Shown here: piece after piece, positions 1 through 64,000 of the stretch
Position numbering within the stretch: position 1 is the stretch's first letter
Layout of the letters: each line of letters begins with the position of its first letter
Assembly (NCBI GenBank): GCA_038228865.1
Contig: JBBROX010000001.1
Span: 368,657 to 432,656 of the forward strand
Length of the DNA stretch: 64,000 nt
Source of the DNA: Sphingomonadales bacterium
GTDB lineage: Bacteria > Pseudomonadota > Alphaproteobacteria > Sphingomonadales > Sphingomonadaceae
Reading direction: 5' to 3'
Position numbers and translations under genes: made by a program
The notes under the pieces: generated by a model
Told to the model about the DNA's origin: nothing
Databases searched by the model: none
Seen by the model: the letters and a program-made list of their open reading frames with translations, nothing else

Positions 1-69
1 AACGTCACGACGGTGTGTTGATGCGTACGAGCATGACACCCGAGCTCACCGTCGATTTCCCGCCTGCTG

Positions 70-1830
70 TTGCATGCGCTGCTGAAGAGAGTTTTGTTGG
101 ACAACCACGACACCGCCTTGTGGTCCGATGACGTCGGAAGCGTCGAGGCGGAAAGCGGTTCGATCCTTCAAACCTCTGCGACATCGCTCGAGGCGGTCTT
201 GCGCAACGGGCAGCTGCTGTCGGGCGAAGCGCTCGACCGTGCCGTGCTGGTTCAGCGTGGCAGCGGCGAACGGCTCGATGCGGTGATTACCCGACTCGGC
301 CTGATGAGCGAGCTGCGCCTGGCAGAGATTATCGCCGGCGCCAGCGGACTGGAGCTGGTGGGGCAGGGCGATTATCCCGCCGAATGCGTCGGCGGCATTG
401 CCCTGTCGCTCGGATTTTTGCGGGAAATGCGCTGTGTGCCGGTCGCTGCAAGTGAACGACGGGTCGTCATTGCAACCGTCGATCCGTTCGATCCCTTTCT
501 TGCCCAGTCCATGGCATTCATGTTCGCGCGGCCAACGCTGCTGCGCATCGGGCGCGGCAGCGATATCGATGCGGCAATTGATCGGCTCTATCGGTCGGAC
601 CTGCCCGAGACCGATGTCGATGCGCAGGTTGAAGGCGAAGACCTCGAGCGTCTGAAGGATCTGGTCAGCGACGCGCCGGTCATCCGCGCCGTCAATCGCA
701 TGATCGCAATGGCGTCCGACGCGCGGGCGTCGGACATTCATGTGGAACCGACCGACGACAGCCTGGCGATTAGGTTTCGGATCGACGGCCTGTTGCGCGA
801 CATGCCGCCGCTTCCTGCCGCCATGCGCGCGCCCGTCGTCTCGCGAATCAAGATCATGGCGGGACTCGACATCGCCGAGCGGCGGCTTCCCCAGGACGGC
901 CGGCTTCGGCTTGCCGTGCGCGGGCATGAAATCGATCTGCGTGTCGCGACCGCCCCATCGATCCATGGTGAAAGCGTCGTCATGCGCATCCTGGATCGGT
1001 CGCAGCTGGCGCTCGACTTCGGTACCCTCGGCTTCTCGGAAGAGCTGACCACGCAATTGCGAAAGGCGATTCACACGCCGCATGGCATCGTGCTCGTGAC
1101 GGGTCCTACGGGTAGCGGCAAGACCACGACACTTTATGCCGCGCTCGCCGAGCTCAATCGGCCCGAAAGGAAGCTGCTGACGGTCGAGGATCCGATCGAA
1201 TATCGCTTGCCCGGCGTGATCCAGACGCAGGTCAATCCTGCCATCGGGTTTACATTCGGGTCTGCGTTACGGTCATTTCTGCGCCAAGATCCCGATGTCA
1301 TGATGGTCGGCGAAATTCGCGATCGTGAGACCGCCGAAATCGCAGTTCAGGCCGCACTTACCGGTCATATGATTCTGTCGACCCTGCACACCAACACGGC
1401 ACCGGGTGCTGTCACGCGTCTGCTCGACATGGGGATTGAGCCACTCCTCCTGAGTTCGGTTCTGACCGGCGTGATTGCCCAACGCCTGGTGCGCCGGCTT
1501 TGCGAAGCCTGCCGTGACCCCTATCCGACCGACGAAGCCCTGCTGCCGCTTTTCGCGCGCGCTAACATCCCCGTGCCACCGCAGATTTTCAGGCCGGTCG
1601 GTTGCCCGAAGTGTAGCAATTCCGGTTATTCGGGTCGTATCGCGATTTTCGAGATGCTGAGCATCGACAGCCAGATTGCCGCGCTGATCCTGGCCCGATC
1701 CGACACGCGTGCGATTGCCGCGGCGGCCGAAGGCAAGGCGATGCGGTCTCTGCTCGCCGACGGAATGCGCCGCGTCGCCGAAGGACGAACTTCGATCGAA
1801 GAGGTTCTGCGCGTCGTGAGCGAAGAATAG
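70..1830 (+). CDS. gspE: Type II secretion system ATPase GspE/PulE with degenerate N-terminal MshEN-like domain
   Basis: Walker A GPTGSGKTTT, TVEDPIEY, Walker B LRQDPDVMMVGEIRD, His box LSTLHTN, tetracysteine LCEAC...GCPKC. Start codon uncertain (TTG at 70). Confidence 0.95.
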   Translation: MHALLKRVLLDNHDTALWSDDVGSVEAESGSILQTSATSLEAVLRNGQLLSGEALDRAVLVQRGSGERLDAVITRLGLMSELRLAEIIAGASGLELVGQGDYPAECVGGIALSLGFLREMRCVPVAASERRVVIATVDPFDPFLAQSMAFMFARPTLLRIGRGSDIDAAIDRLYRSDLPETDVDAQVEGEDLERLKDLVSDAPVIRAVNRMIAMASDARASDIHVEPTDDSLAIRFRIDGLLRDMPPLPAAMRAPVVSRIKIMAGLDIAERRLPQDGRLRLAVRGHEIDLRVATAPSIHGESVVMRILDRSQLALDFGTLGFSEELTTQLRKAIHTPHGIVLVTGPTGSGKTTTLYAALAELNRPERKLLTVEDPIEYRLPGVIQTQVNPAIGFTFGSALRSFLRQDPDVMMVGEIRDRETAEIAVQAALTGHMILSTLHTNTAPGAVTRLLDMGIEPLLLSSVLTGVIAQRLVRRLCEACRDPYPTDEALLPLFARANIPVPPQIFRPVGCPKCSNSGYSGRIAIFEMLSIDSQIAALILARSDTRAIAAAAEGKAMRSLLADGMRRVAEGRTSIEEVLRVVSEE

Positions 1831-1833
1831 CCT

Positions 1834-3045
1834 GTGCCCGCGTTTCAATATCGCTCGGTGTTGCCCAACGGCACATCCCGTCGCGGGGCTGTCGACGCCG
1901 CTGATCTGAACCAGGCGATTGCGACGCTGCGCGCCGAGGGCGGCATTCTTCTCGACGTCCAGCCGATGCGCGCGCCCTCCCGGTCGGGCGCGGCACATCC
2001 CAATGCCGCATCGAGTAATGCGCTCGCGCTGATGATCGGCGAGCTCGCTGTCCTGCTGAGGGCAGGCTTGCCGCTCGATCGTGCGCTTGCACTCGCCATC
2101 GGCAATATCGAGTCCGCGAAACTGGCCGCGCAATTCGCGCCCTTGCTGGCTGCTGTGCGCGAAGGGCAATCGCTTTCGGGTGCCTTCTCCAAGGCCCCCG
2201 AGCTCGTCAGCCCGACGGCGGTCGCCATGACCGAAGCGGGCGAGGCAAGCGGCAAGCTGTCGGAGGCGTTGACGCGGCTCGCCGAAATGCTCGAACGTGC
2301 CGCCGAACTGCGTCGACTCGTTGTCACATCACTCATTTATCCGATCGCGCTGTTCGTTATCGCCATCAGCGTGGTTCTGTTGATGCTGCTGGCAGTTGTG
2401 CCTCAGTTCGAGGCAGTGATGGGCAAGAACGCAGCGCAGCTTCCGGCAGCGTCGCAAGCGGTACTTTGGGCAAGCCGCGCGTTGCGGGCCAACGGGCTGC
2501 TTCTTGTGTTCGGCCTTTTGCTCGCCGGTATCGGCTTCCGCTTTGTCCTCGCACGCGAAACGGTGCGTGCCAACATCGACCGCCTGGTGCTGCGCCTGCC
2601 GCTTGTCGGCCCGTTGCTTCAGCGCCTCGAAACGGCGCGTTTCGCCCGGACGCTTGGCGCCTTGGTCGAGGGGCAGGTGTCGCTGCCGGTTGCGGCATCG
2701 CTGGCGCAACGAACGATTCGCAACGCCCATATGAAGGCGGCCATGTCGAAAATCGTCGTCGGGATACGGGAGGGCGATGGGCTTACCGTGCCCCTGGCCG
2801 CAGCACGCATCTTTCCCGATATTGCGGTCGGGTTCGTGCGGACGGGTGAGGAAAGCTCGCAGCTGGGGATGATGCTTACGCGTCTTGCCGACGTGCTCGA
2901 CCGCGACGTCCGGGTGCGGCTCACGCGTGTCGTTGCGATCCTGACGCCGCTGATCACCGTGATCCTTGGCGCATCGGTCGCCGGGATCATCGCATCGATC
3001 ATGTCTGCCATTCTGGGCTTCAACGACCTGGCGGTCGCGCAATGA
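1834..3045 (+). CDS. gspF: Type II secretion system inner-membrane platform protein GspF
   Basis: MPAFQYR N-terminus; LAVLLRAGLPLDRAL; GEASGKL and GEESSQL repeats; three TM segments; directly after gspE. Confidence 0.93.
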   Translation: MPAFQYRSVLPNGTSRRGAVDAADLNQAIATLRAEGGILLDVQPMRAPSRSGAAHPNAASSNALALMIGELAVLLRAGLPLDRALALAIGNIESAKLAAQFAPLLAAVREGQSLSGAFSKAPELVSPTAVAMTEAGEASGKLSEALTRLAEMLERAAELRRLVVTSLIYPIALFVIAISVVLLMLLAVVPQFEAVMGKNAAQLPAASQAVLWASRALRANGLLLVFGLLLAGIGFRFVLARETVRANIDRLVLRLPLVGPLLQRLETARFARTLGALVEGQVSLPVAASLAQRTIRNAHMKAAMSKIVVGIREGDGLTVPLAAARIFPDIAVGFVRTGEESSQLGMMLTRLADVLDRDVRVRLTRVVAILTPLITVILGASVAGIIASIMSAILGFNDLAVAQ

Positions 3046-3476
3046 GCACGCGTCGTTGCGCAGTCAAGGCGCCCAGTTCGGCGGGGTTTACGCTCCTGGA
3101 GTTGCTTGTCACCATCGGCGTCATGGGCCTCATCGCCGGTATCGGATTTGCCGCAATCGACCGTGCAATGGCGGCGCAGGCCTTTCGGACCGCAACGCTC
3201 CAGATCGATCGTTCGGTACGCACTGCGCATGCAGATGCGATCCGCGAAAATCGAACAATCGTCGTTGCGCCGTTCGTTTCCCGCGACCCACGCGCGGCCG
3301 TTGCGACGGCCTCCGGTCCGTTTGCAACCGAGATCCGGATCGAGCAATCCGCCGCCATCCGATTCTTCAGCGATGGCACATCGACAGGTGGCACAATTCG
3401 CGTCTCGTCCGGCCGACGCCGTTTCGAGATTGCCATAGATCCCACCACCGGCGTCATCGCGTCGGGCGCGGCATGA
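3042..3476 (+). CDS. gspH: Minor pseudopilin, GspH/FimT-like
   Basis: Type IV prepilin cleavage motif AG|FTLLELLV; C-terminal IRFFSDGTSTGG typical of GspH; 4-bp overlap with gspF. Confidence 0.8.
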   Translation: MSTRRCAVKAPSSAGFTLLELLVTIGVMGLIAGIGFAAIDRAMAAQAFRTATLQIDRSVRTAHADAIRENRTIVVAPFVSRDPRAAVATASGPFATEIRIEQSAAIRFFSDGTSTGGTIRVSSGRRRFEIAIDPTTGVIASGAA

Positions 3477-3847
3477 AGGCCAGGCTGATCCGGACGGAGG
3501 CGGGCTTCGCGCTCGTCGAAACGCTGATCGCAGCGGCGATCATAGCCACCATGGCGGGAGTATTCTTTCAGATCATCGCAAGTCACGCCCAATCGGTCCA
3601 GGCCATGGCTGATCGGCGCGCCGCCGCCATGGTCGCCCGTTCCGCGCTCGATGCCGCAATAGGCGATAACGAAGGCATCCTGGCAAGGCGCGGTACCGAT
3701 TCCCGCCTTCAATGGCAGGTCACCATCGATCCCTATGAGCCGCGCGCCGGAACCGCGCCGCCCCTCGATATCGTGACAGTGACCGTGACGGTGACGGGTG
3801 CCCGTCGACCTGTTCTCCGCCTCAGCTCGCTGAGGGTCGGGCGATGA
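3473..3847 (+). CDS. gspI: Minor pseudopilin, GspI-like
   Basis: ATG at 3473 (MKARLIRTEAG|FALVETLIA), in frame with track ORF 2966..3847; prepilin motif; coupled to both neighbours. Confidence 0.75.
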   Translation: MKARLIRTEAGFALVETLIAAAIIATMAGVFFQIIASHAQSVQAMADRRAAAMVARSALDAAIGDNEGILARRGTDSRLQWQVTIDPYEPRAGTAPPLDIVTVTVTVTGARRPVLRLSSLRVGR

Positions 3848-4521
3848 ACTGGGACCGGCTGCGCGCGCAACGGGGCTTCACGCTCGTCGAAATGCTTGTC
3901 AGCCTTGCAATCCTTGCGATGATGACGGCGATGCTCCTGAATGGACTACAGTCCGTTGCCATGTTCGGCGCGCGTAGCGTTCAAAAGCTCGACGACGACG
4001 ACGAGATCGCGGCGGGACAGCGCGTGTTGCGCGACAGGATCGAACAACTGCGTGCGGTCCTCAATCGCTTTAGCCAAACCCCGATCATCGATGCCGGCGG
4101 CGACGAAAGCAGTTTTTCATTTGTTGGGCCGCCGATCGCCAGCGGGGAACCCGACGGTTTGTGGCGCTATCGCATTCAAGCCACCCCGGCGGGTGATCTG
4201 GTGCTCTACACCGCGAATATTCTCGACGACCGTTACAACTTCGCCGAACGCGATTTGCGCGGATGGCGGGCGCGGAAAATCCTCGATAACGTCCAGACAC
4301 TGCGCCTCACCTATTTCGGTCCGCAGCGTGTCGGTGGCGGCACTGGCTGGCAAAGCACCTGGCAGTACCGTCCGCAACCGCCGGCACTTGTCCGAATCCG
4401 TGTCGAGCTCCGCGCTGGGGACCATCGACACTGGCCAGACTTGATCGTCAGGCCCCGCGCGACGGAAAACACGGCTTGCACAATCAATGCGCTGACCGGG
4501 CGTTGCGGTGGCGCGTCGTGA
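3844..4521 (+). CDS. gspJ: Minor pseudopilin, GspJ-like
   Basis: QRG|FTLVEMLVSLAIL prepilin motif; C-terminal W...W...PALVRIRV typical of GspJ. Confidence 0.78.
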   Translation: MNWDRLRAQRGFTLVEMLVSLAILAMMTAMLLNGLQSVAMFGARSVQKLDDDDEIAAGQRVLRDRIEQLRAVLNRFSQTPIIDAGGDESSFSFVGPPIASGEPDGLWRYRIQATPAGDLVLYTANILDDRYNFAERDLRGWRARKILDNVQTLRLTYFGPQRVGGGTGWQSTWQYRPQPPALVRIRVELRAGDHRHWPDLIVRPRATENTACTINALTGRCGGAS

Positions 4522-5549
4522 ATTTGAACGAAGTCCTCAACAGCGATCTGGGCACGATATTGCGCGGCCTGCGCCGGGGGTTCGACTGGTGGATCGACGA
4601 ACTCGCGACGTTGGTGCCGCAATCGGTACAGTCGTGGAGCACACGCACGCAGATATTGCTGCTGTTCGACGGTTCAAACGGGTTCGAAACAGTGGATGGC
4701 AGTCCCGTCAACGTCGCGGGTGGTGAACCGATAAGCAGCGACGCGACTGTTCTGCTTGGCCAGGGACAAGCTCTGACCCGCACGGTCACGACGCCGGCGA
4801 TGACGCGCAGCGAGCTCGAGCGGATGTTGACCTTGAACGCCGAACGCTATTTTCCGCTCCCGGGAAATTCCGTGCTTATCGCCAGCAAGATCCGGCCCGA
4901 TGTCGCCGAGGATGGAACCAGAACCAGTGATCTGGCCGCCATCACCTTGTCGCAGGCAGGGGCGCTTGCGCACGTGCTTCAACGGGGCGATATTCGGCCC
5001 CGCGCGGTGCGACTTGCACTAGGCAAGCATCTGCCCGACCCTCGTTTCGACTTTCTTCCCGCGATGCAAGCCGCCGGGTTGATGGCCAATCCCCGGAAGG
5101 ACTATCGCATGTGGTGGATCCTTGTCGGCGCGCTTGCGGCGCTTAACGGTGCCACATTGATCTGGCGCGATGCGGCCGCCGTCGAACGCTGGCAGACCCT
5201 TGTCGATGCGCAGCGTCCAGCCGTATCGGTGGCGCAGAGGATTGTGGCGCGAATGCGCGTCACCGGAGAGATTGCGCAGCGCGCCAGCATCCGCCGGCGT
5301 CGTCACGATCCGCTCGCTACTCTTGCCTTGACGACGGCCGCCATCCCCGACGGTGCATGGGTTCAGCGATATTCATGGGACGGAATCACATTGCGGTTGA
5401 CTGGTTATCGATCGCGGGAGACGGACGTTGGCGGGGCGCTGCGTGCGGTTCCCGGCTTTGCCAATGTCAAAAGCGCTCAAACTGATTCAATTTCTGAAAC
5501 GGCAACGGGACAACCGTTCGACCTTGTCGCCGAAATCGGTGGGCGCTGA
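4518..5549 (+). CDS. gspL: GspL/PilN-like assembly platform protein
   Basis: GTG at 4518 overlapping the gspJ stop; FDWWIDEL N-terminus; one TM followed by a PilN-like periplasmic domain (IPDGAWVQRYSW..LRLTGY). Confidence 0.7.
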   Translation: MNLNEVLNSDLGTILRGLRRGFDWWIDELATLVPQSVQSWSTRTQILLLFDGSNGFETVDGSPVNVAGGEPISSDATVLLGQGQALTRTVTTPAMTRSELERMLTLNAERYFPLPGNSVLIASKIRPDVAEDGTRTSDLAAITLSQAGALAHVLQRGDIRPRAVRLALGKHLPDPRFDFLPAMQAAGLMANPRKDYRMWWILVGALAALNGATLIWRDAAAVERWQTLVDAQRPAVSVAQRIVARMRVTGEIAQRASIRRRRHDPLATLALTTAAIPDGAWVQRYSWDGITLRLTGYRSRETDVGGALRAVPGFANVKSAQTDSISETATGQPFDLVAEIGGR

Positions 5550-5553
5550 CGAC

Positions 5554-6105
5554 ATGCTTGTTCTTTCACGACGGGAGCGCAAGCTGGTCGCCCTGCTCAT
5601 CCTGTTTGCGATCCTCGGGCTTGTCTGGCTCGTCATCGTCGGTCCCATTTTTTCCGGGTTTAGCGAGCGCGCCGCAAATCGTGCGATGCTTATTCAGCAA
5701 TATCAGGCCAACCAGCGTGTGATCGGTTCGATCCCGCGGCTGCGGCGACAGGCCGAGCGTCAGCGTGAACAACTGCGCAACTTTGGGATGACCGCGCCGA
5801 CGCAAGCGGCGGCTGTCGTGGCGCTTCAGGATCGTGTGCAGCGCGCCATCGGCGATGCGGACGGTGAAGTGCGGTCGGTCGAGGATGTGTCCGACGGCAC
5901 GTCGCAAATCCGGGTTCGAGCGTCGGCACGCATGACGCTTGCCCAGATGACGACCATAATCCAGCGGCTCGGTAACGACTCGCCTTATCTCGTTGTGGAA
6001 AGCTTGCAGGTTTCGGCTGATCAGGCGGCAATCAGTGGTCGGCTCGATGTCATGGAGGTCGGTTTTGAAGTTTCGGTTCCCTATGTCGGTACCCAATCGC
6101 GCTGA
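5554..6105 (+). CDS. gspM: GspM-like assembly platform protein
   Basis: ATG at 5554 (MLVLSRRERKLVALLIL), matching the GspM LSxRER+TM signature; coiled coil; follows gspL. Confidence 0.72.
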   Translation: MLVLSRRERKLVALLILFAILGLVWLVIVGPIFSGFSERAANRAMLIQQYQANQRVIGSIPRLRRQAERQREQLRNFGMTAPTQAAAVVALQDRVQRAIGDADGEVRSVEDVSDGTSQIRVRASARMTLAQMTTIIQRLGNDSPYLVVESLQVSADQAAISGRLDVMEVGFEVSVPYVGTQSR

Positions 6106-6577
6106 CGACACGATCTTGCCGGCCGTACTGGCGGGCTTGCTTGCCGTCTTGCTTGCCGTCCAGCTTTTGCTGTCGGGTGCCGATCCCGACTTGCCGCCAG
6201 CACTTGCCGTGAGCGCTTCACGGACCAAGACGACCATTCCGGAGATGGCGCCGGTCGTTGCCGCGCGCGTGATTTTCGACCGGCCGCTCTTTGCGCCGCG
6301 CCAGTCGCTCACCGCAGCATTGCGTACTGGCGCTGCCTCGATGATCGGTGGGGCGCTCGTTGCGGGAACAGTCTCGATTCGCGGGCGCAGCTTTGCCGTC
6401 GTACGGCGGGCAAATGGTGATGTCATGAATCTTGGCATCGGCGGTGTGATCGACGGCTGGCGGCTGGTCGCGCTGCAGGCCGGCGGTGCCGTCTTCGTGA
6501 AGGGCAAGGAAAGTCGCGTGCTCGCCTATGGTGCAGCGGCGTTTGCGCCTGCCGAAGAGGATGCACCCAGCGAGTGA
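6083..6577 (+). CDS. T2SS accessory protein (GspC/GspN-like), N-terminal TM
   Basis: ATG at 6083; N-terminal hydrophobic helix, Pro-rich linker, RPLFAP motif and a short beta-rich domain; sits inside the operon. Confidence 0.5.
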   Translation: MSVPNRADDTILPAVLAGLLAVLLAVQLLLSGADPDLPPALAVSASRTKTTIPEMAPVVAARVIFDRPLFAPRQSLTAALRTGAASMIGGALVAGTVSIRGRSFAVVRRANGDVMNLGIGGVIDGWRLVALQAGGAVFVKGKESRVLAYGAAAFAPAEEDAPSE

Positions 6578-7449
6578 ACATGATTCGACCGACGCCGCCT
6601 GAGATCAAAGCCCGGGGAGAAGCCGGCTACGCACTCGTGGCTGCCGTGGTTGCGATCCTGTTCTTTGCAACAGTCGCGCTCGGCGTGCTCAGCTTTACGC
6701 AGCGGGCACTGGTGACCGGCGGCGCCGAAATCGACGCCGCGCGCGCCGCCGCCGCCGCAGATGCCGGCATGGCGATTGCCCTTCGGGGACTCCTCGCCGA
6801 TGGGCCCGAAAGTGCGTTTCCGATCGACGGTACGCCGCGTCAGTTTCGCTTCGACGGCGCGACGCTTCTGATCGAGGTGAGCGATGAGCGCGGTAAGGTG
6901 CCCCTCAATCTTCTCGAGGAGCAGCAGCTGACATTGTTGCTGGAGAGCGCGGGACTGTCGGGCGAGCCATTGGCGGTGGCGCGCGACTCTTTTCTCGACT
7001 GGATCGACGATGACGACGAACCGCGGCCTAACGGGGCGGAACGCGACTATTACCGGGGGCAGGGGCTGGTTCCGCGCAACGCCGGCTTTCTGACGCTGGG
7101 CGAACTCGGTCGTGTCCGTGGCTTCTCGCCCGCGACCGTGCAGAAAATTGCGAGCGTCGCAACAGCGGACTTCGGAAATGGCAGTTTCGATGCCCGTACG
7201 GCTAAACCTGCTGCAATTGCTATCATGTATCCCGGTGGTGACGCGGCAATCGATGAAATCCTGCGGGCACGCGAGGCACAGCATCAGGTTACGGCGCTTG
7301 ACTTCACCAATCGTCCGAGCCGCATCGCGCGCCCCATGACGATCGCCGTCAGGGCCAGCTATCCGACAGGCGCGGTAACGACGCGACGCTGCGTCGTGGA
7401 ACTGACCGGCGCCGCGCGTCGTCCCTTTGTGGTGCGCCATTGCGCTTAG
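6574..7449 (+). CDS. gspK: Minor pseudopilin GspK
   Basis: EAG|YAL atypical prepilin motif; DERGKVPLN, LDWIDDDD, GAERDYY, PRNAGFLTLGEL motifs of T2SSK. Confidence 0.9.
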   Translation: MNMIRPTPPEIKARGEAGYALVAAVVAILFFATVALGVLSFTQRALVTGGAEIDAARAAAAADAGMAIALRGLLADGPESAFPIDGTPRQFRFDGATLLIEVSDERGKVPLNLLEEQQLTLLLESAGLSGEPLAVARDSFLDWIDDDDEPRPNGAERDYYRGQGLVPRNAGFLTLGELGRVRGFSPATVQKIASVATADFGNGSFDARTAKPAAIAIMYPGGDAAIDEILRAREAQHQVTALDFTNRPSRIARPMTIAVRASYPTGAVTTRRCVVELTGAARRPFVVRHCA

Positions 7450-8402
7450 CACCTGTTGCCGCCGCCTGCTCGGTGGTTGCCTGGTGCGCAGTCGCCGCGT
7501 TGGTCCTCGGACGCTTTGGCGGTCGATGCGACTCCTGCGATCTGGTGAACATCGGTCGTCCCTATTGGATCGCACTCGGCGTGATGGCTCTGCTGATCCT
7601 TGTCCTATTGCATCTCGCTTTGAAGCGCCGCTGGCGCGGCGTCGCGATAACCATGGTCTGCCTGGCCGCCGCGAGTATCGACGGCGCAGTCCCCGACGCG
7701 CGCGCCTGCGTGCCAGGCGATGCGATGCCGCACCTTCGCATCGTCGCATTCAACGCCTGGAAGGACAATGTTGCGCCACAAAGAGCGGCACAATGGCTGC
7801 GTCGCGCGCAGCCCGATGTGATTGTTCTTGTTGAAGCACAGGGGTCGGCGGCGTCGATAAGCGCATTGCTTTCGGCGGACTTTCCGTATCGTGTCGCATG
7901 CAACGCGGCTATGCGTTGCTCGACCCAGATCTTGTCCCGGCTGCGACCAATACAGTCGCAATCCTGGGCGCGCGGGGATGCCGAAAATCGCAAAGTGCTC
8001 TCTGCTACCGCAATGACGCTGCCGATATCGGCGCAACGTTCGGTGACCATTGTCGGAGTCCACTTGTCCCGGCTTTTGCCGCTGGGCCAGCAACGACACG
8101 AGCTTTCGACGCTGTCTCGACACCTGGCTGCGCTCGATAGCGCGCCCCTCATCGTGGCGGGTGACTTTAACGCCACGATCACGAACGCCTCGCTTCGCGA
8201 TTTTGCGGCGATCCATCGCCTCGAAAGCGCCCCCACCGGACCGACATGGCCCACGCCTGTTGTGCTTGCGGGCGTACCAAGCCTGATCGCAATCGACCAT
8301 ATTCTCGTGAACGAAAAAATTGGGGTCGCAACCAGCATGGCGGGACCTGTTATAGGGTCGGATCATCGCCCGATCTTGGCTGCCCTGTGCATCACCCCGT
8401 AA
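7440..8402 (+). CDS. Endonuclease/exonuclease/phosphatase (EEP) family protein with N-terminal TM helices
   Basis: FNAW, VIVLVEA, VAGDFNAT, IDHIL and GSDHRP motifs; 10-bp overlap with gspK. Confidence 0.85.
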   Translation: MRLAPVAAACSVVAWCAVAALVLGRFGGRCDSCDLVNIGRPYWIALGVMALLILVLLHLALKRRWRGVAITMVCLAAASIDGAVPDARACVPGDAMPHLRIVAFNAWKDNVAPQRAAQWLRRAQPDVIVLVEAQGSAASISALLSADFPYRVACNAAMRCSTQILSRLRPIQSQSWARGDAENRKVLSATAMTLPISAQRSVTIVGVHLSRLLPLGQQRHELSTLSRHLAALDSAPLIVAGDFNATITNASLRDFAAIHRLESAPTGPTWPTPVVLAGVPSLIAIDHILVNEKIGVATSMAGPVIGSDHRPILAALCITP

Positions 8403-8614
8403 ATGCGGAAATCTTGACCGCTCTCCTGCTGTTCCGGGCTGACCAGATCCCGATCCAACGAAAAACTATCTCGCTTCAGCTGCAGGATCATTGGATTTCG
8501 AAACTCTTGTGCACGCGATCATAACGAATTGGTGCCAGATCGACCTCCGAAAAGAAATGAGTTATTGCAGATCGATGACTCTGATATTACGTTCTACTAT
8601 GTTGAAGGTAGATT

Positions 8615-8839
8615 ATGTTTGATCGGCAGGAACGTTCGAGCGCCGCTAGAGCGGCAGACGACAGAGCTGCCGCAGAGAGTAGGTCGGTCGAACGCGTTGT
8701 TGTAAAGGATGTGGAAATGGTGCCCCTGCAATCGATCGGAAGTGCATCCGATCAGCAACCGGTTTCATTTATCGGGTGGTCAGGCGCAATGCTGATCGGC
8801 GCCGCCATGTGGATGGTCATCCTCGCTCAATTGACGTGA
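8615..8839 (+). CDS. Small hypothetical protein with C-terminal TM helix
   Basis: 74 aa; GAAGG 7-11 nt before the ATG; hydrophobic tail FIGWSGAMLIGAAMWMVILAQLT; fills an otherwise empty gap. Confidence 0.5.
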   Translation: MFDRQERSSAARAADDRAAAESRSVERVVVKDVEMVPLQSIGSASDQQPVSFIGWSGAMLIGAAMWMVILAQLT

Positions 8840-8880
8840 GCGGTCGCCGGCGCCTCCTGAAATCGGAGATCTGTGGAACC

Positions 8881-9657
8881 TTAATACGATCCTTTTGCCC
8901 AAAGCACCGTCGGCCCCGTCCGTAACAATATCGCCAAGTCGAGAAGCAGCGACTTGTTCCGAACATAATAGCAGTCGATGCTAACTCGACGACGATAGCT
9001 TACATCATTTCTTCCGCTCACCTGCCACAGGCCGGTGAGTCCCGGTCGCACCGAGCAATATGCCTCGAAGTAACGACCATAACGCGCGATTTCCGACGCC
9101 ACGATGGGGCGTGGTCCAACCAGACTCATGTCTCCCATGATGATATTGATCAGCTGCGGGAATTCGTCGAGGCTCAGTTTTCGGATCTGCGCACCAAGGC
9201 GGGTAATTCGCGGATCGTTCCGAAGTTTGTGATCGCGCGCCCATTCCAGACGAGCCGCGCTCGAGTTGAGAAAATGCTGCTGCAGCGCAACGTCGGCGTC
9301 CTTGCACATCGTCCGGAACTTTATGCACGGAAATTCCCGCCCGCCGCGTCCGATCCGTCGCTGGACAAAGAACAAGGGGCCGGGGCTGTCGATCACGATC
9401 AGACATGCCAACAAGCATAAAAACGGCAAGGCGATCAGCAGAATGACGGACGCGCCAAGGATATCGATCATTCGCGAGATTCGTGCCGACGACAGCGATG
9501 GTAACAATAACGTTGGGCTTCTGCGCCCATTGCTCGTCCAACGGTCGAGCGCGCGTCCGCGATCATATGCAGTTGCATGTTGCACCGGCCGCGATTCGGA
9601 ACTGTCGTCCCCGCCGACATCGGGGATGTCGCAAACGTAGTCGCTGACGAGCGTCAT
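8881..9657 (-). CDS. Priming glycosyltransferase (Bac_transf; ExoY/WcaJ-like sugar-phosphate transferase)
   Basis: [48 protein letters not shown] motifs. Confidence 0.93.
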
Positions 9658-9954
9658 GAATCCCCCAGATTCGCGGTTACAGTTCCCCCTAGAGGAGCCG
9701 TTAACAAAGCCTTTATGAGGACTCTATGTCGCCAACGTTACAAAGTCGGACCATGTGTGCGAAAAGGGAATCGACCATTGTGCCGTTTCGGGAATCGGTT
9801 AAATTTTCTCCTCGACGGCGCGGCTGCAATCGGCCTGCCTACGGGCGCAGCGTATTGAAAAACAACCATTCAGCTGTGATCTTTTCGAGCTCGCCGTCCA
9901 GCAATTCAACGACAACCGATCAGGCTTCTGGAGGGAGCGTACCGGGCGTTCGCT

Positions 9955-10500
9955 TCAGAAATATCGCTCCCCGACCCTAACCGTATCGCCTGGTCGGATC
10001 AGGAGCTTGGCGTCGAGCGGATAGGCCGCTTCGGCCGCGCTTTTTTCGCGGTGAATGAAAACAACTTTCTGGTTAGCGCGATAAGTAAAACCCCCCGCCT
10101 TGGCGACGAGCGCTAACGCGGTCAGCCCCTCGGAATAGGCAAACTCGCCTGGTCGCGCGACTTCTCCGAGCACGTACACGGACCGATAATTGATCACATC
10201 GACCGAGACCTTTGGGTTGCGCACGAACTGCGTACGCAACCGCTCTGTTATCTGGGCCTGTACCTCGGAGGTCGTTTTGGCCGCGACGACGATCGAACCC
10301 AGCAACGGGTAAGAAATCGACCCTGTCCCGTCGAGCGCAAATTCTCCACTCAGCCGGGGCTCGTCGAAAACGGTAATGCGCAAGCGATCTCCGGTACCGA
10401 GCTGGTACACAAAGGGCGCGGAAGCATCGGAAGGCGGGCTTATAACGGACGCACAGCCTGCGCTGAGCAATACCAGCATGATAGAAACGATCCGGATCAT
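9955..10500 (-). CDS. Polysaccharide export lipoprotein (Wza/ExoF-like)
   Basis: Probable start MIRIVSIMLVLLSAGC (lipobox); YQLGTGDRLRITVF Poly_export motif; SLBB-like VYVLGEVARPG; IRPGDTVRVGERYF C-terminus. Confidence 0.9.
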   Translation of the reverse strand: MIRIVSIMLVLLSAGCASVISPPSDASAPFVYQLGTGDRLRITVFDEPRLSGEFALDGTGSISYPLLGSIVVAAKTTSEVQAQITERLRTQFVRNPKVSVDVINYRSVYVLGEVARPGEFAYSEGLTALALVAKAGGFTYRANQKVVFIHREKSAAEAAYPLDAKLLIRPGDTVRVGERYF

Positions 10501-10621
10501 GTGAACCTGCTGTCGATGCGCTGTGCCGCGAGAGCCCTTAGCGTGTGATGTCAGATTAGTGCAACCAACCGCGCGCATACCAAACTGATACAACGTGCAA
10601 GCGGGGGATGGCGACGCTACG

Positions 10622-11317
10622 ATGACTCGACAGACAGCGCTTTTTGCGTCCTCGTTGCTGTCGATGTCGCCGCTGGTCGCACAGGCGCAGGTCGCACCGC
10701 CATCGCCGCCCGCCGATACGGCCGCAGTCATGCCCGACCAAGCGACTAATCGGCAGCGCGCAATTGGATGCCTGGCTACGGCGATTGCCTATGAGGCTGG
10801 GCATGAACCGATTGAAGGGCAGCAGGCTGTCGCGGAGGTCATCCTGAACCGGCTTCGGTATGCCGGATTTCCGAAATCGATTTGCGGCATCGTATTCAGC
10901 GGTTCGACTCGCCGTACCGGATGCCAGTTCAGCTTCACCTGTGATGGGTCGCTCAATCGGCGGTTGTCGACGGCGGTTACGGAACGTACGCGATCGGTTG
11001 CGACGGCCGCGCTCGACGGCCGGAATCCGGTGCGCGTACCCGGAGCGACGCATTTTCATGCTGACTATGTGTCGCCTTATTGGGCACCAAGCCTGATCCG
11101 GATTGCCAAAATCGGTGCACACATCTTCTATCGGGGTGCGGGGGCACGGGACATGGATGGCCGACCGCGGCCTTATGTTCCGTTTGGCAACTCGGAGCTA
11201 CAAGATGCCAGCAGCGCAGTTGGCATATCGGAAAGAAAAGCACTACCCGCAGGGGGACGTACACCTCCCCAGCGTCCAGGGTCTTTTGCGCCCTGGGGTT
11301 TGCCGACCCAAGAATAG
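10622..11317 (+). CDS. Cell wall hydrolase, SleB/CwlJ family (Hydrolase_2)
   Basis: CLATAIAYEAGHE, QQAVAEVILNR, GCQFSFTCDGS, ATHFHADYVSPYW, IGAHIFY. Alternative start at 10595. Confidence 0.92.
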   Translation: MTRQTALFASSLLSMSPLVAQAQVAPPSPPADTAAVMPDQATNRQRAIGCLATAIAYEAGHEPIEGQQAVAEVILNRLRYAGFPKSICGIVFSGSTRRTGCQFSFTCDGSLNRRLSTAVTERTRSVATAALDGRNPVRVPGATHFHADYVSPYWAPSLIRIAKIGAHIFYRGAGARDMDGRPRPYVPFGNSELQDASSAVGISERKALPAGGRTPPQRPGSFAPWGLPTQE

Positions 11318-11533
11318 CTGCCAGATGCGCGCTGGAGAAAAGCGTGCCGCCTGGCGCGGCGCAGGCGCGCGCGCACCCGCGCTTGAAGGCGTCAGACGCC
11401 ACGCAACTCCGCCGGTAGGGAGGGCCAGGTCGAGAACGCGTTGGTCATTTGCCGACCTGCGCAATGTCCCCAAACAACGGCCGGGAAAGTTCGCCGTTTG
11501 GCAAATATCGCTTGCAAGCACGCGGCTGCAACT

Positions 11534-11550
11534 AGTATGATTATGCAAGT
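11534..11550 (+). promoter_or_regulatory. Candidate island operator, copy 1 (AGTATGATTATGCAAGT)
   Basis: 27 bp upstream of the ATG at 11578; overlaps a plausible sigma70 -10 (TATGAT, 11536-41) with TTGCAA at 11512-17. Confidence 0.65.
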
Positions 11551-11577
11551 TTACGGCCATAATAACTTTAGGTGCTC

Positions 11578-12579
11578 ATGCCGCTACCCACCGTCCTGAC
11601 AAGAAATCTCGAACTTCCCGCAATCGCGGCACCGATGTTTTTGATTTCAGGACCGGAAATGGTCGTTGCCGCCTGTAGATCGGGCGTGATCGGCTCGTTT
11701 CCGACGCCGAATGCGCGGACGCCGGAGATTCTCGATCAGTGGATGGAGCAGATTTCCGGTTCCTTGGCTGTCGATGGCAACGCCGCCTCTTGGGCTGCCA
11801 ATCTGGTGGTGCATCCTTCGAACAGCCGCCTTCCTTCCGATCTCGAATGCGTTTTGAAACATAAGCCGCCGCTGATCATCACCGCGCTCGGCAGCCCGGC
11901 GCGCGTGATCGATGCGATCCACAGTTATGGCGGGTTGGTGTTCGCAGACGTCAATTCCGTCAGCTTCGCCCGAAAGGCGGCGGCAGCAGGTGTGGATGGG
12001 CTTGTTCTTGTTGCCGCAGGGGCGGGGGGGCATACGGGGCACACGGTCGGCTTTGCCTTTGTCGAGGAGGTGCGCGCTTTCTGGGACGGCCCGATTGTGC
12101 TGGGCGGTGCAATCTCGACCGGTCAGGCAATCCGAGCCGCCGAGGTGCTGGGAGCCGACCTCGCCTATCTGGGCACGTCGCTCATAGCATGTTCGGAAAG
12201 CATGGCCGATCCGGCCTACAAGCAAATGGTGGTGGATGCCGACGCTGAATCGATCGTTCCGTCGAAGGGCATTACCGGCGTCACCGCCAATTGGCTCAGG
12301 CCCAGCCTGATCGCGGCAGGATACGATCCCGCCAATATGCCCGAGGACAAGAAGCCCAATTTCGAAAACGCCCAGGACGATGCCAAGGCGTGGAAGAACG
12401 TCTGGTCGGCGGGTCAGGGCGTCGGCGCGGTAAGAAGCTGTGCACCGCTGGCCGATGTCATCGCTCGTCTGAAAGAAGAATATGATGCTGCAGCCGGCTT
12501 GCCGGCATTCGGCGCGAAGGAGAGAAGCAATGACCGTCGAATTGGTCGAGACCATAAAGTCCACGATCCAGTCCACTGA
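11578..12579 (+). CDS. Nitronate monooxygenase / 2-nitropropane dioxygenase family flavoenzyme
   Basis: AAPMFLIS, GAGGHTG, LGGAISTG, AYLGTSLIA, WSAGQGVG motifs; first gene of the island operon. Confidence 0.88.
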   Translation: MPLPTVLTRNLELPAIAAPMFLISGPEMVVAACRSGVIGSFPTPNARTPEILDQWMEQISGSLAVDGNAASWAANLVVHPSNSRLPSDLECVLKHKPPLIITALGSPARVIDAIHSYGGLVFADVNSVSFARKAAAAGVDGLVLVAAGAGGHTGHTVGFAFVEEVRAFWDGPIVLGGAISTGQAIRAAEVLGADLAYLGTSLIACSESMADPAYKQMVVDADAESIVPSKGITGVTANWLRPSLIAAGYDPANMPEDKKPNFENAQDDAKAWKNVWSAGQGVGAVRSCAPLADVIARLKEEYDAAAGLPAFGAKERSNDRRIGRDHKVHDPVH

Positions 12580-14026
12580 GAACCCTTATCTGAAGGGGGC
12601 TTGGCGCCCGACGCACAATGAGTGGAACGCCGCGTTCGCGAACGGCGATGTCGAGGTTATCGGCACCATCCCCGATGACATCGACGGGGTCTATGTGCGC
12701 ACCGGCGAGAACCAGATCAACGAGCCGATCGGCCGCTATCACCCGTTCGACGGCGACGGGCTGATCCATTCAATTTCATTCAAGAACGGCCGCGCGAGCT
12801 ATCGCAGCCGGTTCGTCCGTACCAAGGGATTCCAGGCCGAACAGGAAGCCGGACGTTCGCTATGGGCCGGGCTGATGGAGCCGCCGCACAAATCGATCCG
12901 TCCCGGCTGGGGCGCGCAGGAATGGCTGAAGGATTCGTCCTCCACCGACGTCGTCGTGCACGCTGGCAAGATCCTTTCGACATTCTACCAGTGCGGTGAG
13001 GGCTACCGGCTCGATCCGTTCACGATGGAACAGTACGGCACAGAGGGCTGGGTGCCGCTCGATGGCATTTCGGCGCATTGCAAGACAGACGAGGCGACCG
13101 GGGAGTTGCTGTTCTTCAACTACTCGAAGCATGCACCGTACATGCATTATGGCGTGGTCGGGTCGGACAACCGGCTGAAGCATTATGTCCCGATTCCGTT
13201 GCCGGGGCCGCGCCTGCCGCATGACATGGCGTTCACCCCGAACTATTCGATCCTGAACGACATGCCACTCTATTGGGCGCCGGAGCTTTTGGAAAAAGGG
13301 CTGCACGCAGTCCAGTTCTATCCCGACCAGAAGACGCGCTTTGCGGTCATTCCCCGTTTCGGCCAGCCGGAGGATATTCGCTGGTTCGAGGCCGAACCGA
13401 CCTACACGCTCCACTGGCTGAATGCCTGGGAGGAAGGCGACGAGATCGTGCTCGACGGCTATTTCCAGGAAGAGCCGATGCCCAAATCCTATCCGAACGC
13501 GCCCAAGGGGCTCGAGCGGATGATGGCCTATCTCGACCAGCAACTGCTCAAGCCCAAGCTGCACCGCTGGCGGTTCAATCTGAAAACGGGTGGGACGGTC
13601 GAGGAGCGGCTCGACGATCGAATCCTGGAATTCGGGACGATCAACCAGAAATTTGCGGGTCAAAAATACCGATATGCTTACAGCGCAATTCCGGAGCCGG
13701 GCTGGTTCCTGTTTCGCGGCCTGGTCAAGCACGACCTCGAGACCGGCACGAGCCAGTCGATCGAATTCGGCGAAGGCCGGTTCGGCAGCGAAGCGCCGTT
13801 CGCGCCGCGCATCGGTGCGGTCGACGAGGACGACGGCTACATCGTTTCGTTCGTCGCCGACGTGAACACCGACAAATCCGAATGCGTGCTGATCGACGCC
13901 AAGAACTTCGGAGCGGGGCCGGTATGCCGGATCGTTTTGCCCGAACGGATTTGCGCGGGAACCCATTCCACCTGGGCAAGCGGCAATGACATCGGGATGC
14001 CCGAAAATATCGTGCTGGCGGCCTAA
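12530..14026 (+). CDS. Carotenoid oxygenase (RPE65/CCO/LSD) family dioxygenase, paralog 1
   Basis: AAGGAG RBS before ATG 12530; HPFDGDG; four iron-ligand His motifs: SAHCKTD, LPHDMAFT, TLHWLNAW, GTHSTW; FGSEAPF, EDDGY. Confidence 0.93.
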   Translation: MTVELVETIKSTIQSTENPYLKGAWRPTHNEWNAAFANGDVEVIGTIPDDIDGVYVRTGENQINEPIGRYHPFDGDGLIHSISFKNGRASYRSRFVRTKGFQAEQEAGRSLWAGLMEPPHKSIRPGWGAQEWLKDSSSTDVVVHAGKILSTFYQCGEGYRLDPFTMEQYGTEGWVPLDGISAHCKTDEATGELLFFNYSKHAPYMHYGVVGSDNRLKHYVPIPLPGPRLPHDMAFTPNYSILNDMPLYWAPELLEKGLHAVQFYPDQKTRFAVIPRFGQPEDIRWFEAEPTYTLHWLNAWEEGDEIVLDGYFQEEPMPKSYPNAPKGLERMMAYLDQQLLKPKLHRWRFNLKTGGTVEERLDDRILEFGTINQKFAGQKYRYAYSAIPEPGWFLFRGLVKHDLETGTSQSIEFGEGRFGSEAPFAPRIGAVDEDDGYIVSFVADVNTDKSECVLIDAKNFGAGPVCRIVLPERICAGTHSTWASGNDIGMPENIVLAA

Positions 14027-14027
14027 G

Positions 14028-15722
14028 GTGATTGCAGCGGGGGAGGAGAGGCGTGCGCAATGTCGGGCAAGCGGGTGGTGGGGTGACACGACGCTGGGCG
14101 ACATGTTCGTGGCGAATGCGAGAGCGTTTCCAGATCGCCCGGCGCTGATTGATGCGCCCAACCGGGGCGACATCGCGTTCGGTGATCCGCGGCGGTTCTC
14201 CTATGCCGAAATGCTTGCCGAGGTGGAGCGACTAGCGGGTGCGTTGCTGGCGGGCGGGGTCGCCAAGGACGACGTCGTCATGGTGCAGCTGCCCAACATC
14301 AGCGAACTGGTGAACCTCTATATGGCGGCGGCGCTGATCGGCGCTGTCATCAGTCCGGTCGCGGTGCAGTATCGGTCGCACGAGCTGTCGGGCATGATCG
14401 GTCTCGTCAAACCCAGGGCCTTTGTCTGCGCAACCCGGATGAAGGGCTGCGACCATGTTGGCACAGTGCGGCCGTTGCTCGGCAATGCCGTCCGGCTGAT
14501 GACCGTCGGGCCGGATGCGCCGGTCGACGCAGTCGATCTGTCCACAGCGGCCGCGCAAGATGACATGTTTGCGGCGCATCAGGCCGCGCATCCGGTCGAT
14601 GCCGACGACCTCTTTACGATCTGCTGGACCTCGGGGACGACCGGCGTGCCCAAGGGCGTGCCGCGCAGCCACAACCACTGGGTCGCCATTTCGCCTGGTA
14701 CCTATGAATCGGCACGGCTGCGCGACGGCGATATCATGCTGAACCCGTTCCCGCTGATCAACATGGCCAGTATCGGTGGCGTGACGATGAGCTGGCTCAA
14801 GCGGGCGGGCACGATGGTGCTGCACCACCCGTTCGACCCCAAGGTCTTTCTGGCGCAGATTGCAACTGAGCGTCCGCACTTTACCATCGCGCCGCCTGCC
14901 GTGCTCAACATGCTGCTGCAGGATGAAGCGCTGCTCGCCGAGATCGATCTGTCGAGCCTGCGGACGATCGGTTCGGGTTCGGCACCGCTGGCACCGGCAA
15001 TGGTCAAGGGGTTTCAGGACCGGTTCGGCATCATGGTCATCAACCTGTTCGGATCGAACGAGGGCATGGCGCTGGTCACCGGGCCCGATGATGTTCCCGA
15101 TCCGGAGGAACGCGCCCGCTATTTCCCGCGCGCGCCGCTGTTCTCGCCGCCTTACGGATCGGGCCGGGCCACAAACATCGAAACCCGACTGGTCCCGCCG
15201 AAAGGGGGCAGCGCAATTACCGAAAACGGTGTTTCGGGCGAACTGCAGATCAAGGGGCCGACCCTGTTCGAAGGATATTACGGCGCGCCGGAACAGACGG
15301 CCGCTGCCTTCACCGAGGACGGTTTTTTTAAGACAGGCGATTTGTTCGAAATTGCAGGAAACGGACGATTTTACGAGTTCGTCGGACGCTGCAAGGATCT
15401 CATCATCCGTGGCGGCGTCAACATCGCGCCGGAAGAACTCGACCAGCTGCTGGGCGGCCATCCCAAGCTTCAAGAGGCCTGCGCGTTTTCGCTGCCCGAT
15501 CCCGTCATGGGTGAGCGGGTCGGGGTGGCGGCGGTGCCGCGCGCCGGCGAAACCATCGCGCTCGAAGACGTGACCTCCTGGCTGAAGGCGCGGGATCTGG
15601 CGGTGTTCAAGCTGCCCGAGCGGCTTTTCGTTTTCGACGAATTGCCGCGAAACGTGACGAATAAGGTGATGCGGGGCGACGTGCGCGACCGCGCGCTGGC
15701 CATGCTGAAAATGGACGATTGA
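14028..15722 (+). CDS. Class I adenylate-forming enzyme (acyl/aryl-CoA ligase)
   Basis: WTSGTTGVPKGV, FGSNEG, FFKTGD, GRCKDLIIRGGVNI motifs. GTG start at 14028 inferred. Confidence 0.9.
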   Translation: MIAAGEERRAQCRASGWWGDTTLGDMFVANARAFPDRPALIDAPNRGDIAFGDPRRFSYAEMLAEVERLAGALLAGGVAKDDVVMVQLPNISELVNLYMAAALIGAVISPVAVQYRSHELSGMIGLVKPRAFVCATRMKGCDHVGTVRPLLGNAVRLMTVGPDAPVDAVDLSTAAAQDDMFAAHQAAHPVDADDLFTICWTSGTTGVPKGVPRSHNHWVAISPGTYESARLRDGDIMLNPFPLINMASIGGVTMSWLKRAGTMVLHHPFDPKVFLAQIATERPHFTIAPPAVLNMLLQDEALLAEIDLSSLRTIGSGSAPLAPAMVKGFQDRFGIMVINLFGSNEGMALVTGPDDVPDPEERARYFPRAPLFSPPYGSGRATNIETRLVPPKGGSAITENGVSGELQIKGPTLFEGYYGAPEQTAAAFTEDGFFKTGDLFEIAGNGRFYEFVGRCKDLIIRGGVNIAPEELDQLLGGHPKLQEACAFSLPDPVMGERVGVAAVPRAGETIALEDVTSWLKARDLAVFKLPERLFVFDELPRNVTNKVMRGDVRDRALAMLKMDD

Positions 15723-15726
15723 ACCC

Positions 15727-16887
15727 TTGAAAAACACCTATCTACACGATGCCGTCCGCACGCCGCGCGGCAAGGCTAAGCCCGATGGCGGCCTGGCGGG
15801 TTTCTCGCCGCAAGAACTGGTCCGGCAACAGGTCGATGCGCTGCGGCTGCGTGTCGGGGAGAGCGCCTCCAGCCCCGACATTCTGCTGCTGGGCTGCGTC
15901 GGGCAAGTGGGAACGCAGGGCGGCCATATCGCGCTTGTCTCCAAGTTGCATGCCGGCCTGCCCGATGCGACAGCAGCCCACTCGATTAACAACTATTGTG
16001 CCTCGGGCCTGTCGGCGATCGGTCAAGCGGCGGCGCTGGTCGAAATCGGACAGGCCGGGTCCGCTTTGGCGGGCGGCGTCGAGATGATGAGCCAGGTTCC
16101 CTTCATGGGCGACCGCGCGAGCTTTTATGAGGACGCGAGCTTCCCGCACCGTGCACGCTATATCCCGGTCGTGCTGGCGGCCGACCGCTTGGCCAATGCC
16201 GAAGGGATCGGTCGCGCCGAACTGGACATCGTTGCACTCGCGTCGCAGCGAAAGGCCGGTGCGGCTGAAGGCGACCGAGTCCTGCAACGCTCGCGGATCG
16301 CCACCGCAACGCTTTCCGGCGAAGAATGCATCCGCCCGGCGACCACTGCGGAGGGGCTGGCGGCGATGTCGCCATCCTTCGGCGGCTTGCAGGCTCAATA
16401 TGCCGATGCTCTGAACGGCGCGACATTCGAGCCGTTGCACTCGGTGTCGCACGCGCCACCGGTTTGCGACGGTGCCGGTCTGGCGCTGGTCGGTGGCAAG
16501 GATCTGACACCGAAGCCACGCGCCCGCATCCTTGCCTTTGCCGAGAGCGGCGGCGATCCGGAAGCCTCGCTGACGGCGGGCATCGCTGCGATGGAAAAGG
16601 TACTGGCGCGTGCTGGCCTGTCACTGGCCGATATGGACCGGATTGAGTTCATGGAAGCGTTCGCGGTGACCATCGCCAAGTTTCTGCGCGAATATCCGGT
16701 CGATCCGGAGCGGGTAAACGTGGGCGGTGGGCACATCGCCAAGGGACATCCGATGGGAGCGAGCGGCGCGATTCTGACATCGACTCTGCTCGACTGCCTC
16801 GATGCCTGTGATGGCAGCCTAGGCCTTGTCGTGTTGAGCGGCGCGTCGGGCGTCGGCGCTGCAATGATTGTCGAACGGCTGAACTGA
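15727..16887 (+). CDS. Thiolase-family protein lacking the C-terminal catalytic Cys
   Basis: NNYCASGL (first Cys), MEAFA and GHPMGASG present; the usual LCxGGG motif reads LSGASG. Confidence 0.85.
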   Translation: MKNTYLHDAVRTPRGKAKPDGGLAGFSPQELVRQQVDALRLRVGESASSPDILLLGCVGQVGTQGGHIALVSKLHAGLPDATAAHSINNYCASGLSAIGQAAALVEIGQAGSALAGGVEMMSQVPFMGDRASFYEDASFPHRARYIPVVLAADRLANAEGIGRAELDIVALASQRKAGAAEGDRVLQRSRIATATLSGEECIRPATTAEGLAAMSPSFGGLQAQYADALNGATFEPLHSVSHAPPVCDGAGLALVGGKDLTPKPRARILAFAESGGDPEASLTAGIAAMEKVLARAGLSLADMDRIEFMEAFAVTIAKFLREYPVDPERVNVGGGHIAKGHPMGASGAILTSTLLDCLDACDGSLGLVVLSGASGVGAAMIVERLN

Positions 16888-18606
16888 ATGACGACCGCGC
16901 TGAACGACCTGATCGCCAAACACGCGGGAACGCTGGCGGCGGCGATCGATGCAGTGGAGACCCGCAAGAACTGGAGCCCGTTCAGGGATTCGCCCAGCGG
17001 GAAATTCCATGCGCCCGGCGCATCGGAGGCGGGCAAGGCAGCGTTCGACGCGCAGCTGGGCCGACCTTTCGATCTCGACCAGCCCGGCATTGTCGCCCGC
17101 ACCGGTGCCGAGGTGTCGCCCTTTACCCGCCAACCGCTTGGAATCGATTATCCGGTCAGCGATCCCGCCATGCTCATCGCCGCAGCCAGCGCGGCGATGG
17201 CCGGTTGGCGCAAGGTCGCGCCCGAGGCGCGCATCGCCCTATGCCTCGAAATGGCCACGCAACTCTACGCGCGCAATTTCGAGATGGCGCACAGCGTGAT
17301 GCACGTCGCCGGTCAAAGCTATACGCAAGCCTTCAGCGGCAGCGGTCCCAACGCGCTCGATCGCGGGATCGAAGCGCTGGCCTATGCGGCGAAAGCCATG
17401 CGCGATGTCGTGCCCAGCGCGCGGTGGAACCGCACGTTCGGCAAAGAGGACGTGTCGCTCGACAAGCATTATACCCTGGTCCCGCGCGGGATCGGCCTGG
17501 TCATTTGCTGTGCGTCATTCCCCACTTGGAATGCCTATCCGGCGATGTTTGCAAATCTGGCGACCGGCAATCCGGTGATCGTCAAACCGCATCCAATCGC
17601 CGTCTTGCCGATGGCGATCGTGGTGCAGCAATGCCGCAGGGCTCTTGCCGCATTCGGCTGTGATCCGAACCTCGTAACACTGGCGGTCGACACACTCGAC
17701 GCGCCGGTCGCGCAGCATTTCATCGACCACCCCGCGGTGCAGATCATCGATTTCACCGGAAGCCCGCGTTACGGCGGCCATCTTGAGCGGACGATTACCG
17801 GCAAATTGTTGTTCACCGAAACCGCCGGGCTCAATTCGGTCGTGCTGGACTCCTGTGACGATCTGGCGGCGACCGCCACCGCGATTGCGCGCGCAACGAG
17901 CCTGTTTTCGGCGCAAATGTGCACCAGTCCGCAGAACGTCTATGTGCCGGCAAAGGGAATCGAGACCGGCAGCGGGCATGCCTCTTTCGACGAGGTGGCG
18001 ACGGCACTGGTGGATGCGATCGACGCGATTGCCGACAATCCAGTAATGGCGGCAGGTATCATGGGGGCAGTACAAGCCGAACAGAGTTGCGAGATCGTGC
18101 GCGGGCTCGCCGTTCGCGCTGCGCAAACGCCCGGAGCACGCATCCTGCGCCAACCGACGCCTTATCTGCATCCCGATTTTCCCGATGCGCGAACGATGAC
18201 GCCGCTTGTGGTGGCGCTGCCTGCCGACAATGCGGCGCTCTACGCTGAGGAACACTTCGGCCCGGTCCTGTTTGTCATCGCCGCTGCCGATGGCGATGAT
18301 GCGGTGAGCGAAGCTACCGCTCTGGCGCATACGCACGGTGCGATCTCGTCCTATCTCTATTCCACGGACGACGCGTTCATCGACCGATCGCTCGACGCCT
18401 ATGCGGAATCGGGCATGAACCTATCGATCAACCTACACGGGGCAATGTGGGCCAATTTTGCCGCTGCCTATAGCGATTATCACGTCACTGGCCTGAACCC
18501 GGCGGGTAATGCGTGCCTCGCCGACCTGGCCTTCGTCACGAACCGTTTCCGTATCGTCCAGCACCGTCGTCCTGCGGTGGGGGAAGGGGAGAGCCATGCC
18601 GCATAG
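16888..18606 (+). CDS. PaaN-type aldehyde dehydrogenase family protein
   Basis: CCASFPTWNAYP, LATGNPVIVKPHP, FTGS, ETAGLNSVV, SLFSAQMCTSPQN, EEHFGP, AAYSDYHVTGLNPAGNA, as I recall the PaaN clade. Confidence 0.85.
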   Translation: MTTALNDLIAKHAGTLAAAIDAVETRKNWSPFRDSPSGKFHAPGASEAGKAAFDAQLGRPFDLDQPGIVARTGAEVSPFTRQPLGIDYPVSDPAMLIAAASAAMAGWRKVAPEARIALCLEMATQLYARNFEMAHSVMHVAGQSYTQAFSGSGPNALDRGIEALAYAAKAMRDVVPSARWNRTFGKEDVSLDKHYTLVPRGIGLVICCASFPTWNAYPAMFANLATGNPVIVKPHPIAVLPMAIVVQQCRRALAAFGCDPNLVTLAVDTLDAPVAQHFIDHPAVQIIDFTGSPRYGGHLERTITGKLLFTETAGLNSVVLDSCDDLAATATAIARATSLFSAQMCTSPQNVYVPAKGIETGSGHASFDEVATALVDAIDAIADNPVMAAGIMGAVQAEQSCEIVRGLAVRAAQTPGARILRQPTPYLHPDFPDARTMTPLVVALPADNAALYAEEHFGPVLFVIAAADGDDAVSEATALAHTHGAISSYLYSTDDAFIDRSLDAYAESGMNLSINLHGAMWANFAAAYSDYHVTGLNPAGNACLADLAFVTNRFRIVQHRRPAVGEGESHAA

Positions 18607-19033
18607 TGTCGATGACTTTGTCGGTGCCTGGTCGCTCGTCGACTGGCGGATCGAATACAGCGACGGCGGCGTCACACGACCCTTCGGCACAGCGGCGCAT
18701 GGCTACATCGTCTATGCTGCCAACGGGATCATGGTCGCCAACATCGCCAAGGGCGAGCGCGACACCTTTGGTTTGCCCAATGCCCGCAATGCCGATGCGG
18801 GACAGAAGGGCGCGGCGTTCGACAGCTATTTTGCCTATGCCGGTCCCTGGCGGATAGAGGGCGAAGAGGTCGTTCACGCCGTTACCATGTCGTTGTTTCC
18901 CGACATGACCGGCACCGAGCAGCACCGCCTTGCCGAGTTCGACGGCAAGGGCGGGCTGACGCTTTCGGCGCATGAGCCGCTGAAGGACGGGGCCAGTCGC
19001 CATCACATATTGCAATGGCAACGATCCCGATAA
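18596..19033 (+). CDS. Lipocalin-like domain protein
   Basis: ATG at 18596; FVGAWSLVDW (GxW) motif, PFG..GYIVY..NG.M and YFAYAGPW, typical of Lipocalin_5. Confidence 0.75.
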   Translation: MPHSVDDFVGAWSLVDWRIEYSDGGVTRPFGTAAHGYIVYAANGIMVANIAKGERDTFGLPNARNADAGQKGAAFDSYFAYAGPWRIEGEEVVHAVTMSLFPDMTGTEQHRLAEFDGKGGLTLSAHEPLKDGASRHHILQWQRSR

Positions 19034-19081
19034 GCAATGCCGGACGGGCAGAATTAGGCAAAAACAGAATAGGAGGGTGAT

Positions 19082-20455
19082 TTGGTACAGGGTTCGAGTG
19101 AACGCCAGCGGGGCCGGTCTCAAACCAAAATCGCTCTGGTCGGTCTGTTAGGATGGGCCGCTCTGCTTGCGACAGGTGCATCGGCCCAGATCCAGCAGCC
19201 GACGGCAGCAGTTCCAGGCCCTCGAGAGTCGGACCCGGTGGCGATAGGCTGGATGCGCGGCAGTCCGCCGCCGCGCGACAAGGTCATCCGGTTCGAGGAC
19301 GGCTCCTACGGCCGGTTTCCGCAAACCCGTTGGTCGTTCGCGCATTATCGGGAGCTTTTTCCCACCGCCAGAGTCTCGCGCGGAAAGGACCCTGTTTCTG
19401 CCTTGCCCGTAAGGCTGCGCACCGACCTGGATGGCGTCATCTTCACGCCGCTGGGCAAGCAAGATCCTATGACCTGGGCGCAGGCGCTTGAGGCGGTTTA
19501 TGCCGATGGCGTTATCGTTCTGCACCGCGGCCGGATCGTCTATGAGCGGTATATGGGGGTCATGGACGGCGACCGGCCGCACATCGCCTTTTCGGTGTCG
19601 AAGTCGTTTTCCGGAACGCTGGCCGAAATGCTCATTGCCGAAGGAAAGCTCGATCAGAACGCGTTGATTGCCCGCTACATTCCGGAACTATCGGCAAGCG
19701 GTTTTGGCGACGCCACTGTCAGGCAGATGCTCGACATGACGACCGGCCTCGACTATTCGGAAAACTATTCCGACCCGAAGGCCCAGGTCGTAAACTACGC
19801 CTGGGCAGCGGGCGCGGCCCCGAGGCCGGCGGGGTATGCCGGGCCGAGAGACATCTTCGATTTCCTGAAAACCGTTCCCAAATCGGGCAGTCACGGCGAC
19901 CAGTTTACCTATCGCACAATCAACACCGAAGTGTTGGGGATCCTGCTTTCCCGCGTGACTGACAAGACGTTACCAAGTCTTCTGAGTGAACGGATCTGGT
20001 CAAAGCTGGGCGCGGAACACGATGCCGATTTTGTCGTGGATTCGAGCGGGACCGCCATTGCAGGCGGCGGGTTGAACATGACCCTGCGCGATGCCGCACG
20101 GTTCGGGGAAATGCTGCGTCTGGGCGGAAGGTTCAACGCGCAGCAGATCGTGCCTGCAGCAGCCGTCGCGTCGATCCGGCGGGGCGCAAGTCAGGCCGAC
20201 TTTGCCAAGGCCGGATACGCCACGTTGCCGAACTGGTCCTACCACAGCCAATGGTGGGTGAGCCACAACCGGAACGGTGCCTTCTCTGCACGCGGCATCT
20301 ATGGTCAGGCGATCTACGTCGACCCGAGGGCCGAAATGGTGATCGTGCGCTTCGCGTCCAATCCAAAAGCGGCGAACGCGAACTTCGATCCCATTTCGCT
20401 CCCGGCGTATCAGGCTATTGCCGATCGGCTGATGCAGCCGACACGAACCAAATAG
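19082..20455 (+). CDS. Serine hydrolase, beta-lactamase class C/NylB-like, probably exported
   Basis: SVSK (SxxK), FTYRTINT, GGGLNMTLRDAARFG, ARGIYGQ; N-terminal hydrophobic signal-like segment. Confidence 0.88.
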   Translation: MVQGSSERQRGRSQTKIALVGLLGWAALLATGASAQIQQPTAAVPGPRESDPVAIGWMRGSPPPRDKVIRFEDGSYGRFPQTRWSFAHYRELFPTARVSRGKDPVSALPVRLRTDLDGVIFTPLGKQDPMTWAQALEAVYADGVIVLHRGRIVYERYMGVMDGDRPHIAFSVSKSFSGTLAEMLIAEGKLDQNALIARYIPELSASGFGDATVRQMLDMTTGLDYSENYSDPKAQVVNYAWAAGAAPRPAGYAGPRDIFDFLKTVPKSGSHGDQFTYRTINTEVLGILLSRVTDKTLPSLLSERIWSKLGAEHDADFVVDSSGTAIAGGGLNMTLRDAARFGEMLRLGGRFNAQQIVPAAAVASIRRGASQADFAKAGYATLPNWSYHSQWWVSHNRNGAFSARGIYGQAIYVDPRAEMVIVRFASNPKAANANFDPISLPAYQAIADRLMQPTRTK

Positions 20456-20495
20456 AGCACTCCAGACATCAGAGCTTTGCCCTCGACGCCAATCG

Positions 20496-20882
20496 CTATC
20501 GACCGAACCCGCGCAACGCCTTGCCCTGGGCCGAGTCCAGATATTCGTCGAGGCGCACGATGACGCCGTTCTCGATCCGCACAATGACGCATGCGAACAT
20601 TTTCCACTTGGTCCCGTCGGGCAGCGTCGCCTCCAGGATATGCTGCTGCACGAAACCGTCCTTCAGCGCGGCGCGGTAAAGCACGCGGTAGTAGCGGTCG
20701 GGCAGCGTTTTGATGAACCAATCCAGCACGGCCATGTTCTGGTCGACGGTCTGTTCGATATCGTCGGTGTTGTGCCACAGCTTCGCATCGGGGGCGTAGC
20801 AGGCGCGGACGGCATCCACATCACCGGCCTGAATTGCGCCGACAAAACGCTCTGCGAACTCGAGAATCTGGGTTTCGTCCAA
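20496..20882 (-). CDS. NTF2/SnoaL-like protein
   Basis: 128 aa; AGDVDAVRACYAPDA.LWHN and RLDEYLD, NTF2-fold pattern. Confidence 0.75.
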   Translation of the reverse strand: MDETQILEFAERFVGAIQAGDVDAVRACYAPDAKLWHNTDDIEQTVDQNMAVLDWFIKTLPDRYYRVLYRAALKDGFVQQHILEATLPDGTKWKMFACVIVRIENGVIVRLDEYLDSAQGKALRGFGR

Positions 20883-20917
20883 CGCTAGGCTCCTTGGGTT
20901 GATTCAGTCGTGCTCGG

Positions 20918-21661
20918 CTATTCGCGGTTCAGCGCCCTCGCCATGGATTTTGCCAGACCGCTAGGATCGCGCGCGAGAAAGGCGCGGACCGAAATGGCGT
21001 GGGCATCGGTGTCGTGCTCGTCGATCTGGTGCCGTGCCGCCAGCAGGCCGGCACGAGCGATGTCGCGTGGTGTCGACTTGACCTGGTTTTTCACATGATC
21101 GGCCATCCGCGTATCGACCGACCCGACGATGAGCGCCGCGACGTGAGTGCCCTGTGGTGCGAGTTCTGCCCGCAGACAGGTCGACGCGGCACGCGCGGCG
21201 AATTTCGACGGGCTGTAGCCCCCCATGCCGGGTACCGCCACAATCCCGCCCGCCGACAGGACGTTCACGACGCCTCCGCCGCCGTTGCGTTTCAGGATCG
21301 GCGCAAAGGCCCGGATCATCGACACAACCCCGATGTAGTTCGTCTCGATCTCCTGCCGCATTGCGGTCATGTCGGGCGCGGTCAGCAGGGTGGTCATGCC
21401 GAAGGATCCGGCATTGTTGACGACGAGGTCGACGTCGCCGCAGGCCTCGGCCGCTGCCGCTACCTGCCGCTCGTCGGTCACATCCAGTTGAATGCCGACA
21501 AGCCGGGCGGGATCGCGTGCTGCGGCTTGCTGGGCATCGGCAAGCGATCGCGCGCCGATGTAGACGCGCCGAGCGCCCTGTTCGAGCAGTTCCTCAACGA
21601 ACCCCTCGCCGATCCCGCGGTTTCCGCCGGTCACGATGGCCGTGCAATTCTCGATGTTCAT
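20918..21661 (-). CDS. Short-chain dehydrogenase/reductase
   Basis: TGGNRGIG, VNNAG, YSPSK. Confidence 0.9.
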   Translation of the reverse strand: MNIENCTAIVTGGNRGIGEGFVEELLEQGARRVYIGARSLADAQQAAARDPARLVGIQLDVTDERQVAAAAEACGDVDLVVNNAGSFGMTTLLTAPDMTAMRQEIETNYIGVVSMIRAFAPILKRNGGGGVVNVLSAGGIVAVPGMGGYSPSKFAARAASTCLRAELAPQGTHVAALIVGSVDTRMADHVKNQVKSTPRDIARAGLLAARHQIDEHDTDAHAISVRAFLARDPSGLAKSMARALNRE

Positions 21662-21707
21662 TTGCGTACCTGCCCTAGGCTTTGTGGGAGCATGTTGAAA
21701 GCGCGGG

Positions 21708-22160
21708 CTATTTGACGCCCATTTCCGACAGAAGCTGGGCGCGGTCGTAATATTCGCGCCATTCTTTCACCTTGCCGCCTTCAATGAAGAGGACGCCGAC
21801 GACCGGCACCTTGCCCGGATGGCCCTTGTAGACAAATTCATCGACGCGCTCGACGAAAACGGCGTCGCCGATGCGACCGATGTGGCTGACGTGCAGCGTA
21901 ATCGACTGGATCCCGGCACCTAGGGCCGTGAGCCGTTCGGACACGGCCTTGCGGCCGACCACCGGCTCGCTCATCATCGAGTGGAGGACACCGTCTTCGG
22001 TGAACAACGCACCGACCAATGGCCAGTCGCGCTTGTTCCAGGCGTCGATCATTTTCTCGACCACGGCGATCTTGGCGTCGGGCTGCTTTGGTGCCTCTTT
22101 CGCATAGGCACCGGTCGCGCCCATGAGAGCCAGAAGTGCCACCAATATCCAGTTACGCAT
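21708..22160 (-). CDS. Exported limonene-1,2-epoxide hydrolase-like (NTF2 fold) protein
   Basis: Sec signal MRNWILVALLALMGATGAYA; FVERVD, PVVGV, WREYYD resemble LEH motifs. Confidence 0.72.
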   Translation of the reverse strand: MRNWILVALLALMGATGAYAKEAPKQPDAKIAVVEKMIDAWNKRDWPLVGALFTEDGVLHSMMSEPVVGRKAVSERLTALGAGIQSITLHVSHIGRIGDAVFVERVDEFVYKGHPGKVPVVGVLFIEGGKVKEWREYYDRAQLLSEMGVK

Positions 22161-22209
22161 GTTCTTCAGCCTCTCGGAGAATTTACTCTCTACAAGTCGG
22201 ATAGTGCGA

Positions 22210-22719
22210 TTACCGCGCCGGCCGCGACGTCAGTTCGATGACCTGCGCCGAAGCGGCCTCGCCGCGCTTCTGAGCATCAATGATGCCGCGATCGACATAA
22301 TCGCGCCAGCCGCTGATCAGGTCGCCGCGGAATTCGATGATGCCCGCATAGGGTGCCTTGATCGTGTGGCCGTCGAGCGAGTCATATTCGTCGACACCTT
22401 CGGCGAACAGACGATCCGCTGTTTCGGCATGTTCGAATATCCGCCACCGGACCGCGCCGATATTCGCGCCGAACTTATCGATGAAGGCGCGACATTCGGC
22501 TTTTCCGCGTGCTGGCGGCGCGATGGCAGCGGCGTAATGCCACACGATGTTATCCGTCATGCTGTTGATGATGAAGTCGACGTCCTTGCGCTTCCAGGCG
22601 TCGATGACGGCGCTGAATTGCTTGAATCGCTTGTCCATGGCGGTGACTTTCGAATGAGCAGAGATGGGTAGGGCGGAAGCGGCAATCGCAGTTGCAACGA
22701 ATAGCCGGCGGTCAATCAT
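22210..22719 (-). CDS. Tat-exported LEH-like/NTF2-fold protein
   Basis: Twin-arginine signal MIDRRLFVATAIAA; FAEGVDEY and ISGWRDYVD. Confidence 0.7.
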   Translation of the reverse strand: MIDRRLFVATAIAASALPISAHSKVTAMDKRFKQFSAVIDAWKRKDVDFIINSMTDNIVWHYAAAIAPPARGKAECRAFIDKFGANIGAVRWRIFEHAETADRLFAEGVDEYDSLDGHTIKAPYAGIIEFRGDLISGWRDYVDRGIIDAQKRGEAASAQVIELTSRPAR

Positions 22720-22763
22720 GGACTATCTCCAATCGCCACCGGCGACCCGTGTTCAGCTTCACA

Positions 22764-22792
22764 GCCGTGCCGGGCTTTTCCCCCGGCACGGC
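22764..22792 (-). other. Perfect 11-bp GC stem-loop downstream of the TonB receptor gene (possible mRNA-stabilising or attenuating hairpin)
   Basis: GCCGTGCCGGG-cttttcc-CCCGGCACGGC; no U-tract follows on the minus strand. Confidence 0.6.
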
Positions 22793-22802
22793 ATGCGGTG
22801 TT

Positions 22803-25115
22803 TTAGAATTTCGCCGAGACCTCAAGGCCGAAGGTACGCGGCGGCGCGTAGGACGACATCTCGTCGCGGAAGAACACGATGATGTTGGTCCGGTAGAGCT
22901 TGTCTGTCAGGTTCTTGGCAAAAACCGACACGCTCCAATTCTTCTCTGGCAGCTTGAAGGTCAAGCGACCGTCGAGCGTCCCATAGCCTTCTTCCCATGT
23001 CGTGTTCTCGGGCGCCCAGGGCATACGGCCCTGATAGCGATAGGCGAGTCTTGCCGTCAGGGCGTCTTCCCAGTCGCCACTGCCGATCGAGGCTTCCGCG
23101 CCGACGGCGAACTGGAATTGCGGCGTACGCTGCAGCTTGTTGCCCGAGTTGTTCACGCCTGCGAAGACGAAATCGTCATATTTTGCATCGAGATATGTGC
23201 CGCTGACCCATGCGCGAATGCTCCGGGTCGGGGCAAACTGGAGGTCGGACTCGATACCCTTGATCGTGGCACTCGCAGCGTTGCTGATGACGTTGCACAG
23301 GCACGAGGCAAGCGTCTGCTGAACCTGAAGATTTTTGTACTTCATCAGGAACAAGGCCGAGTTCCAGCGGAGCTTGCGATCGAACAATTCAGCCTTGTAG
23401 CCCACTTCGTAATTGGTCACTGTCTCTGGATTGTACGCGATCGTGGCGGCAACCCCGGACGATGCGTTGTTCAGGAAACCGCCGCCTTTAAACCCCTGGG
23501 AATAGGTGGCGTAGGCCAACATGGTATTGCTGGGCGTCCAGCTGATCGTCACCTGCGGCGTCGTGTCGCTCCATGACTTGCCATAGGGCACGTTGAAGTT
23601 TTGCGTCAGCGGCGTCAGCGGGGTTGGGTCTGCGGGATTGTACCGGTCGCCGGTGGCTACGATAATGCCCTGCTGATTACCGGATTTGCGATCGCGCGTG
23701 TAACGGATGCCGGCGTCGATCTTCAGCGTATCGGTCAGCTTGTAACCCAGTTGGGCGAACACGGCGTAGTCTTCGTTCTGGCCGCTATCGATCCATTGCG
23801 ATTCACCGCTGAGCGTCGGCAGAACGAGCGATTCGCCCCAGAAACGGTTACGTTGAGTGACGTTGCTCTTCAGGTAAAATGCCCCGACGATCCAGCTCAG
23901 CTTCTGGTCGTCGTCCTTCGACTGCAACCGGAGTTCCTGGGTGAAGTAATTGCCCGTTTCCCGGAAGTTGACCGGTTCCGCAAACAGCAGGCTAGACCCC
24001 ACGCTGGCCAGTTCCGCTGCTGTGAAATTGAACCCGTTGTTGGGGCCAAGTCCGGTCTGGTCATAGAGCGTGTAGGACTTGTTGTTCCGGTACCCGGTAA
24101 TGCTGGACAGGGTAATCTTGTCCCCCAAGTCCTGAGACAGTTTCAGGATGAGGCTGTAGTTGTCGCGTGTCGCACTCTGCGGAGACGGTGCCGCGTCGCC
24201 GGCGAACTGCGGCCAGACGGCATAGCTTTCGCGCGGGCCCAGCGTTCGGCCCAGACGCGCGCTGATCAGTTTGCGCGTGCCCGACCAGATGGTCGCACCC
24301 GTGGCCAGCGTCGGGCTCTGAACTCCGACGCGGTTCACGCCGTTATCGCTGGTCTGCGAAAAATCAGCGATGAAAAGTCCCTTGAAACCGCTGCCTTCGG
24401 GCTCGTAACCCAGTTGCAAGCGTCCCTGCGTCGAATCCAAATTCTCGAGATCGACGTTGTGAAGAAGATCGCGCGCATAGCCCGAATGTTTGATCGCCTG
24501 AAACGAGATGCGACCCGACAGCCCATCGGCGATCCGGCCGTTGATGTAGCCGGTGAACTGCCGAAGGTCGTAATTACCGATCGTGAGCGTGGCCGAGCCC
24601 GAATTGGTTTGCGTCGGCGGGTTGCTGATCACGTTCACGGCGCCACCGGCGACGTTCTTGCCCAAAAGCACGCCCTGCGGGCCGCGAACGACCTCGATAC
24701 GCGCGACGTCGTAGAAGGCGGTGTTGAGCACGCCCGAACGACCTGCATAGACGTCATCGACAAACGTCGAAACGGACTGGTCAGCGGTCGGCCCGGTCAG
24801 ACGCGTATTCACCACACCGCGAATGTTGATTTCATTGGCTTGCGGCGAATTCGACGTGAACGAGATGCCCGTCATCGTCTGAGCAAGATCGTTGATCGAA
24901 ACCACGCGGTCCTTTTCGAGTGTTGCGCCTGAAACGGCAGAAATTGCCAGCGGCGCATCTTGCACGTTCTCAGCACGCTTTTGTGCCGTGACGATGATGG
25001 TTTCGAGGTTGGAAGTTTCGGCAGTTTCCGGCGGCGTCTGGGCCATTGCCGGAAACGCGATACCGAGGGCTGCGAGCGTCACGACGGACGACGCGCGTAA
25101 AGGCACTTTTCTCAT
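22803..25115 (-). CDS. TonB-dependent receptor
   Basis: Signal peptide; TonB box LETIIVTAQKR; plug motif RIEVVRGPQG.L.GKN..GGAVN; NLTDKLY and C-terminal Phe. Confidence 0.96.
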   Translation of the reverse strand: MRKVPLRASSVVTLAALGIAFPAMAQTPPETAETSNLETIIVTAQKRAENVQDAPLAISAVSGATLEKDRVVSINDLAQTMTGISFTSNSPQANEINIRGVVNTRLTGPTADQSVSTFVDDVYAGRSGVLNTAFYDVARIEVVRGPQGVLLGKNVAGGAVNVISNPPTQTNSGSATLTIGNYDLRQFTGYINGRIADGLSGRISFQAIKHSGYARDLLHNVDLENLDSTQGRLQLGYEPEGSGFKGLFIADFSQTSDNGVNRVGVQSPTLATGATIWSGTRKLISARLGRTLGPRESYAVWPQFAGDAAPSPQSATRDNYSLILKLSQDLGDKITLSSITGYRNNKSYTLYDQTGLGPNNGFNFTAAELASVGSSLLFAEPVNFRETGNYFTQELRLQSKDDDQKLSWIVGAFYLKSNVTQRNRFWGESLVLPTLSGESQWIDSGQNEDYAVFAQLGYKLTDTLKIDAGIRYTRDRKSGNQQGIIVATGDRYNPADPTPLTPLTQNFNVPYGKSWSDTTPQVTISWTPSNTMLAYATYSQGFKGGGFLNNASSGVAATIAYNPETVTNYEVGYKAELFDRKLRWNSALFLMKYKNLQVQQTLASCLCNVISNAASATIKGIESDLQFAPTRSIRAWVSGTYLDAKYDDFVFAGVNNSGNKLQRTPQFQFAVGAEASIGSGDWEDALTARLAYRYQGRMPWAPENTTWEEGYGTLDGRLTFKLPEKNWSVSVFAKNLTDKLYRTNIIVFFRDEMSSYAPPRTFGLEVSAKF

Positions 25116-25160
25116 ATATCCCTCCCCATATAGCGTGACTCGGTCGCTATCCGCCGAATC

Positions 25161-25177
25161 ACTTTTATAATCGTACT
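25161..25177 (-). promoter_or_regulatory. Candidate island operator, copy 2 (minus strand AGTACGATTATAAAAGT)
   Basis: 14/17 match to consensus; 45 bp upstream of the TonB receptor ATG. Confidence 0.6.
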
Positions 25178-25200
25178 TGCACCCCTAACTAAGGCGCACG

Positions 25201-25217
25201 AGTCCGGTTGTGCAAGT
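25201..25217 (+). promoter_or_regulatory. Candidate island operator, copy 3 (AGTCCGGTTGTGCAAGT)
   Basis: 13/17 match; in the divergent TBDR/SDR intergenic region. Confidence 0.45.
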
Positions 25218-25311
25218 GATTTTTGTGCGCAAAAAAACCGCAATGCTCAACCCGAAATGTGAGTGAGACAGAAAACTGCGAGACGGCTGCCGAGATTGCA
25301 TCCAGCTAGAC

Positions 25312-25328
25312 AATATGATTATGCAACT
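25312..25328 (+). promoter_or_regulatory. Candidate island operator, copy 4 (AATATGATTATGCAACT)
   Basis: 15/17 match; 81 bp upstream of the SDR ATG at 25410. Confidence 0.62.
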
Positions 25329-25409
25329 CAGGCGCATTGTCGTTTTTGCGCTGCGGCGTTCAGCAAATCGGCCGCAATTTCAAACGTTTGCTCAGATGTA
25401 GGCGCGGAT

Positions 25410-26375
25410 ATGGCAATTCCAAAAATGCTGCAGGGCCTTTCAAAGACACTCAATTTCTACGGTCGGTTTGCGCCATCGTTCACGCGGATCGGCTATGTAG
25501 CCCGCTTGCTTCCGCTCCGCCCGGTATCTGCCGATTTCACCGGTCAAAGCTGGCTGGTGACGGGTGCGACCGGCGGTATCGGCAAGGCGACGACGCTTCT
25601 CGCTGCATCCAAGGGCGCACGGGTATTGGCGGTGGGTCGCAACCGCGATGCGCTGGCGGCATTGGTCGCCGAAAGCGCGGGTCTCAAAGGCTCGGTCATC
25701 CCGATCGAATGCGATCTATCCTCGATTGCGGCGATCGACGAGATGGCACGCGGCGGTGAGATTTCGACGCCCATCGATGTGCTGGTCAATAACGTCGGCA
25801 TCCTGAACCGCCTGTATTCCGAGACGTCCGAAGGCTTCGAAACGACCTATGCGACAAGCCTTCTGGGGCATTTCCATTTGACCGAGACGCTGGCCGAGAT
25901 CGGGCGTCTCGCCGACCGATCGGTTCTCATCAATGTGGCGTCGGGCGGCATGTTCAATGTGCCGCTCAAACTGCCGATGCTCAATCAGAAGGAGAAGGGG
26001 TTCAACGGTTTCGCATCCTATGCGTCGCACAAACGCGCTCAGGTGGCCCTGGCCGATTACTGGCGGGCCAAGTTCGGCGCGCTCAACCTGCGTGCCTATG
26101 CCATTCATCCGGGCTGGGCCGATACGGCCGGTGTGCAATCGTCTTTGCCGACATTCCGCAAAATCCTGCGGCCCGTCTTGCGCAACGCCGAGCAGGGGGC
26201 CGACACCATCATCTGGCTGGCCGCCGAACGGCCCGATGCAGTCGATGATCGCGTCTGGTTCGACCGCAAGGAGCGGACCACCCATCCGTTTCCACATACC
26301 AGACAAGCAATGACGACGGTACCCGATCTGGTCGCGAAGCTTGATGCCGACAGCAAGCGGGCGTTGGCTGGTTAA
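25410..26375 (+). CDS. SDR family oxidoreductase (DHRS12-like)
   Basis: ATG at 25410; TGATGGIG, VNNVG, YASHK, HPGWADT.G, GADTIIWLA. Confidence 0.88.
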   Translation: MAIPKMLQGLSKTLNFYGRFAPSFTRIGYVARLLPLRPVSADFTGQSWLVTGATGGIGKATTLLAASKGARVLAVGRNRDALAALVAESAGLKGSVIPIECDLSSIAAIDEMARGGEISTPIDVLVNNVGILNRLYSETSEGFETTYATSLLGHFHLTETLAEIGRLADRSVLINVASGGMFNVPLKLPMLNQKEKGFNGFASYASHKRAQVALADYWRAKFGALNLRAYAIHPGWADTAGVQSSLPTFRKILRPVLRNAEQGADTIIWLAAERPDAVDDRVWFDRKERTTHPFPHTRQAMTTVPDLVAKLDADSKRALAG

Positions 26376-26441
26376 GTAGCCCGGCGATCGCCTTACGCGC
26401 TGCCTGTTGTTGCGACGGAACATTCTTGCCAAGCTATTGTA

Positions 26442-26458
26442 GCTTGTATAATCAAACC
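26442..26458 (-). promoter_or_regulatory. Candidate island operator, copy 5 (minus strand GGTTTGATTATACAAGC)
   Basis: 13/17 match; 43 bp upstream of the thiolase ATG; contains TATAAT on the plus strand. Confidence 0.5.
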
Positions 26459-26501
26459 AACAGGGCGGCGCGTCTCAACAGCGCAGCCTCGGGAGAGCGA
26501 T

Positions 26502-27731
26502 ATGGTCTATGTTCTGGGCGGGTGGCAGAGCGACTACGCAAAGAATTGGGATCGCCACGGTATGGAACTGGCCGATGCGTTCTCGGAGGTGGTCCAGAAC
26601 GGTCTGGAGTCCGTCCATCTCGAGCCATCCGACGTCGAAGTCGGGCATGTTGGCAATTTCGTTGGTGACCTGTTTGCGGGGCAGGGCATGCTTGGCGGCT
26701 TTTTCGGGCTGGTCGATCCGGCTTTCAACGGATTGCCAACATCGAGGCACGAAGCCGCCTGCGCTTCGGGGAGTGTGGCGATTCTGGCGGCAACGGCCGA
26801 CATCGAGTCGGGCCGGTACGATCTGGCCTGTGTTGTCGGACTCGAGCTAATGCGCAACGTTTCGGGAGTCATTGCTGCGCAGCATTTGGGTGCTGCCGCT
26901 TGGGCCGGTCATGAATATCAGGATGCCACCTACGCGTGGCCGCGCGCTTTTTCCGATCTCGCGGAGGAATATGACCGGCGTTATGGGTTGTCCTATGAGC
27001 ATCTGATGGCGATTTCGCGAAACAACTTCGCCAATGGCAAGCTCAATCCCAATGCCCAGACGCGCAGCTACCAGTTTACGCCTGAAGCCTTCACGGCATC
27101 CGACGAGCACAATCCAGTTATTGAGGGGCGGACGCGCAAGATGGATTGCGGCCAGGTCAGCGATGGTTCGGCCGTGGTGTTTCTGGCGTCTGCAGAGCGC
27201 GCCGCAGACTATGCCCGCAAGCGTGGCATTCCGCTTGATTCCATACCGCGCATCACAGGCTGGGGACATCGTTCGGCCCCTATTTCCTACAGCGCGAAAA
27301 TCCGCGCGAGCGAAAACGAACCCTACGTGTTCCCGCAGGTCCACCGGGCAGCGATCGAAGCACGGACGCGCGCCGGACTGGCCGATGTGGCGCAGATCGA
27401 CGCGTTCGAAGTACACGACTGCTTTGCGATGACCGAGTATATGGCGATTGACCACCTCGGCATTACAACGCCCGGCGAGGCGTGGAAAGCGGTGGAAAGC
27501 GGTTCGATCGAAATCGGTGGCGCCAATCCGATCAACGCCTCGGGCGGCCTGATCGGTATGGGCCATCCGGTCGGCGCGACGGGCGTCCGCATGGTTCTCG
27601 ACGGCTACAAGCAGGTTACGGACACGGCCGGCGATTACCAGGTCGAAGGGGCACAGCGGCTGCAGACGCTCAACATCGGCGGGTCGACGACCACAACTGT
27701 GAGCTTCATCGTAGAAAAAATGGCGGCGTGA
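26502..27731 (+). CDS. SCP2-type thiolase (acetyl-CoA acetyltransferase family)
   Basis: RHEAACASGS, EVHDCF, GHPVGATG, TLNIGGS (SCP2-thiolase pattern). Confidence 0.9.
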   Translation: MVYVLGGWQSDYAKNWDRHGMELADAFSEVVQNGLESVHLEPSDVEVGHVGNFVGDLFAGQGMLGGFFGLVDPAFNGLPTSRHEAACASGSVAILAATADIESGRYDLACVVGLELMRNVSGVIAAQHLGAAAWAGHEYQDATYAWPRAFSDLAEEYDRRYGLSYEHLMAISRNNFANGKLNPNAQTRSYQFTPEAFTASDEHNPVIEGRTRKMDCGQVSDGSAVVFLASAERAADYARKRGIPLDSIPRITGWGHRSAPISYSAKIRASENEPYVFPQVHRAAIEARTRAGLADVAQIDAFEVHDCFAMTEYMAIDHLGITTPGEAWKAVESGSIEIGGANPINASGGLIGMGHPVGATGVRMVLDGYKQVTDTAGDYQVEGAQRLQTLNIGGSTTTTVSFIVEKMAA

Positions 27732-27795
27732 GCGACAGCGTTTTCGATTGCGCGGCGCAGTTCCTGCTTGCCGCCGATATCCGGATCGTCCTGCG

Positions 27796-29586
27796 ATGAC
27801 GGCGGCTTCCGCGCCGTTCAGAGACGTGAACTTCATGCCCGTCGATCTCGACGTTGCGGAGCATGAAGACGGCACCATCTCGTTGCGGACGAACCTGCCG
27901 CTTGAAGAATATGACGCCAATTTGCCTCGGGTCCTTGCCGCGCGTGCCGCGCTGGAAGGCGATAAGAAGGCGCTGGCGATCCGGAATGCTGCAGGGGTTT
28001 GGGAGCACACGAGCTACACGCACTTCAAACGCGACCTCGACGCGGTCACGCAGTGGTTGCTGGATAACATCCCGCGCGGAACGGCGATCCTGCTGATCGG
28101 TCCCAACACGCCCGCCTATGCGACCCTGACCTTCGCGGCCTATGCGGCCGGCGTCATCGTTTGTCCCGTAGGCATGGCCAGCCTCCAATCGGCGGCGGGC
28201 GAAGCGCGCTTGCAGCACGTCATTGCCAAGGCCAAGCCCAGCGCAATCTTTGCCGATGGGACGCTCGTCATCCAGCGGCTGATCGCCCATGTTGCCGATC
28301 CCTCGGTACTGATCATCGCACCCGACCCCGAGAGCTATTCCGGCGCCGTCGTCGCATGGACCGAGCTGGTCGGCACGACCGCCACGCCCGACGTCGCGGC
28401 GGCTATCGACAATTTGGATACGACCGTGCCGGCGTCGTACATGATGACGTCCGGATCGACAGGGTTGCCCAAGTTGGTCGCGACCTCACTGGACAATATT
28501 GCCGCTGTCACGATCCAGAGCACGATCATCTTCGGCCCCGAAGTCTATCAGGGAAACATAGTCGACTGGCTGCCGTGGCATCACGCTGCGGGGGCGGGGG
28601 TGCTGCGCACTACGCTGTTCAATGGCGGTAGCCTCTACATCGACGGCGGAAAGCCGATGCCGACATTGTTCGATGAGACGATCAGGAACCTCCGCGAAAT
28701 CCCGGTCCCGTACTTTGCCAACGTGCCGCAGGGCTTTGCCATGCTGGTCGATGCGATGGAAAAAGATGCCCAGCTGCGGCAGAGCTTTTTCCGGGATATG
28801 CGGCTGATGCTCTACGGCGGCGCGGGCCTGCCCCAGCCGGTCTACGACCGTCTGCAGGCGCTGGCCGTCGCGGAGACCGGCCACCGCATCCATATGTCGA
28901 GCGGCTATGGCATGACCGAGACGGTCACCGGCTGCATTGCCATCCATTTTCCGACGGACCGCGTCGGTATAGGCCTGCCGCCACCGGGGATCGAGGTAAA
29001 GCTGGTGCCCAACGGGAGCCGGTACGAAGTGCGCCTGCGTGGGCCGAACGTCATGATGGGCTATGTCGACGAACCCGAGCAGACGGCCAAGGCGTTCGAC
29101 GACGAAGGCTTTTACCGGACAGGCGACCTCGCCAATTTTCATGACCGCAACAATCCGGGCGAAGGTTTGTATTTCGCCGGCAGACTGGCCGAGGAGTTCA
29201 AACTGTTAACCGGCAGCTGGGTTTACGGTGGGCAGGTGCGCGACGCGGTCCTCGAACAGCTCGACGGCGATGTGTCGGAAATCGTGCTGTGCGGAGAGAA
29301 CCGGGAGTATCTGACGGTGATGGCGTGGCCGAAGTCCTCCGACGACGGCACGCTGCTCGCGCGCATCACCGAAAAACTGAAACTGTATAACGCGCGCGGC
29401 ACGGGAGCGTCGGTTGGTATCCGGCGCGTCGTACTTCTGGAATTGCCGCCCAATCCTGTTGGGGGCGAAGTTTCGGACAAGGGCACGATCAATCGCCGTG
29501 CCGTGCTAACCAACCGCGCCGACATCCTCGAACAACTCTATGCCGCTGATCCGGGCACGCACATCGGTATCGTCCAGGGAAACTAG
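27796..29586 (+). CDS. Feruloyl-CoA synthetase-like acyl-CoA ligase
   Basis: MTSGSTGLPK, DWLPWHH, SGYGMTET, RGPNVMMGY, FYRTGD, GRLAEEFKL.TGSWV, GEVSDKGTIN. Confidence 0.85.
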   Translation: MTAASAPFRDVNFMPVDLDVAEHEDGTISLRTNLPLEEYDANLPRVLAARAALEGDKKALAIRNAAGVWEHTSYTHFKRDLDAVTQWLLDNIPRGTAILLIGPNTPAYATLTFAAYAAGVIVCPVGMASLQSAAGEARLQHVIAKAKPSAIFADGTLVIQRLIAHVADPSVLIIAPDPESYSGAVVAWTELVGTTATPDVAAAIDNLDTTVPASYMMTSGSTGLPKLVATSLDNIAAVTIQSTIIFGPEVYQGNIVDWLPWHHAAGAGVLRTTLFNGGSLYIDGGKPMPTLFDETIRNLREIPVPYFANVPQGFAMLVDAMEKDAQLRQSFFRDMRLMLYGGAGLPQPVYDRLQALAVAETGHRIHMSSGYGMTETVTGCIAIHFPTDRVGIGLPPPGIEVKLVPNGSRYEVRLRGPNVMMGYVDEPEQTAKAFDDEGFYRTGDLANFHDRNNPGEGLYFAGRLAEEFKLLTGSWVYGGQVRDAVLEQLDGDVSEIVLCGENREYLTVMAWPKSSDDGTLLARITEKLKLYNARGTGASVGIRRVVLLELPPNPVGGEVSDKGTINRRAVLTNRADILEQLYAADPGTHIGIVQGN

Positions 29587-29592
29587 ACCTAC

Positions 29593-30387
29593 ATGGAAAT
29601 CGCGCATCTCTTTCTCGCCAATGCGGCCATTCTTGTCGCCGCGTTCGCCACGCTCTGGTTGATCTGTCTTGGTTTGAAGGATGTGACGCCGGTCGACAGT
29701 TCCTGGGCACTCGGGATGGTCGTCATGGCAGTCAGCACATTCTTGCAGACCGACGGCAATCCCGACCGCAAGCTCCTCCTGCTGACGTTATGCGCCGCAT
29801 GGGGCATCCGCCTTGGCTGGTACATGTTGTGGCGCTGGCGTCATCATGGGCCGGACCGCCGCTATGTGAAGCTGCTCGACAAGGCGAAGCAAAATCGCGG
29901 CTGGGGTTTCGGCAAGGCTTCGCTCCTGCTCGTCTTTGCCACCCAGGCACCGTTGCTTTTTATCGTCTGCCTGCCGGTTCAGCTCGGCCAGATCGACGCT
30001 GGCCCGGTCCTGGGCCCCATCGGCTATATCGGCGCGGCGCTGGCCATATTCGGGATCATCTTCGAATCGCTGGCGGATTACCAGCTCGTGCTCTTCAAGG
30101 CGGATGCGGCCAACACCGGTAAGGTGATGGATAGCGGCCTATGGCGTTACACACGGCATCCCAATCATTTCGGCGATGCCTGTGCGTGGTGGGGAATCTA
30201 CCTTGTTGCTGCCGAAACAGCGACGGGTGTCTGGTCGATTGTCGGGCCGATCCTGTTGACCTGGACGCTGATGAAATGGTCCGGTGCACCCACGGTCGAA
30301 GGCAGCATGCGCCGAAAGAAGCCCGACTATGAGGACTATATCCGGCGGACAGCAGCCTTCTTCCCCTGGCCGCCCCGGCAGGCATGA
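29593..30387 (+). CDS. DUF1295 / steroid 5-alpha-reductase-like membrane protein
   Basis: Multiple TMs; WGIRLG, DRRY, ESLADYQL, GLWRYTRHPNHFGD. Confidence 0.88.
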   Translation: MEIAHLFLANAAILVAAFATLWLICLGLKDVTPVDSSWALGMVVMAVSTFLQTDGNPDRKLLLLTLCAAWGIRLGWYMLWRWRHHGPDRRYVKLLDKAKQNRGWGFGKASLLLVFATQAPLLFIVCLPVQLGQIDAGPVLGPIGYIGAALAIFGIIFESLADYQLVLFKADAANTGKVMDSGLWRYTRHPNHFGDACAWWGIYLVAAETATGVWSIVGPILLTWTLMKWSGAPTVEGSMRRKKPDYEDYIRRTAAFFPWPPRQA

Positions 30388-30400
30388 TCGACGGTCGCGC

Positions 30401-31462
30401 GTGACGTACCAAGTCATCCAGTGGGCAACCGGCGCGATGGGCAGGACATGCCTGCAGGCCGTGATCGATCATCCTGCGATGGAGCTCGTCGGCCTGTACG
30501 TCTATAGCGAGGCAAAGGCAGGCAAGGACGCCGGCGCTATCGCGCGGCGCGACTCGGTGGGTGTCGTGGCTACTTCCGATATCGACGAAATCCTTGCGCT
30601 CGATGCCGATGTCGTCATCCACTGTGCGCGGATATTGCCGCCGTTTGGATCGCATGATGCGGAGATCATCCGGCTGCTGGAGAGCGGCAAGAACGTCATT
30701 AGCATCAATGGCTACAGCGATCCGGGGCGGTGGGACAGTGCGCGGCGTGCGGTGCTTGCGGCAGCGTGCGCAAAGGGTAACTCGACGCTCATGGGCGCGG
30801 GTCTCAATCCCGGGTTTGCGGCCGAGCAACTGGCCGTCGTCGCGACCGGGGCCTGTTCGCGTGTCGACCGGGTGGACATCACCGAATATGTCGATTGCCG
30901 CGCAGTCAAACATCCCGAATATGTCTTCGGCAGCCTCGGCTTTGCGTCCGATCCCGCAACGATCGATCCCAATGACGCCGACTGGGGACCCGCTGCCCTC
31001 ATGAACGGCATGTATCGCGAAGTGCTGTCGGCCATGGCAGAGCGGCTTAGCGTTCAGTTGGAAAGGGTTCAGACAGAACACCGTGTCTTCGCCGCAGCCA
31101 GCGATCTGGAAATCGCGGCCGGTGTGATTCCCCAAGGCCGCGTCAGCCACGTCAACTGGCGATGGGCGGGCTACGTCGGCGACCAGCGTCGGCTAACGCT
31201 ATCGATCCATTGGTTTATGGAAACGACACACCTTGCCAACGCGGCACCGCCGCTGTGGGAGATCGACATCGTTGGCCAACCTTGCGTACATTTGAAGATC
31301 GAGGTCGAGAAGCACCCGGAGGACCAGAGCCGGGTTACGGCCGAACAGCTCGGGCTGGCCGGTGCCGTGATCAATGCCATTCCGGTCGTCTGCGACGCGC
31401 CCAGCGGATTGTGTCTACGTCCGGTGGCTACACCCTATCGGGCAGACCTCGGCGGCTGGTAA
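30401..31462 (+). CDS. DapB-like Rossmann oxidoreductase (NAD(P)H-dependent amine dehydrogenase-like family)
   Basis: GTG at 30401; VIQWATGAMG, LLESGKNVIS, GAGLNPGF, VINAIPVVCDA.SG. Confidence 0.75.
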   Translation: MTYQVIQWATGAMGRTCLQAVIDHPAMELVGLYVYSEAKAGKDAGAIARRDSVGVVATSDIDEILALDADVVIHCARILPPFGSHDAEIIRLLESGKNVISINGYSDPGRWDSARRAVLAAACAKGNSTLMGAGLNPGFAAEQLAVVATGACSRVDRVDITEYVDCRAVKHPEYVFGSLGFASDPATIDPNDADWGPAALMNGMYREVLSAMAERLSVQLERVQTEHRVFAAASDLEIAAGVIPQGRVSHVNWRWAGYVGDQRRLTLSIHWFMETTHLANAAPPLWEIDIVGQPCVHLKIEVEKHPEDQSRVTAEQLGLAGAVINAIPVVCDAPSGLCLRPVATPYRADLGGW

Positions 31463-31470
31463 GCCTGGGT

Positions 31471-32379
31471 CTACGCCACCTCGGCATAGAATGCGGCAAA
31501 GGCTGCCTCGGCACCGGTGTGGGCACGAAGGCGATCCGCAGCGCCGATGTCGATGGCCCGTTCGGCCAGCCAAGCCGGGTCGTTCCCGTGGGGACCAACT
31601 AGCGCGCTTTCGACCGGGACGACGCGCTTGATATACTGACCTGCCGCCACCCACATGCTGCCAGTTTCCGTGCATTCCGGACCCGATAGCCATACCGCCG
31701 CCGCTGCCACTTCGTCCGGGCTCAATTTGGCATCCGGCGCGGCGTTGGTCCGGGTGGTCATGGTTGTCGCGGCATAGGGCATCAGGATGTTCACGAGGAT
31801 GCCATTGCGGCGCTGTTCGTGCGCGAGCGACAGAGCAAAAGCGTTCAGCGCGCCCTTCGACGCCGCATAGGCGGCCCTGCCTCGGACACCATAGACTCCG
31901 GCCGTGGACGAAACGAACAGGATGCGCGGGTTATCGGACTTCATCAGATACGGCAGCGCCGCCCGCACGATCGCGGTATTCGCAAAGAAGTTGATGGCCA
32001 TAACCTGTTCGAGGCCGCCATCGCTCAGCGTGCCCACCTTCTCGGCAGGCCCCTCGATCGCGGCGTTGAGAATCAGCGCATCCAGTCTCCCGAATTTATC
32101 GACTGCGGCATCGACCATCGCCACTGCGGCACCGGGCGCCTGAACGTCGTGATGATCCGCCGCCGCGCTCAATCCTTCCGCTGCCAGGTCCGCGACGATC
32201 TGATCGACGGGGGAGGGACCAGCGCCCGAAAACCTGTTGTTGATCAGGATTGCCGCGCCGTTGCGCGCGCAGGCTGTGGCGAAGGACTTACCCAGCCCTT
32301 TCGAGGCACCCGTTACCAGGATTGATCGGGCGCCGGGAAATGCGGTGTTTTGGTTGGTTGGCATGCCGTGAGTCTGCAT
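31471..32379 (-). CDS. SDR family oxidoreductase (MFE-2 / hydroxyacyl-CoA dehydrogenase-like)
   Basis: TGASKGLG, ILNAA, YAASKG, VNILMPYA.T.MT. Alternative start at 32364. Confidence 0.88.
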   Translation of the reverse strand: MQTHGMPTNQNTAFPGARSILVTGASKGLGKSFATACARNGAAILINNRFSGAGPSPVDQIVADLAAEGLSAAADHHDVQAPGAAVAMVDAAVDKFGRLDALILNAAIEGPAEKVGTLSDGGLEQVMAINFFANTAIVRAALPYLMKSDNPRILFVSSTAGVYGVRGRAAYAASKGALNAFALSLAHEQRRNGILVNILMPYAATTMTTRTNAAPDAKLSPDEVAAAAVWLSGPECTETGSMWVAAGQYIKRVVPVESALVGPHGNDPAWLAERAIDIGAADRLRAHTGAEAAFAAFYAEVA

Positions 32380-32384
32380 CCGGC

Positions 32385-32401
32385 AGTATGATCATGCAAG
32401 C
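32385..32401 (+). promoter_or_regulatory. Candidate island operator, copy 6 (AGTATGATCATGCAAGC)
   Basis: 15/17 match; spans the stop codon of the HxlR gene and lies directly upstream of the SDR. Confidence 0.6.
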
Positions 32402-33369
32402 GACAAGGCATCGTTTGTTGGTACCAATTTCGCGTCGAATCTGGCGCCGTCGATCTGGAGCGTAAACGCGACATCCTTCGCCTGAATCGGTACGCTGCAC
32501 TCGGAACAAACCACCTCCGGTTTCAGTGAATTCCCACACGCAGTGTGCGTCAGAAGGATCGGCGGACCTTCGGGCGAACCATAGTATTTGTCTCCCCATT
32601 CCATCAGCAGCAGCAAGGCCGGGAAATAGGCGGCGCCTTTACGTGTGGTCCGATATTCGAAGCGCGGCGGCGCGGACGCGTATTGGACCTGCTTGACGAC
32701 GCCGAATTCCTCCAGCCAAGCTAGTCGTTCAGCGAGGATATTGGTTGCGATCGCCGTGTCCTGGCGAATCTCCTCAAACCGGTGGATGCCAGTGAAAATC
32801 GACCGCATGATGAGACTGGCCCACCGATCCCCGAGCAGCTGGGCGGCCTGTTCAAAGATCCTGGAGCCATCTTCGGTGCTGGCCCGCTGTTGGCGACGGC
32901 GGCTGTAAATCGGTGCCATCCACCCGACTCCCGGCCCTTCTTTCCAGTCGATCTCGCCTATGTTGAACGACGTTTTGCAGTTGTGACACGACGGAACAGG
33001 CAGGAAGTTGTTCCCGCAAACCTCGTGTTTGAGCTCGACCGAAATATTGCTCGATTGCTCACCCCATTCTATTTCCCACCTAAGGAGAATGAGGGAAACA
33101 GGGTATAAGTCCCGACCCTTCTTGGTCAGAATATATTCGTATCGCGGGGGGCGAGTATTATAGAGTGATTTTTCCACCAGGCCGTTGGCAACGAGTTTTT
33201 TGAGGCGGTCGCTCAGCAACGCTCTCAGCAGCCCTGTGGCACTGAGAAAATCGTCGAACTTGCGGGCACCGAGCAAACTTGCTTCCAAAATGAGCAAGGT
33301 CGACGTGTCGCCGACCACTTCCAGCGCCCGCCAGATCGAACAGGTTTTGATGAGAGTTTTGCCGTGCAT
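32392..33369 (-). CDS. Tandem (double) HxlR/DUF24 winged-helix transcriptional regulator
   Basis: Two HxlR units: CSIWRALEVVGD..LLSDRLKKLV..PPRYEYILTKKG and QLLGDRWASLI..RFEEI..ILAERL..PPRFEYRTTRKG; each followed by HxxCG...CxxC. Confidence 0.9.
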   Translation of the reverse strand: MHGKTLIKTCSIWRALEVVGDTSTLLILEASLLGARKFDDFLSATGLLRALLSDRLKKLVANGLVEKSLYNTRPPRYEYILTKKGRDLYPVSLILLRWEIEWGEQSSNISVELKHEVCGNNFLPVPSCHNCKTSFNIGEIDWKEGPGVGWMAPIYSRRRQQRASTEDGSRIFEQAAQLLGDRWASLIMRSIFTGIHRFEEIRQDTAIATNILAERLAWLEEFGVVKQVQYASAPPRFEYRTTRKGAAYFPALLLLMEWGDKYYGSPEGPPILLTHTACGNSLKPEVVCSECSVPIQAKDVAFTLQIDGARFDAKLVPTNDALSLA

Positions 33370-33453
33370 TGGGGCGGTCTAACGCGGGTAGGGCCGGGGG
33401 TCTACGTGACGCCCTTGCAAGCGGGAAAGACAGGTCCATCCGGCCACGTCGTT

Positions 33454-33470
33454 ACTTGCATAGTCGAACT
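33454..33470 (-). promoter_or_regulatory. Candidate island operator, copy 7 (minus strand AGTTCGACTATGCAAGT)
   Basis: 14/17 match; between the divergent regulator and oxygenase paralog 2. Confidence 0.6.
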
Positions 33471-33516
33471 CGAGCGCGTAGGCGTGCGCGAAATTTGCTG
33501 CACATGGAGAGCGTGC

Positions 33517-34998
33517 GTGGATGTGCAATTTCTCGAGCCGGTAGGATCGTCGCTCAAGCCGACAAATCATCCTTATCTGACCGGACCTTGGACCCCCACT
33601 TTTACCGAAGCGACGGCAATCGATCTCGACGTCATCGAGGGTCGCATTCCCGACGACATCGACGGCATATATGTTCGAAACACCGAGAATCAGGTTCACC
33701 AGCCGCTGGGGAGTTACCACCCGTTCGATGGCGACGGGATGGTGCATGTCATCAGCTTCAAAAATGGGAAGGCCGACTACCGCAATCGGTTCGTGCGGAC
33801 GCGCGGTTTCGCCGCCGAGCAGGAGGCGGGCCAGTCGCTATGGGGCGGACTGATGGATCCTCCGGGCACGTCGCTGCGCCCGGGCTTCGGTGCGCACGGC
33901 GCACTGAAGGATTCCTCGAGTACTGATGTCGTCGTCCATGCTGGCAAGATCGTTTCCACTTTTTACCAGTGCGGCGAAGCCTATCTGCTCGATCCGGAGA
34001 CGGTCGAGCAGGAGGGTATTGCCGGTTGGGGTCCGCTCGACGGGATCTCGGCGCATCCCAAGGTCGACGAATCCACCGGAGAAATGCTGTTCTTCAACTA
34101 CGGCGTCTACGCGCCTTACATGCATTACGGTGTGGTCGACCGGACCGGCAAATGCGTCCATTACGTGCCGATCCCGCTCCCGGGACCGCGCCTGCCGCAC
34201 GACATGGCATTCACGAAAAACTACTCGATCCTGAACGATTTTCCGCTGTTCTGGGATGAGCAACTGCTGAAGCGAAATATTCACGCATCGCGCTTTCACC
34301 GGGACATGAAGTCCCGTTTTGCAATCATTCCCCGCTATGGTCGGACAGAGGACATCCGCTGGTTCGAAGCCGATCCGACCTATGTGCTGCACTGGCAGAA
34401 TGCCTATGAAGAGGGCGACGAAATCGTCCTCGACGGCTATTTCCAGGAAAATCCGACGCCCCGCCCGCTTGAGGACGCGCCCGACGGGATGGGGCATATG
34501 ATGGCCTTTCTCGACGAGCACAGCTTCCGACCGAAGCTTCACCGCTGGCGTTTCAACCTGAAGACGGGCGAGACGACCGAGCATGATCTCGACGACCGCA
34601 TCCTCGAATTCGGCATGTTCAACCAGCGCTATGCCGGCATTCCCTACCGCTATGCCTACAGCACCACGACTAAGCCCGGCTGGTTCCTGTTCAACGGGTT
34701 CGTCAAGCACGACCTGGAGACCGGCGAGTCGTGGGGCGTGAAGCTCCCCGACGGTGTTTTCGCCAGCGAGGCACCGTTCGTGCCCCGGATAAATGCGGCC
34801 GACGAGGATGACGGCTATCTCGTGAGTTTCCTCATCGACGAAAACAGCCAGACCTCAGAATGCATCCTGATCGATTGCAAGGACTTCGCTGCCGGCCCGG
34901 TGGTCCGCATCGCGTTGCCCCACAAGATTTGCAGCGGGACGCATGCCACATGGGCTGATCGGCGATTCATCGCGAACGGTTATCTATCACGTACGTAG
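33517..34998 (+). CDS. Carotenoid oxygenase family dioxygenase, paralog 2
   Basis: GGAGAG RBS before GTG 33517; HPFDGDG; four His motifs: SAHPKVD, LPHDMAFT, VLHWQNAY, GTHATW. Confidence 0.93.
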   Translation: MDVQFLEPVGSSLKPTNHPYLTGPWTPTFTEATAIDLDVIEGRIPDDIDGIYVRNTENQVHQPLGSYHPFDGDGMVHVISFKNGKADYRNRFVRTRGFAAEQEAGQSLWGGLMDPPGTSLRPGFGAHGALKDSSSTDVVVHAGKIVSTFYQCGEAYLLDPETVEQEGIAGWGPLDGISAHPKVDESTGEMLFFNYGVYAPYMHYGVVDRTGKCVHYVPIPLPGPRLPHDMAFTKNYSILNDFPLFWDEQLLKRNIHASRFHRDMKSRFAIIPRYGRTEDIRWFEADPTYVLHWQNAYEEGDEIVLDGYFQENPTPRPLEDAPDGMGHMMAFLDEHSFRPKLHRWRFNLKTGETTEHDLDDRILEFGMFNQRYAGIPYRYAYSTTTKPGWFLFNGFVKHDLETGESWGVKLPDGVFASEAPFVPRINAADEDDGYLVSFLIDENSQTSECILIDCKDFAAGPVVRIALPHKICSGTHATWADRRFIANGYLSRT

Positions 34999-35156
34999 AG
35001 GACGTGCCCCTGTGGGCAATTGCTCTCTGCCATCGGGTCGGTGCTGTTCCGCTCGGGCCCTTCGGCTGCTTGAGCCAGCGAGAAAAACTCTTGGCTTGTC
35101 ACGCCACAATAATGGACGAGAGTGCCATCGTCGGGACCTACCGGAGAGCAGATGGC

Positions 35157-35612
35157 ATGGCGGGATTGTGGTTTGAAGAACTCGCGGTGGGGCAGGTGTT
35201 CAACCATTCGATCCGCCGAACGGTCACCGAAACAGACAATGTCATGTTCTCGACGATGACGCACAACCCGGCGCAGCTTCACCTCGACGAAGATTATATG
35301 AAAGGGACCGAATACGGGCAGCGGATCGTCAATTCGGTCTTTACGCTTGGTCTGATGGTCGGAGTGTCCGTCGGCGATACGACGCTGGGCACGGCGGTGG
35401 CCAATCTAGGTTGGGACGAGGTGCGTTTTCCCAAGCCCGTGTTTCACGGCGACACGCTGCATATCGTCACCGAAGTGATCGAGCTGCGCGAGTCGAAGTC
35501 TCGTCCCGATGCCGGGATCGTGACGTTCCTGCACAAGGCGTTCAATCAAAGAGACGAGCTGGTCGCATCCTGCAAGCGGTCGGGCTTGCAGCGCAGGAAA
35601 CCCGCCGCATAA
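35157..35612 (+). CDS. MaoC family (hot-dog) dehydratase
   Basis: GLWFEEL.VG, RTVTETDN, HNP..LHLD, PVFHGDTL; GGAGAG RBS. Confidence 0.88.
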   Translation: MAGLWFEELAVGQVFNHSIRRTVTETDNVMFSTMTHNPAQLHLDEDYMKGTEYGQRIVNSVFTLGLMVGVSVGDTTLGTAVANLGWDEVRFPKPVFHGDTLHIVTEVIELRESKSRPDAGIVTFLHKAFNQRDELVASCKRSGLQRRKPAA

Positions 35613-35783
35613 ATCCACTGCGACAGCAAGATTATTGACCGCCGGCATCTGAAGGCCGCCGAACGGGCGATGTTGCAAGCTCAAGTTTCCCGATCCTAAG
35701 GTGTTTTGCCTTGAACCCGCAACAATTGACGCCGATGGCCCCGCAGTCGGCGCTAGGGCGCCTATGGGAACAGGCAAGCACGA

Positions 35784-36707
35784 ATGTCGTCAGAAGCGTT
35801 GCGCTCTCCATCTAGCCTGACACATCTCGCGCGCCTTGAGTCAGAGAGCATCCATATCCTGCGCGAAGTGGTGGCTGAGGCCGAAAATCCGGTGATGCTC
35901 TACAGCGTTGGCAAGGATTCCGCCGTGATGCTGCATCTGGCCAAGAAAGCCTTTTACCCCGCCCCGCCGCCGTTCCCATTGCTCCATGTCGACACGACCT
36001 GGAAGTTTCGCGCGATGTACGACATGCGCGAAAGTTCGGCGGCCGCGGCAGGCATGGACCTGCTCGTCTGGCAGAATCCCGAGGCGGTTGCGCAGGGCAT
36101 TAACCCGTTCGATCACGGCGGCCTCCATACCGATATGTGGAAGACCCAAGGGCTGAAACAGGCGCTCGACCACTACGGGTTCGACGCGGCTTTCGGCGGC
36201 GCGCGGCGCGACGAGGAAAAGAGCCGGGCGAAGGAACGCGTGTTCAGCTTTCGCAGCGCCAGCCACCGCTGGGACCCGAAGAACCAGCGGCCCGAACTGT
36301 GGAACCTTTACAATGCCCGTAAAGCGAAGGGCGAAAGTATCCGGATCTTCCCGATCTCGAACTGGACCGAGCTCGACATCTGGCAATACATCCACCTCGA
36401 AAACATCCCGATCGTCCCGCTGTATTTCAGCGCGCCGCGTCCGACGGTGACGCGCGACGGGATGTTGCTGATGGTCGATGACGACCGCTTTCCGCTACGT
36501 GCGGGCGAAGTGCCGATCGAACGCTCGATCCGATTCCGGACGCTCGGCTGCTATCCGCTGACGGGAGCGGTAGAGAGCGAAGCGGCGACGCTGCCCGATA
36601 TCATCCGCGAAATGCTTCTGACTACGACGTCGGAGCGGCAGGGACGCGCCATCGATCACGATCAGGCCGCAAGCATGGAAAAGAAGAAGGCGGAGGGGTA
36701 TTTCTAA
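35784..36707 (+). CDS. cysD: Sulfate adenylyltransferase subunit 2
   Basis: [40 protein letters not shown]. Confidence 0.97.
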
Positions 36708-38602
36708 TGTCCGCCTATCAGACCGACCAGCTCATCACAGAGGACATCCACGCCTATCTCGACGCGCACCAGCACAAGTCACTGTTACGCTTTATCACCT
36801 GTGGATCGGTCGACGACGGCAAGTCCACACTTATCGGGCGGCTGCTGTACGATTCGAAGATGATCTTTGAGGATCAGCTCGCTTCGCTTGAAGCCGACAG
36901 CAAGCGCGTCGGCACGCAGGGGCAGGAAATTGACTTCGCCCTCCTCGTGGACGGACTTGCCGCCGAGCGCGAGCAGGGCATTACCATCGATGTCGCTTAC
37001 CGGTTCTTTGCAACCGAAAAGCGCAAATTCATCGTCGCCGATTGTCCGGGGCACGAACAATATACGCGAAACATGGTGACGGGTGCGTCGACCGCCGACC
37101 TCGCCGTCATTTTGATCGACGCCCGCAAGGGTGTGCTGACCCAGACGCGGCGGCACAGCTATCTCGCGCAGTTGCTCGGCATCCGTCACGTCGTGCTGGC
37201 GGTGAACAAGATGGACCTGGTCGATTACGACCGGGCGGTGTTCGACCGGATTGCCCTGTCGTACCGGTCGTTTGCCAATGAGATCGGGATCACGCGGTTC
37301 ACGCCGATCCCCATTTCGGGGTTCAAGGGCGACAACATCACATCGCTATCCCCGAATACGCCCTGGTACACCGGACCGACGCTGATCGCGCATCTGGAGT
37401 CGGTCGAGATTGGTGACGATGCCGAGACGGCAAAGCCGTTCCGGATGCCCGTGCAGTGGGTCAACCGTCCCAACCTCGATTTCCGTGGGTTCGCCGGGTT
37501 GATTGCGGGCGGGACGGTTAAGCCGGGCGATCCGGTGCGCATCCTGCCTTCGGGCCGGACGACGACGGTGGCCCGCATCGTCACGCAGGATGACGATCTG
37601 ACCGAGGCGCGAGCAGGGCAGTCGGTGACGCTCACCTTGGCGGACGAGGTCGATTGTTCCCGTGGTGACGTCATCGCCGCCGCGGATGCACCGCCCGAAG
37701 TCGCCGATCAGTTCGAAGCGACGATCGTGTGGATGGCCGATGAACCGATGCTGGCGGGGCGGTCCTATTGGCTGAAGCTCGCGACGCAGACCGTGTCGGC
37801 CACGATCGCCGCCCCGAAGTATGAGATCAACGTCAACACGCTCGAACAGCTCGCTGCCAAGACGTTCGAGCTGAACGCGGTCGGTGTTGCGACACTCGCG
37901 ACCGACAAGCCGCTGGTGTTCGAAGCCTATGCCGACAGCAAGACACTCGGCGGGTTCATCCTGATCGACAAGATGACCAACGCGACGGTGGCGGCAGGGA
38001 TGCTCAATTTCGCCCTGCGCCGCGCGTCGAACATCCATCGTCAGGCGATGGACGTGACGCGCGAGCGGCGGGCCGATCTGAAGAACCAAAAGCCCGCCGT
38101 CCTCTGGTTCACCGGTCTGTCGGGGGCGGGGAAATCGACGATTGCCAATCTGGTCGATGCGAAGCTCGCGCGGATGAACCGGCACAGTTTCCTGCTTGAC
38201 GGCGACAATGTCCGCCACGGCCTCAACCGCGATCTGGGCTTCACCGATGCCGACCGTGTCGAGAACATCCGCCGCGTGGGCGAAGTCGCGCGCCTGATGA
38301 CCGATGCGGGGTTGATTGTCATTACCGCGTTCATCAGCCCGTTTCGCGCCGAACGCGAGATGGTGCGCGCAATGCTGCCCGACAGCGAGTTCATCGAAAT
38401 CCACATCGACACGACGCTGGACGAGGCGGAACGACGCGACGTGAAGGGGCTCTACAAAAAGGCGCGGGCCGGACAGTTGAAGAACTTCACGGGCATCGAC
38501 AGCCCTTACGAAGCACCGGAGAACCCCGAAATCCATATCGACACGACGGCGATGACGGCCGAAGCCGCAGCCGATCTGATCGTTGAGCGGCTGATCGGAT
38601 GA
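36707..38602 (+). CDS. cysNC: Bifunctional sulfate adenylyltransferase subunit 1 / APS kinase (CysN-CysC)
   Basis: GSVDDGKST, REQGITID, NKMD GTPase motifs; C-terminal WFTGLSGAGKST, LDGDNVR, TGIDSPYE. Confidence 0.97.
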   Translation: MSAYQTDQLITEDIHAYLDAHQHKSLLRFITCGSVDDGKSTLIGRLLYDSKMIFEDQLASLEADSKRVGTQGQEIDFALLVDGLAAEREQGITIDVAYRFFATEKRKFIVADCPGHEQYTRNMVTGASTADLAVILIDARKGVLTQTRRHSYLAQLLGIRHVVLAVNKMDLVDYDRAVFDRIALSYRSFANEIGITRFTPIPISGFKGDNITSLSPNTPWYTGPTLIAHLESVEIGDDAETAKPFRMPVQWVNRPNLDFRGFAGLIAGGTVKPGDPVRILPSGRTTTVARIVTQDDDLTEARAGQSVTLTLADEVDCSRGDVIAAADAPPEVADQFEATIVWMADEPMLAGRSYWLKLATQTVSATIAAPKYEINVNTLEQLAAKTFELNAVGVATLATDKPLVFEAYADSKTLGGFILIDKMTNATVAAGMLNFALRRASNIHRQAMDVTRERRADLKNQKPAVLWFTGLSGAGKSTIANLVDAKLARMNRHSFLLDGDNVRHGLNRDLGFTDADRVENIRRVGEVARLMTDAGLIVITAFISPFRAEREMVRAMLPDSEFIEIHIDTTLDEAERRDVKGLYKKARAGQLKNFTGIDSPYEAPENPEIHIDTTAMTAEAAADLIVERLIG

Positions 38603-39324
38603 CCGACGCCAAGCTCGCCCGCGACATTGCCGACAGGGCAGGGGCGCTGTTGCTCGGCCTCCGTTCCACGGCGACCGGCAAGGTGCTGGGCGACGATGGC
38701 GACCGCGAAGCCAACCGTTTGATCCTCGCCATGCTCGCCGAAGCGCGTCCGAACGATGCCGTGCTGTCCGAGGAGCGCCTGTGCGACGGCAGTCGCCTGG
38801 AAGCGAGACGTGTCTGGATCGTCGACCCGCTCGACGGCACCCGCGAATATGGCGAGGGACGCGACGACTGGGCGGTGCATATCGCGCTCGCCATCGACGG
38901 ACAGGCAATTGAGGGCGCGGTGGCGCTGCCGGCGCTCGGTGTGACACTCGGAACCGATAGCCCGCCGCCATTAGCGCCCTCCAACGCGCCGCTGCGGATG
39001 CTGGTCAGCCGCTCGCGACCGGCCGCCGAAGCGATCGCGGTTGCCGAAGCGCTCGGGGCCGAGCTGCTGCCGATGGGGTCGGCGGGTGCGAAGGCGATGG
39101 CCGTGGTGCGCGGCGAGGCCGACATCTACCTCCATTCGGGCGGCCAATATGAATGGGACAATTGCGCGCCGGTCGCCGTCGCGCAGGCGGCGGGGCTTCA
39201 TTGCTCGCGGATCAACGGGTCGGCGCTGACGTATAATCACGAGAATCCGTATCTGCCGGATTTGCTGATCTGTCGGGCGGAACTGGCGCAGGAAATCCTG
39301 CGTCTCGTCGCCGACATGGGTTAG
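38599..39324 (+). CDS. cysQ: 3'(2'),5'-bisphosphate nucleotidase
   Basis: LSEE, WIVDPLDGTREY, EWDNCAP; follows cysNC. Confidence 0.92.
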   Translation: MTDAKLARDIADRAGALLLGLRSTATGKVLGDDGDREANRLILAMLAEARPNDAVLSEERLCDGSRLEARRVWIVDPLDGTREYGEGRDDWAVHIALAIDGQAIEGAVALPALGVTLGTDSPPPLAPSNAPLRMLVSRSRPAAEAIAVAEALGAELLPMGSAGAKAMAVVRGEADIYLHSGGQYEWDNCAPVAVAQAAGLHCSRINGSALTYNHENPYLPDLLICRAELAQEILRLVADMG

Positions 39325-40526
39325 GGGTAGAGTAGATACTTCGCCCGCGCCTCGACCCATGCCGCTTCGTCGGGCAGGGTCAGCCCATCGAGATCGTCCG
39401 GCACTGCCGCAACATCATCCACCCATTCGCATAAAGCCGGACCGCCATTGATCACGTCGATCGCGAGCTTCCCGAACTCATACTCGTACGGAAAATCGCG
39501 CCACAGCGGATAGTCGGGATAGAGCCGCCGGATCGCCTTGAAGGCGAGCGCCTGCACCCGCCACGGCTTGAACGCGCTATGGTCGTATCCCGGCCCCTCG
39601 GCATGGATGTGGACGCCCGCACACAATTGGCCGACGTGCTTGTGGAAGGTCGGTTCGAACGAGCATTCGCGCAGGATGCACCCGGCCAGCCAGTGCGGCG
39701 CAAGCGACTGCATCTCGGCAATCACCGCGCGCGCATCGATGTCCGGCGCGCCGAACAGTTCGAGCGGGCGTGTCGTGCCGCGCCCTTCGGACAACGTGGT
39801 CCCCTCCAGCATCACCGTCCCGGCATAGGCGCGCGCCATGTTGAGGTTGGGCGCATTGGGGCTGGGGTTGATCCACACCCGCTCGGCCAGCGGCCAACCG
39901 AAACCCGGCCCCGCGTCCGGGTCATATCCGCCCATGCCGATCACGCGGTAATCGACGTCGAGGCCCAGCGTGTCGATGAACCAATGCCCGAGTTCGCCGA
40001 GCGTCATCCCGTGACGCATCGGCATCGGGCCTGCGCCGACGAAGCTCTCCCAGCCTGCACGCAGGGTCAGCCCCTCGACCGGGCGGCCTGCCGGATTGGG
40101 CCGGTCGAGCACCCACACCGATTTGCCGTGGGTCGCGGCGGCCTCCAGCACGTACCGCAAGGTCGTGATGAAGGTGTAGATGCGACAGCCGAGATCCTGC
40201 ATGTCGATCAGGATGGTGTCGAACGTCGCCATCGATTCGTCGGTGGGGCGGCGGACTTCGCCATATAGACTGAACACCGGAATGCCGTGGACGGGGTCGG
40301 TGAAGTCGGGCGACTCCATCATATTGTCCTGCTTGTCGCCGCGCAGGCCGTGCTGCGGGCCGAAAGCGGCGGTCAGCCGGATGTCGCCTGTCTGCGCCAG
40401 CGCATCGAGCGAATGCGTCAGATCGGCTGTGACCGACGCCGGGTGCGCGAGCAGGGCGACACGCTGTCCCTTCAGCGGCGCACGCAGTTCAGGGTCGGCG
40501 ATCAGCCGGTCGATACCGAAGTTCAT
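39321..40526 (-). CDS. DUF1343 family exo-beta-N-acetylmuramidase (NamZ-like)
   Basis: FGPQHGLRG, DMQDLGCRIYTF, VLDRPNP, HGMTLGEL, WINPSPN motifs. Confidence 0.88.
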   Translation of the reverse strand: MNFGIDRLIADPELRAPLKGQRVALLAHPASVTADLTHSLDALAQTGDIRLTAAFGPQHGLRGDKQDNMMESPDFTDPVHGIPVFSLYGEVRRPTDESMATFDTILIDMQDLGCRIYTFITTLRYVLEAAATHGKSVWVLDRPNPAGRPVEGLTLRAGWESFVGAGPMPMRHGMTLGELGHWFIDTLGLDVDYRVIGMGGYDPDAGPGFGWPLAERVWINPSPNAPNLNMARAYAGTVMLEGTTLSEGRGTTRPLELFGAPDIDARAVIAEMQSLAPHWLAGCILRECSFEPTFHKHVGQLCAGVHIHAEGPGYDHSAFKPWRVQALAFKAIRRLYPDYPLWRDFPYEYEFGKLAIDVINGGPALCEWVDDVAAVPDDLDGLTLPDEAAWVEARAKYLLYP

Positions 40527-41095
40527 GAGTGGTCCGTTGCTGCGAGTTCCAGCGCGAAGCAATCGCGATGGTGAAAATCAGGATTACCAGGCGGATGTGC
40601 CAGTGCCCAATAGGACAGCGTGCCGTCATCCGCCTCGATCACGGCCGAAAGTCCGAAGCGCAGGGTAAACATTGGCGGCACCCATGACGGGTCGAGCCGT
40701 ACGTCCATCGTGAACCGGTCGCCGTCGCGCGTGGTGACAATGCGGGGCGGAGCACCGACGTTGGCCAGGACCATGTCGGTGCGGTAGGCACCAAAACCAT
40801 AGGCGGCCCATTCGCCCGACGGCGAAAAATTGGCCTCGTAATAGCCGGGGGTGTCGTCGGCGAGCATGAACGACTCGAAACAGGTCGTTCGCCACAAGCT
40901 GTCGCGGCGCAGCGGTGGCGCGGGCTTCGCGAGGCGAATTCGGTCCAACGCACCCGTCACGCTATACCGAATATGCAGGGCGTCATCGGGGGTGCGGGCA
41001 CCCTCGACCATGATCCGCTCGATGGCCGATTGCCGGAAACGCGGGTGCGCGCGCAGCGCGACCGGCGCGACCGTCAGCTGCTGCCCGGCTATCAT
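40523..41095 (-). CDS. DOMON-like domain protein
   Basis: LWRTTCFE.F, Y.EANFSPSG.WAAY.F, LSAVIE, YWALAHP..NPDFH, typical of the DOMON-like family. Confidence 0.75.
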   Translation of the reverse strand: MIAGQQLTVAPVALRAHPRFRQSAIERIMVEGARTPDDALHIRYSVTGALDRIRLAKPAPPLRRDSLWRTTCFESFMLADDTPGYYEANFSPSGEWAAYGFGAYRTDMVLANVGAPPRIVTTRDGDRFTMDVRLDPSWVPPMFTLRFGLSAVIEADDGTLSYWALAHPPGNPDFHHRDCFALELAATDHS

Positions 41096-43029
41096 ACCAT
41101 TGGCTCGAGCCGGACAAGCACTGTCCCTTCGCTGACCTGTCCGCCGGTTTCGGCATTGAGTTCGGCCACGGTCCCGTCGAACGGCGCGGTCAGCGAATGC
41201 TCCATCTTCATGGCCTCCAGCGTGACAAGCTTCTGCCCTTTGGTCACGGTGTCGCCTGCGGCCACATCGACCGCGTTGATACGGCCGGGCATGGGGGAGA
41301 GGATGGTGCCGGAGGAGGCCGAAGAGGTACCGGCACCATATGACCGATTGGTCAACATCAGCTGGTGAGCGCGCCCGTCGGAAAAGATCAGCGCGCTGTC
41401 GCCAAGGTTCTCAATCCCCTGCACCTGAAACTCGAATTCGGGCCGAAGCTGGTTTTGCCCGATCTCGTAGAATTGCTGAGTGCCATCGAGCACAGTGCGC
41501 TGACCGTCGATCCAGACGACGCGACTGGAGATGGGCCGGGCATTCACCCTGAAGCCTTGCGGTCCTTCGTGCGAAGGCGAAGCGAAATCCAGCCACAATC
41601 CCGCCTTGTATTCGAGATCGGCGCTAACCGGCGTTTGCGCGATCAGCCTGTAGGCATGTTCGCCGATGTAACCGGTGCTGACGCCGCCCTCCATGAACTC
41701 ATCGTCACGGCAAAGGACGGCCAGAAAGCTGGCGTTGGTCTTCACGGGCCAGATACGAACTTCGCCACAAGCCACACTCAGCAGGCCGAGCGCATCGTCA
41801 CGGGTTTTGTCCACGGCAATGATCTTTGCGATCATTGGATCGTAAAATGGCGAGATCGCATCGCCTTCTTCTACACCAGTGTCGATTCGTGCTTTGCGCC
41901 CTCCACCGAACCGGGTTTCCTGATCGCCGGTGTAAATCTGCATTCTTTCCAGCTTGCCGGTCGATGGCAGGAAGCCACTTGCCGGGTCTTCGGCATAGAG
42001 CCGCGCTTCGACCGCATGCCCCTTTATGCGCAGCTGCGATTGCTTCTTTGGCAGTTTCTCGCCGCTTGCCACCCGCAACTGCCATTCGACCAGATCGACA
42101 CCGGTGATTTCCTCCGTCACCGGATGCTCGACCTGCAGCCGGGTGTTCATTTCCATGAACCAGATGCGGTCGGCGCGCAGGCCCTCCGACGCGTCGGCGA
42201 TGAACTCGATCGTGCCCGCGCCGACGTAGTTGACCGCCTTCGCCGCCTTCACCGCCGCCGCGCAGAGCTGTTCGCGGGTCGTCGCATCCATGCCGGGGGC
42301 GGGGGCTTCCTCGATCACTTTCTGGTGGCGGCGTTGCAGGCTGCAATCGCGTTCGAACAGGTGGACGATGTTGCCGTGGGTGTCGCCGAACACCTGCACC
42401 TCGATATGGCGCGGGCGCTGGATGTATTTCTCGATCAGGACGTGGGCGTTGCCGAATGAGGCTGTTGCCTCGCGCTGGCAGGAGGCGAGGGCATCGGCAA
42501 AGTCCGCCGCCGCCTCGACCTTTCGCATCCCCTTGCCGCCGCCGCCCGCGACCGCCTTGATGAGGACGGGGTAGCCGATCTGCGCGGCTTGGTCGGCAAG
42601 GAAAGCGGGGTCCTGGTTCTTGCCCATATAACCCGGCGTCACCGGCACGCCCGCCGCCGCCATCAGCGTCTTGGCCGCATCTTTAAGGCCCATCGCGGTG
42701 ATGCTGGCGGGCCGCGGCCCGACCCAGATCAACCCCGCGTCGATGACGGCCTGTGCGAACTCGGCGTTCTCGGACAGGAAGCCATAGCCGGGATGGATGG
42801 CCTCCGCACCGGTGGCCTTGGCAGCGGCAATGATCTTCTCGCCCACCAGATAGCTCTCGCGCGCTGGCGACGGCCCGATATGCACCGCTTCATCCGCCTG
42901 CCGCACATGCAGCGCCCTGGCATCGGCGTCCGAATAAACGGCGACCGTGCGGATACCCATCTGGCGCGCAGTGCGGATGATCCGGCAAGCGATCTCGCCC
43001 CGGTTGGCGATGAGCAGCGATTCGATCAT
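41092..43029 (-). CDS. liuD: 3-methylcrotonyl-CoA carboxylase alpha subunit (biotin carboxylase + biotin carrier)
   Basis: ANRGEIA, HPGYGFLSEN, ERDCSLQRRHQK, EMNTRLQVEH, EAMKME; in the ivd-mccB operon. Confidence 0.88.
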   Translation of the reverse strand: MIESLLIANRGEIACRIIRTARQMGIRTVAVYSDADARALHVRQADEAVHIGPSPARESYLVGEKIIAAAKATGAEAIHPGYGFLSENAEFAQAVIDAGLIWVGPRPASITAMGLKDAAKTLMAAAGVPVTPGYMGKNQDPAFLADQAAQIGYPVLIKAVAGGGGKGMRKVEAAADFADALASCQREATASFGNAHVLIEKYIQRPRHIEVQVFGDTHGNIVHLFERDCSLQRRHQKVIEEAPAPGMDATTREQLCAAAVKAAKAVNYVGAGTIEFIADASEGLRADRIWFMEMNTRLQVEHPVTEEITGVDLVEWQLRVASGEKLPKKQSQLRIKGHAVEARLYAEDPASGFLPSTGKLERMQIYTGDQETRFGGGRKARIDTGVEEGDAISPFYDPMIAKIIAVDKTRDDALGLLSVACGEVRIWPVKTNASFLAVLCRDDEFMEGGVSTGYIGEHAYRLIAQTPVSADLEYKAGLWLDFASPSHEGPQGFRVNARPISSRVVWIDGQRTVLDGTQQFYEIGQNQLRPEFEFQVQGIENLGDSALIFSDGRAHQLMLTNRSYGAGTSSASSGTILSPMPGRINAVDVAAGDTVTKGQKLVTLEAMKMEHSLTAPFDGTVAELNAETGGQVSEGTVLVRLEPMV

Positions 43030-43214
43030 CGGACGGGCTCGGGGCTGAAGCGCAAAAACGGGCGGAAGTTCACACTACGTCCCCCCTTAGTCTGTGAACT
43101 TTCGCGGCGGAGCGGGACGGATCGAGTGGCGAACGTGGCGAGCCTGGCGCGAGTCATAGCTGGCACGATGCACATCCGGCGACTTGTAGGACAGCAGGAA
43201 TATTCAGAGTCATG

Positions 43215-43700
43215 TCAGTTGCCGCAGTCCGTAATGCGCGAAGAAAAGCTGAGGTTCATGACCTTCCAGACACCATTTTCGCGGATCAGGTCGAAGTGGT
43301 CGAAACCGCAGTTGTTGACCTTGCCCTGCCTCCGGACAACGAACCGTACCCACACCATCGCGACATCGCCGTCGATCTCGATGGCGGGGTCGGTAATGCG
43401 CTCCTCGAACGATCCCTCCGGCGTGATACGCTTGGCGAACTCGGCCCAGCTTTGGGACCGGATGCTGCCGACGCCGGGAGCGCGGATGCCCGTCGCCGTG
43501 ACGCGTCCGTCGGGATAAACATGCATGAGCATCGCCGCCGCATCGCCGACCGCAATGGCCGCAAAAATCGCGTTGATCGGGGCCATGACCGCCGTCGTGT
43601 CGGCTTCCTCGAAAGGAACCGGGTTGGCGGGCGGCAGCTTTTGGGCGGTGGCTCCCGCAGAAGCGAGCAGCGCTAGCGCAAGAAGCGAGGATTTCCTCAC
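43215..43700 (-). CDS. Exported NTF2-like protein
   Basis: GTG at 43700 overlapping the mccB stop; signal peptide; [17 protein letters not shown]....G.WKV. Confidence 0.7.
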
Positions 43701-45298
43701 ATCCGGAACACCCCGAACCGGGGCGCCTCCTCGACCGGCGCGTTCAAACACGCAGCGAATGCCAGCCCCAGCACGTCCCGCGTCTGCGCCGGGTCAATGA
43801 TCCCGTCGTCCCAAAGCCGCGCGGTCGCGTGATAGGGGTTGCCTTCGTCTTCGTATTTCTGGCGGATCGGGGCTTTGAAGGCTTCGGCTTCTTCTGGCGT
43901 CCAGTTGTCCGCGTCGCGGTGGACGGTCGCCAGCACGCTTGCCGCCTGTTCGCCGCCCATCACGCTGATCCGCGCATTGGGCCAGGTGAACAGGAAGCGC
44001 GGCGAATACGCCCGTCCGCACATGCCGTAATTGCCCGCGCCGAAGCTGCCGCCGATCAATACAGTGATCTTGGGCACACTGGCGGTGGCGACCGCCGTCA
44101 CCAGTTTCGCGCCGTGCTTGGCAATGCCCTCCGCCTCATACTTCCCGCCGACCATGAACCCCGAGATATTCTGGAGGAACAACAGGGGTATCCGCCGCTG
44201 GCAAGCGAGTTCGATGAAGTGTGCGCCCTTTTGTGCGCTCTCGCTGAACAGCACGCCGTTGTTGGCGAGGATCGCGACCGGCGTGCCCCAGATATGCGCG
44301 AAGCCGCAGACGAGCGTGGTTCCGTAGAGCGATTTGAATTCGTGAAATTCGCTGCCGTCGACGATGCGCGCGATGACTTCATGCACGTCGTACGGCGCGC
44401 GGACGTCGTCGGGGATGATGCCGTAGAGCTCTTCGGTGTCGAATTTGGGCGGGCGCGGCTCGGCCATGTTGATGTCGGGCTTGCGTGGCGGGGCAAGCGT
44501 CGAGACGATGTCGCGGACGATGGTCAGCGCGTGTTCGTCGTTCTCGGCAACATGATCGACCACGCCCGATTTGCGGCCGTGCGTGTCCGCGCCGCCCAGT
44601 TCCTCCGCCGTGATGACTTCGCCCGTCGCGGCCTTCACCAGCGGCGGGCCGGCGAGGAAGATCGTCCCCTGTCCGCGCACGATGACGGTCTCGTCGGACA
44701 TGGCGGGGACATACGCGCCGCCCGCGGTGCAGCTTCCCATGACACAGGCGATCTGCGGGATGCCCTTGGCGCTCATATTTGCCTGATTGAAGAAGATGCG
44801 CCCGAAATGGTCGCGGTCGGGGAACACCTCGGCCTGATGCGGCAGGTTCGCGCCGCCGCTGTCGACCAGATAGATGCACGGCAGGTGGTTCTCGGTCGCG
44901 ATCTCCTGCGCGCGCAGGTGTTTCTTGACCGTCATGGGGTAATAGGTGCCGCCCTTTACCGTCGCATCATTGGCGACGATCATGCACTGGCGACCGGAAA
45001 CGCGTCCGATGCCCGCGATGACGCCCGCGCCGGGGACTTCGCCGTCGTACAGGTCGTTCGCGGCAAGCTGGCCGATCTCCAGAAACGGGCTACCCGGATC
45101 GAGCAGCCGTTCGACGCGCTCGCGCGGCAAAAGCTTTCCGCGCGACGTATGCCGCTCACGCGATTTTTCGTTGCCGCCAAGTGCCGCATGCGACACCTTC
45201 GCCCAGAGTTCGTCGCGCAGGGCCCGGTTGTGGGCCGCGTTGGTACGGAATGCGTCGCTGTCTGGGTTCAGCGCAGTCGTCAGAACAGGGGCACTCAT
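43697..45298 (-). CDS. liuB: 3-methylcrotonyl-CoA carboxylase beta subunit (carboxyltransferase)
   Basis: [49 protein letters not shown]. Confidence 0.93.
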
Positions 45299-45759
45299 CA
45301 ACCGACCTCGAACAAATGATAGACAGGACCGCCACGCGTCTGTTCGCCGATCCCCACGACAATCGCATCCTCCAGCCAACGATACCGATCGTCGCCGCAT
45401 TCGAAGGTCGCCAACGTGCGCAGCCGATATTCGCCGGGGGAGAGGACGTCGCCACGACGAAAGCGTTTCAGCATCTCGGCCGAACCCAGGAAACTCCCCG
45501 TATAGGCAAGATAGATCGTCGCACCATCATCCGTGGTCAGCGTCAGCCGGACATCAAGCGCCATGGTGCCGTCTGCCCGCGTGACCACCCAATCGTGGCC
45601 GCCGACAACCGTGCCGTTCAGGCGTTCGCCCTCGAACCTGCCGCCGGTTACCGAGGCGATGCCACGATGTCCCGCCCGCGTTGCGCCGATCGGCACCACA
45701 CCCCCGAAATCGACGGCAAGGCTCAGGGTAGTCAGGTGACGATACGGCAACCTCTCCAT
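45298..45759 (-). CDS. DUF3237 family protein
   Basis: [41 protein letters not shown]. Confidence 0.82.
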
Positions 45760-45799
45760 GGTGTAAGCGCTAGCATGACGACCGGTTCAGGCAAACGCG

Positions 45800-46057
45800 T
45801 TAAGCCGCTTTCTTGCGGATCAGGTAGCGGTAAACGCCGATCAGGTTGATCAACAGCAGGATAACATTCTGCCAACCGATCCCTTCGCTGTCCTCTTGCA
45901 GGAACCCCCACGCGATCAGCGCGGCCGACGAGGCGACGAAGAGGACGAATGCCCATCCGGTCGGTTTGCGCCCCAGATCGAGCGAGACGACGAGGGCGGC
46001 GATCACGCCTGCCGCGGCTCCATAATATTGCACCGCGGTCAGGAGGGTCTCGTTCAT
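45800..46057 (-). CDS. Small membrane protein of unknown function
   Basis: 85 aa with three hydrophobic helices; 4-bp overlap with ivd. Confidence 0.7.
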
Positions 46058-47202
46058 CCGCCGATTAACTCGCGACCGATCAAAAATCTCCGTATCTCAT
46101 TAGTGCCCGCACCAATATCGTACAATTTGGCATCCCGCAGGAAGCGTTCGACCGGCCATTCCTTGGTATAGCCCGCGCCGCCGAGCGCCTGAATGGCCTC
46201 TAGTGCGCACTTCACGGCGTTCTCGCTTGCCAGCAGGATCGCGCCCGCCGCGTCGAAGCGCGTCGTGTGGCCGGCGTCGCAATTGCGCGCGACGGCGTAG
46301 ACATAGGCGCGAGCGGAGTTGAGCGCGACATACATATCAGCGACCTTGGCCTGGATCAGCTGGAACTGGCCGATGGACTTGCCGAACTGTTTGCGCTCGC
46401 GGACATAGGGAATGACCACGTCGAGGCAGGCCTGCATGATGCCGAGCGGTCCCGCCGCAAGCACGGCGCGCTCGTAATCGAGGCCCGACATCAGCACGCC
46501 GACGCCGCCGTTCATCGGCCCCATCACGTTTTCGGCCGGAACTTCGCAATCCTCGAACACCAGTTCGGCCGTATCGCTGCCGCGCATGCCCATCTTGTCG
46601 AGTTTCTTCGACACGCTGAACCCGGCCATGCCTTTCTCGATCAGGAAAGCGGTGATGCCGCCCGAACCCTCGCCGGTCTTTGCATAAACGACGAGCGTGT
46701 CGGCGCTGGGGGCGTTGGTGATCCAGAATTTCGTGCCGTTGAGGCGGTAGCGGTCGTTACCGACGGCTTCGGCTTTCAGTTTCATCGATACGACGTCTGA
46801 CCCTGAACCTGCCTCCGACATCGCCAGGCTGCCGACATGTTCACCGCTGATCAGCTTGGCCAGGTACTTTGCCTTTTGCTCTGGCGAGCCCCAGCGCCGG
46901 ATCTGGTTCACGCACAGGTTTGAATGCGCGCCGTAGCTCAGGCCGATGCTGGCCGACGCGCGCGATACTTCCTCCATCGCGACGACATGATCGAGGTAGC
47001 CGAGACCCAGACCGCCCCATTCCTCTTCCACCGTAATCCCATGCAGCCCCAGCGCGCCCATTTCGGGCCACAGCTCGCGCGGAAATTTATTCTCTTCGTC
47101 GGTCGCTGCCGCAATTGGCGCGATGCGGTCGGTCGCGAAGCGGCGGGTCGTCTCGCGGATCATGTCGGCGGTCTCGCCCAGCGCAAAGTCGAAGTCGGCC
47201 AT
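46054..47202 (-). CDS. ivd: Isovaleryl-CoA dehydrogenase
   Basis: [53 protein letters not shown]. Confidence 0.95.
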
Positions 47203-47275
47203 ATGCCCTCTCAAAAGCATCAGCGGTTTCTTGCCGCCGATTGAACGTGGATGCGACAGGCAATACAGCCGCCCC

Positions 47276-48421
47276 ATGACAACGCAATTCGACCTGACCG
47301 AAGACCAGTTTGCGATCCAGGACATGGCGCGCAAATTCACCGCTGACGCCATCACCCCGCACGCGGCGGAATGGGACGAGAAGCACATATTCCCGCGCGG
47401 CACGATCAAATCGGCAGCCGAACTCGGCTTTGCCTCGATCTATGTCAGCGAGGAATCGGGCGGCATCGGGCTCGGGCGGCTTGAGGCGGCGCTGATCATG
47501 GAGGCGATGGCTTATGGCTGCCCCTCGACCAGTGCCTTCATTTCGATCCACAATATGGCGGCGTGGATGATCGACCGGTTCGGGTCGGCGACGGTGAAGG
47601 ACAAATATCTGCCGAGCCTGGTCACGATGGACCGGATTGCCAGCTATTGCTTGACCGAACCCGGCAGCGGGTCGGACGCAGCGGCGATGAAAACGCGTGC
47701 GGTCCGGGACGGCGATCATTATGTCGTCACCGGCAGCAAGCAGTTCATCAGCGGCGGCGGCGCGAACGAAATCTATGTGACGATGGTCCGAACCGGGGAA
47801 GATGGACCCAAGGGCGTATCCTGCCTCGTTATCGAAAAGGACATGCCCGGCGTCAGCTTCGGCGCGAACGAAAAGAAACTCGGCTGGCACTCGCAACCAA
47901 CCGCGCAGGTGATCCTCGAGGATGTGCGTGTTCCCGTGGAAAACCTTGTGGGCGGCGAGGGCGAGGGGTTTCGCATCGCGATGATGGGACTCGACGGCGG
48001 GCGGTTGAATATCGGGGCCTGTTCGCTCGGCGGCGCGCAGCGGTGCCTGGACGAAGCAATTGCCTATACCAAGGACCGCAAACAGTTCGGCAAGGCGATT
48101 GCCGATTTCCAGAACACGCAGTTCATGCTGGCCGATATGGCGACCGACCTGGAGGCGGCGCGCGCGCTGCTCTATCTGGCGGCCGCGAAAGTGACCGCAA
48201 ACGCCCCCGACAAGACCAAATTCGCGGCGATGGCGAAGCGGCTTGCGACCGATACGGGATCGAAGGTTGCCAATGACGCGCTGCAATTGTTCGGCGGCTA
48301 TGGCTATCTGCAGGACTATCCGATCGAACGCTTCTGGCGTGATCTCCGCGTGCATTCGATTCTGGAGGGCACCAACCAGATCATGCGGATGATCGTCGGG
48401 CGGGAGTTGACGCGCCAGTGA
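47276..48421 (+). CDS. Acyl-CoA dehydrogenase (isobutyryl-CoA dehydrogenase-like)
   Basis: [40 protein letters not shown]; heads the valine catabolic operon. Confidence 0.9.
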
Positions 48422-48819
48422 CGATGCTCACTCTGGCAATGGCGACACTGGTGGTGCCCGATTATGACGAGGCAATCGCCTATTTCACCGGCCGTCTGGG
48501 CTTTAGTCTGGTCGAGGATACGCCGCTTGGCGATGGCAAGCGTTGGGTCGTTGTCGCGCCGGGTGCAGGCGCTCGGATACTTCTTGCCCGCGCAAGCGAC
48601 GCCGTACAGGCGAACGCGATCGGAAATCAGGCCGGCGGCAGAGTCGGCTTTTTTCTGCATACCGACGATTTCGACACAACCGTTGCGGATTTTAGCGCGG
48701 CAGGTGTGCAATTTGCAGGTGCACCGCGAACCGAAGCCTATGGCCGTATCGTCGTCATCGTCGATCTATACGGTAACAAGTGGGACTTGATTGAACCCGC
48801 AAGCAGGACGGACGCATGA
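48418..48819 (+). CDS. VOC/glyoxalase family protein
   Basis: LVVPDYDEAIAYF, KRWVVV, DLYGNKWDLIE. Confidence 0.88.
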   Translation: MTMLTLAMATLVVPDYDEAIAYFTGRLGFSLVEDTPLGDGKRWVVVAPGAGARILLARASDAVQANAIGNQAGGRVGFFLHTDDFDTTVADFSAAGVQFAGAPRTEAYGRIVVIVDLYGNKWDLIEPASRTDA

Positions 48820-49841
48820 GCGAGATTATCGTCAGCATTGAAGGCCGCCTCGGTCGTATCCGGCTCAACAGGCCAAAGGCGATCCATGCGCTGACGACCG
48901 ATATGTGCCTGGGCATCATCGACGCGCTCGCCGAATTCGACGGTGACGACGATATTGCCGCCGTCCTGTTCGACCATGCCGACGGTAGAGGGTTTTGCGC
49001 CGGTGGCGACATCCGGATGCTCGCAACAAGCGGGCAGGGTGATGGCAGCGAGGCGCGCGCGTTCTTCCACGCCGAATACCGGATGAATCACCGGCTGTTC
49101 ACCTACACCAAGCCCACCGTCGCGCTCATGGACGGCATTGTCATGGGCGGCGGGGTCGGGATTGCGTTGCCCTGCACGTATCGCGTGGCCACGGAGAGCA
49201 CGCGCTTTGCCATGCCGGAGACCGGGATCGGCCTGTTCCCCGATGTGGGTGGCGGCTGGTATCTGTCGCGCTTGCCGGGGCAGGTCGGCAAGTTCCTCGC
49301 GCTCACTGGGGCGCGACTCGATGGTGCGGAATGCCTCGCGCTGGGATTGGCAACGCATTACTTGTCGTCAGAATCCATTCCAGCCGCAATCGATGCCTTG
49401 CACGACAGCCCCGATCTTTCGGCAACACTCAAGTCGCACGGCATTGGCGCGCCGCTCGCGCGCATTGTCGAGAACCGGACGCATATCGACCGGCTGTTTG
49501 CGGGCGACAGCGTGGCGGCAATCATGGCCGCGCTCGAAGCCGACGGCAGCGAATGGGCGGTGAAGGAATTGGCAACACTGCGCACCAAATCGCCGCTGTC
49601 GATGGCGGTCTCCCTGCGCCTACTGCGCGAAGGGGCGGCAATGCCCGACTTCGCCGCCGAAATGCGGCAGGAATATGCGATCGGTGCGCGCGTGGTGCAC
49701 ACCCGGGACTTTATCGAGGGCGTGCGTGCGCTGATCGTCGATAAGGACAACACGCCCCAATGGGTGCCCGACGTCTCTGATGCGGAGGTCGATTCGATCT
49801 TTGCGCCGATGCCACCGGGAGAGGAATGGACCCCGCTATGA
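48816..49841 (+). CDS. 3-hydroxyisobutyryl-CoA hydrolase-like enoyl-CoA hydratase/isomerase
   Basis: [51 protein letters not shown]. Confidence 0.9.
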
Positions 49842-50623
49842 CCCCCCCGAATACATACGAAACGATTCTCGTCGAAACGCGCGATGCGGTGACGCTTGTC
49901 ACGCTGAACCGCCCGCAGGCACTCAATGCGCTCAATTCGCAGGTTCTGGCCGATCTCACGGCAGCTTTCCGCGCCTATGATGCCGATCCAGGTCAACGCT
50001 GCCTTGTCCTGACCGGCAGCGAAAAGGCGTTCGCCGCAGGGGCCGATATCAAGGAAATGGCGGGACAGTCGTTCGCCGACATGTATGCCAGCAACTTCTT
50101 CGCCGGCTGGGAAAATGTGACGGCGACGCGCAAACCGTGGATCGCCGCGGTCAACGGCTTTGCGCTCGGCGGCGGCTGCGAGGTCGCGATGATGGCCGAT
50201 TTCATTATCGCGGGCGACAATGCCAAGTTCGGCCAGCCCGAGATCAAGCTGGGCGTGACGCCGGGCATGGGCGGATCTCAGCGCATGACCCGCGCTGTCG
50301 GCAAGGCCAAGTCGATGGAAATGTGCCTGACCGGCCGCATGATGGGCGCAGAGGAAGCCGAACGCAGCGGCCTCGTTGCCCGCGTCGTTCCTGCTGCCGA
50401 CCTGATCGACGAAGCGATGAAGACCGCCGCTGCCATCGCTGCGATGCCGCCGCTGGCCGCCATCGCAACGAAGGAAATGGTCGATGCCGCATTCGAAACC
50501 AATCTGGCCCAGGGAATCGTGTTCGAACGCCGCCTGTTCCACGGCCTGTTCGGCACCGAGGACCAGAAGGAAGGCATGGCCGCCTTTGTCGAAAAACGTC
50601 CGGGAAAGTGGAGCGGCAAATGA
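49838..50623 (+). CDS. Enoyl-CoA hydratase
   Basis: [43 protein letters not shown]. Confidence 0.93.
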
Positions 50624-51492
50624 CCACAATCGCTTTCATTGGCCTGGGCCATATGGGCGGCGGAATGGCCGCCAATCTGGCTAAGGCTGGCCATGATGTC
50701 CGTGCGTTCGACCTTTCAGCGGCAGCGCTGGAAACGGCCAAGGCCAACGGATGTCTGCCCGTCGCGAGTGCCGCCGAGGCTGTCGCCGAGGCACAAGTCG
50801 TCGTCACGATGCTCCCCGCGGGGAAACACGTCGCGCAGGTCTATGAAGAGACGATCCTCAAGGTCGCCAAGCCCGGCACACTGCTGATCGACTCATCGAC
50901 CATCGACGTGGCGACGGCGCGTCAGGTCGCGGAGGCGGCGCAGGCCAAGGGGTTGATTGCGGTCGATGCGCCGGTTTCGGGCGGCATCGCGGCCGCTGCC
51001 GGGGGTACGCTGACTTTCATGGTTGGGGGCTCTGCCGAAGGGTTCGAGCGCGCGCGACCGATCCTGGAGGCGATGGGCAAGGCCGTCATTCATGCGGGTG
51101 CGATCGGGTCGGGGCAGGCCGCGAAGGTCTGCAACAACATGATCCTCGGTGCGACGATGGCGGTAACGACCGAGGCGTTCAATCTGGCGGCTGCGCTGGG
51201 CCTCGATGCCAAGGCGTTTTACGACATCGCCTCGGTCTCGTCGGGGCAGAGTTGGTCGATGACAAGCTATTGCCCGGTACCCGGTGTCGGCCCCGAAACG
51301 CCAGCGGATCGCGGTTACGAGGGCGGGTTTGCCGCTGCGTTGATGCTGAAGGATATGCGCCTCGCGCTCGACGCCGCGCAGACGAGCGGTGCGCACGTTC
51401 CGGTCGCGGCGTGCGCCGCCGAACGCTATCAGGCGCTGGCCGATGCGGGGCAGGGCGGCAAAGACTTCTCCGCCGTTATCGGGCTGGATTAA
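50620..51492 (+). CDS. mmsB: 3-hydroxyisobutyrate dehydrogenase
   Basis: [42 protein letters not shown]. Confidence 0.93.
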
Positions 51493-52037
51493 GGGCGCTG
51501 GGCTCTGCTGGCCCGCCACTGGGCGGCGGTTTGGCCCCAGGCATCGACACGCGCGTCCTGAAACGGATCGGGCAATCGCGTCGGCCCGCTATTGGTCGAT
51601 CCCAGACGCTGCGCCAGCGCAATCGACCGGGTGTTCTCGGGGTCGATGGTGTGGATCACTTCGCTCCAACCCAGTATGTCGAACGCATAATCCATCGTGG
51701 CGACGACCGCTTCATAGGCATAGCCCTTGCCAGCAAACTGCGGCGCAACGCCCCAGCCGATTTCCTTCGCCGGCCAGCCCTCGGGTTCCCACGGACCGAG
51801 CCTCCCGACCCATGCACCGGTGGAGCGCTCGATCACCGAGAACATTGCAAAGCCCTTGATGTCCCAGGCTCCGCGCATCGAACATAGCATGCGCCACGTT
51901 TCCGGACGTGACTGTACGCCGCCGATAAAGCGCATCGTCTCCGCATCTGCACTCATCACCGACCAGCCGTCCAAATCCGACGCTTCGGGCAGGCGCAGGA
52001 TCAAGCGCTCGGTGAACAGGATCGGCGCGCCAGTCAC
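51489..52037 (-). CDS. GNAT family N-acetyltransferase (RimJ/RimL-like)
   Basis: [15 protein letters not shown]...[21 protein letters not shown]. Confidence 0.85.
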
Positions 52038-52453
52038 CCGAAGCGTCCCTTCAGCTCCAGCAATGCAAGTGCGGCCTTCGCGGCTTCGCCGCCCTTGTCC
52101 TTCTGGGCCGGGTCCGCCCGAACGAGCGCCTGTGCTTCGTTCTCCACGGTCAAGATGCCGTTGCCGATGGCGATGCCGTCCATCGTCAGCGCCATGATGC
52201 CGCGCGCGCTTTCGCCCGCGACGATTTCGAAATGATAGGTCTCGCCGCGAATGACGACGCCGATCCCGACATAGCCGTCATAGCGCCCGCTTTCCGCCGC
52301 TAGCGAAATTGCGCCGGGAATCTCAAGCGCGCCGGGTACGGTGATCACCTCGACGTGATGCCCCGCGTCCTCCAGCGCCGCACGCGCGCCCGCGATCAGC
52401 ATGTCGTTCAGATGGTCGTAGAACCGTGCTTCGACGATCAGGAATTTGGCCAT
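52034..52453 (-). CDS. ribH: 6,7-dimethyl-8-ribityllumazine synthase
   Basis: [30 protein letters not shown]. Confidence 0.96.
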
Positions 52454-53754
52454 TATTCGCCCTTCGTACCGGGGATGGGACGCTCGCCGACGATCGACAG
52501 GCCATAGCCCTCGAGTCCGACCAGCGTGTGGTGCGTGTTGCTCAAAAGGATCATGTCGTGGACGCCGAGTTCGGTCAGGATCTGCGCCCCTACGCCATAG
52601 TCGCGCAATTCCTCAACCTCGGGCGCGCCCGCACTTTTGCCTTCGGCGCGCAACTGGATGAAACGGCTGATCATGTCCTGCCGCCGCCGGTTGATGACGA
52701 CAATGACGCCCGACCCTTGCTCGGCAATGGCCTCCATCGATCCCGACAAAAGCCCCGATCGCTCATTCAGCTCGCCAAATGTATCGACGAACATCGACAT
52801 CGTGTGCATGCGCACCAGCGTGGGCCTACCGGGGTCGATCCGTCCCTTTTGCAACGCGAGTGTCTCGTCGCCCGTTGCCTTGTTGAAGAAGGTGATCGCC
52901 TTCCACTCGCCGCCCCAGCGTGACTGGAACACCATCTCGGCGCGCTTTTCGACAAGGTGGTCGTGTTTGCGGCGATAGGCGATCAGGTCACGGATCGTTC
53001 CCATCTTCAGCCCGTGCAGCCGCGCGAACGACACCAGATCGTCCATGCGCGCCATCGTGCCGTCGTCCTTCATGATCTCGCAGATCACGCTCGACGGATT
53101 GAGGCCAGCTAACCGGGAGATATCGACGCCCGCTTCGGTATGCCCTGCGCGGACCAGGACGCCGCCATCGCGCGCGATCAGGGGAAAGACATGTCCGGGG
53201 GTAACGATGTCGTCGCGGCCCTTGCTGGCATCGATCGCCACCGACACGGTGCGCGCACGATCACCCGCCGAAATCCCGGTGGTTACGCCTTCGCGTGCCT
53301 CGATCGACGTCGTGAAAGCGGTTTCGTGGCGCGTCCCGTTGGCGCGGCTCATCAGGTCCAGACCGAGTTGTTCGACGCGTGCCTTGGTCAGCGTCAGGCA
53401 GATTAGGCCGCGTCCGTGCGTCGCCATGAAATTGATCGCGTCGGGCGTCGCCATCTGTGCCGGGATAATCAGGTCGCCCTCGTTCTCGCGATCCTCGTCG
53501 TCCACAAGGATGAACATGCGACCGTTGCGAGCTTCTTCGATGATCTCCTCGATCGGGACCAGCGTCGGGGCATCGTCGTTGCTGAATAGGAATGTTTCCA
53601 GTTTTCGCAATGTATCGGCGGTCGGGTTCCAGCTTCCGTCCTCCAGATCGCGCAAGGTGTTGGCGTGGAGGCCGGCGGCGCGCGCAAGGCCCGATCGCGA
53701 CATGCCACCCTCTGTCACGAGGCGGCGGACTTTTTGGATAAGGTCAGTGCTCAT
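52453..53754 (-). CDS. ribB: Xre-type HTH fused to DHBP synthase (RibB) and a degenerate GTP cyclohydrolase II-like domain
   Basis: N-terminal [33 protein letters not shown]; RibB motifs [39 protein letters not shown]; RibA-like tail LVRMH...[11 protein letters not shown] without Zn-binding Cys. Confidence 0.92.
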
Positions 53755-53764
53755 AATCACTCAT

Positions 53765-53784
53765 AATCACATTGAAATGTGATT
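53765..53784. promoter_or_regulatory. Perfect palindrome AATCACATT-GA-AATGTGATT, candidate operator for the HTH-RibB operon
   Basis: 9-bp inverted repeat with a 2-bp spacer, 10 bp upstream of the ribB ATG; overlaps a TCATAATCAC tandem duplication (53751-53770). Confidence 0.65.
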
Positions 53785-53883
53785 GTCCATATCGAAGGTA
53801 CAGTAGAATGTAGGTCGCAAAGGCGCACTTTGTTTCGGCCATGCACTTGGCGTCCGTCCGCACCCGCGATAGAAGCGAATAAT

Positions 53884-53907
53884 ACTGTATTGCAAGACTA
53901 ATACAGT
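53884..53907. promoter_or_regulatory. Inverted repeat ACTGTATT-N8-AATACAGT in the ribB/pcm divergent region
   Basis: Perfect 8-bp arms; 18 bp upstream of the pcm GTG. Confidence 0.4.
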
Positions 53908-53925
53908 TGTGCGAAACACGCGAGA

Positions 53926-54594
53926 GTGAGCAAGCCGACGATGCCATCCACCGCCGAAGCGACTGCCGACTCCGCCGCGATGCGTCGGGCGATGGTCATC
54001 AGCCAGTTGCGACCGAACAACGTCACCGATGTGCGGCTGCTTTCGGCGATGGAGCGAATCGCCCGCGAGCCGTTCCTGCCCGCCGAACGCCGGGCGGTCG
54101 CCTATACCGATCGTGCGGTGCCGCTGGGCAACGGCCGGGCGCTCAACCCGCCGCTTACCACGGGGCTGCTGCTCGATGCCGCCGAGATTGGGCCGAGCGA
54201 TCGTGTGCTGATTGTCGGCGCGGCGACGGGTTATGCGGCGGCCATCGCCCAGACGCTTGCCGGTCAAGTCGTTGCCGTCGAATCCGACCCGGCGCTGGCC
54301 GATGAAGCGCGTCGCAATGTGCCTGACCTCGATCTGGTGGTAGGCCCCTTGAATCTAGGGGCAACCGGCATGTTCGACGCCATCGTCATCGACGGGGCGA
54401 TTGAATCGGTTCCCGATGCACTCGTTGCCCAGCTGAGCCTGACCGGTCGGCTGACCTGTGCGATCAATGCTGGCGGCGTTGCGCGGCTTGCCGTCGGTCG
54501 GCGGGGCGGCACGGGTTTCGCGCTGTCGGAGTTCGTCGACTCTGAGGCCGTAACGCTGCCCGGCTTTGCGCCCGCCAAGGAATTCGTCTTTTGA
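53926..54594 (+). CDS. pcm: Protein-L-isoaspartate O-methyltransferase-like protein
   Basis: MVISQLRPNNV, AREPFLP, VLIVGAATGY, FDAIVIDGA; precedes tolC. Confidence 0.82.
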   Translation: MSKPTMPSTAEATADSAAMRRAMVISQLRPNNVTDVRLLSAMERIAREPFLPAERRAVAYTDRAVPLGNGRALNPPLTTGLLLDAAEIGPSDRVLIVGAATGYAAAIAQTLAGQVVAVESDPALADEARRNVPDLDLVVGPLNLGATGMFDAIVIDGAIESVPDALVAQLSLTGRLTCAINAGGVARLAVGRRGGTGFALSEFVDSEAVTLPGFAPAKEFVF

Positions 54595-56096
54595 AAGCGA
54601 TCAACGCGTTTCGCGAAGGTAGAATGGATATGAGTCAGCGTCGCCGCCTGATTGCTGCGGTTTTGCTTGCGACTAGTGCCTCGACGGCATCCGCCCCCTT
54701 GTCTGCGGAAACCCTGCGCGAGGCACTGGTCAAGGCGTACCAGACAAATCCGACGATCACTGGTGCCCGCGCCGGGCAGCGCGCAACCGACGAAAATGTG
54801 CCGATTGCCCGCGCGCGCGGCTTGCCGGGCGTGAGCGTCTCCTCTTCGTACAACGAATATGTGGAGGTCGCAGCCAACAGCTTTCTGGCGCCGGCACGTC
54901 AGCTGTCGGCGACGGCGAATGTCTCAATCCCGATCTATCAGGGCGGCGCTGTGCACAATGCCACGCGCGCCGCAGAGACGCGCGTCGTTGCCGGTCAAGA
55001 AGGGGTGCGCGACACCGAGGCGAGCGTCTTTTCGCAGGTAGTCGCCGCCTACATGAACGTCATCCGCGATTCGGCGATCGTGTCACTGAACCAGAAGCAG
55101 GTCGGCGTCTTGCGCGTGAACCTTGAGGCGTCGCGCGACAGGTTTCAGATCGGCGATCTGACCCGCACGGATGTTGCCCAGTCCGAGTCGCGTCTTGCCC
55201 TTGCGCAGGGACAGCTGGAACAGGCCCAGTCGAACCTGATCGCCAGCAAGGAGAATTATATCCAGCTGGTCGGCGAAGCGCCGGTTGCGTTGGAGCCGCC
55301 GCCGCCGTTGCCAAATCTGCCGGGATCCGCCGACATGGCGACCGCCGTCGCGATCGACGCGAACCCGGGCCTTGCAGCGGCGAAAAGTCGGCGTCTGGCC
55401 AGTACCTATGACGTGAAGAGCGCGCGTGCGAGCCGGTTGCCGAAGCTCTCGGCGGTCGGGCAGGAGAGCTACAGCGACTATCTGGGCTCGCTCGGATCGC
55501 TCGGAACGGGCGCAAGCGCGTCCGCCCAGACTGCGCGCAGCACCACCGTCGGCCTGCAGGCGACGATCCCCATCTTCCAGGGCGGCGGCCCCGGCGCGCA
55601 GGTCCGTCAGGCGCAGGCACTCGAATCGCAGTCGATCGAAAGCGTGACCGCAACCGAGCGCAGTATCATCGCGCAGACACGCTCCGCCTATGCGGCTTGG
55701 CAGGCCTCGAACGAGCTGATTGTCAGTTCCGAAGCCGCCGTGGCCGCCAGTTCGCTGTCGCTGGAGGGCGTCCGCGCCGAAAACAGCGTCGGGACTCGGT
55801 CGATCCTCGACATCCTCAATGCCGAGCAGGAACTGCTCAACGCGCAGGTCAATCTGGTGACGGCGCGACGTAACGCCTATGTCGCCGGCTTCTCGCTGCT
55901 GGCGGCGATGGGGAAGGCCGGGGTCAAGGATCTGGGGCTCGAGGGCGGGCCGTTCTACGATCCGCAAGTCAACTATCGCCGCGTTCGCCGTAGCATCAAC
56001 GACTGGGCGAACGACCCCAAGCCTGCGCCGGTCGCTACCCGCACCGTTGACACCAAGGCGCAAACACCGGCATTGATTGGCCCTACGGTTAACTAG
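54591..56096 (+). CDS. tolC: TolC family outer membrane protein
   Basis: ETLREALVKAYQTNP, IPIYQGG, GDLTRTDV.Q, GTRSILDILNAEQEL. True start may be 54624 or 54630. Confidence 0.93.
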   Translation: MKAINAFREGRMDMSQRRRLIAAVLLATSASTASAPLSAETLREALVKAYQTNPTITGARAGQRATDENVPIARARGLPGVSVSSSYNEYVEVAANSFLAPARQLSATANVSIPIYQGGAVHNATRAAETRVVAGQEGVRDTEASVFSQVVAAYMNVIRDSAIVSLNQKQVGVLRVNLEASRDRFQIGDLTRTDVAQSESRLALAQGQLEQAQSNLIASKENYIQLVGEAPVALEPPPPLPNLPGSADMATAVAIDANPGLAAAKSRRLASTYDVKSARASRLPKLSAVGQESYSDYLGSLGSLGTGASASAQTARSTTVGLQATIPIFQGGGPGAQVRQAQALESQSIESVTATERSIIAQTRSAYAAWQASNELIVSSEAAVAASSLSLEGVRAENSVGTRSILDILNAEQELLNAQVNLVTARRNAYVAGFSLLAAMGKAGVKDLGLEGGPFYDPQVNYRRVRRSINDWANDPKPAPVATRTVDTKAQTPALIGPTVN

Positions 56097-56105
56097 ACCG
56101 TAGGG
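56081..56105 (+). other. Stem-loop at the tolC-popZ junction
   Basis: CCCTACGGT-taactag-ACCGTAGGG, perfect 9-bp stem containing the tolC stop codon in its loop. Confidence 0.5.
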
Positions 56106-56116
56106 GGACAAGGGAT

Positions 56117-56653
56117 ATGCGCGTGGCAGATGGGAATGCCGAACCGTCGATGGAGGATATTCTTTCGTCGATCAAACGCATCATCGCCGAGGATAGCGAT
56201 GCCGCGCTGGCCGGGCCGCGCGCCAAACGCTCGGTCGGCCTGACGCCGCTGTCGCGTCCCGAACCCGCAGAAAGCGTCGATGATAACGACGAGATTCTGG
56301 AACTGACCGAGGCGGTTGCGCCTGAACCGGACTTAGTGCCCGAACCTGTCGCCGAAACGCCGAAGCCAGTTGCTGTCCCGATTGCGAAGGCTAAGGCAAA
56401 GGAGCCCGACCCGGTGCCCGCCGAACCGAAACCCACATTGGTGTCATCGACGACCGCCGAAGCGAGCCGTTCTTCGCTTGCCGCGCTCTCGGCGATGATC
56501 GTCAAGCCCAACATTGCCGGTGCTGACACACTTGAGGGGCTGGTGCGCGATATGCTCAAGCCGTTGCTCGCCGACTGGCTCGATGCGAATCTGCCCGAAA
56601 TCGTCGAGCGGCAAGTCGCGCAGGAAATCGCCCGAATCAGCGCGCGAGGCTAG
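56117..56653 (+). CDS. popZ: Polar organizing protein PopZ (DUF2497)
   Basis: EPSMEDILSSIKRIIAED N-helix, Pro/Glu-rich disordered middle, TLE.LVRDMLKPLL..WLD.NLP.IVE..V..EI.RI C-terminus; tolC-popZ-valS synteny. Confidence 0.93.
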   Translation: MRVADGNAEPSMEDILSSIKRIIAEDSDAALAGPRAKRSVGLTPLSRPEPAESVDDNDEILELTEAVAPEPDLVPEPVAETPKPVAVPIAKAKAKEPDPVPAEPKPTLVSSTTAEASRSSLAALSAMIVKPNIAGADTLEGLVRDMLKPLLADWLDANLPEIVERQVAQEIARISARG

Positions 56654-56689
56654 CCCTGTTGCAACGGGGCGGTTAAGCGCGGCCCCGAT

Positions 56690-59452
56690 ATGACCGAACT
56701 CCCCAAAACCTTCGACCCCGCCGCCATCGAGGCGCGGTGGTATGCGCAGTGGGAAAGCAGCAATGCTTTCCGCCCCGAACGCCCCGATGCCGCGCCGTTC
56801 ACGATCGTCATGCCGCCGCCCAACGTCACGGGCAGCCTCCACATCGGCCACGCGCTCGACGTGACGTTGCAGGATATTCTCGTCCGCCATGCGCGCCTGC
56901 AGGGCAAGGACGCGCTGTGGGTCGCTGGGACCGACCATGCCGGCATCGCGACGCAGATGGTCGTCGAACGCCAGATGATGGAGCGGCAGGACAAGCGCAC
57001 CAACTATTCGCGCGAAGATTTCGTTCAGAAAGTCTGGGACTGGAAGGCCGAAAGCGGCGGCACGATCACCCGCCAGCTGCGGCGCCTGGGCGCGAGCTGC
57101 GACTGGCAGAACGAACGCTTCACGATGGACGCGGGCTTTTCAAAGGCCGTGCTGAAGGTGTTTGTCGATCTCTATAACGAGGGGCTGCTCTACCGAGACA
57201 AGCGCCTCGTGAACTGGGACCCGGAGTTCAGGACGGCGATCAGCGATCTCGAGGTCGAGACGCGTGAGGTGAATGGCCATATGTGGCACTTCAAATATCC
57301 GCTCGCCGGCGGAGAAACCTACACATACATCGAGCGCGACGCCGACGGGAACGTCACGTTTGAGGAGCAGCGCGACTACATCTCGATCGCGACGACGCGG
57401 CCCGAAACCATGCTGGGCGACGGCGCGGTTGCGGTCCACCCCGACGACGAACGCTACCGACCGATCGTCGGCAAGCTCTGCGAAATCCCCGTGGGTCCCA
57501 AGGCGCACCGGCGGCTCATCCCGATCATCACCGACACCTATCCCGACCCCGAGTTCGGATCGGGCGCGGTCAAGATCACCGGCGCGCACGATCAAAACGA
57601 CTATGGCGTCGCACAGCGCAACAACATCCCGATGTACCGGCTGATGGACGAGGCTGCGGCGATGCGCACCGACGGTGCGCCCTATGCCGAGGCTGCCGAA
57701 CGGGCGAGGGCGATTTCGGCGGGCGAACCGGCGACGTCGGCCGACATCGACGCACTTAATCTCGTGCCCGACGTTTATCGCGGTCTCGACCGGTTCGCAG
57801 CGCGCAAGCAGGTGGTGGCCGACATTGATGCCGAGGGGCTGATGCTCGGCGTCGAGGACAAGACGATCATGCAGCCCTTCGGCGACCGCTCCGGTGTGGT
57901 CATCGAGCCGATGCTGACCGACCAATGGTACGTCGATGCGAAAACGCTCGCCCAGCCCGCGATCGAGGCGGTGCGCTCGGGCGCGATCAAGGTCGTGCCG
58001 CAGACATGGGAAAAGACGTGGTTCCAGTGGCTGGAGAATATCCAGCCATGGTGCGTGTCGCGGCAGCTCTGGTGGGGACACCGGATTCCGGCGTGGTTCG
58101 ACGCCGACGGCAATCATTATGTGGCGATGGACCAAGCCGGCGCGCAGGCACTGGCGGGCGAGGGTGTTGCGCTCACCCAGGATAACGACGTTCTCGACAC
58201 GTGGTTCTCCTCCGCGCTGTGGCCGTTCGGTACGCTCGGTTGGCCCGATGCCGATCCCAAGCTGGCCAAACATTACCCCAATGATGTGCTGATTTCCGGC
58301 TTCGACATCCTGTTCTTCTGGGATGCACGAATGGCGATGCAGGGTTTGCACTTCATGAAAGAAGTGCCGTGGAAGACCCTGTATCTCCACGGTCTTGTTC
58401 GTGCGCCCGATGGTTCGAAAATGTCGAAGTCAAAGGGGAATACGGTCGATCCGCTCGGCCTGATCGGCCAGTACGGCGCCGATGCACTGCGCTTCACGCT
58501 CGCCGCGATGGAAAGCCAGGGGCGCGACATCAAGCTCGATGAGCAACGCGTCGTCGGCTACCGCAACTTTGCCACCAAGCTGTGGAACGCCGCGCGCTTT
58601 CTTCAGGGCAATGGCGTTGGTGCGAGCGCGTCGGTCGCCGCGCCCGAGGCAGCGCTCGCGGTCAACCGCTGGATCATCGGTGAGGTGGTCGACACGCTGG
58701 CGAAGCTCGATCAGGCCATCGCCGACCTGCGCTACGACGCAATGGCCGACGCAATCTATCACTTTGCATGGGGCACGTTCTGCGACTGGTACATCGAACT
58801 GGTGAAGGGCACGTTCGACGACGAAACGCGCGCGGTCGCGAGCTGGGCGTTCGACCAGATCCTCGTGATGTTGCACCCATTTATGCCGTTCATCACCGAG
58901 GAACTGTGGCACGCGATGGGGGAGCGACGTTATGACGTCATCCATGCCGCATGGCCGAAGCCGGAGGCTGCGATTGATGTCGAGGCGAAAGCCGATCTGG
59001 ATTGGTTGGTAAAGATTATTGGCGACATTCGTTCAGCCCGTCAGGAAGCTAACGTACCTCCCGGCCAGAAGATGTTGATGTTGGTTCGAGATGCCAATGA
59101 AGTCATTCACCGTCGGATCAAGAGCCAATACGAAAGCCTGAAGCGGCTTGCGCGTTTGGAGATGGTATCACCAGATCCCGCACCTGCCGAAGGTTCGATC
59201 GTCATTTCGCACAAAGATGCGACCTACCTTCTGCCACTGGAAGGGATTATTGATCTTGATGCTGAACGTGCTCGACTGACGAAGGGGATTGAAGCTGCCG
59301 AGAATGAGGCTGCCTCGCTCGCGGGCCGCCTCAACAATCCCTCGTTCGTCGAGCGGGCGAAGCCAGAGGCTGTCGATAAGGCGCGAGCCGACCATGCCGA
59401 GAAATCGGCGGAGGCCGAGAGGTTGAGGGCGGCGCTGGCGCGACTGGGGTGA
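56690..59452 (+). CDS. valS: Valine--tRNA ligase
   Basis: [39 protein letters not shown]-terminal coiled coil. Confidence 0.98.
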
Positions 59453-59457
59453 ACTAA

Positions 59458-59484
59458 AGCCCCTCCTTCTTTAGGGGAGGGGCT
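59458..59484. terminator. Hairpin between convergent valS and lipid kinase genes (probable terminator or REP-like element)
   Basis: AGCCCCTCC-ttctttagg-GGAGGGGCT, perfect 9-bp stem. Confidence 0.55.
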
Positions 59485-60358
59485 ACAAGCGTGGCAACGC
59501 CATCTCGATCACCCGCACCGCCACGCGCGCGGTTATCGGCGTGTGGGCCAGTATCTCGCCGTCGATCGAGATCGGCAGCGGCGGAATCGTTTCGATGCGC
59601 AATTCTCGACCTTTGAAATCTTGTGTGGTCGTGCGTCGCCACGGCAGGCGGAGCGCGCTCGCCGTCCAGGATTTGAGCAGCGAGAACCGCGTCCTGCCGA
59701 TTACCACCTGCACGACCAATTCGCCCGACTCCGGGTCTGCGTCGTCGACCAGCTCGGTCCCGCCCTGAAACCGCCCATTGGCGATGCGGACTTCGGTGGC
59801 AAAGACATGCTTGCCGTCGACGATCAGTTCGAACGGCCGAAACCGCACCAGCGATACCGCCGCCCATGACATATAGCCGACCCGGCCCAGCCAGCGCTTC
59901 AGGCCGTGCGGCACGGTCTCCGCAATCAGAGGGGCAAGGCCGATGGCGGCGCAGTTGCAGAAATAATCCCCGTCGATCATGCCGAGGTCGATCTTGGCCC
60001 GCCGCCCGTTCGCGATCACGTCGACCGCGCCGGCCAGGTCGAGCGGGATACCGGTCGATCGGGCAAAGCTGTTGGCCGTTCCGAGAGGGAGCAAGGCAAA
60101 CACACAATCGTGTCCGACCAGAAAGTCGACCGACGACGACAGCGACCCGTCGCCGCCGCCGACGATGATCATCTTCGCACCGCCCGCAACGGCCGCCTTG
60201 ACCGTGGGTTGCAGCTTTTTGGGGTTGTCGAGCGCATGCGCGGCGTCGAGCGTGATTCCCTGTGCCTCGATCAGCGCTTTTGCCTGTTCGAAATCATCGC
60301 GACCGCGCCGCGACTGGGCGTTGACGATGAGCGTGGCGGATTTGGGAAGGGCAGTCAT
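59483..60358 (-). CDS. Diacylglycerol kinase family lipid kinase (YegS/BmrU-like)
   Basis: IVNAQSRRG, GGGDGSL, PLGTANSFAR, ANGRFQGG, ISIDGE. Confidence 0.9.
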   Translation of the reverse strand: MTALPKSATLIVNAQSRRGRDDFEQAKALIEAQGITLDAAHALDNPKKLQPTVKAAVAGGAKMIIVGGGDGSLSSSVDFLVGHDCVFALLPLGTANSFARSTGIPLDLAGAVDVIANGRRAKIDLGMIDGDYFCNCAAIGLAPLIAETVPHGLKRWLGRVGYMSWAAVSLVRFRPFELIVDGKHVFATEVRIANGRFQGGTELVDDADPESGELVVQVVIGRTRFSLLKSWTASALRLPWRRTTTQDFKGRELRIETIPPLPISIDGEILAHTPITARVAVRVIEMALPRL

Positions 60359-60428
60359 GATGGTCGCTTAACAGCCGAAACGGTTTTCCGATGCGCTTTT
60401 GTTTCGATGGCGCGTTAGGAAGCCGGAT

Positions 60429-61877
60429 ATGGCCGATTCGGAAAATCCAATACCCCCACTGCGAGCCTCCCGAGACCGCAATCTGACCAGCGGCCCGATC
60501 GCCGCGACCCTGATTGCGTTCACGCTGCCGACGCTCGGCGCAAACTTGCTGCAGTCACTCAATGGTTCGGTTAATGCGGTCTGGATCGGGCGCATCCTCG
60601 GCGTCAACGCGCTGGCGGCGACGTCGAACGCCAACCTCATCATGTTCCTGATGATCGCGGCGGTCATCGGCTTTGGCGTGGCGGCCACGATTCTCATCGG
60701 GCAGAGTTTCGGCCGCCGCGACATCGACGCTGCCCGACGCGTCGTTGGCTCGTCGGCGGGGTTGTTCCTCGCCCTGTCGATTGTCATTGCCATTCTTGGC
60801 TACATCGAAACACCGAGTCTGCTGCGCCTGTTGGCCACACCGGGCGAGGCAATGCCGCTCGCGCTTGCCTATCTGCGCGTCATTTTCCTGTCGATGCCGC
60901 CCATTTTCATGGTGACGCTGATGGGCATGAGCCTGCGCGGGACCGGCGATTCGGTCACGCCGCTGATCTGGATGGCGGTCAGTGTCGTTATCGACGTGGG
61001 CCTCAATCCTGTGCTGATGCTGGGACTCGGACCGTTTCCCACGATGGGGATCGCGGGTTCCGCAACGGCGACGGCTATTGCCAACTACACTGTGATGATC
61101 GGCCTGCTGGTCCACATCTATGCGCGGGATATGCCGATCCGCCTGAAGGGCGCCGAACTCGGCTACCTCATCCCCGATCCCGCCCTGCTGCGCATCATTG
61201 TGGCAAAGGGTGTGCCGATGATGGTGCAGATGTTCGTGATGTCGCTGTCCGCGCTCGTCATGATCGGCCTCATCAACCGCGAGGGCGTGGTGACGACGGC
61301 GGCCTATGGTGTCACTTCGACCCTGTGGACCTATATTTCGATGCCCGCGATGGCGGTTGGCACGGCGGTCAGCGCGATGGTCGCGCAGAACATCGGGGCG
61401 AACCGCTGGGACAGGGTGTCGCAGATCGCGAGATCGGGCATTATCTTCAGCCTGAGCGTGACCACGTCGATGGTCGTGCTGCTTGCGCTGGTGGATACCT
61501 ACGCACTCGGCCTGTTCCTTGCGCCGGATTCGCCCTCCCTGCCGGTTGCCCGCCATATCCAGCTGCTGGCCACTTGGAGCTTCATCATGTTCGGGGTCAC
61601 CTTCACCCTGTTTGGGGCCGTGCGTGCAAACGGGGTGGTGTGGCCTGCGGTGATCATTCTGGTGACGACGCTGATCCCCTTCCGATTGGGCATAGCGCTT
61701 CTGCTGCATCCGATGCTGGGAGCGGATGCGTTGTGGCTCAGCTTTCCGGCGAGTTCCTTCATCACGATGATGCTGGCGATTGCTTATTATCGATATGGCA
61801 ACTGGCGGACGGCGCGATTGACGGTACCTGCGCATCAGCCATCGTCGGGGTCCGAAGGGTTGCAGCCGACGCCCTGA
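60429..61877 (+). CDS. MATE family efflux transporter
   Basis: About 12 TMs; NLTSGPI, LRGTGDS.TP, LNPVL..G, MGIAG.A.AT. Confidence 0.9.
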   Translation: MADSENPIPPLRASRDRNLTSGPIAATLIAFTLPTLGANLLQSLNGSVNAVWIGRILGVNALAATSNANLIMFLMIAAVIGFGVAATILIGQSFGRRDIDAARRVVGSSAGLFLALSIVIAILGYIETPSLLRLLATPGEAMPLALAYLRVIFLSMPPIFMVTLMGMSLRGTGDSVTPLIWMAVSVVIDVGLNPVLMLGLGPFPTMGIAGSATATAIANYTVMIGLLVHIYARDMPIRLKGAELGYLIPDPALLRIIVAKGVPMMVQMFVMSLSALVMIGLINREGVVTTAAYGVTSTLWTYISMPAMAVGTAVSAMVAQNIGANRWDRVSQIARSGIIFSLSVTTSMVVLLALVDTYALGLFLAPDSPSLPVARHIQLLATWSFIMFGVTFTLFGAVRANGVVWPAVIILVTTLIPFRLGIALLLHPMLGADALWLSFPASSFITMMLAIAYYRYGNWRTARLTVPAHQPSSGSEGLQPTP

Positions 61878-61895
61878 GAGGGTTTAAGGCGCTTC

Positions 61896-62888
61896 ATGTC
61901 CATGTACCCCGCGCTCCGCCTTCGCCGTACCCGCTCGACCGCATGGAGCCGTGCGCTCGTCAGCGAAACGCACCTTGCCCCCGCGCATCTGATCTGGCCG
62001 CTGTTCGTGACGAGCGGGCAGGGCGTTGAGGAACCGATCTCCAGTTTACCCGGCGTGTCGCGCTGGTCTGTCGACGGTATCGTGGCGCGCGCGAAGGAGG
62101 CAAAGGCGCTGAGCATCGGTGTCGTGGCCCTGTTCCCAAACACGCCGCGTGAACTGCGGACCGAGGGCGGCGAGGAAGCCCTGAACCCCGACAATCTGAT
62201 GTGCCGGGCGATCCGGGCGATCAAGGATGCGGTTCCGGACATAGGCATCCTTACCGACGTCGCACTCGACCCCTATACGGCGCATGGCCATGACGGGCTG
62301 GTCGATGGCGGCGGCTATGTGCTGAACGACGCGACCAGCGACGTCCTGGTCGCCCAGGCCCTGAATCAGGCGAATGCCGGGGCCGACATCATCGCGCCCA
62401 GCGACATGATGGACGGCCGCGTGGGCGCGATCCGCGATGCGCTGGAGGAAGGCGGTCACGTTAATGTCCAGATCATGGCCTATGCCGCGAAATATGCGAG
62501 CGCCTTCTACGGACCGTTCCGCGATGCGGTCGGGTCGGGCGGCTTGCTGAAGGGCGACAAGAAAACCTATCAGATGGATCCCGCCAACGCGGAAGAGGCG
62601 CTGCGCGAAGTCGAACTCGACATTGCCGAAGGGGCCGACAGCGTGATGGTCAAGCCCGGTTTGCCCTATCTCGACATCGTTCGCCGTGTGAAGGAACGCT
62701 TCGAAGTTCCTGTATTCGCGTATCAGGTGTCAGGCGAATATGCGATGATTGAGGCCGCTGCCGCTGCCGGGGCAGGGGACCGCGATGCGCTCGTCCTCGA
62801 AACATTGCTGGCGTTTCGCCGGGCAGGGTGTTCCGGCGTGCTGACCTATCATGCCGCACACGCGGCGCAGCTGTTGCAAGGACGTTAG
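61896..62888 (+). CDS. hemB: Porphobilinogen synthase (delta-aminolevulinate dehydratase)
   Basis: DVALDPYTAHGHDG, APSDMMDGR, AKYASAFYGPFRDA, MVKPG, YQVSGEY. Confidence 0.97.
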   Translation: MSMYPALRLRRTRSTAWSRALVSETHLAPAHLIWPLFVTSGQGVEEPISSLPGVSRWSVDGIVARAKEAKALSIGVVALFPNTPRELRTEGGEEALNPDNLMCRAIRAIKDAVPDIGILTDVALDPYTAHGHDGLVDGGGYVLNDATSDVLVAQALNQANAGADIIAPSDMMDGRVGAIRDALEEGGHVNVQIMAYAAKYASAFYGPFRDAVGSGGLLKGDKKTYQMDPANAEEALREVELDIAEGADSVMVKPGLPYLDIVRRVKERFEVPVFAYQVSGEYAMIEAAAAAGAGDRDALVLETLLAFRRAGCSGVLTYHAAHAAQLLQGR

Positions 62889-62952
62889 CCCGCGTTAACC
62901 ATCCGCAAACGCCTTCGACCTAGGGATTTCGCGACGCAAGGAAAGCATCCCG

Positions 62953-64000
62953 ATGGCGAGTGCCCCCATTTCCCTTCCTGAAACGCCTGTTTCCAACGCG
63001 AATGTGCGGCTGCGCTTCACGCTGGCCATTCTTGCCGGGTCGTTCCTGCTGTTCCTCGTCCAGCCGATGATCGCGCGGATGGCGTTGCCGCGCCTCGGCG
63101 GCGCGCCGGCGGTGTGGAATTCGGCGATGGTCGTCTATCAGGCGTTGCTGCTCGGCGGTTATGCCTATGCTCATTTCATGGGGCGTTTTTCCCCAAGGAT
63201 TCAGGCGGGCGTCCACCTGGTGCTGCTCACAGGTGCCGCCTTGATGCTGCCCATCGGGCTGGTCGCGAGCGAACCGTCGGTGAACGCCAACCCGTTTTTG
63301 TGGACACCCTGGCTGCTGGTCGTGTCGATCGGCCCGCTGTTTTTCGCCATTGCCGCGCAGGCGCCGCTGCTGCAACGCTGGTTCGCGATCAGCGGCGGCG
63401 GCGATCCGTACCCGCTCTATGCCGCGTCGAACCTCGGCAGCTTTGCCGGTCTGCTTGCTTATCCATTGCTCGTCGAGCCATTGTTGCCGATCGCCGGGCA
63501 AAGCTGGCTGTGGAGCGGCGGCTATGTCCTTGTCGCCGTCCTCGTGGCTGGTTGCGCGCTTTTGCTCCCGCGCGGGGCAGTTGCGGCGGCTCCGGTCGAA
63601 CGAGCAACACCAGTCCCCCTTCGTCGTCTGGCGATCTGGGTCTTGCTGGCGGCCGTGCCGTCGGGCCTGATGCTGTCGACCACGACCTATTTGACCACCG
63701 ACATCGTCGCGATGCCGCTGCTGTGGGTGGTGCCGCTCGGGCTGTACCTGCTCAGCTTCTCGATCGCTTTTGCCGACCGGCGTGGTCCTGCCAATTTTAT
63801 CCTCCGGATCGCGCCGCTGATCGTGCTGCTGGGCGGCGGCGTTGCGTTTGCGCAGAACCCGCACTTCCCGTGGCTGTTCGCACCGCTAGGACTGCTCCTG
63901 CTGTTCGTCATCGCGACCGCGCTTCACAGCGAATTGTTCGCGCGGCGGCCTGATCCGGCGCAGCTGACAACCTTCTATCTCGCGATGTCAGTTGGTGGCG
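62953..64000 (+). CDS. Fused MFS/spermidine synthase-like membrane protein (partial, runs off the window)
   Basis: Translated by hand: MASAPISLP...GSFLLFLVQPMIARMALPRLGGAPAVWNSAMVVYQALLLGGYAYAH...DPYPLYAASNLGS; no stop before the window end, so it is absent from the ORF track. Confidence 0.85.
   Translation, partial: MASAPISLPETPVSNANVRLRFTLAILAGSFLLFLVQPMIARMALPRLGGAPAVWNSAMVVYQALLLGGYAYAHFMGRFSPRIQAGVHLVLLTGAALMLPIGLVASEPSVNANPFLWTPWLLVVSIGPLFFAIAAQAPLLQRWFAISGGGDPYPLYAASNLGSFAGLLAYPLLVEPLLPIAGQSWLWSGGYVLVAVLVAGCALLLPRGAVAAAPVERATPVPLRRLAIWVLLAAVPSGLMLSTTTYLTTDIVAMPLLWVVPLGLYLLSFSIAFADRRGPANFILRIAPLIVLLGGGVAFAQNPHFPWLFAPLGLLLLFVIATALHSELFARRPDPAQLTTFYLAMSVGG

What the first reader, a model, noticed from the sequence alone, without database searches (positions are those of the whole stretch)
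32392..33369. Single-chain double-HxlR regulator with asymmetric sensor cysteines
Seen: two complete HxlR domains, each ending HxxCG...CxxC. Only domain 1 has the N-terminal Cys (TCSIWRAL). Established: the equivalent Cys in YodB/HypR/QsrR senses quinones and electrophiles. Inference: it senses the electrophilic enal products of dioxygenase cleavage, giving product-induced derepression, and binds the asymmetric 17-mer.
Basis: partly seen in the sequence, partly recalled or inferred. Interest (0 to 1): 0.65.

Follow-up and report, generated by a model that had tools for sequence, protein, structure and literature searches.

The report
Two-in-one HxlR repressor, one-sided cysteine
This gene encodes an unstudied transcription regulator made of two fused HxlR DNA-binding halves, each with a probable zinc knuckle, that most likely shuts off a neighbouring lipid-cleaving breakdown gene island; its single "sensor-type" cysteine is real and conserved, but related regulators control the same genes without it.

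Summary
Observation confirmed. ORF 32392-33369 (-) encodes 325 aa with two HxlR modules, each ending in H-x2-C-G...C-x2-C. Only module 1 has the N-terminal Cys (C10); module 2 has R170 there.

Supported: C10 aligns with the sensor Cys14 of HypR and is the N-cap of helix 1 in the model. It is present in 77/77 orthologues, through both Cys codons. The protein very probably binds an asymmetric 21-bp operator, with 7 sites on the island's promoter gaps. The operator contains a -35-like TTGCAT, which argues for repression.

Not supported as the main switch: C10 occurs in only 17 of 118 diverse family representatives, whereas the His-Cys3 motifs are 92-97% conserved. Relatives with Asn at this position lie beside 65-66% identical oxygenase-thiolase pairs with the same operator.

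New here: C10 always co-occurs with Arg/Lys189 in helix 2 of module 2. Single-module relatives, including PA1607 and PA1374, carry the same Cys/Arg pair. This clade therefore appears to keep one of two ancestral Cys-Arg sites. What it senses is unknown.

The scan found this regulator family and operator before on other DNA. No paper on it was found. I class it as a new variant of a known kind.

The parts
32392..33369 (-). Gene for the single-chain double-HxlR regulator (325 aa, P0001)
33055..33342 (-). Module 1 winged-helix HxlR core (about residues 10-105); its first codon, 33340-33342, encodes C10
32938..33045 (-). Module 1 tail, three beta strands with H115, C118, C128, C131 at hairpin turns (zinc-ribbon-like)
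32860..32937 (-). Linker (residues 145-170): conserved GPGVGWMAP..YSRRRQQR, low model confidence; ends at R170, the module-2 equivalent of C10
32575..32859 (-). Module 2 winged-helix HxlR core (about residues 171-265); includes the R189 codon at 32803-32805
32452..32565 (-). Module 2 tail with H275, C278, C288, C291 (zinc-ribbon-like)
33452..33472 (-). Operator in the regulator/RPE65 divergent gap. On the + strand it reads ACTTGCAT..., placing a -35-like TTGCAT at 33456-33461, 17 bp before TAGGCG (33479-33484)
32383..32403 (+). Operator in front of the downstream SDR gene; its core also encodes the regulator's last two codons and stop (CTT GCA TGA)
26440..26460 (-). Operator upstream of the thiolase / CoA-ligase / DUF1295 / DapB-like operon
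25159..25330 (.). Three operators (25159-, 25199+, 25310+) in the gap between the TonB-dependent receptor and SDR genes
11532..11552 (+). Operator in front of the NMO / second RPE65 / CoA-ligase / thiolase / aldehyde dehydrogenase operon
33517..34998 (+). Divergent RPE65-family (carotenoid-cleavage-type) oxygenase; likely start GTG 33517 after GGAGAG at 33506
31471..32379 (-). Short-chain dehydrogenase directly downstream of the regulator; the most constant neighbour (66 of 83 loci)

Best explanation
The gene encodes a single-chain pseudo-dimer of the HxlR/DUF24 family. Two 'long HxlR plus His-Cys3 zinc-ribbon' modules are joined by a basic linker. It most likely arose from homodimeric single-module proteins of the same build.

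Inferred mechanism: the two non-identical recognition helices read the two unlike halves of a 21-bp operator, T-n-AGTAT-nn-TTATG(C/A)AAGT-n-A. That operator lies on every promoter gap of the roughly 24-kb island. The island encodes a TonB-dependent receptor, two RPE65-type oxygenases, an aldehyde dehydrogenase, CoA ligases, thiolases, SDRs and a hydratase.

Read towards the regulated gene, the operator carries a -35-like TTGCAT, with a TAnnnT signal 17 bp downstream. The protein is therefore most likely a repressor that occludes the promoter and is released by a pathway-derived signal.

The His-Cys3 tails are most likely structural zinc sites.

C10 is a helix N-cap cysteine at the known sensor position. 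Together with Arg189 of module 2 it looks like the one surviving copy of an ancestral, twofold Cys/Arg site. It may give this clade a thiol input from an oxidant or electrophile.

Sister regulators of orthologous oxygenase-thiolase genes use the same operator without this Cys. The main effector is therefore more probably a non-covalently bound pathway metabolite, such as an acid or acyl-CoA intermediate.
For: Architecture. The model has pLDDT 85 and pTM 0.83, and each tail is three strands with the H/C ligands at the turns. Each half matches PA1607 (TM 0.77), YodB, HypR, HxlR and QsrR.

Family size: 616 word-index hits; 227 clusters at E<=1e-30; 202 species genomes.

Synteny in 83 loci: SDR 66, DapB-like 64, SnoaL 48, RPE65 37 within 6 kb. 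A 72-80% identical RPE65 lies 6-14 kb away in the three of five further genomes whose coordinates could be compared.

Operator: 81 exact pattern hits in 59 of 83 loci over 954 kb, against about 0.6 expected from base composition by my arithmetic. Logo. Window: 6 sites against 0.35 expected. Seven of the 16 best genome-wide sites fall in the island. It is the only double-HxlR in the genome, and no other regulator was found among the island ORFs scanned. The TTGCAT and the downstream TAnnnT signal (positions 26, 27, 31) are.

C10: aligns to HypR C14 and to the PA1607/PA1374 Cys. Present in 77/77 orthologues, with TGC 57 and TGT 26. C10 with R/K189 in 17 of 17; R189 in 8 of 101 without Cys. Single-module relatives: 60/60 have Cys, Arg at W+6 and the H..C...C..C motif.
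Against: No binding, metal or effector data exist. The C10/R189 association is not significant in a phylogenetically controlled test (4-5 supported independent pairs, p about 0.25). HxlR and HypR are activators, so repression rests only on promoter geometry, and no transcription start is known. The -10 beside the RPE65 site (TAGGCG) is weak, and the simple promoter scan found nothing. The site at 11532 has the opposite orientation to the rule seen at the other sites.
Confidence: 0.6

Rival explanations
1. First reader's model. C10 is the main switch: alpha,beta-unsaturated aldehydes made by the RPE65 oxygenases alkylate its thiolate, the pseudo-dimer changes shape, and the island is derepressed by its own product.
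For: C10 is at the sensor position of HypR, YodB, QsrR and HxlR (PMC3351151; PMC7835342, where HxlR Cys11 reacts with an aldehyde). It is the N-cap of helix 1. It is invariant in 77 orthologues through both codons. It always comes with Arg/Lys189. An aldehyde dehydrogenase and two oxygenases are in the regulon.
Against: C10 is present in only 17 of 118 family representatives; the others carry Ser, Asn, Gly, Thr or Asp, which are ordinary N-cap residues. Asn10 regulators with Ile/Ala at 189 sit beside 65-66% identical RPE65 plus thiolase genes with the same operator. Phenylobacterium islands carry an Asn10 paralogue as well. There is no second Cys and no C-x-K motif. No chemistry was tested.
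Confidence: 0.17
2. The protein is an activator, as HxlR and HypR are. It recruits RNA polymerase at weak promoters once modified or liganded.
For: Two characterised family members, HxlR and HypR, are activators (PMC7835342, PMC3351151). The promoters here look weak: TAGGCG as -10, and no hit.
Against: The operator itself contains the -35-like hexamer and covers most of the spacer, which is a typical repressor position. Several gaps hold two or three sites. Catabolic islands of this kind are usually repressed.
Confidence: 0.13
3. The two His-Cys3 sites are the sensor. Oxidants or electrophiles attack the zinc-bound thiolates, zinc is lost, and DNA binding collapses.
For: The His-Cys3 motifs are the most conserved feature of the whole family, 92-97%. 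Zinc-thiolate switches are known in other proteins (general knowledge).
Against: The regulon is catabolic, not a stress regulon. PA1607 has the same tail fold without the ligands, which fits a structural role.
Confidence: 0.07

Closest known systems
PA1607 (BosR, PDB 2f2e) and PA1374 (PDB 4gcv) of Pseudomonas aeruginosa: 'long' single-module HxlR proteins
   Same: They are the best sequence and fold matches to each half. They share the winged-helix core plus a C-terminal beta extension, the N-terminal Cys, and Arg six residues after the GDxW tryptophan.
   Different: They are homodimers of one module, and the tail lacks the His-Cys3 ligands. Their function is biochemically uncharacterised (PMC9611778). 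No link to this operator or island is known.
Thiol-switch DUF24/HxlR regulators: HypR and YodB (B. subtilis), QsrR (S. aureus), HxlR (B. subtilis)
   Same: Same Pfam family and fold. C10 aligns with HypR Cys14 at the N-terminus of helix 1. In HypR the helix dipole gives that Cys a pKa of 6.36 (PMC3351151).
   Different: They are about 110-residue homodimers with two equivalent sensor cysteines, no zinc tail, near-palindromic operators and detoxification regulons. HypR needs Cys49' and HxlR needs Lys13; neither has an equivalent here (T45/T205 and Ile12).
Single-module 'long HxlR + His-Cys3' proteins of soil metagenomes (unnamed; loci L104-L165)
   Same: Same module: C-S motif at the N-cap, GDRW..LILR with Arg at W+6, and H-x2-C...C-x2-C (60/60).
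   Different: They have one module per chain (165-240 aa), so presumably form symmetric homodimers with two Cys/Arg sites. They are uncharacterised.
SarS/SarU/SarY of Staphylococcus aureus (two SarA-like winged-helix modules in one chain; SarS PDB 1p4x)
   Same: Same idea: a winged-helix dimer turned into one chain of two diverged modules (general knowledge). SarS appears only as a weak fold hit.
   Different: There is no meaningful sequence or fold match (TM 0.21-0.27). It belongs to a different family (SarA/MarR), has no zinc tails, and controls virulence genes.

Membership tests
HxlR/DUF24 (Pfam PF01638) | Match to the family model above the curated cut-off | tested here: met
   125 bits against 20.8, two separate stretches
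HxlR/DUF24 (Pfam PF01638) | Winged helix-turn-helix fold of solved members | tested here: met
   Model pLDDT 85. Foldseek TM 0.74-0.86, normalised to target, to YodB, HypR, HxlR and PA1607
HxlR/DUF24 (Pfam PF01638) | One module per chain, acting as a homodimer | tested here: not met
   Two modules of 27% identity in one 325-aa chain; pTM 0.83 for the whole chain
Thiol-switch DUF24 sensors (HypR, YodB, QsrR, HxlR) | Conserved Cys at the N-terminus of helix 1 | tested here: met
   C10 aligns to HypR C14 and precedes helix 11-19. This holds for module 1 only; module 2 has R170
Thiol-switch DUF24 sensors (HypR, YodB, QsrR, HxlR) | Partner residue for the switch (second Cys for a disulfide; Lys at +2 for the formaldehyde bridge) | tested here: not met
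   The only other Cys are the six in the tails. The +2 residue is Ile12. HypR C49 equivalents are T45/T205 by my position mapping, with residues as (not separately aligned)
Thiol-switch DUF24 sensors (HypR, YodB, QsrR, HxlR) | Sensor Cys kept throughout the functional group | tested here: not met
   77/77 in the orthologous clade, but 17/118 across the double-HxlR family. Asn10 relatives regulate the same gene pair
Thiol-switch DUF24 sensors (HypR, YodB, QsrR, HxlR) | DNA binding changed by oxidants or electrophiles | not testable with these tools
   Needs EMSA and mass spectrometry
Zinc ribbon / zinc knuckle | Two (C/H)-x2-C knuckles at beta-hairpin turns | tested here: met
   H115/C118 follow strand 109-115 and C128/C131 follow strand 124-128; the second tail is the same. 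Conservation is 92-97%
Zinc ribbon / zinc knuckle | Bound metal with tetrahedral geometry | not testable with these tools
   No coordinates or metal analysis available
'Long' HxlR (PA1607/PA1374 type) | Beta extension after helix 5, plus N-terminal Cys and Arg at W+6 | tested here: met
   Alignments. The Cys/Arg pair is kept at one of the two interfaces only: C10 with R189, against R170 with E29

The most novel reading that the evidence does not exclude
The C10/R189 pair is a working, one-sided remnant of an ancestral twofold Cys-Arg thiolate switch. One covalent hit per molecule, for example an apocarotenoid-type enal made by the island's own oxygenases, would then be enough to release an intrinsically asymmetric single-chain repressor from an asymmetric operator. 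This would be a natural 'half-of-sites' electrophile sensor controlling a catabolic rather than a stress regulon.
Probability: 0.17. Interest if true: 0.72.

Novelty: new variant of a known kind. Interest (0 to 1): 0.55.

Why it matters
The family is large: more than 200 clusters at 50% identity and 202 species genomes. I found no paper on it. It offers a natural example of a winged-helix dimer fused into one chain whose two halves have diverged along with the two halves of their DNA site. It is also the handle on a widespread, uncharacterised regulon built around carotenoid-cleavage-type oxygenases, so finding its effector would probably reveal that pathway's substrate. The stepwise loss of an ancestral Cys/Arg site (two copies, one copy, none) across the family gives a ready-made series for testing what that site does.

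Tried and rejected
1. I tested whether the Cys goes with the oxygenase. It does not: Asn10 regulators (L092, L097, L100, L103) also sit beside RPE65 plus thiolase with the same operator.

2. I ran a phylogenetically controlled test of C10 against R189. There were too few independent pairs, giving p about 0.25. I keep the association as suggestive only.

3. An even sample of 400 genomes of the phylum gave only 4 genomes with a full-length double-HxlR, including the window's own. It was therefore useless for that comparison.

I repeated it with a narrower alignment.

5. The simple promoter and terminator scan of 32300-33600 found nothing.

6. Literature searches for double or tandem HxlR, or for HxlR with carotenoid oxygenases, found nothing relevant. 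The PA1607 structure paper (PMC2203316) is not held.

8. Model coordinates are not exposed, so the C10-R189 distance and the His-Cys3 geometry could not be measured.

9. An HxlR-type Cys-Lys formaldehyde bridge is rejected, because the +2 residue is Ile and Lys8 is Arg in most orthologues.

Full report
**1. The observation**

The ORF at 32392-33369 on the minus strand encodes 325 residues. Pfam finds two separate HxlR stretches: E 1.1e-36, 125 bits against a cut-off of 20.8. The two halves align with each other at 27% identity over 129 residues, E 2e-21.

Each half ends in H-x2-C-G...C-x2-C. Module 1 has H115, C118, C128 and C131; module 2 has H275, C278, C288 and C291. The chain has seven cysteines. 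Six are these, and the seventh is C10 in TCSIWRAL.

Alignments of both halves to PA1607 place the PA1607 Cys opposite C10 in module 1 and opposite R170 in module 2.

**2. Structure**

An AlphaFold2 model built on 79 homologues has mean pLDDT 85 and pTM 0.83. Only the linker (about 150-170) and the last 15 residues are poorly defined.

Each module is a winged helix followed by three beta strands. The His/Cys ligands sit just after the first two strands, at the hairpin turns, which is the layout of a zinc ribbon. C10 directly precedes helix 11-19, so it is the N-cap.

Foldseek matches each half to PA1607 (TM 0.77, 35% identity), YodB, HypR, HxlR and QsrR. PA1607 has the same tail but without the metal ligands. 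I could not obtain coordinates, so no distances were measured.

**3. The family**

- The word-index search gave 616 relatives. The 120 listed are 301-331 aa long and at least 57% identical.
- The exhaustive search gave 227 clusters (at 50% identity) with E<=1e-30, mostly 300-340 aa.
- The genome collection gave 202 species. The 80 best loci listed are mainly Sphingomonadales, Caulobacterales, Maricaulales and relatives, plus a few Betaproteobacteria.
- In an even sample of 400 genomes of the phylum, only 4 (including the window's own) carry a full-length copy. Single-module relatives are common there.
- No paper on a double HxlR was found.
- Earlier agents of this scan described the same family and operator on other DNA. 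I used those notes as leads and re-tested them here.

**4. Context and operator**

The gene sits in a roughly 24-kb island. Its contents are:

- an NMO-like gene;
- a second RPE65 oxygenase;
- two CoA ligases and two thiolases;
- an aldehyde dehydrogenase and a beta-lactamase-fold protein;
- several SDRs and two SnoaL/LEH-like proteins;
- a TonB-dependent receptor;
- a DUF1295 protein and a DapB-like oxidoreductase;
- the regulator itself, the divergent RPE65 oxygenase and a MaoC hydratase.

Across 83 related loci, the regulator keeps these neighbours within 6 kb: SDR 66, DapB-like 64, SnoaL 48, RPE65 37. In five further genomes a 72-80% identical RPE65 is present. Where the coordinates could be compared (three of them), it lies 6-14 kb from the regulator.

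- 81 exact hits in 59 of the 83 loci over 954 kb. Base composition predicts about 0.6 by my arithmetic.
- The logo is T-n-AGTAT-nn-TTATG(C/A)AAGT-n-A.
- In the window there are seven sites, one or more in every promoter gap of the island: 11532, 25159, 25199, 25310, 26440, 32383 and 33452.
- Seven of the 16 best sites in the 3.26-Mb genome lie in the island.
- The genome has only this one double-HxlR.

The two recognition helices differ: T-G-L-L-R-A-L-L-S-D-R-L in module 1 against T-A-I-A-T-N-I-L-A-E-R-L in module 2. That fits an asymmetric site.

Read in the direction of the regulated gene, the operator begins ACTTGCAT, which contains a -35-like TTGCAT. In 78 aligned sites there is a T-A-n-n-n-T signal exactly 17 bp further on. 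For the RPE65 gene the layout is:

- -35 at 33456-33461;
- TAGGCG at 33479-33484;
- GGAGAG at 33506;
- GTG start at 33517.

This geometry argues for repression by promoter occlusion.

**5. The cysteine**

Evidence for a function:

- C10 aligns with HypR Cys14. That residue sits at the N-terminus of helix 1, has a pKa of 6.36 and is the redox sensor (PMC3351151).
- The homologous Cys11 of HxlR reacts with formaldehyde (PMC7835342).
- C10 is present in all 77 orthologues, encoded by TGC 57 times and TGT 26 times in the loci. The residue, not the codon, is being conserved.

Evidence against it being the family's switch:

- In 118 diverse representatives the His-Cys3 ligands are 92-97% conserved, but position 10 is Cys in only 17. 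Otherwise it is Ser 49, Asn 13, Gly 10, Thr 7 and Asp 5, all ordinary helix N-cap residues.
- A discriminating test was run on metagenome loci. Regulators with Asn at this position (L092, L097, L100, L103) lie divergently beside an RPE65 oxygenase (65-66% identical in three; 41% in L092) plus the SCP2-type thiolase. The same operator sits in the gap between them.
- Phenylobacterium islands also carry an Asn10 paralogue.

Controlling this oxygenase through this operator therefore does not require the Cys.

**6. A Cys/Arg pair**

The position most associated with C10 is 189, in helix 2 of module 2. It is Arg in 16 and Lys in 1 of the 17 Cys-bearing representatives, against Arg in 8 of the 101 others.

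On a tree, Cys occurs in two clades that both have Arg189. Two losses of Cys in our clade coincide with loss of Arg. Only 4-5 supported independent pairs exist, however, so the test gives p about 0.25.

Position 189 is six residues after the GDxW tryptophan. PA1607 and PA1374 have Cys and this Arg. So do 60 of 60 single-module 'long HxlR + His-Cys3' proteins from metagenomes.

In HypR, helix-2' residues W, W+3 and W+4 of the other subunit line the pocket 8-9 Å from Cys14 (PMC3351151). An Arg at W+6 could therefore plausibly reach the thiol, but I could not check this.

The pattern across the family is as follows:

| Group | Position 10 | Position 189 | Position 29 | Position 170 |
|---|---|---|---|---|
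| Single-module form | Cys (own N-cap) | – | Arg (own W+6) | – |
| Some double forms (P0156, P0163, P0183) | Cys | Arg | Arg | Cys |
| This clade | Cys | Arg | Glu | not Cys |
| Most of the family | Ser | Ala | Arg | variable |

This is consistent with a functional Cys-Arg site retained on one side only. It says nothing about what the site senses.

**7. Verdict**

The protein is a new architectural variant of the HxlR family: single chain, two zinc-ribbon tails, asymmetric operator. It is most likely the repressor of the island.

The specific enal-sensing mechanism is untested, and the Cys-less relatives make it less likely as the main switch. A non-covalent pathway metabolite is the more economical effector, with C10 as a possible extra thiol input in this clade.

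Noticed in passing
window 32392-32401: The operator core in front of the SDR gene doubles as the regulator's last two codons and stop (CTT GCA TGA = Leu-Ala-stop). Several homologues also end in Leu-Ala or Ala.
   Followed up: partly
window 32860-32937 (residues 145-170): The linker is poorly modelled but strongly conserved (GPGVGWMAP..YSRRRQQR). One Arg column is kept in 109 of 118 family representatives. It is a candidate contact to the A/T-rich centre of the operator or to an effector phosphate.
   Followed up: no
window 32362-32379: With TTGCAT at 32394-32399 (minus strand) as -35, the -10 would be CAGACT at 32371-32376, inside the annotated start of the SDR ORF. The real start may be the second Met (ATG 32362-32364), possibly on a leaderless mRNA.
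   Followed up: no
own genome G000: C13:1456, C14:91422, C6:4091, C9:41355: High-scoring operator-like sites lie outside the island (scores 31.0, 23.5, 21.1, 18.9). They may be further regulon members.
   Followed up: no
L047:11681-12574, L051, L063:11992-12861: Phenylobacterium islands carry a second double-HxlR paralogue (37% identical, Asn at position 10) a few kb from the C10 orthologue.
   Followed up: partly
L104-L165 (metagenome loci): There is an abundant group of single-module HxlR proteins of 165-240 aa with the same His-Cys3 tail. All have the C-S motif and Arg at W+6. They are the likely ancestral form of the fused regulator and are themselves uncharacterised.
   Followed up: partly
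L014 (Hydrogenophaga MAG), L028 (Acidovorax delafieldii): Betaproteobacterial records carry the same regulator (60-63% identical) with the RPE65-SnoaL-SDR neighbours. This indicates either horizontal transfer or a binning or assembly mix-up.
   Followed up: no
L086-L091, L093: One clade of double-HxlR regulators has neither the operator motif nor any of the island genes nearby, so the family is not tied to a single regulon.
   Followed up: no

Follow-up and report, generated by a model that had tools for sequence, protein, structure and literature searches.

A helix-turn-helix domain fused to the riboflavin enzyme RibBX in Sphingomonadales: a candidate enzyme-repressor of the ribBX-ribH operon

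Results

An XRE-type DNA-binding domain is fused to RibBX

We analysed a 64,000-nucleotide stretch of a Sphingomonadales genome (GCA_038228865.1 JBBROX010000001.1:368657-432656), referred to here as the window, and all coordinates below are positions within it. The gene at the center of this study, which we call HTH-ribBX, occupies 52453..53754 on the minus strand and encodes 433 amino acids plus a stop codon, beginning with an ATG at 53754. Its open reading frame (52453..53760, minus strand) comes to 435 amino acids when counted from an in-frame GTG at 53760, but ATG 53754 is the start used by gene callers and homologues, and the same ATG N-terminus is found in most related loci.

The gene is built of three domains, all on the minus strand. 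An XRE/Cro-type helix-turn-helix (HTH) domain of amino acids 1-57 (53584..53754), delimited by a Pfam HTH_3 match, fold similarity, conservation, and codon-position entropy, is followed by a linker of about 11 residues (53551..53583) whose length and sequence vary in a 30-sequence alignment and from which model confidence drops (pLDDT <50 from residue 65). Next come the 3,4-dihydroxy-2-butanone 4-phosphate (DHBP) synthase, or RibB, domain (52975..53550), recognized by PF00926 and its catalytic motifs, and a GTP-cyclohydrolase-II-like "X" domain of the RibBX type (52480..52944; PF00925), in which three zinc cysteines are missing. In 435-aa numbering, the Pfam matches cover amino acids 12-58 for HTH_3 (PF01381; 24.0 bits, barely above the cut-off of 23), 71-262 for DHBP_synthase (PF00926; 273.9 bits), and 273-427 for GTP_cyclohydro2 (PF00925; 117.4 bits), while HTH_31 reached 25.3 bits, under its cut-off of 27. 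Residues 67-430 also matched bifunctional RibBA families of NCBIfam, with scores under the cut-offs of those families.

An earlier note on this DNA had described an Xre-type HTH in frame with an intact DHBP synthase, and the presence of three Pfam domains in one open reading frame bears this out; the region it assigned to the HTH, 53575-53754, corresponds to the first 60 codons and contains the peptide that it quoted. Its figure of 171 bp for the gap to the divergent pcm gene is likewise correct, with the pcm GTG at 53926. Across 110 of 110 HTH-ribBX loci, no stop codon separates the HTH from the enzyme, so that a single polypeptide carries both the DNA-binding domain and the pathway enzyme.

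We next compared the enzyme part with proteins of known structure. The DHBP synthase part matches solved RibB structures along its entire length, GHTEA being among the aligned motifs, and the enzyme part as a whole aligns end to end with 6mnz and with Mycobacterium tuberculosis RibA2. The best solved relative is 6mnz, a 373-aa protein deposited as a DHBP synthase. In the X domain, HSECLTGDVFGSRRCDCG of M. tuberculosis RibA2 is replaced, such that all three zinc cysteines are gone; the earlier description of this domain as a dead RibA is therefore correct. By these alignments, the enzyme part is of the RibBX type, with a predicted intact DHBP synthase and a degenerate GTP cyclohydrolase II (GCH II) domain.

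Riboflavin genes were also sought in the whole genome (3.26 Mb, 99.85% complete). PF00926 has a single match and no second DHBP synthase was found in the genome. Both ribB and ribH are single copies, ribE is located elsewhere in the genome, and a separate, predicted intact ribA lies at G000:C5:132576-133064 (PF00925 at 209 bits). The ribH gene, encoding lumazine synthase (52034..52453, minus strand; PF00885 at 141.8 bits), is the only copy in the genome and its start overlaps the ribBX stop codon. Its own stop codon is in turn overlapped by a GNAT acetyltransferase gene (51489..52037, minus strand; PF13302 at 110.1 bits), which is probably co-transcribed with ribBX-ribH in this genome. The GNAT gene is not a conserved member of the unit, however, as it lies downstream in just 7 of 63 loci. 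By comparison, 58 of the 63 full-length related loci have ribH downstream of ribBX and in the same orientation, and the divergent pcm neighbor is present in one of the 63.

The HTH domain is conserved and under coding selection

The 64 N-terminal residues share 56-83% identity with their counterparts in 30 further genomes of the family, and in the 30-sequence alignment A2, I6, A24, A27, G28, L29, N32, L34, W42, N43, P44, T48, L49, and L52 are invariant. WNPT..TL.KLE forms the last helix of the HTH; its WNPT..TL.KL portion is nearly invariant, as is the 14-residue stretch that contains helix 2 and, past the turn, the recognition helix. Of the 102 loci that could be scored, 89 have HANTLR as their recognition helix, and a precomputed PF01381 match accompanies many of the homologues. 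Over the HTH, the entropy at codon positions 1, 2, and 3 was 0.44, 0.28, and 1.34 bits (102 loci). The third codon position alone is relaxed, a pattern showing that the HTH codons are translated and under coding selection.

An AlphaFold model of amino acids 1-70 (pLDDT 79) matched mainly XRE-type HTH proteins in the PDB, including C.AhdI, HipB, C.BclI, SinR, DdrO, and the 434 repressor, with TM scores of ~0.57, probabilities of 0.9-1.0, and weak E-values, in line with the small size of the domain (~60 residues). In this model, DSSP assigned no helix at aa 30-37, where the recognition helix lies. A full-length model built from a 47-sequence alignment had a mean pLDDT of 55.6, too poor to judge the geometry of the HTH in a dimer. 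On the strength of its sequence and fold matches, the domain is of the XRE/Cro-C1 type and is predicted to be a sequence-specific DNA binder.

The fusion is widespread in one family of Sphingomonadales

Of the 37 genomes sampled from the family, 31 have the fusion, and relatives of the HTH occur in at least 572 species-representative genomes, so the suspicion voiced in the earlier note that the fusion might be family-wide was justified. Among the best 80 of these at least 572 genomes, all informative names belong to Sphingomonadales (Sphingomonas, Sphingorhabdus, Novosphingobium, Chakrabartia, Stakelama, and Sphingosinicellaceae), and a few carry just higher-rank labels, such as Alphaproteobacteria or Pseudomonadota. 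Outside the family, a search of ~400 class-level genomes (1-3 genomes per family), with the HTH as query and then with a profile, returned no other RibB fusion, and there was no HTH in the upstream frame of ~37 DHBP synthase genes from outside the family with extension-like ORF length. HTH matches outside the family were stand-alone or unrelated HTH proteins. Two weak matches at class level, L070, a LexA/CI-like protein, and L072, a multi-HTH protein, are not RibB fusions.

A unique palindrome precedes the fused gene

Directly upstream of the gene lies a perfect 18-bp palindrome, ATCACATT-TC-AATGTGAT on the gene strand (53766..53783), which we identified by position weight matrix (PWM) and conservation and designate here as candidate operator O1. 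Reading along the gene strand, the order is TGGACA, ATCACATT, TC, AATGTGAT, TATGAGTGATT, ATG; O1 thus abuts the -35-like TGGACA, and its end lies 11 nt ahead of the ATG. The cores of its two half-sites are 10 bp apart. With a PWM built from the sites of the HTH-ribBX loci of the bacterial family, O1 scored 34.4 bits, while the next best site in a scan of the whole 3.26-Mb genome scored 17.2.

The motif is present upstream of 110 of 110 HTH-ribBX loci (30 from the family and 80 from further species), scoring 17-36.5 bits overall and 17-35 bits (median, 29) at the 80 further loci; the 95th percentile for random 223-nt windows was -3.4 and their maximum was 9.5. Within the half-site core TCACA, A-C-A is found in all half-sites and the T and C in 98%. 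Because the recognition helix and the half-site core are both nearly invariant, a test for co-variation between them is uninformative.

The position of the palindrome is also constrained. Its center lies at -19 to -23 relative to the ATG in 24 of the first 30 loci and in 55 of the further 80, for a total of 79 of 110, and at -28 to -64, leaving room for a leader, in the other 6 and 25, respectively. A second, weaker site, usually with a good AATGTGAT half, is located 27-33 bp further upstream in 47 of the 80 loci and in about half of the first 30. This distance amounts to three helical turns, suggesting cooperative binding of two dimers. The window has no such second upstream site. It does have an extra GTGATT half-site (53755..53760, minus strand), 10 bp downstream of the right arm of O1, which stems from a duplication of TCATAATCAC (two copies, 10 bp); this half-site is specific to the window and is not part of the family consensus. 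A separate palindrome is present near pcm. We take it not to be a LexA box, as its spacing matches neither form of the SOS box, gammaproteobacterial or alphaproteobacterial.

The palindrome fills a putative promoter of a probably leaderless mRNA

On the minus strand, the -35-like hexamer TGGACA (53784..53789) directly abuts the palindrome, and a -10-like GATTAT (53763..53768), preceded by TGT in the manner of an extended -10 element, overlaps its right arm. The hexamers are weak matches, and their spacing of 15-17 nt is ambiguous. From these elements we propose a sigma-70-type promoter in which the operator would fill the spacer and the -10 region. Among 53 distinct loci with the palindrome centered at exactly -20, the consensus is TTGaca-ATCACAtTgcgATGTGAtaa-N9-ATG.

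In this genome, the ATG comes 8 nt past the -10-like element and lacks a Shine-Dalgarno sequence. This closeness, together with the missing Shine-Dalgarno sequence, indicates that the ribBX-ribH mRNA is probably leaderless or nearly so, with a leader of probably 0-5 nt here. Consistent with this, an SD-like motif is present in 2 of the 53 loci of the -20 class versus 17 of the 30 loci with a leader. The recurrence of a palindrome ~20 nt before the ATG and no Shine-Dalgarno sequence suggests that the mRNA is leaderless in about two-thirds of HTH-ribBX loci.

The HTH and the palindrome are lost together

We also asked what became of the palindrome where the HTH is missing. Seven genomes of the family carry a ribBX orthologue without the HTH, 60-76% identical to the fused gene (74-76% in six of them). 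In all seven, the motif is absent upstream of ribBX, and the upstream frame also has no HTH. A genome-wide search for TCACAYYNNRRTGTGA found zero copies in five HTH-less genomes, all ~100% complete. Among five HTH-bearing genomes, four hold a single copy, and in three of these it adjoins the gene. In the fourth (G037), the start of the gene and the perfect motif are separated by 2.6 kb, the motif lying past the end of the operon, and the gene's own site is a weaker variant. The fifth HTH-bearing genome (G007) has a GCACAT variant at the gene. Given that no second site scores above 17.2 bits in the genome of the window, and that the pattern occurs at most once in each of five relatives, the predicted regulon is a single operon.

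When the enzyme part was placed in a maximum-likelihood tree, the five genomes of genus g3 without the HTH fell into one clade (support, 97/92), which is nested among HTH-bearing g3 members with support of 95/92. This nested position points to a secondary, joint loss of the HTH and its operator. In the one HTH-less operon that we read (G107), ribBX lies inside ribD-ribE-ribBX and has no promoter of its own, so the joint loss may have accompanied the return of the gene to a ribD-ribE operon. The joint loss is partly confounded by this, since a ribBX without its own promoter would lose the operator anyway. The motif has not been relocated upstream of ribD or elsewhere in the five HTH-less genomes scanned whole, however, and its absence elsewhere in these genomes speaks against its use by some other, trans-acting factor.

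The family lacks FMN riboswitches

No Rfam family matched the window. The FMN riboswitch (RF00050) was not found anywhere in the 99.85%-complete genome, nor in the 37 sampled genomes of the family, HTH-less members included, while the same model recognized it in the control genomes and in 20 genomes from other families within the order. The absence of an FMN-riboswitch leader, first suggested for this gene from the shortness of its upstream gap, thus extends from the window to the genome and the sampled family. Because HTH-less members also have no riboswitch, the HTH is no simple one-for-one substitute for it.

A model for HTH-RibBX as an enzyme and repressor

Taken together, these data make it likely that HTH-RibBX is bifunctional, acting both as an enzyme and as the repressor of its own ribBX-ribH operon. 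The earlier note had proposed transcriptional autoregulation of ribB-ribH, and comparative genomics supports this proposal through the uniqueness of the palindrome, its presence at 110 of 110 loci, and its joint loss with the HTH. In the model that we favor, the DHBP synthase body would make 3,4-dihydroxy-2-butanone 4-phosphate as the cell's only such enzyme and, at the same time, would dimerize and so display a pair of XRE-type HTH heads at its N-termini. The two heads would bind both half-sites of ATCACATT-N2-AATGTGAT, the cores of which are one helical turn apart, and in many relatives two dimers may bind cooperatively with the help of the weaker site 30-33 bp upstream. As the palindrome appears to occupy the spacer of the ribBX-ribH promoter, with the -35-like hexamer on one side and the -10-like element close to the ATG on the other, the operator lies within the promoter, and bound protein would exclude RNA polymerase and repress the operon for DHBP synthase and lumazine synthase. 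With an mRNA that is probably leaderless, control would be purely transcriptional. In this model, we infer that the protein binds DNA, that it does so as a dimer, that it represses, and that the mRNA starts without a leader.

Speculatively, a pathway metabolite (ribulose-5-phosphate, DHBP, lumazine, or a flavin) might further tune binding, with either the enzyme or the X domain as its sensor. The X domain of Shewanella RibBX influences RibB activity according to Brutinel et al., as cited in PMC10012899, and this reported influence makes the X domain a candidate sensor, if a speculative one. A stronger version, in which riboflavin biosynthesis in Bacteria would have its first protein transcription factor in HTH-RibBX, switched by a pathway metabolite at the X domain or the DHBP synthase active site, we put forward tentatively, as possible but rather doubtful.

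Alternative explanations

Enzyme-repressors such as BirA, NadR, and PutA are metabolite responsive. HTH-RibBX could, however, be a ligand-independent homeostat, in which plain negative autoregulation keeps the concentration of the enzyme constant; this is a sub-case of the enzyme-repressor reading and does not exclude it. A predicted regulon of one operon, encoding the regulator itself, is what such a homeostat would have, and the fused X domain and enzyme, 74-76% identical to their unfused relatives, show no obvious added sensor feature. All the same, RbkR too, named in PMC5397151 alongside these three characterized enzyme-repressor fusions, responds to a metabolite, and a vitamin pathway free of feedback would be unusual, given that the family also lacks FMN riboswitches; on balance, we rate the homeostat as unlikely, if well worth considering. 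It is improbable that the protein is instead an activator that recruits RNA polymerase to a weak promoter, or a dual regulator working through the second site. Activation from positions upstream of -35, where many loci have their second site, does occur among XRE proteins (lambda CI at PRM and the C-proteins, for instance), and the imperfect -35 and -10 matches would suit a promoter in need of help. The strongest and always-present site, though, overlaps the spacer and the -10 region, the classical position for repression, and the window manages without any upstream site.

The remaining alternatives question the link between the HTH and either the palindrome or the enzyme. Stand-alone relatives of the HTH do occur in other Alphaproteobacteria (37-44% identity in the loci that we read), as ORFs of 83-131 aa or as domains of larger non-RibB proteins, and the palindrome might in principle belong to a separate regulator, with the fused HTH making protein-protein contacts or having only vestigial DNA binding. 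This we consider very improbable, given that the genome of the window has just one copy of this HTH type, that the motif accompanies all 110 HTH loci and is absent genome-wide from the five HTH-less relatives checked, and that a nearly invariant helix and half-site across hundreds of species fit a dedicated pair. Least probable of all, to the point of being negligible, is an annotation artefact in which the HTH codons lie outside the enzyme, through two genes or an internal start. An older gene call might have mis-set the start, as GTG 53760 and ATG 53754 are both in frame, but the uninterrupted frame between the domains at 110 of 110 loci, the relaxation of the third codon position alone, and the ATG N-terminus shared by most loci all speak for one gene, and reading the sequence by eye we noticed no internal start preceded by a Shine-Dalgarno sequence before the DHBP synthase core. 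We therefore retain a repressing HTH-RibBX, fused and acting at O1, as our preferred reading.

Discussion

Bacterial riboflavin genes are a textbook case of riboswitch control. Here, a large and environmentally important group, comprising Sphingomonas, Novosphingobium, Sphingorhabdus, and their relatives, appears to control the DHBP branch and lumazine synthase through the enzyme itself. We found no paper on an HTH-RibB fusion in the open-access literature (PMC, bioRxiv), in keeping with the earlier note, whose author knew of no characterization of it, and the archaeal RbkR was the only well-described protein regulator of the riboflavin pathway that we found there. Protein-based control of riboflavin synthesis by HTH-RibBX, as predicted here from genomes, thus appears to be previously undescribed.

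If our reading is true, a whole bacterial family would use an enzyme-repressor instead of a riboswitch for the synthesis of vitamin B2, and it could reveal a role for the degenerate X domain of RibBX proteins; were metabolite switching also true, that domain would be an allosteric sensor. The design is compact, consisting of a single protein, an 18-bp operator, and an mRNA that probably has no leader, and it is a potential portable promoter-operator-repressor unit for Alphaproteobacteria, possibly one that responds to a metabolite. The joint loss of domain and operator in one clade exemplifies the co-evolution of a regulator with its site.

Several known systems resemble parts of this one. The FMN riboswitch (RF00050) presumably exerts the same feedback control of riboflavin gene expression, but it is RNA based and needs a leader of ~140 nt, whereas the leader here is probably 0-5 nt. 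The enzyme part has its counterpart in RibBX proteins, in which RibB is joined to a domain lacking cyclohydrolase activity (Brutinel et al. 2013; Nouwen et al. 2021; both cited in PMC10012899); an Acinetobacter baumannii RibBX is also mentioned in PMC12458113. Like these, HTH-RibBX combines a DHBP synthase with a GCH-II-like domain that has no zinc ligands, in a genome with a separate ribA for the cyclohydrolase. The RibBX proteins described in that literature differ in having no N-terminal HTH and in being encoded in ribD-ribE-ribBX-ribH operons, while the protein studied here has an XRE HTH and forms a ribBX-ribH unit with its own predicted promoter-operator.

The DNA-binding part is most like the small XRE repressors (C.AhdI and other controller proteins, HipB, SinR, and the 434 repressor), which are the best structural matches of the HTH and autoregulate from a palindrome in their promoter. 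These bind inverted repeats as dimers, often at two adjacent operators and with cooperativity. They are stand-alone proteins or antitoxins, however, and here the dimerization would have to come from an enzyme body of ~370 aa.

As a whole, the arrangement recalls the trigger enzymes BirA, NadR, and PutA, whose DNA binding has been tied experimentally to a ligand or to membrane association. In each of them, an active enzyme that carries a DNA-binding domain at its N-terminus represses genes of the pathway to which it belongs (PMC5397151). The likeness lies in an enzyme paired with an operator, in our case a predicted one, in a promoter of its own pathway, but the enzymes and HTH classes are unrelated and none of the three concerns riboflavin. 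By this kind of analogy, the closest analogue of HTH-RibBX is the archaeal RbkR, which was likewise predicted by comparative genomics, from palindromes that precede rib genes (Rodionova et al. 2017, PMC5397151), and whose binding is modulated by CTP and FMN (PMC5397151). Both join a riboflavin-pathway enzyme to an N-terminal DNA-binding domain, and both are found in lineages without FMN riboswitches. RbkR, however, is an archaeal protein made of a CTP-dependent riboflavin kinase and a winged HTH, and it controls several rib and transport operons, whereas HTH-RibBX is bacterial, combines a DHBP synthase with an XRE HTH, and has a predicted regulon of one operon, its own.

Sequence features at the ribBX start and in its flanks

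At the start of the HTH-ribBX gene (52453-53754, minus strand), the plus-strand sequence TCATAATCAC is duplicated in tandem at positions 53755-53769 of the window. The duplication gives rise to an additional GTGATT half-site, 10 bp off the right arm of the candidate operator (53766-53783), as well as an in-frame GTG at 53760, two codons 5' of the conserved ATG; it is missing from the family consensus. On the side of the divergent pcm gene, whose start in the window is a GTG at 53926, we found a second inverted repeat, ACTGTATT-N8-AATACAGT, at 53884-53907 (19 nt upstream of that start). A related element, TACATTCTACTGTA, occurs at 53799-53812. Neither the repeat nor the element contains a match to the ribBX operator motif. 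Among the 63 related loci, just 1 has pcm next to ribBX. At the other end of the operon, the stop of ribH is overlapped by 4 nt by a minus-strand GNAT gene (51489-52037; Acetyltransf_3, RimJ/RimL-like), so that in this genome its translation is probably coupled to that of the riboflavin operon. This arrangement is kept in only 7 of the 63 relatives.

Variation among relatives

In one relative (G037), the operator at ribBX itself is a weaker GCACA variant. A perfect copy of the motif, TCACATTTCAATGTGA, with a further ATGTGAT directly after it, sits 2.6 kb away from the ribBX start, past the end of a ribBX-ribH-aldo/keto-reductase operon (L153:2930-2945, which is G037:C1:2869929-2869944). A gene for a Vgb-lyase-like beta-propeller begins about 300 nt downstream of this remote copy, which may serve as a distal auxiliary operator or mark an extra target. 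A family member without the HTH, G095, carries four ribBX/ribBA-like paralogues (L051, L053, L055 and L056) that share 43-74% identity with the query; so many copies of a DHBP synthase gene are unusual.

A homologous HTH fused to CoaBC

The weak matches to our HTH query included three proteins of 355-1235 aa (P0145, P0184 and P0181) made of 4-9 tandem XRE HTH repeats. An HTH homologous to the ribBX head (35-40% identical) was also found at the N terminus of CoaBC/Dfp, the FMN-dependent phosphopantothenoylcysteine synthetase/decarboxylase, in three genomes of a different family within the same order (G042, G124 and G136). The fusion genes include L066:211-1704 in G042 (Pfam Flavoprotein and DFP) and L065:292-1704 in G124, both on the minus strand, and the CoaBC-fused HTH reads ...AGLAPNTL...WNPS.ETL.KLE. 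In all three genomes, ribBX lacks the HTH. On the 5' side of the G124 fusion gene, a AATGTGAT half-site is present within a degenerate ATCGCAAA-TT-AATGTGAT repeat. HTH-CoaBC may represent a second case of an enzyme-repressor that uses the HTH module of HTH-RibBX.

Follow-up and report, generated by a model that had tools for sequence, protein, structure and literature searches.

The locus analysed here raises the question of what a perfect palindrome is doing immediately in front of ribBX, a gene encoding a riboflavin-pathway enzyme with a fused helix-turn-helix (HTH) domain. An earlier note on this DNA had claimed that the palindrome is the operator of the fused HTH, with cooperative binding over the start site through a third half-site, and had offered translational control by small upstream open reading frames (uORFs) as a weaker alternative. 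The window, as the term is used below, is the whole 64,000-nucleotide stretch of contig JBBROX010000001.1 that was analysed, and all coordinates refer to it. The genes concerned are the following:

52453..53754, minus strand: HTH-RibBX gene (XRE-HTH::RibB::pseudo-RibA), 433 aa, assigned by Pfam; a single ORF without stops
52034..52453, minus strand: ribH (lumazine synthase; DMRL_synthase, 141.8 bits), its start overlapping the ribBX stop codon
51489..52037, minus strand: GNAT acetyltransferase gene (Acetyltransf_3, 110.1 bits), overlapping the ribH end

In the Pfam analysis, HTH-RibBX matched DHBP_synthase over profile positions 1-191 of 191 (273.9 bits) and GTP_cyclohydro2 with 117.4 bits. 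It is the only RibB (DHBP synthase) in its own genome, and its RibB part is apparently an intact pathway enzyme. The RibA-like X domain has neither the Cys-x10-Cys-x-Cys zinc site nor the QEGRGIG motif, and the genome contains a true ribA as a gene of its own. Because the ribH start overlaps the ribBX stop codon, ribH is the predicted second gene of the controlled operon; the GNAT gene, judging only from its overlap, is possibly the third. The ribE gene lies on another contig in this genome and directly upstream of ribBX in many relatives.

Upstream of ribBX, the gene strand (minus) reads ATGGACAATCACATTTCAATGTGATTATGAGTGATTATGAGCACT, in which the following elements were delimited:

53765-53784, minus strand: operator O1, the palindrome AATCACATT-TC-AATGTGATT, 20 bp, perfect
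53784-53776, minus strand: O1 left arm, AATCACATT
53773-53765, minus strand: O1 right arm, AATGTGATT
53782-53767, minus strand: O1 conserved core, TCACATTTCAATGTGA, at -28..-13 from the ATG
after the right arm, minus strand: ATGA, then GTGATT (53760-53755), then ATG (53754-53752)

The palindrome, the further GTGATT 10 bp on and the start ATG at 53754 were thus all found in the sequence as the earlier note had described them. A repeat search returned O1 with arms of 9 nt that are 100% complementary across a gap of 2 nt. The 20-mer palindrome pattern with up to three mismatches is expected 0.01 times per window, and a chance origin of the palindrome can be set aside. The core TCACA-N6-TGTGA occurs a single time in the 3.26-Mb genome, no second good copy was found anywhere in that genome at up to one mismatch, and a matrix built from relatives scored O1 at 34.3 bits, compared with 14.0 bits for the runner-up site in the 3.26 Mb scanned. 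Pattern and matrix scans of the same genome gave no operator copy at ribD-ribE or at the true ribA, both of which lie on another contig. The predicted ribBX start codon is ATG 53754, not GTG 53760, because genes of the family normally start with an ATG 28 nt downstream of the first base of the operator.

The link between palindrome and fusion was examined in 100 Sphingomonadaceae genes with the XRE-HTH::RibB::pseudo-RibA fusion and 45 unfused ribBA genes, by searching for TCACA-N6-TGTGA within 300 nt upstream of each gene. The core was exact in front of 77 of the 100 fused genes, carried one mismatch at 21 and two mismatches at the remaining 2. By contrast, none of the 45 unfused ribBA genes, including two from the window's genus, had the core at up to one mismatch, their best upstream matches showing 2-5 mismatches. 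Over whole genomes, exact TCACAY-N4-RTGTGA was found in 88 of 114 genomes with the fusion versus 2 of 37 without it, and a reversed control pattern matched in 2 genomes. The exact site usually occurred once per genome and adjoined ribBX wherever coordinates were listed; in the 26 of 114 fused genomes from which the exact core was absent, the loci retrieved carried one-mismatch versions. The association also held within the window's genus. Its fused members have exactly one exact site each, at ribBX, and two congeners (G005 and G008), whose enzyme part is 81-82% identical, have neither the HTH nor an exact site; their one-mismatch site counts were equal to the control in G005 (4 vs 4) and not equal in G008 (2 vs 0). 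One genome (G066) has an additional operator copy in front of orf-ribD-ribE. The comparison showed the putative operator to be strictly associated with the fusion across about 100 genera, at a position fixed relative to the -35 element and the ATG. The claim that the palindrome is the operator of the fused HTH is therefore strongly supported (98 of 100 fused genes at up to one mismatch, 0 of 45 unfused), and the palindrome is retained, not missing, in the promoters of the fused orthologues.

In genomes with two exact motif matches, most of the second ones lie inside unrelated coding regions and have GC-rich spacers; these look like chance matches. The compared genomes are relatives; part of the association could reflect co-inheritance of an inserted "promoter plus HTH" module, and a Fisher p-value exaggerates its strength. 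Outside the family, six HTH-RibB look-alikes (G337, G550, G417, G421, G196 and G310) were discarded as read-through into ribE or non-coding frames without an HTH. Sequence-similar HTH-RibB fusions outside Sphingomonadaceae could not be confirmed in any of 400 alphaproteobacterial genomes, and the fusions among 80 named loci were in Sphingomonadaceae genera only.

The N-terminal domain passed the Pfam HTH_3 cut-off marginally (24.0 bits against 23, residues 10-56) and stayed under that of HTH_31 (25.3 bits against 27), and the closest PDB sequences were DdrO and other XRE regulators. In the AlphaFold model of residues 1-75, the pLDDT was 77.7, rising to 85-90 over residues 11-60; DSSP did not assign the recognition helix as a helix in this unrelaxed model. 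Foldseek matches in the PDB included HipB, C.BclI, C.AhdI, C.Esp1396I, SinR, DdrO and HigA, and nearly all of the top 50 were of XRE type (probability 0.9-1.0, and 0.95-1.0 for HipB, C.BclI, C.AhdI, SinR and DdrO; TM about 0.54), with E-values that are weak (0.15) because the domain is short. HipB, C.BclI, C.AhdI, SinR and DdrO act as dimers on palindromic operators, mostly at their own promoters. The presumed HTH recognition segment (11 residues) is nearly invariant in the family, as is the operator, and the domain would be expected to bind O1 as a dimer.

The position of O1 relative to the start codon pointed to a promoter built around it, with these elements:

53784..53789, minus strand: putative -35 hexamer TGGACA, at -35..-30 from the ATG, overlapping the palindrome's first A
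53760..53766, minus strand: putative -10 region, TTATGA at -12..-7 or TATGAG at -11..-6

At ribBX the layout comprises a TTGnnn slot at -35..-30, the 16-mer core filling a 17-bp spacer, and the ATG 12 nt after the core. The TG of the O1 right arm (53769-53768) occupies the expected place of an extended -10 TGn. In the family logo, the bases 7-5 nt before the core are T (0.64), T (0.79) and G (0.51), followed by A at -1, and many relatives have TTGACA or TTGACG at the -35 place; the two bases after the core, i.e. -12/-11, are T (0.66) and A (0.71), and -7 shows no conserved T. Of 100 loci, 77 have an in-frame start codon 26-30 nt downstream of the first base of the core (the mode is 28, which is also the value in the window), and in 75 of these 77 short-spacing loci that codon is ATG. 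Shine-Dalgarno-like 4-mers were present in 7 of the 77 short-class loci versus 11 of the 23 long-leader loci, and the window's ribBX start has no Shine-Dalgarno sequence. Given this 12-nt distance between core and ATG, the most likely transcription start is the A of the ATG or a base next to it, which would give a leaderless mRNA; neither this layout nor a leaderless transcript appears in the earlier note. The window's hexamers are imperfect (TGGACA; TTATGA or TATGAG without T at -7), and most alphaproteobacterial promoters lack -7T according to the relevant passage of PMC7703639. An E. coli-type promoter scan called no promoter at the ribBX start and was judged uninformative for alphaproteobacterial -10 elements.

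Around this promoter, three further elements bear on the proposed cooperative binding:

53755..53760, minus strand: third half-site GTGATT, at -6..-1, exactly 10 bp after the right arm; found in this genome only
53750..53769, plus strand: 10-bp tandem repeat CTCATAATCA x2, exact, from which the third half-site and an out-of-frame ATG arise
53798..53813, minus strand: auxiliary operator O2, degenerate, CTACATTCTACTGTAC; the corresponding place in relatives, upstream of the -35 element, holds (tcaca-N6-)ATGTGA

Most of the 10-bp repeat follows from the operator arm, from the -10 region and from the ATG-AGC start, which leaves six free bases at -6..-1 whose match has a chance of roughly 1 in 4096; the repeat is less secure against chance than the palindrome. 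The operator-ATG distance is still the canonical 28 nt, which makes it unlikely that the repeat arose recently by a plain insertion of 10 bp into a canonical promoter. In the family, 60 of 77 loci have ATGTGA at up to one mismatch; it starts 20-23 bp before O1 and upstream of the -35 element, so that the auxiliary half-site of the relatives sits about two helical turns upstream of O1. The window's best ATGTGA match at this position has 3 mismatches, and the related locus L008 has a similarly weak O2 copy, CACATTACGCTGT. The general idea of a helically phased auxiliary half-site thus stood, whereas its place did not: the family has it upstream of the -35 element. The third half-site itself is present exactly 10 bp on, as claimed, but lacks conservation, since any GTGA between operator and ATG occurs in 3 of 77 relatives and GTGATT in none. 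At best, then, cooperative binding over the start site would be peculiar to this genome, where the extra GTGATT may be a weak added contact in place of a decayed upstream half-site or a mutational accident.

These data allow the competing accounts of the palindrome to be weighed. An arrangement of three phased half-sites, in which GTGATT at -6..-1 joins the two arms and cooperative binding lets the repressor cover both the transcription and the translation start, draws on the exact copy of the right-arm hexamer one helical turn away, on the degenerate state of the upstream half-site, which makes a compensating contact conceivable, and on PDB entries whose titles describe complexes on more than one operator, namely C.Esp1396I (tetramer on operator DNA, 3clc) and HipB (e.g. 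4yg1, O1-O2). Against it stand the 74 of 77 relatives without GTGA at this place, including the nearest ones, L034 and L008, together with the poor fit of a symmetric dimer to a single half-site that repeats the right arm in the same orientation and the double use of its bases as the promoter discriminator region; we regard this arrangement as unlikely. TGTGA and TCACA are the CRP consensus half-sites, in the order TGTGA-N6-TCACA, and it is a comparison of sequences that would tie O1 to the fused HTH, so a separate unfused regulator, either global and of CRP/FNR type or dedicated, could be imagined at the palindrome, leaving the fused HTH with another role. However, the order of the half-sites in O1 is inverted (TCACA-N6-TGTGA), a global regulator would have many sites where there is one strong site per genome, and the site vanishes whenever the HTH is absent, even inside one genus; a separate regulator thus appears very improbable.

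Two further accounts place the control in the RNA. Both small ORFs named by the earlier note exist in the window:

53767..53790, minus strand: uORF MDNHISM-stop, its ATG in the -35 region and its stop the TGA of the O1 right arm
53744..53764, minus strand: out-of-frame uORF MSDYEH-stop, its ATG in the -10 region

Translational control of ribBX by the 7-codon uORF through the palindrome and by the out-of-frame ATG over the start would need these starts to be transcribed. With the operator at -28..-13 and the TTG slot at -35..-33, however, the mRNA probably begins at the ATG, which places both uORF starts upstream of it, so that MDNHISM is probably not transcribed. Neither start is conserved in relatives (TTGACN at the -35 place, varied -10 sequences), the ATG of MDNHISM arising only from TGGACA preceded by A here, and no Shine-Dalgarno sequence precedes either uORF. 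We therefore reject the uORF alternative as highly improbable. An RNA hairpin instead of a DNA site, acting as an attenuator or, between ribE and ribBX, as a site of termination or processing, could form in read-through RNA containing the repeat, ribE being directly upstream in many relatives. Yet ribE is on another contig in this genome, the loop would have only 2 nt in the window with no T-run after it, and no Rfam family matches the leader. The arms are invariant and show no compensatory changes, the variable positions 5/10 and 6/9 being independent (p = 0.16 and 0.57). The two terminator-like sites that were called, at 53711-53729 (plus strand), fall within the coding region, and the palindrome itself gave no such call. 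A hairpin is the least credible of the accounts considered.

We consider it probable, on the comparative evidence, that O1 is the operator of the fused HTH, placed inside the ribBX-ribH promoter, and that it mediates negative autoregulation of a leaderless mRNA. In this mechanism, the O1 core TCACAT-N4-ATGTGA would fill the 17-bp spacer of ribBX's own sigma-70-type promoter, in the order -35 TGGACA, one base, core and -10 TTATGA/TATGAG, with the right arm supplying the extended -10 TG. A dimer of HTH-RibBX, held together by the enzyme part's own dimerisation, would sit on O1 with one HTH per half-site and exclude RNA polymerase, and ribBX-ribH(-GNAT) would thereby be repressed, amounting to negative autoregulation of committed riboflavin enzymes. 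The sign of regulation would accordingly be repression, not activation. A ligand (flavin, ribulose-5-P or GTP) might, as a conjecture, modulate this control via the enzyme or the X domain, a candidate sensor being the RibA-like domain with its missing zinc cysteines.

Control by riboswitches is classically exemplified by riboflavin genes, and to our knowledge the pathway has few protein regulators (RbkR in Archaea, RibR in Bacillus). The FMN riboswitch (RFN element) takes the same regulatory position elsewhere, where ribB and rib operons respond to flavin supply; it is an RNA leader, whereas the system predicted here consists of a protein and a DNA site. The FMN riboswitch model (RF00050) had no match down to E = 1 in 52000-55000 of the window and none in 150 Sphingomonadaceae genomes, while it was detected in 7 control genomes. 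A second comparison is with C.AhdI, C.BclI, C.Esp1396I, HipB, SinR and DdrO, which the N-terminal domain matches best in fold and sequence. XRE autoregulators bind as dimers to inverted repeats within the promoters of their own genes, and another, weaker operator often lies close by, a feature that resembles O1 with its auxiliary O2 half-site. They are small stand-alone regulators or antitoxins, whereas here the domain is fused to a metabolic enzyme of about 370 residues.

In the archaeal regulator RbkR, a winged HTH is joined to riboflavin kinase (Rodionova et al. 2017, PMC5397151). RbkR resembles HTH-RibBX in carrying an N-terminal DNA-binding domain on a riboflavin-pathway enzyme, and, where there are no riboswitches, it regulates riboflavin genes by way of palindromic sites (PMC5397151). 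Here, in contrast, the enzyme is a DHBP synthase/RibBX, not a riboflavin kinase, the domain is of XRE/Cro type, not a winged helix, the host belongs to the Bacteria, not the Archaea, and the regulon is essentially one promoter per genome. BirA, NadR and PutA are bacterial enzyme-repressors with a fused DNA-binding domain (PMC5397151), in which a catalytic enzyme doubles as the repressor of its own pathway via an N-terminal DNA-binding domain, as is predicted here. Two hallmarks of such enzyme-repressors, fusion in one polypeptide and a conserved operator in the own promoter (98 of 100 at up to one mismatch), are both found for HTH-RibBX. None of the three is a riboflavin enzyme, and their DNA binding is coupled to substrate, product or redox state, a coupling that for HTH-RibBX is conjecture. 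As for the enzyme part, it is of the RibBX type, i.e. RibB fused to an inactive GTP-cyclohydrolase-II-like domain according to the passages on RibBX in PMC10012899 (citing Brutinel 2013). Those passages mention no DNA-binding domain, and the N-terminal HTH and the operator appear to be the addition here. In the literature consulted, to which the original RibBX paper did not belong, we found no description of an HTH-RibB or RibBX regulator.

A wider reading, which we put forward tentatively and regard as possible rather than likely when its parts are taken together, is that HTH-RibBX acts in most Sphingomonadaceae in place of the FMN riboswitch, as a "trigger enzyme" that senses metabolites. 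Either the X domain or the active site of RibB might sense flavin, GTP or ribulose-5-P and switch the HTH on or off its single operator; the enzyme would then monitor its own pathway and repress its own leaderless mRNA, and so set the riboflavin supply. The move of the auxiliary half-site from upstream to -6..-1 might, as part of the same reading, be operator rewiring after a rearrangement parted ribBX from ribE.

The X domain, whose function has been open since its first description according to the same passages of PMC10012899 (citing Brutinel 2013), gains a testable role as the sensor for the fused HTH. The operator can be predicted for about 100 genera, and an orthogonal repressor/operator pair may be on offer for the sphingomonads employed in bioremediation and in lignin valorisation. 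A single invariant operator per genome, in a compact and probably leaderless promoter, would make this a minimal case of a metabolic enzyme acting as its own transcription factor. Collectively, the committed enzyme of riboflavin synthesis appears to be controlled, throughout a bacterial family whose genomes gave no FMN riboswitch match, by a DNA-binding head borne by the enzyme itself.

The palindrome lies upstream of ribBX, whose product (HTH-RibBX) fuses an XRE-type helix-turn-helix (HTH) domain to RibB and a pseudo-RibA domain. Pfam places HTH_3 at residues 10-56 of the product (24.0 bits against a cut-off of 23); DHBP_synthase scores 273.9 bits and GTP_cyclohydro2 scores 117.4 bits. Neither the three zinc cysteines nor the QEGRGIG motif is present in the RibA-like domain (window 52453-52990), which makes this a RibBX-type enzyme; PMC10012899 describes that type as a functional RibB carrying a fused domain that has no GTP cyclohydrolase II activity. 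The ribBX product is the sole RibB in the genome, and a true RibA with the zinc cysteines and QEGRGIG is encoded by a 358-aa open frame on contig 5 (G000:C5:132576-133064; G000 is the own genome). Downstream, the start of ribH overlaps the stop codon of ribBX, and the end of ribH is in turn overlapped by a GNAT gene; upstream, the divergent gene is pcm. On the gene (minus) strand the start region reads ...CTTCGAT ATGGACAATCACATTTCAATGTGATTATGAGTGATT ATG AGC ACT GAC..., and the palindrome, an extra GTGATT and two small ORFs were all present as an earlier note had described. The features, from direct reading and, for the last two, from the fit of the window to the family layout, are as follows.

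52453-53754, minus strand: ribBX ORF, three Pfam domains
53784-53765, minus strand: palindrome AATCACATT-TC-AATGTGATT
53760-53755, minus strand: extra GTGATT
53754-53752, minus strand: ribBX start ATG
53789-53784, minus strand: predicted -35 element TGGACA
53782-53767, minus strand: core, one A after the predicted -35 element and followed by TTATGA or TATGAG (predicted -10), then ATG

A repeat search recovered the palindrome with 9-nt arms of 100% complementarity, together with an exact tandem repeat, CTCATAATCA x2, at the ribBX start. Only 0.01 occurrences of the palindrome pattern are expected per window, even with three mismatches, and no second good copy was found in the whole 3.26-Mb genome.

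Full-length matches including the HTH were found in 114 of 151 Sphingomonadaceae genomes from about 105 genera (G182 being counted among the fused), and 37 genomes had none. Among named loci, the fusion occurs in Altererythrobacter, Alteraurantiacibacter, Novosphingobium, Blastomonas, Polymorphobacter, Sphingopyxis and Pelagerythrobacter, and unfused genes in Sphingomonas jeddahensis and S. leidyi; a search across the class with this HTH gave no fusion of similar sequence outside the family. We compared the regions upstream of 100 fused and 45 unfused genes for the inner 16-mer of the palindrome, TCACA-N6-TGTGA (the core). Within 300 nt upstream of the fused genes the core was exact in 77 cases, with one mismatch in 21 and two in the remaining 2, whereas the best match upstream of the unfused genes had 2-5 mismatches. 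A whole-genome scan at any location found exact TCACAY-N4-RTGTGA in 88 of the 114 fused genomes versus 2 of the 37 unfused ones, counts that are not independent events since the genomes are kin; the site was mostly single-copy and lay at ribBX wherever coordinates were printed, and a reversed control pattern matched in two genomes. Within the window's own genus, the fused G016 and G019 carry one exact site each, at ribBX, and G005 and G008 have neither the HTH nor an exact site; one-mismatch sites are as many as in the control for G005, though not for G008. The association of operator and fusion was consistent at every depth examined, and on comparative sequence grounds the palindrome is a real, conserved cis-element. 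The proposal of the earlier note that it is the operator of the fused HTH is strongly supported, as the site lies upstream of fused and not of unfused genes. In G008 and G005 (loci L013 and L015), a ribBA without HTH lies directly after ribE, its enzyme part 81-82% identical to that of the window, compared with only 71-73% for many fused congeners, which points to a replaced gene or to a module of HTH and promoter that was recently lost.

Alignment of the loci on the core revealed a regular promoter-like layout. T, T and G occupy the positions 7-5 nt before the core (frequencies 0.64, 0.79 and 0.51), with A at -1, and the invariant core is followed by T (0.66) and then A (0.71). Measured from the first T of the core, an in-frame start codon (ATG in 75 cases) begins after 26-30 nt in 77 of 100 loci; the mode, 28 nt, is also the distance in the window. 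With the A of the ATG as +1, TTGnnn falls at -35 to -30 and the core at -28 to -13, the spacer is 17 bp, the TG of the core coincides with the extended -10 TGn place, and TA sits at -12/-11. Of the 77 short-distance loci, 7 have a Shine-Dalgarno-like 4-mer ahead of the ATG, versus 11 of the 23 long-leader loci. This is the arrangement of a promoter that yields a leaderless mRNA from a predicted transcription start and has the operator within its spacer. It also places the true ribBX start at ATG 53754 and not at GTG 53760, to which a mechanical ORF list extends the gene. An E. coli-type scan found no promoter at the ribBX start because the T at -7 is not conserved across the loci, as is usual in Alphaproteobacteria, where PMC7703639 reports -7T in only 30-43% of promoters.

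The earlier note had also proposed a cooperative third half-site, GTGATT, over the start, and translational control by upstream ORFs as a weaker alternative; neither was borne out by the relatives. The GTGATT at -6 to -1 has no counterpart: even GTGA occurs between operator and ATG in only 3 of 77 relatives, and the nearest ones (84% and 83% protein identity) lack it. The 10-bp repeat that creates it is largely forced by function (right arm, -10 TAT and ATG-AGC), and it is not a simple recent insertion, since the operator-to-ATG distance is the canonical 28 nt. Its six free bases could reflect templated mutation; that they were selected as an extra contact seems improbable. Conserved instead is an auxiliary half-site just beyond -35: in 60 of 77 loci, ATGTGA with at most one mismatch starts 20-23 bp ahead of the core. 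The spacing of its TGTGA is about 20-21 bp to the left arm and 31-32 bp to the right arm, corresponding to two and three helical turns. The half-site forms a full second palindrome in a minority of loci, and the window carries a decayed copy, CTACATTCTACTGTAC (53813-53798). As for the upstream ORFs, both start codons sit in promoter elements (-35 and -10), upstream of the predicted mRNA 5' end, and both are missing from relatives; translational control is rejected. A hairpin reading of the palindrome is very unlikely: the loop would be 2 nt and there is no T-run. The arms are unchanging and two variable position pairs are independent (Fisher p = 0.16 and 0.57), which argues for two protein-contacted half-sites and not a stem.

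A predicted model of the N-terminal 75 residues of HTH-RibBX (pLDDT 77.7) had HipB, the restriction-modification controllers C.BclI, C.AhdI and C.Esp1396I, SinR, DdrO and HigA as top structural matches (probability 0.9-1.0, TM ~0.54), and the best PDB sequence matches of the HTH were DdrO and other XRE regulators. Such proteins bind as dimers to inverted repeats, largely at their own promoters. In the alignment, WNPT and an 11-residue HTH segment show little or no variation, in keeping with the unvarying operator. In Novosphingobium sp. AAP83 and B1 (loci L161 and L181), the left arm of the promoter-spacer copy is decayed, the strong palindrome is the upstream one beyond -35, and the HTH has LHPN where others have LHAN, a possible drift of operator and recognition helix.

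A second palindrome, ACTGTATT-N8-AATACAGT (window 53884-53907), lies 19 nt before the pcm GTG, and a related repeat is kept at the same place in locus L008. Sites of this kind, with 2-4 mismatches, form a family in the own genome and sit between 8 nt and a few dozen nt upstream of start codons; the genes concerned encode a PBP1A-like transglycosylase, an M48/HtpX-like peptidase, a CPBP-type protease, TetR, a lipoprotein and others; four sites had at most two mismatches, against about 0.1 expected by chance. This looks like a separate regulon motif, perhaps of envelope-related genes.

With an operator matrix built from the relatives' sites, the window site scored 34.3 bits, no other site in the genome exceeded 14.0, and no operator was found at ribD-ribE or ribA (contig 5); control here thus appears local, the controlled unit being ribBX-ribH and perhaps the GNAT gene. 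Genome G066 (locus L245, C2) has two perfect operators (1001-1016 and 3291-3306), one at ribBX and the other 2.3 kb upstream of that copy, in the spacer before orf126 (a 126-aa membrane ORF)-ribD-ribE, where a further TGTGAT begins 8 bp after the right-arm TGTGA. This second copy fits a riboflavin regulon and suggests that the regulon can extend to ribD-ribE. Two further exact 16-mers were seen. In L246 (G152:C21, 1001-1016), TCACATCACAATGTGA, identical to the ribBX operator of G152, spans the 3' end of an ORF resembling an HNH endonuclease, and a terminase-like ORF begins about 130 nt further on. The setting is prophage-like; the 16-mer may have arisen by chance, or it may belong to a phage and be bound by the same HTH. 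In L240 (G117:C3, 1001-1016), an operator-like 16-mer inside the ribBX 3' end, 119 nt before ribH, could be an internal control point or chance.

No Rfam family, including the FMN riboswitch, matched window 52000-55000, and RF00050 was found in 0 of 150 Sphingomonadaceae genomes, whether of fused lineages or of unfused ones such as Sphingomonas proper; the same search did detect it in seven control genomes. The literature searched yielded papers on RbkR, RibBX and XRE regulators, and no description of an HTH-fused RibB/RibBX or its operator. Repressors that keep RNA polymerase off a promoter classically bind within its spacer. DHBP synthase is a homodimer. The enzyme would thereby supply the dimer for operator binding, and the bound fusion protein would exclude RNA polymerase, the sign of regulation and any effector being inferred. 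Our reading is that the palindrome, set within a probable leaderless promoter, is the operator by which an enzyme-repressor fusion probably controls its own gene.
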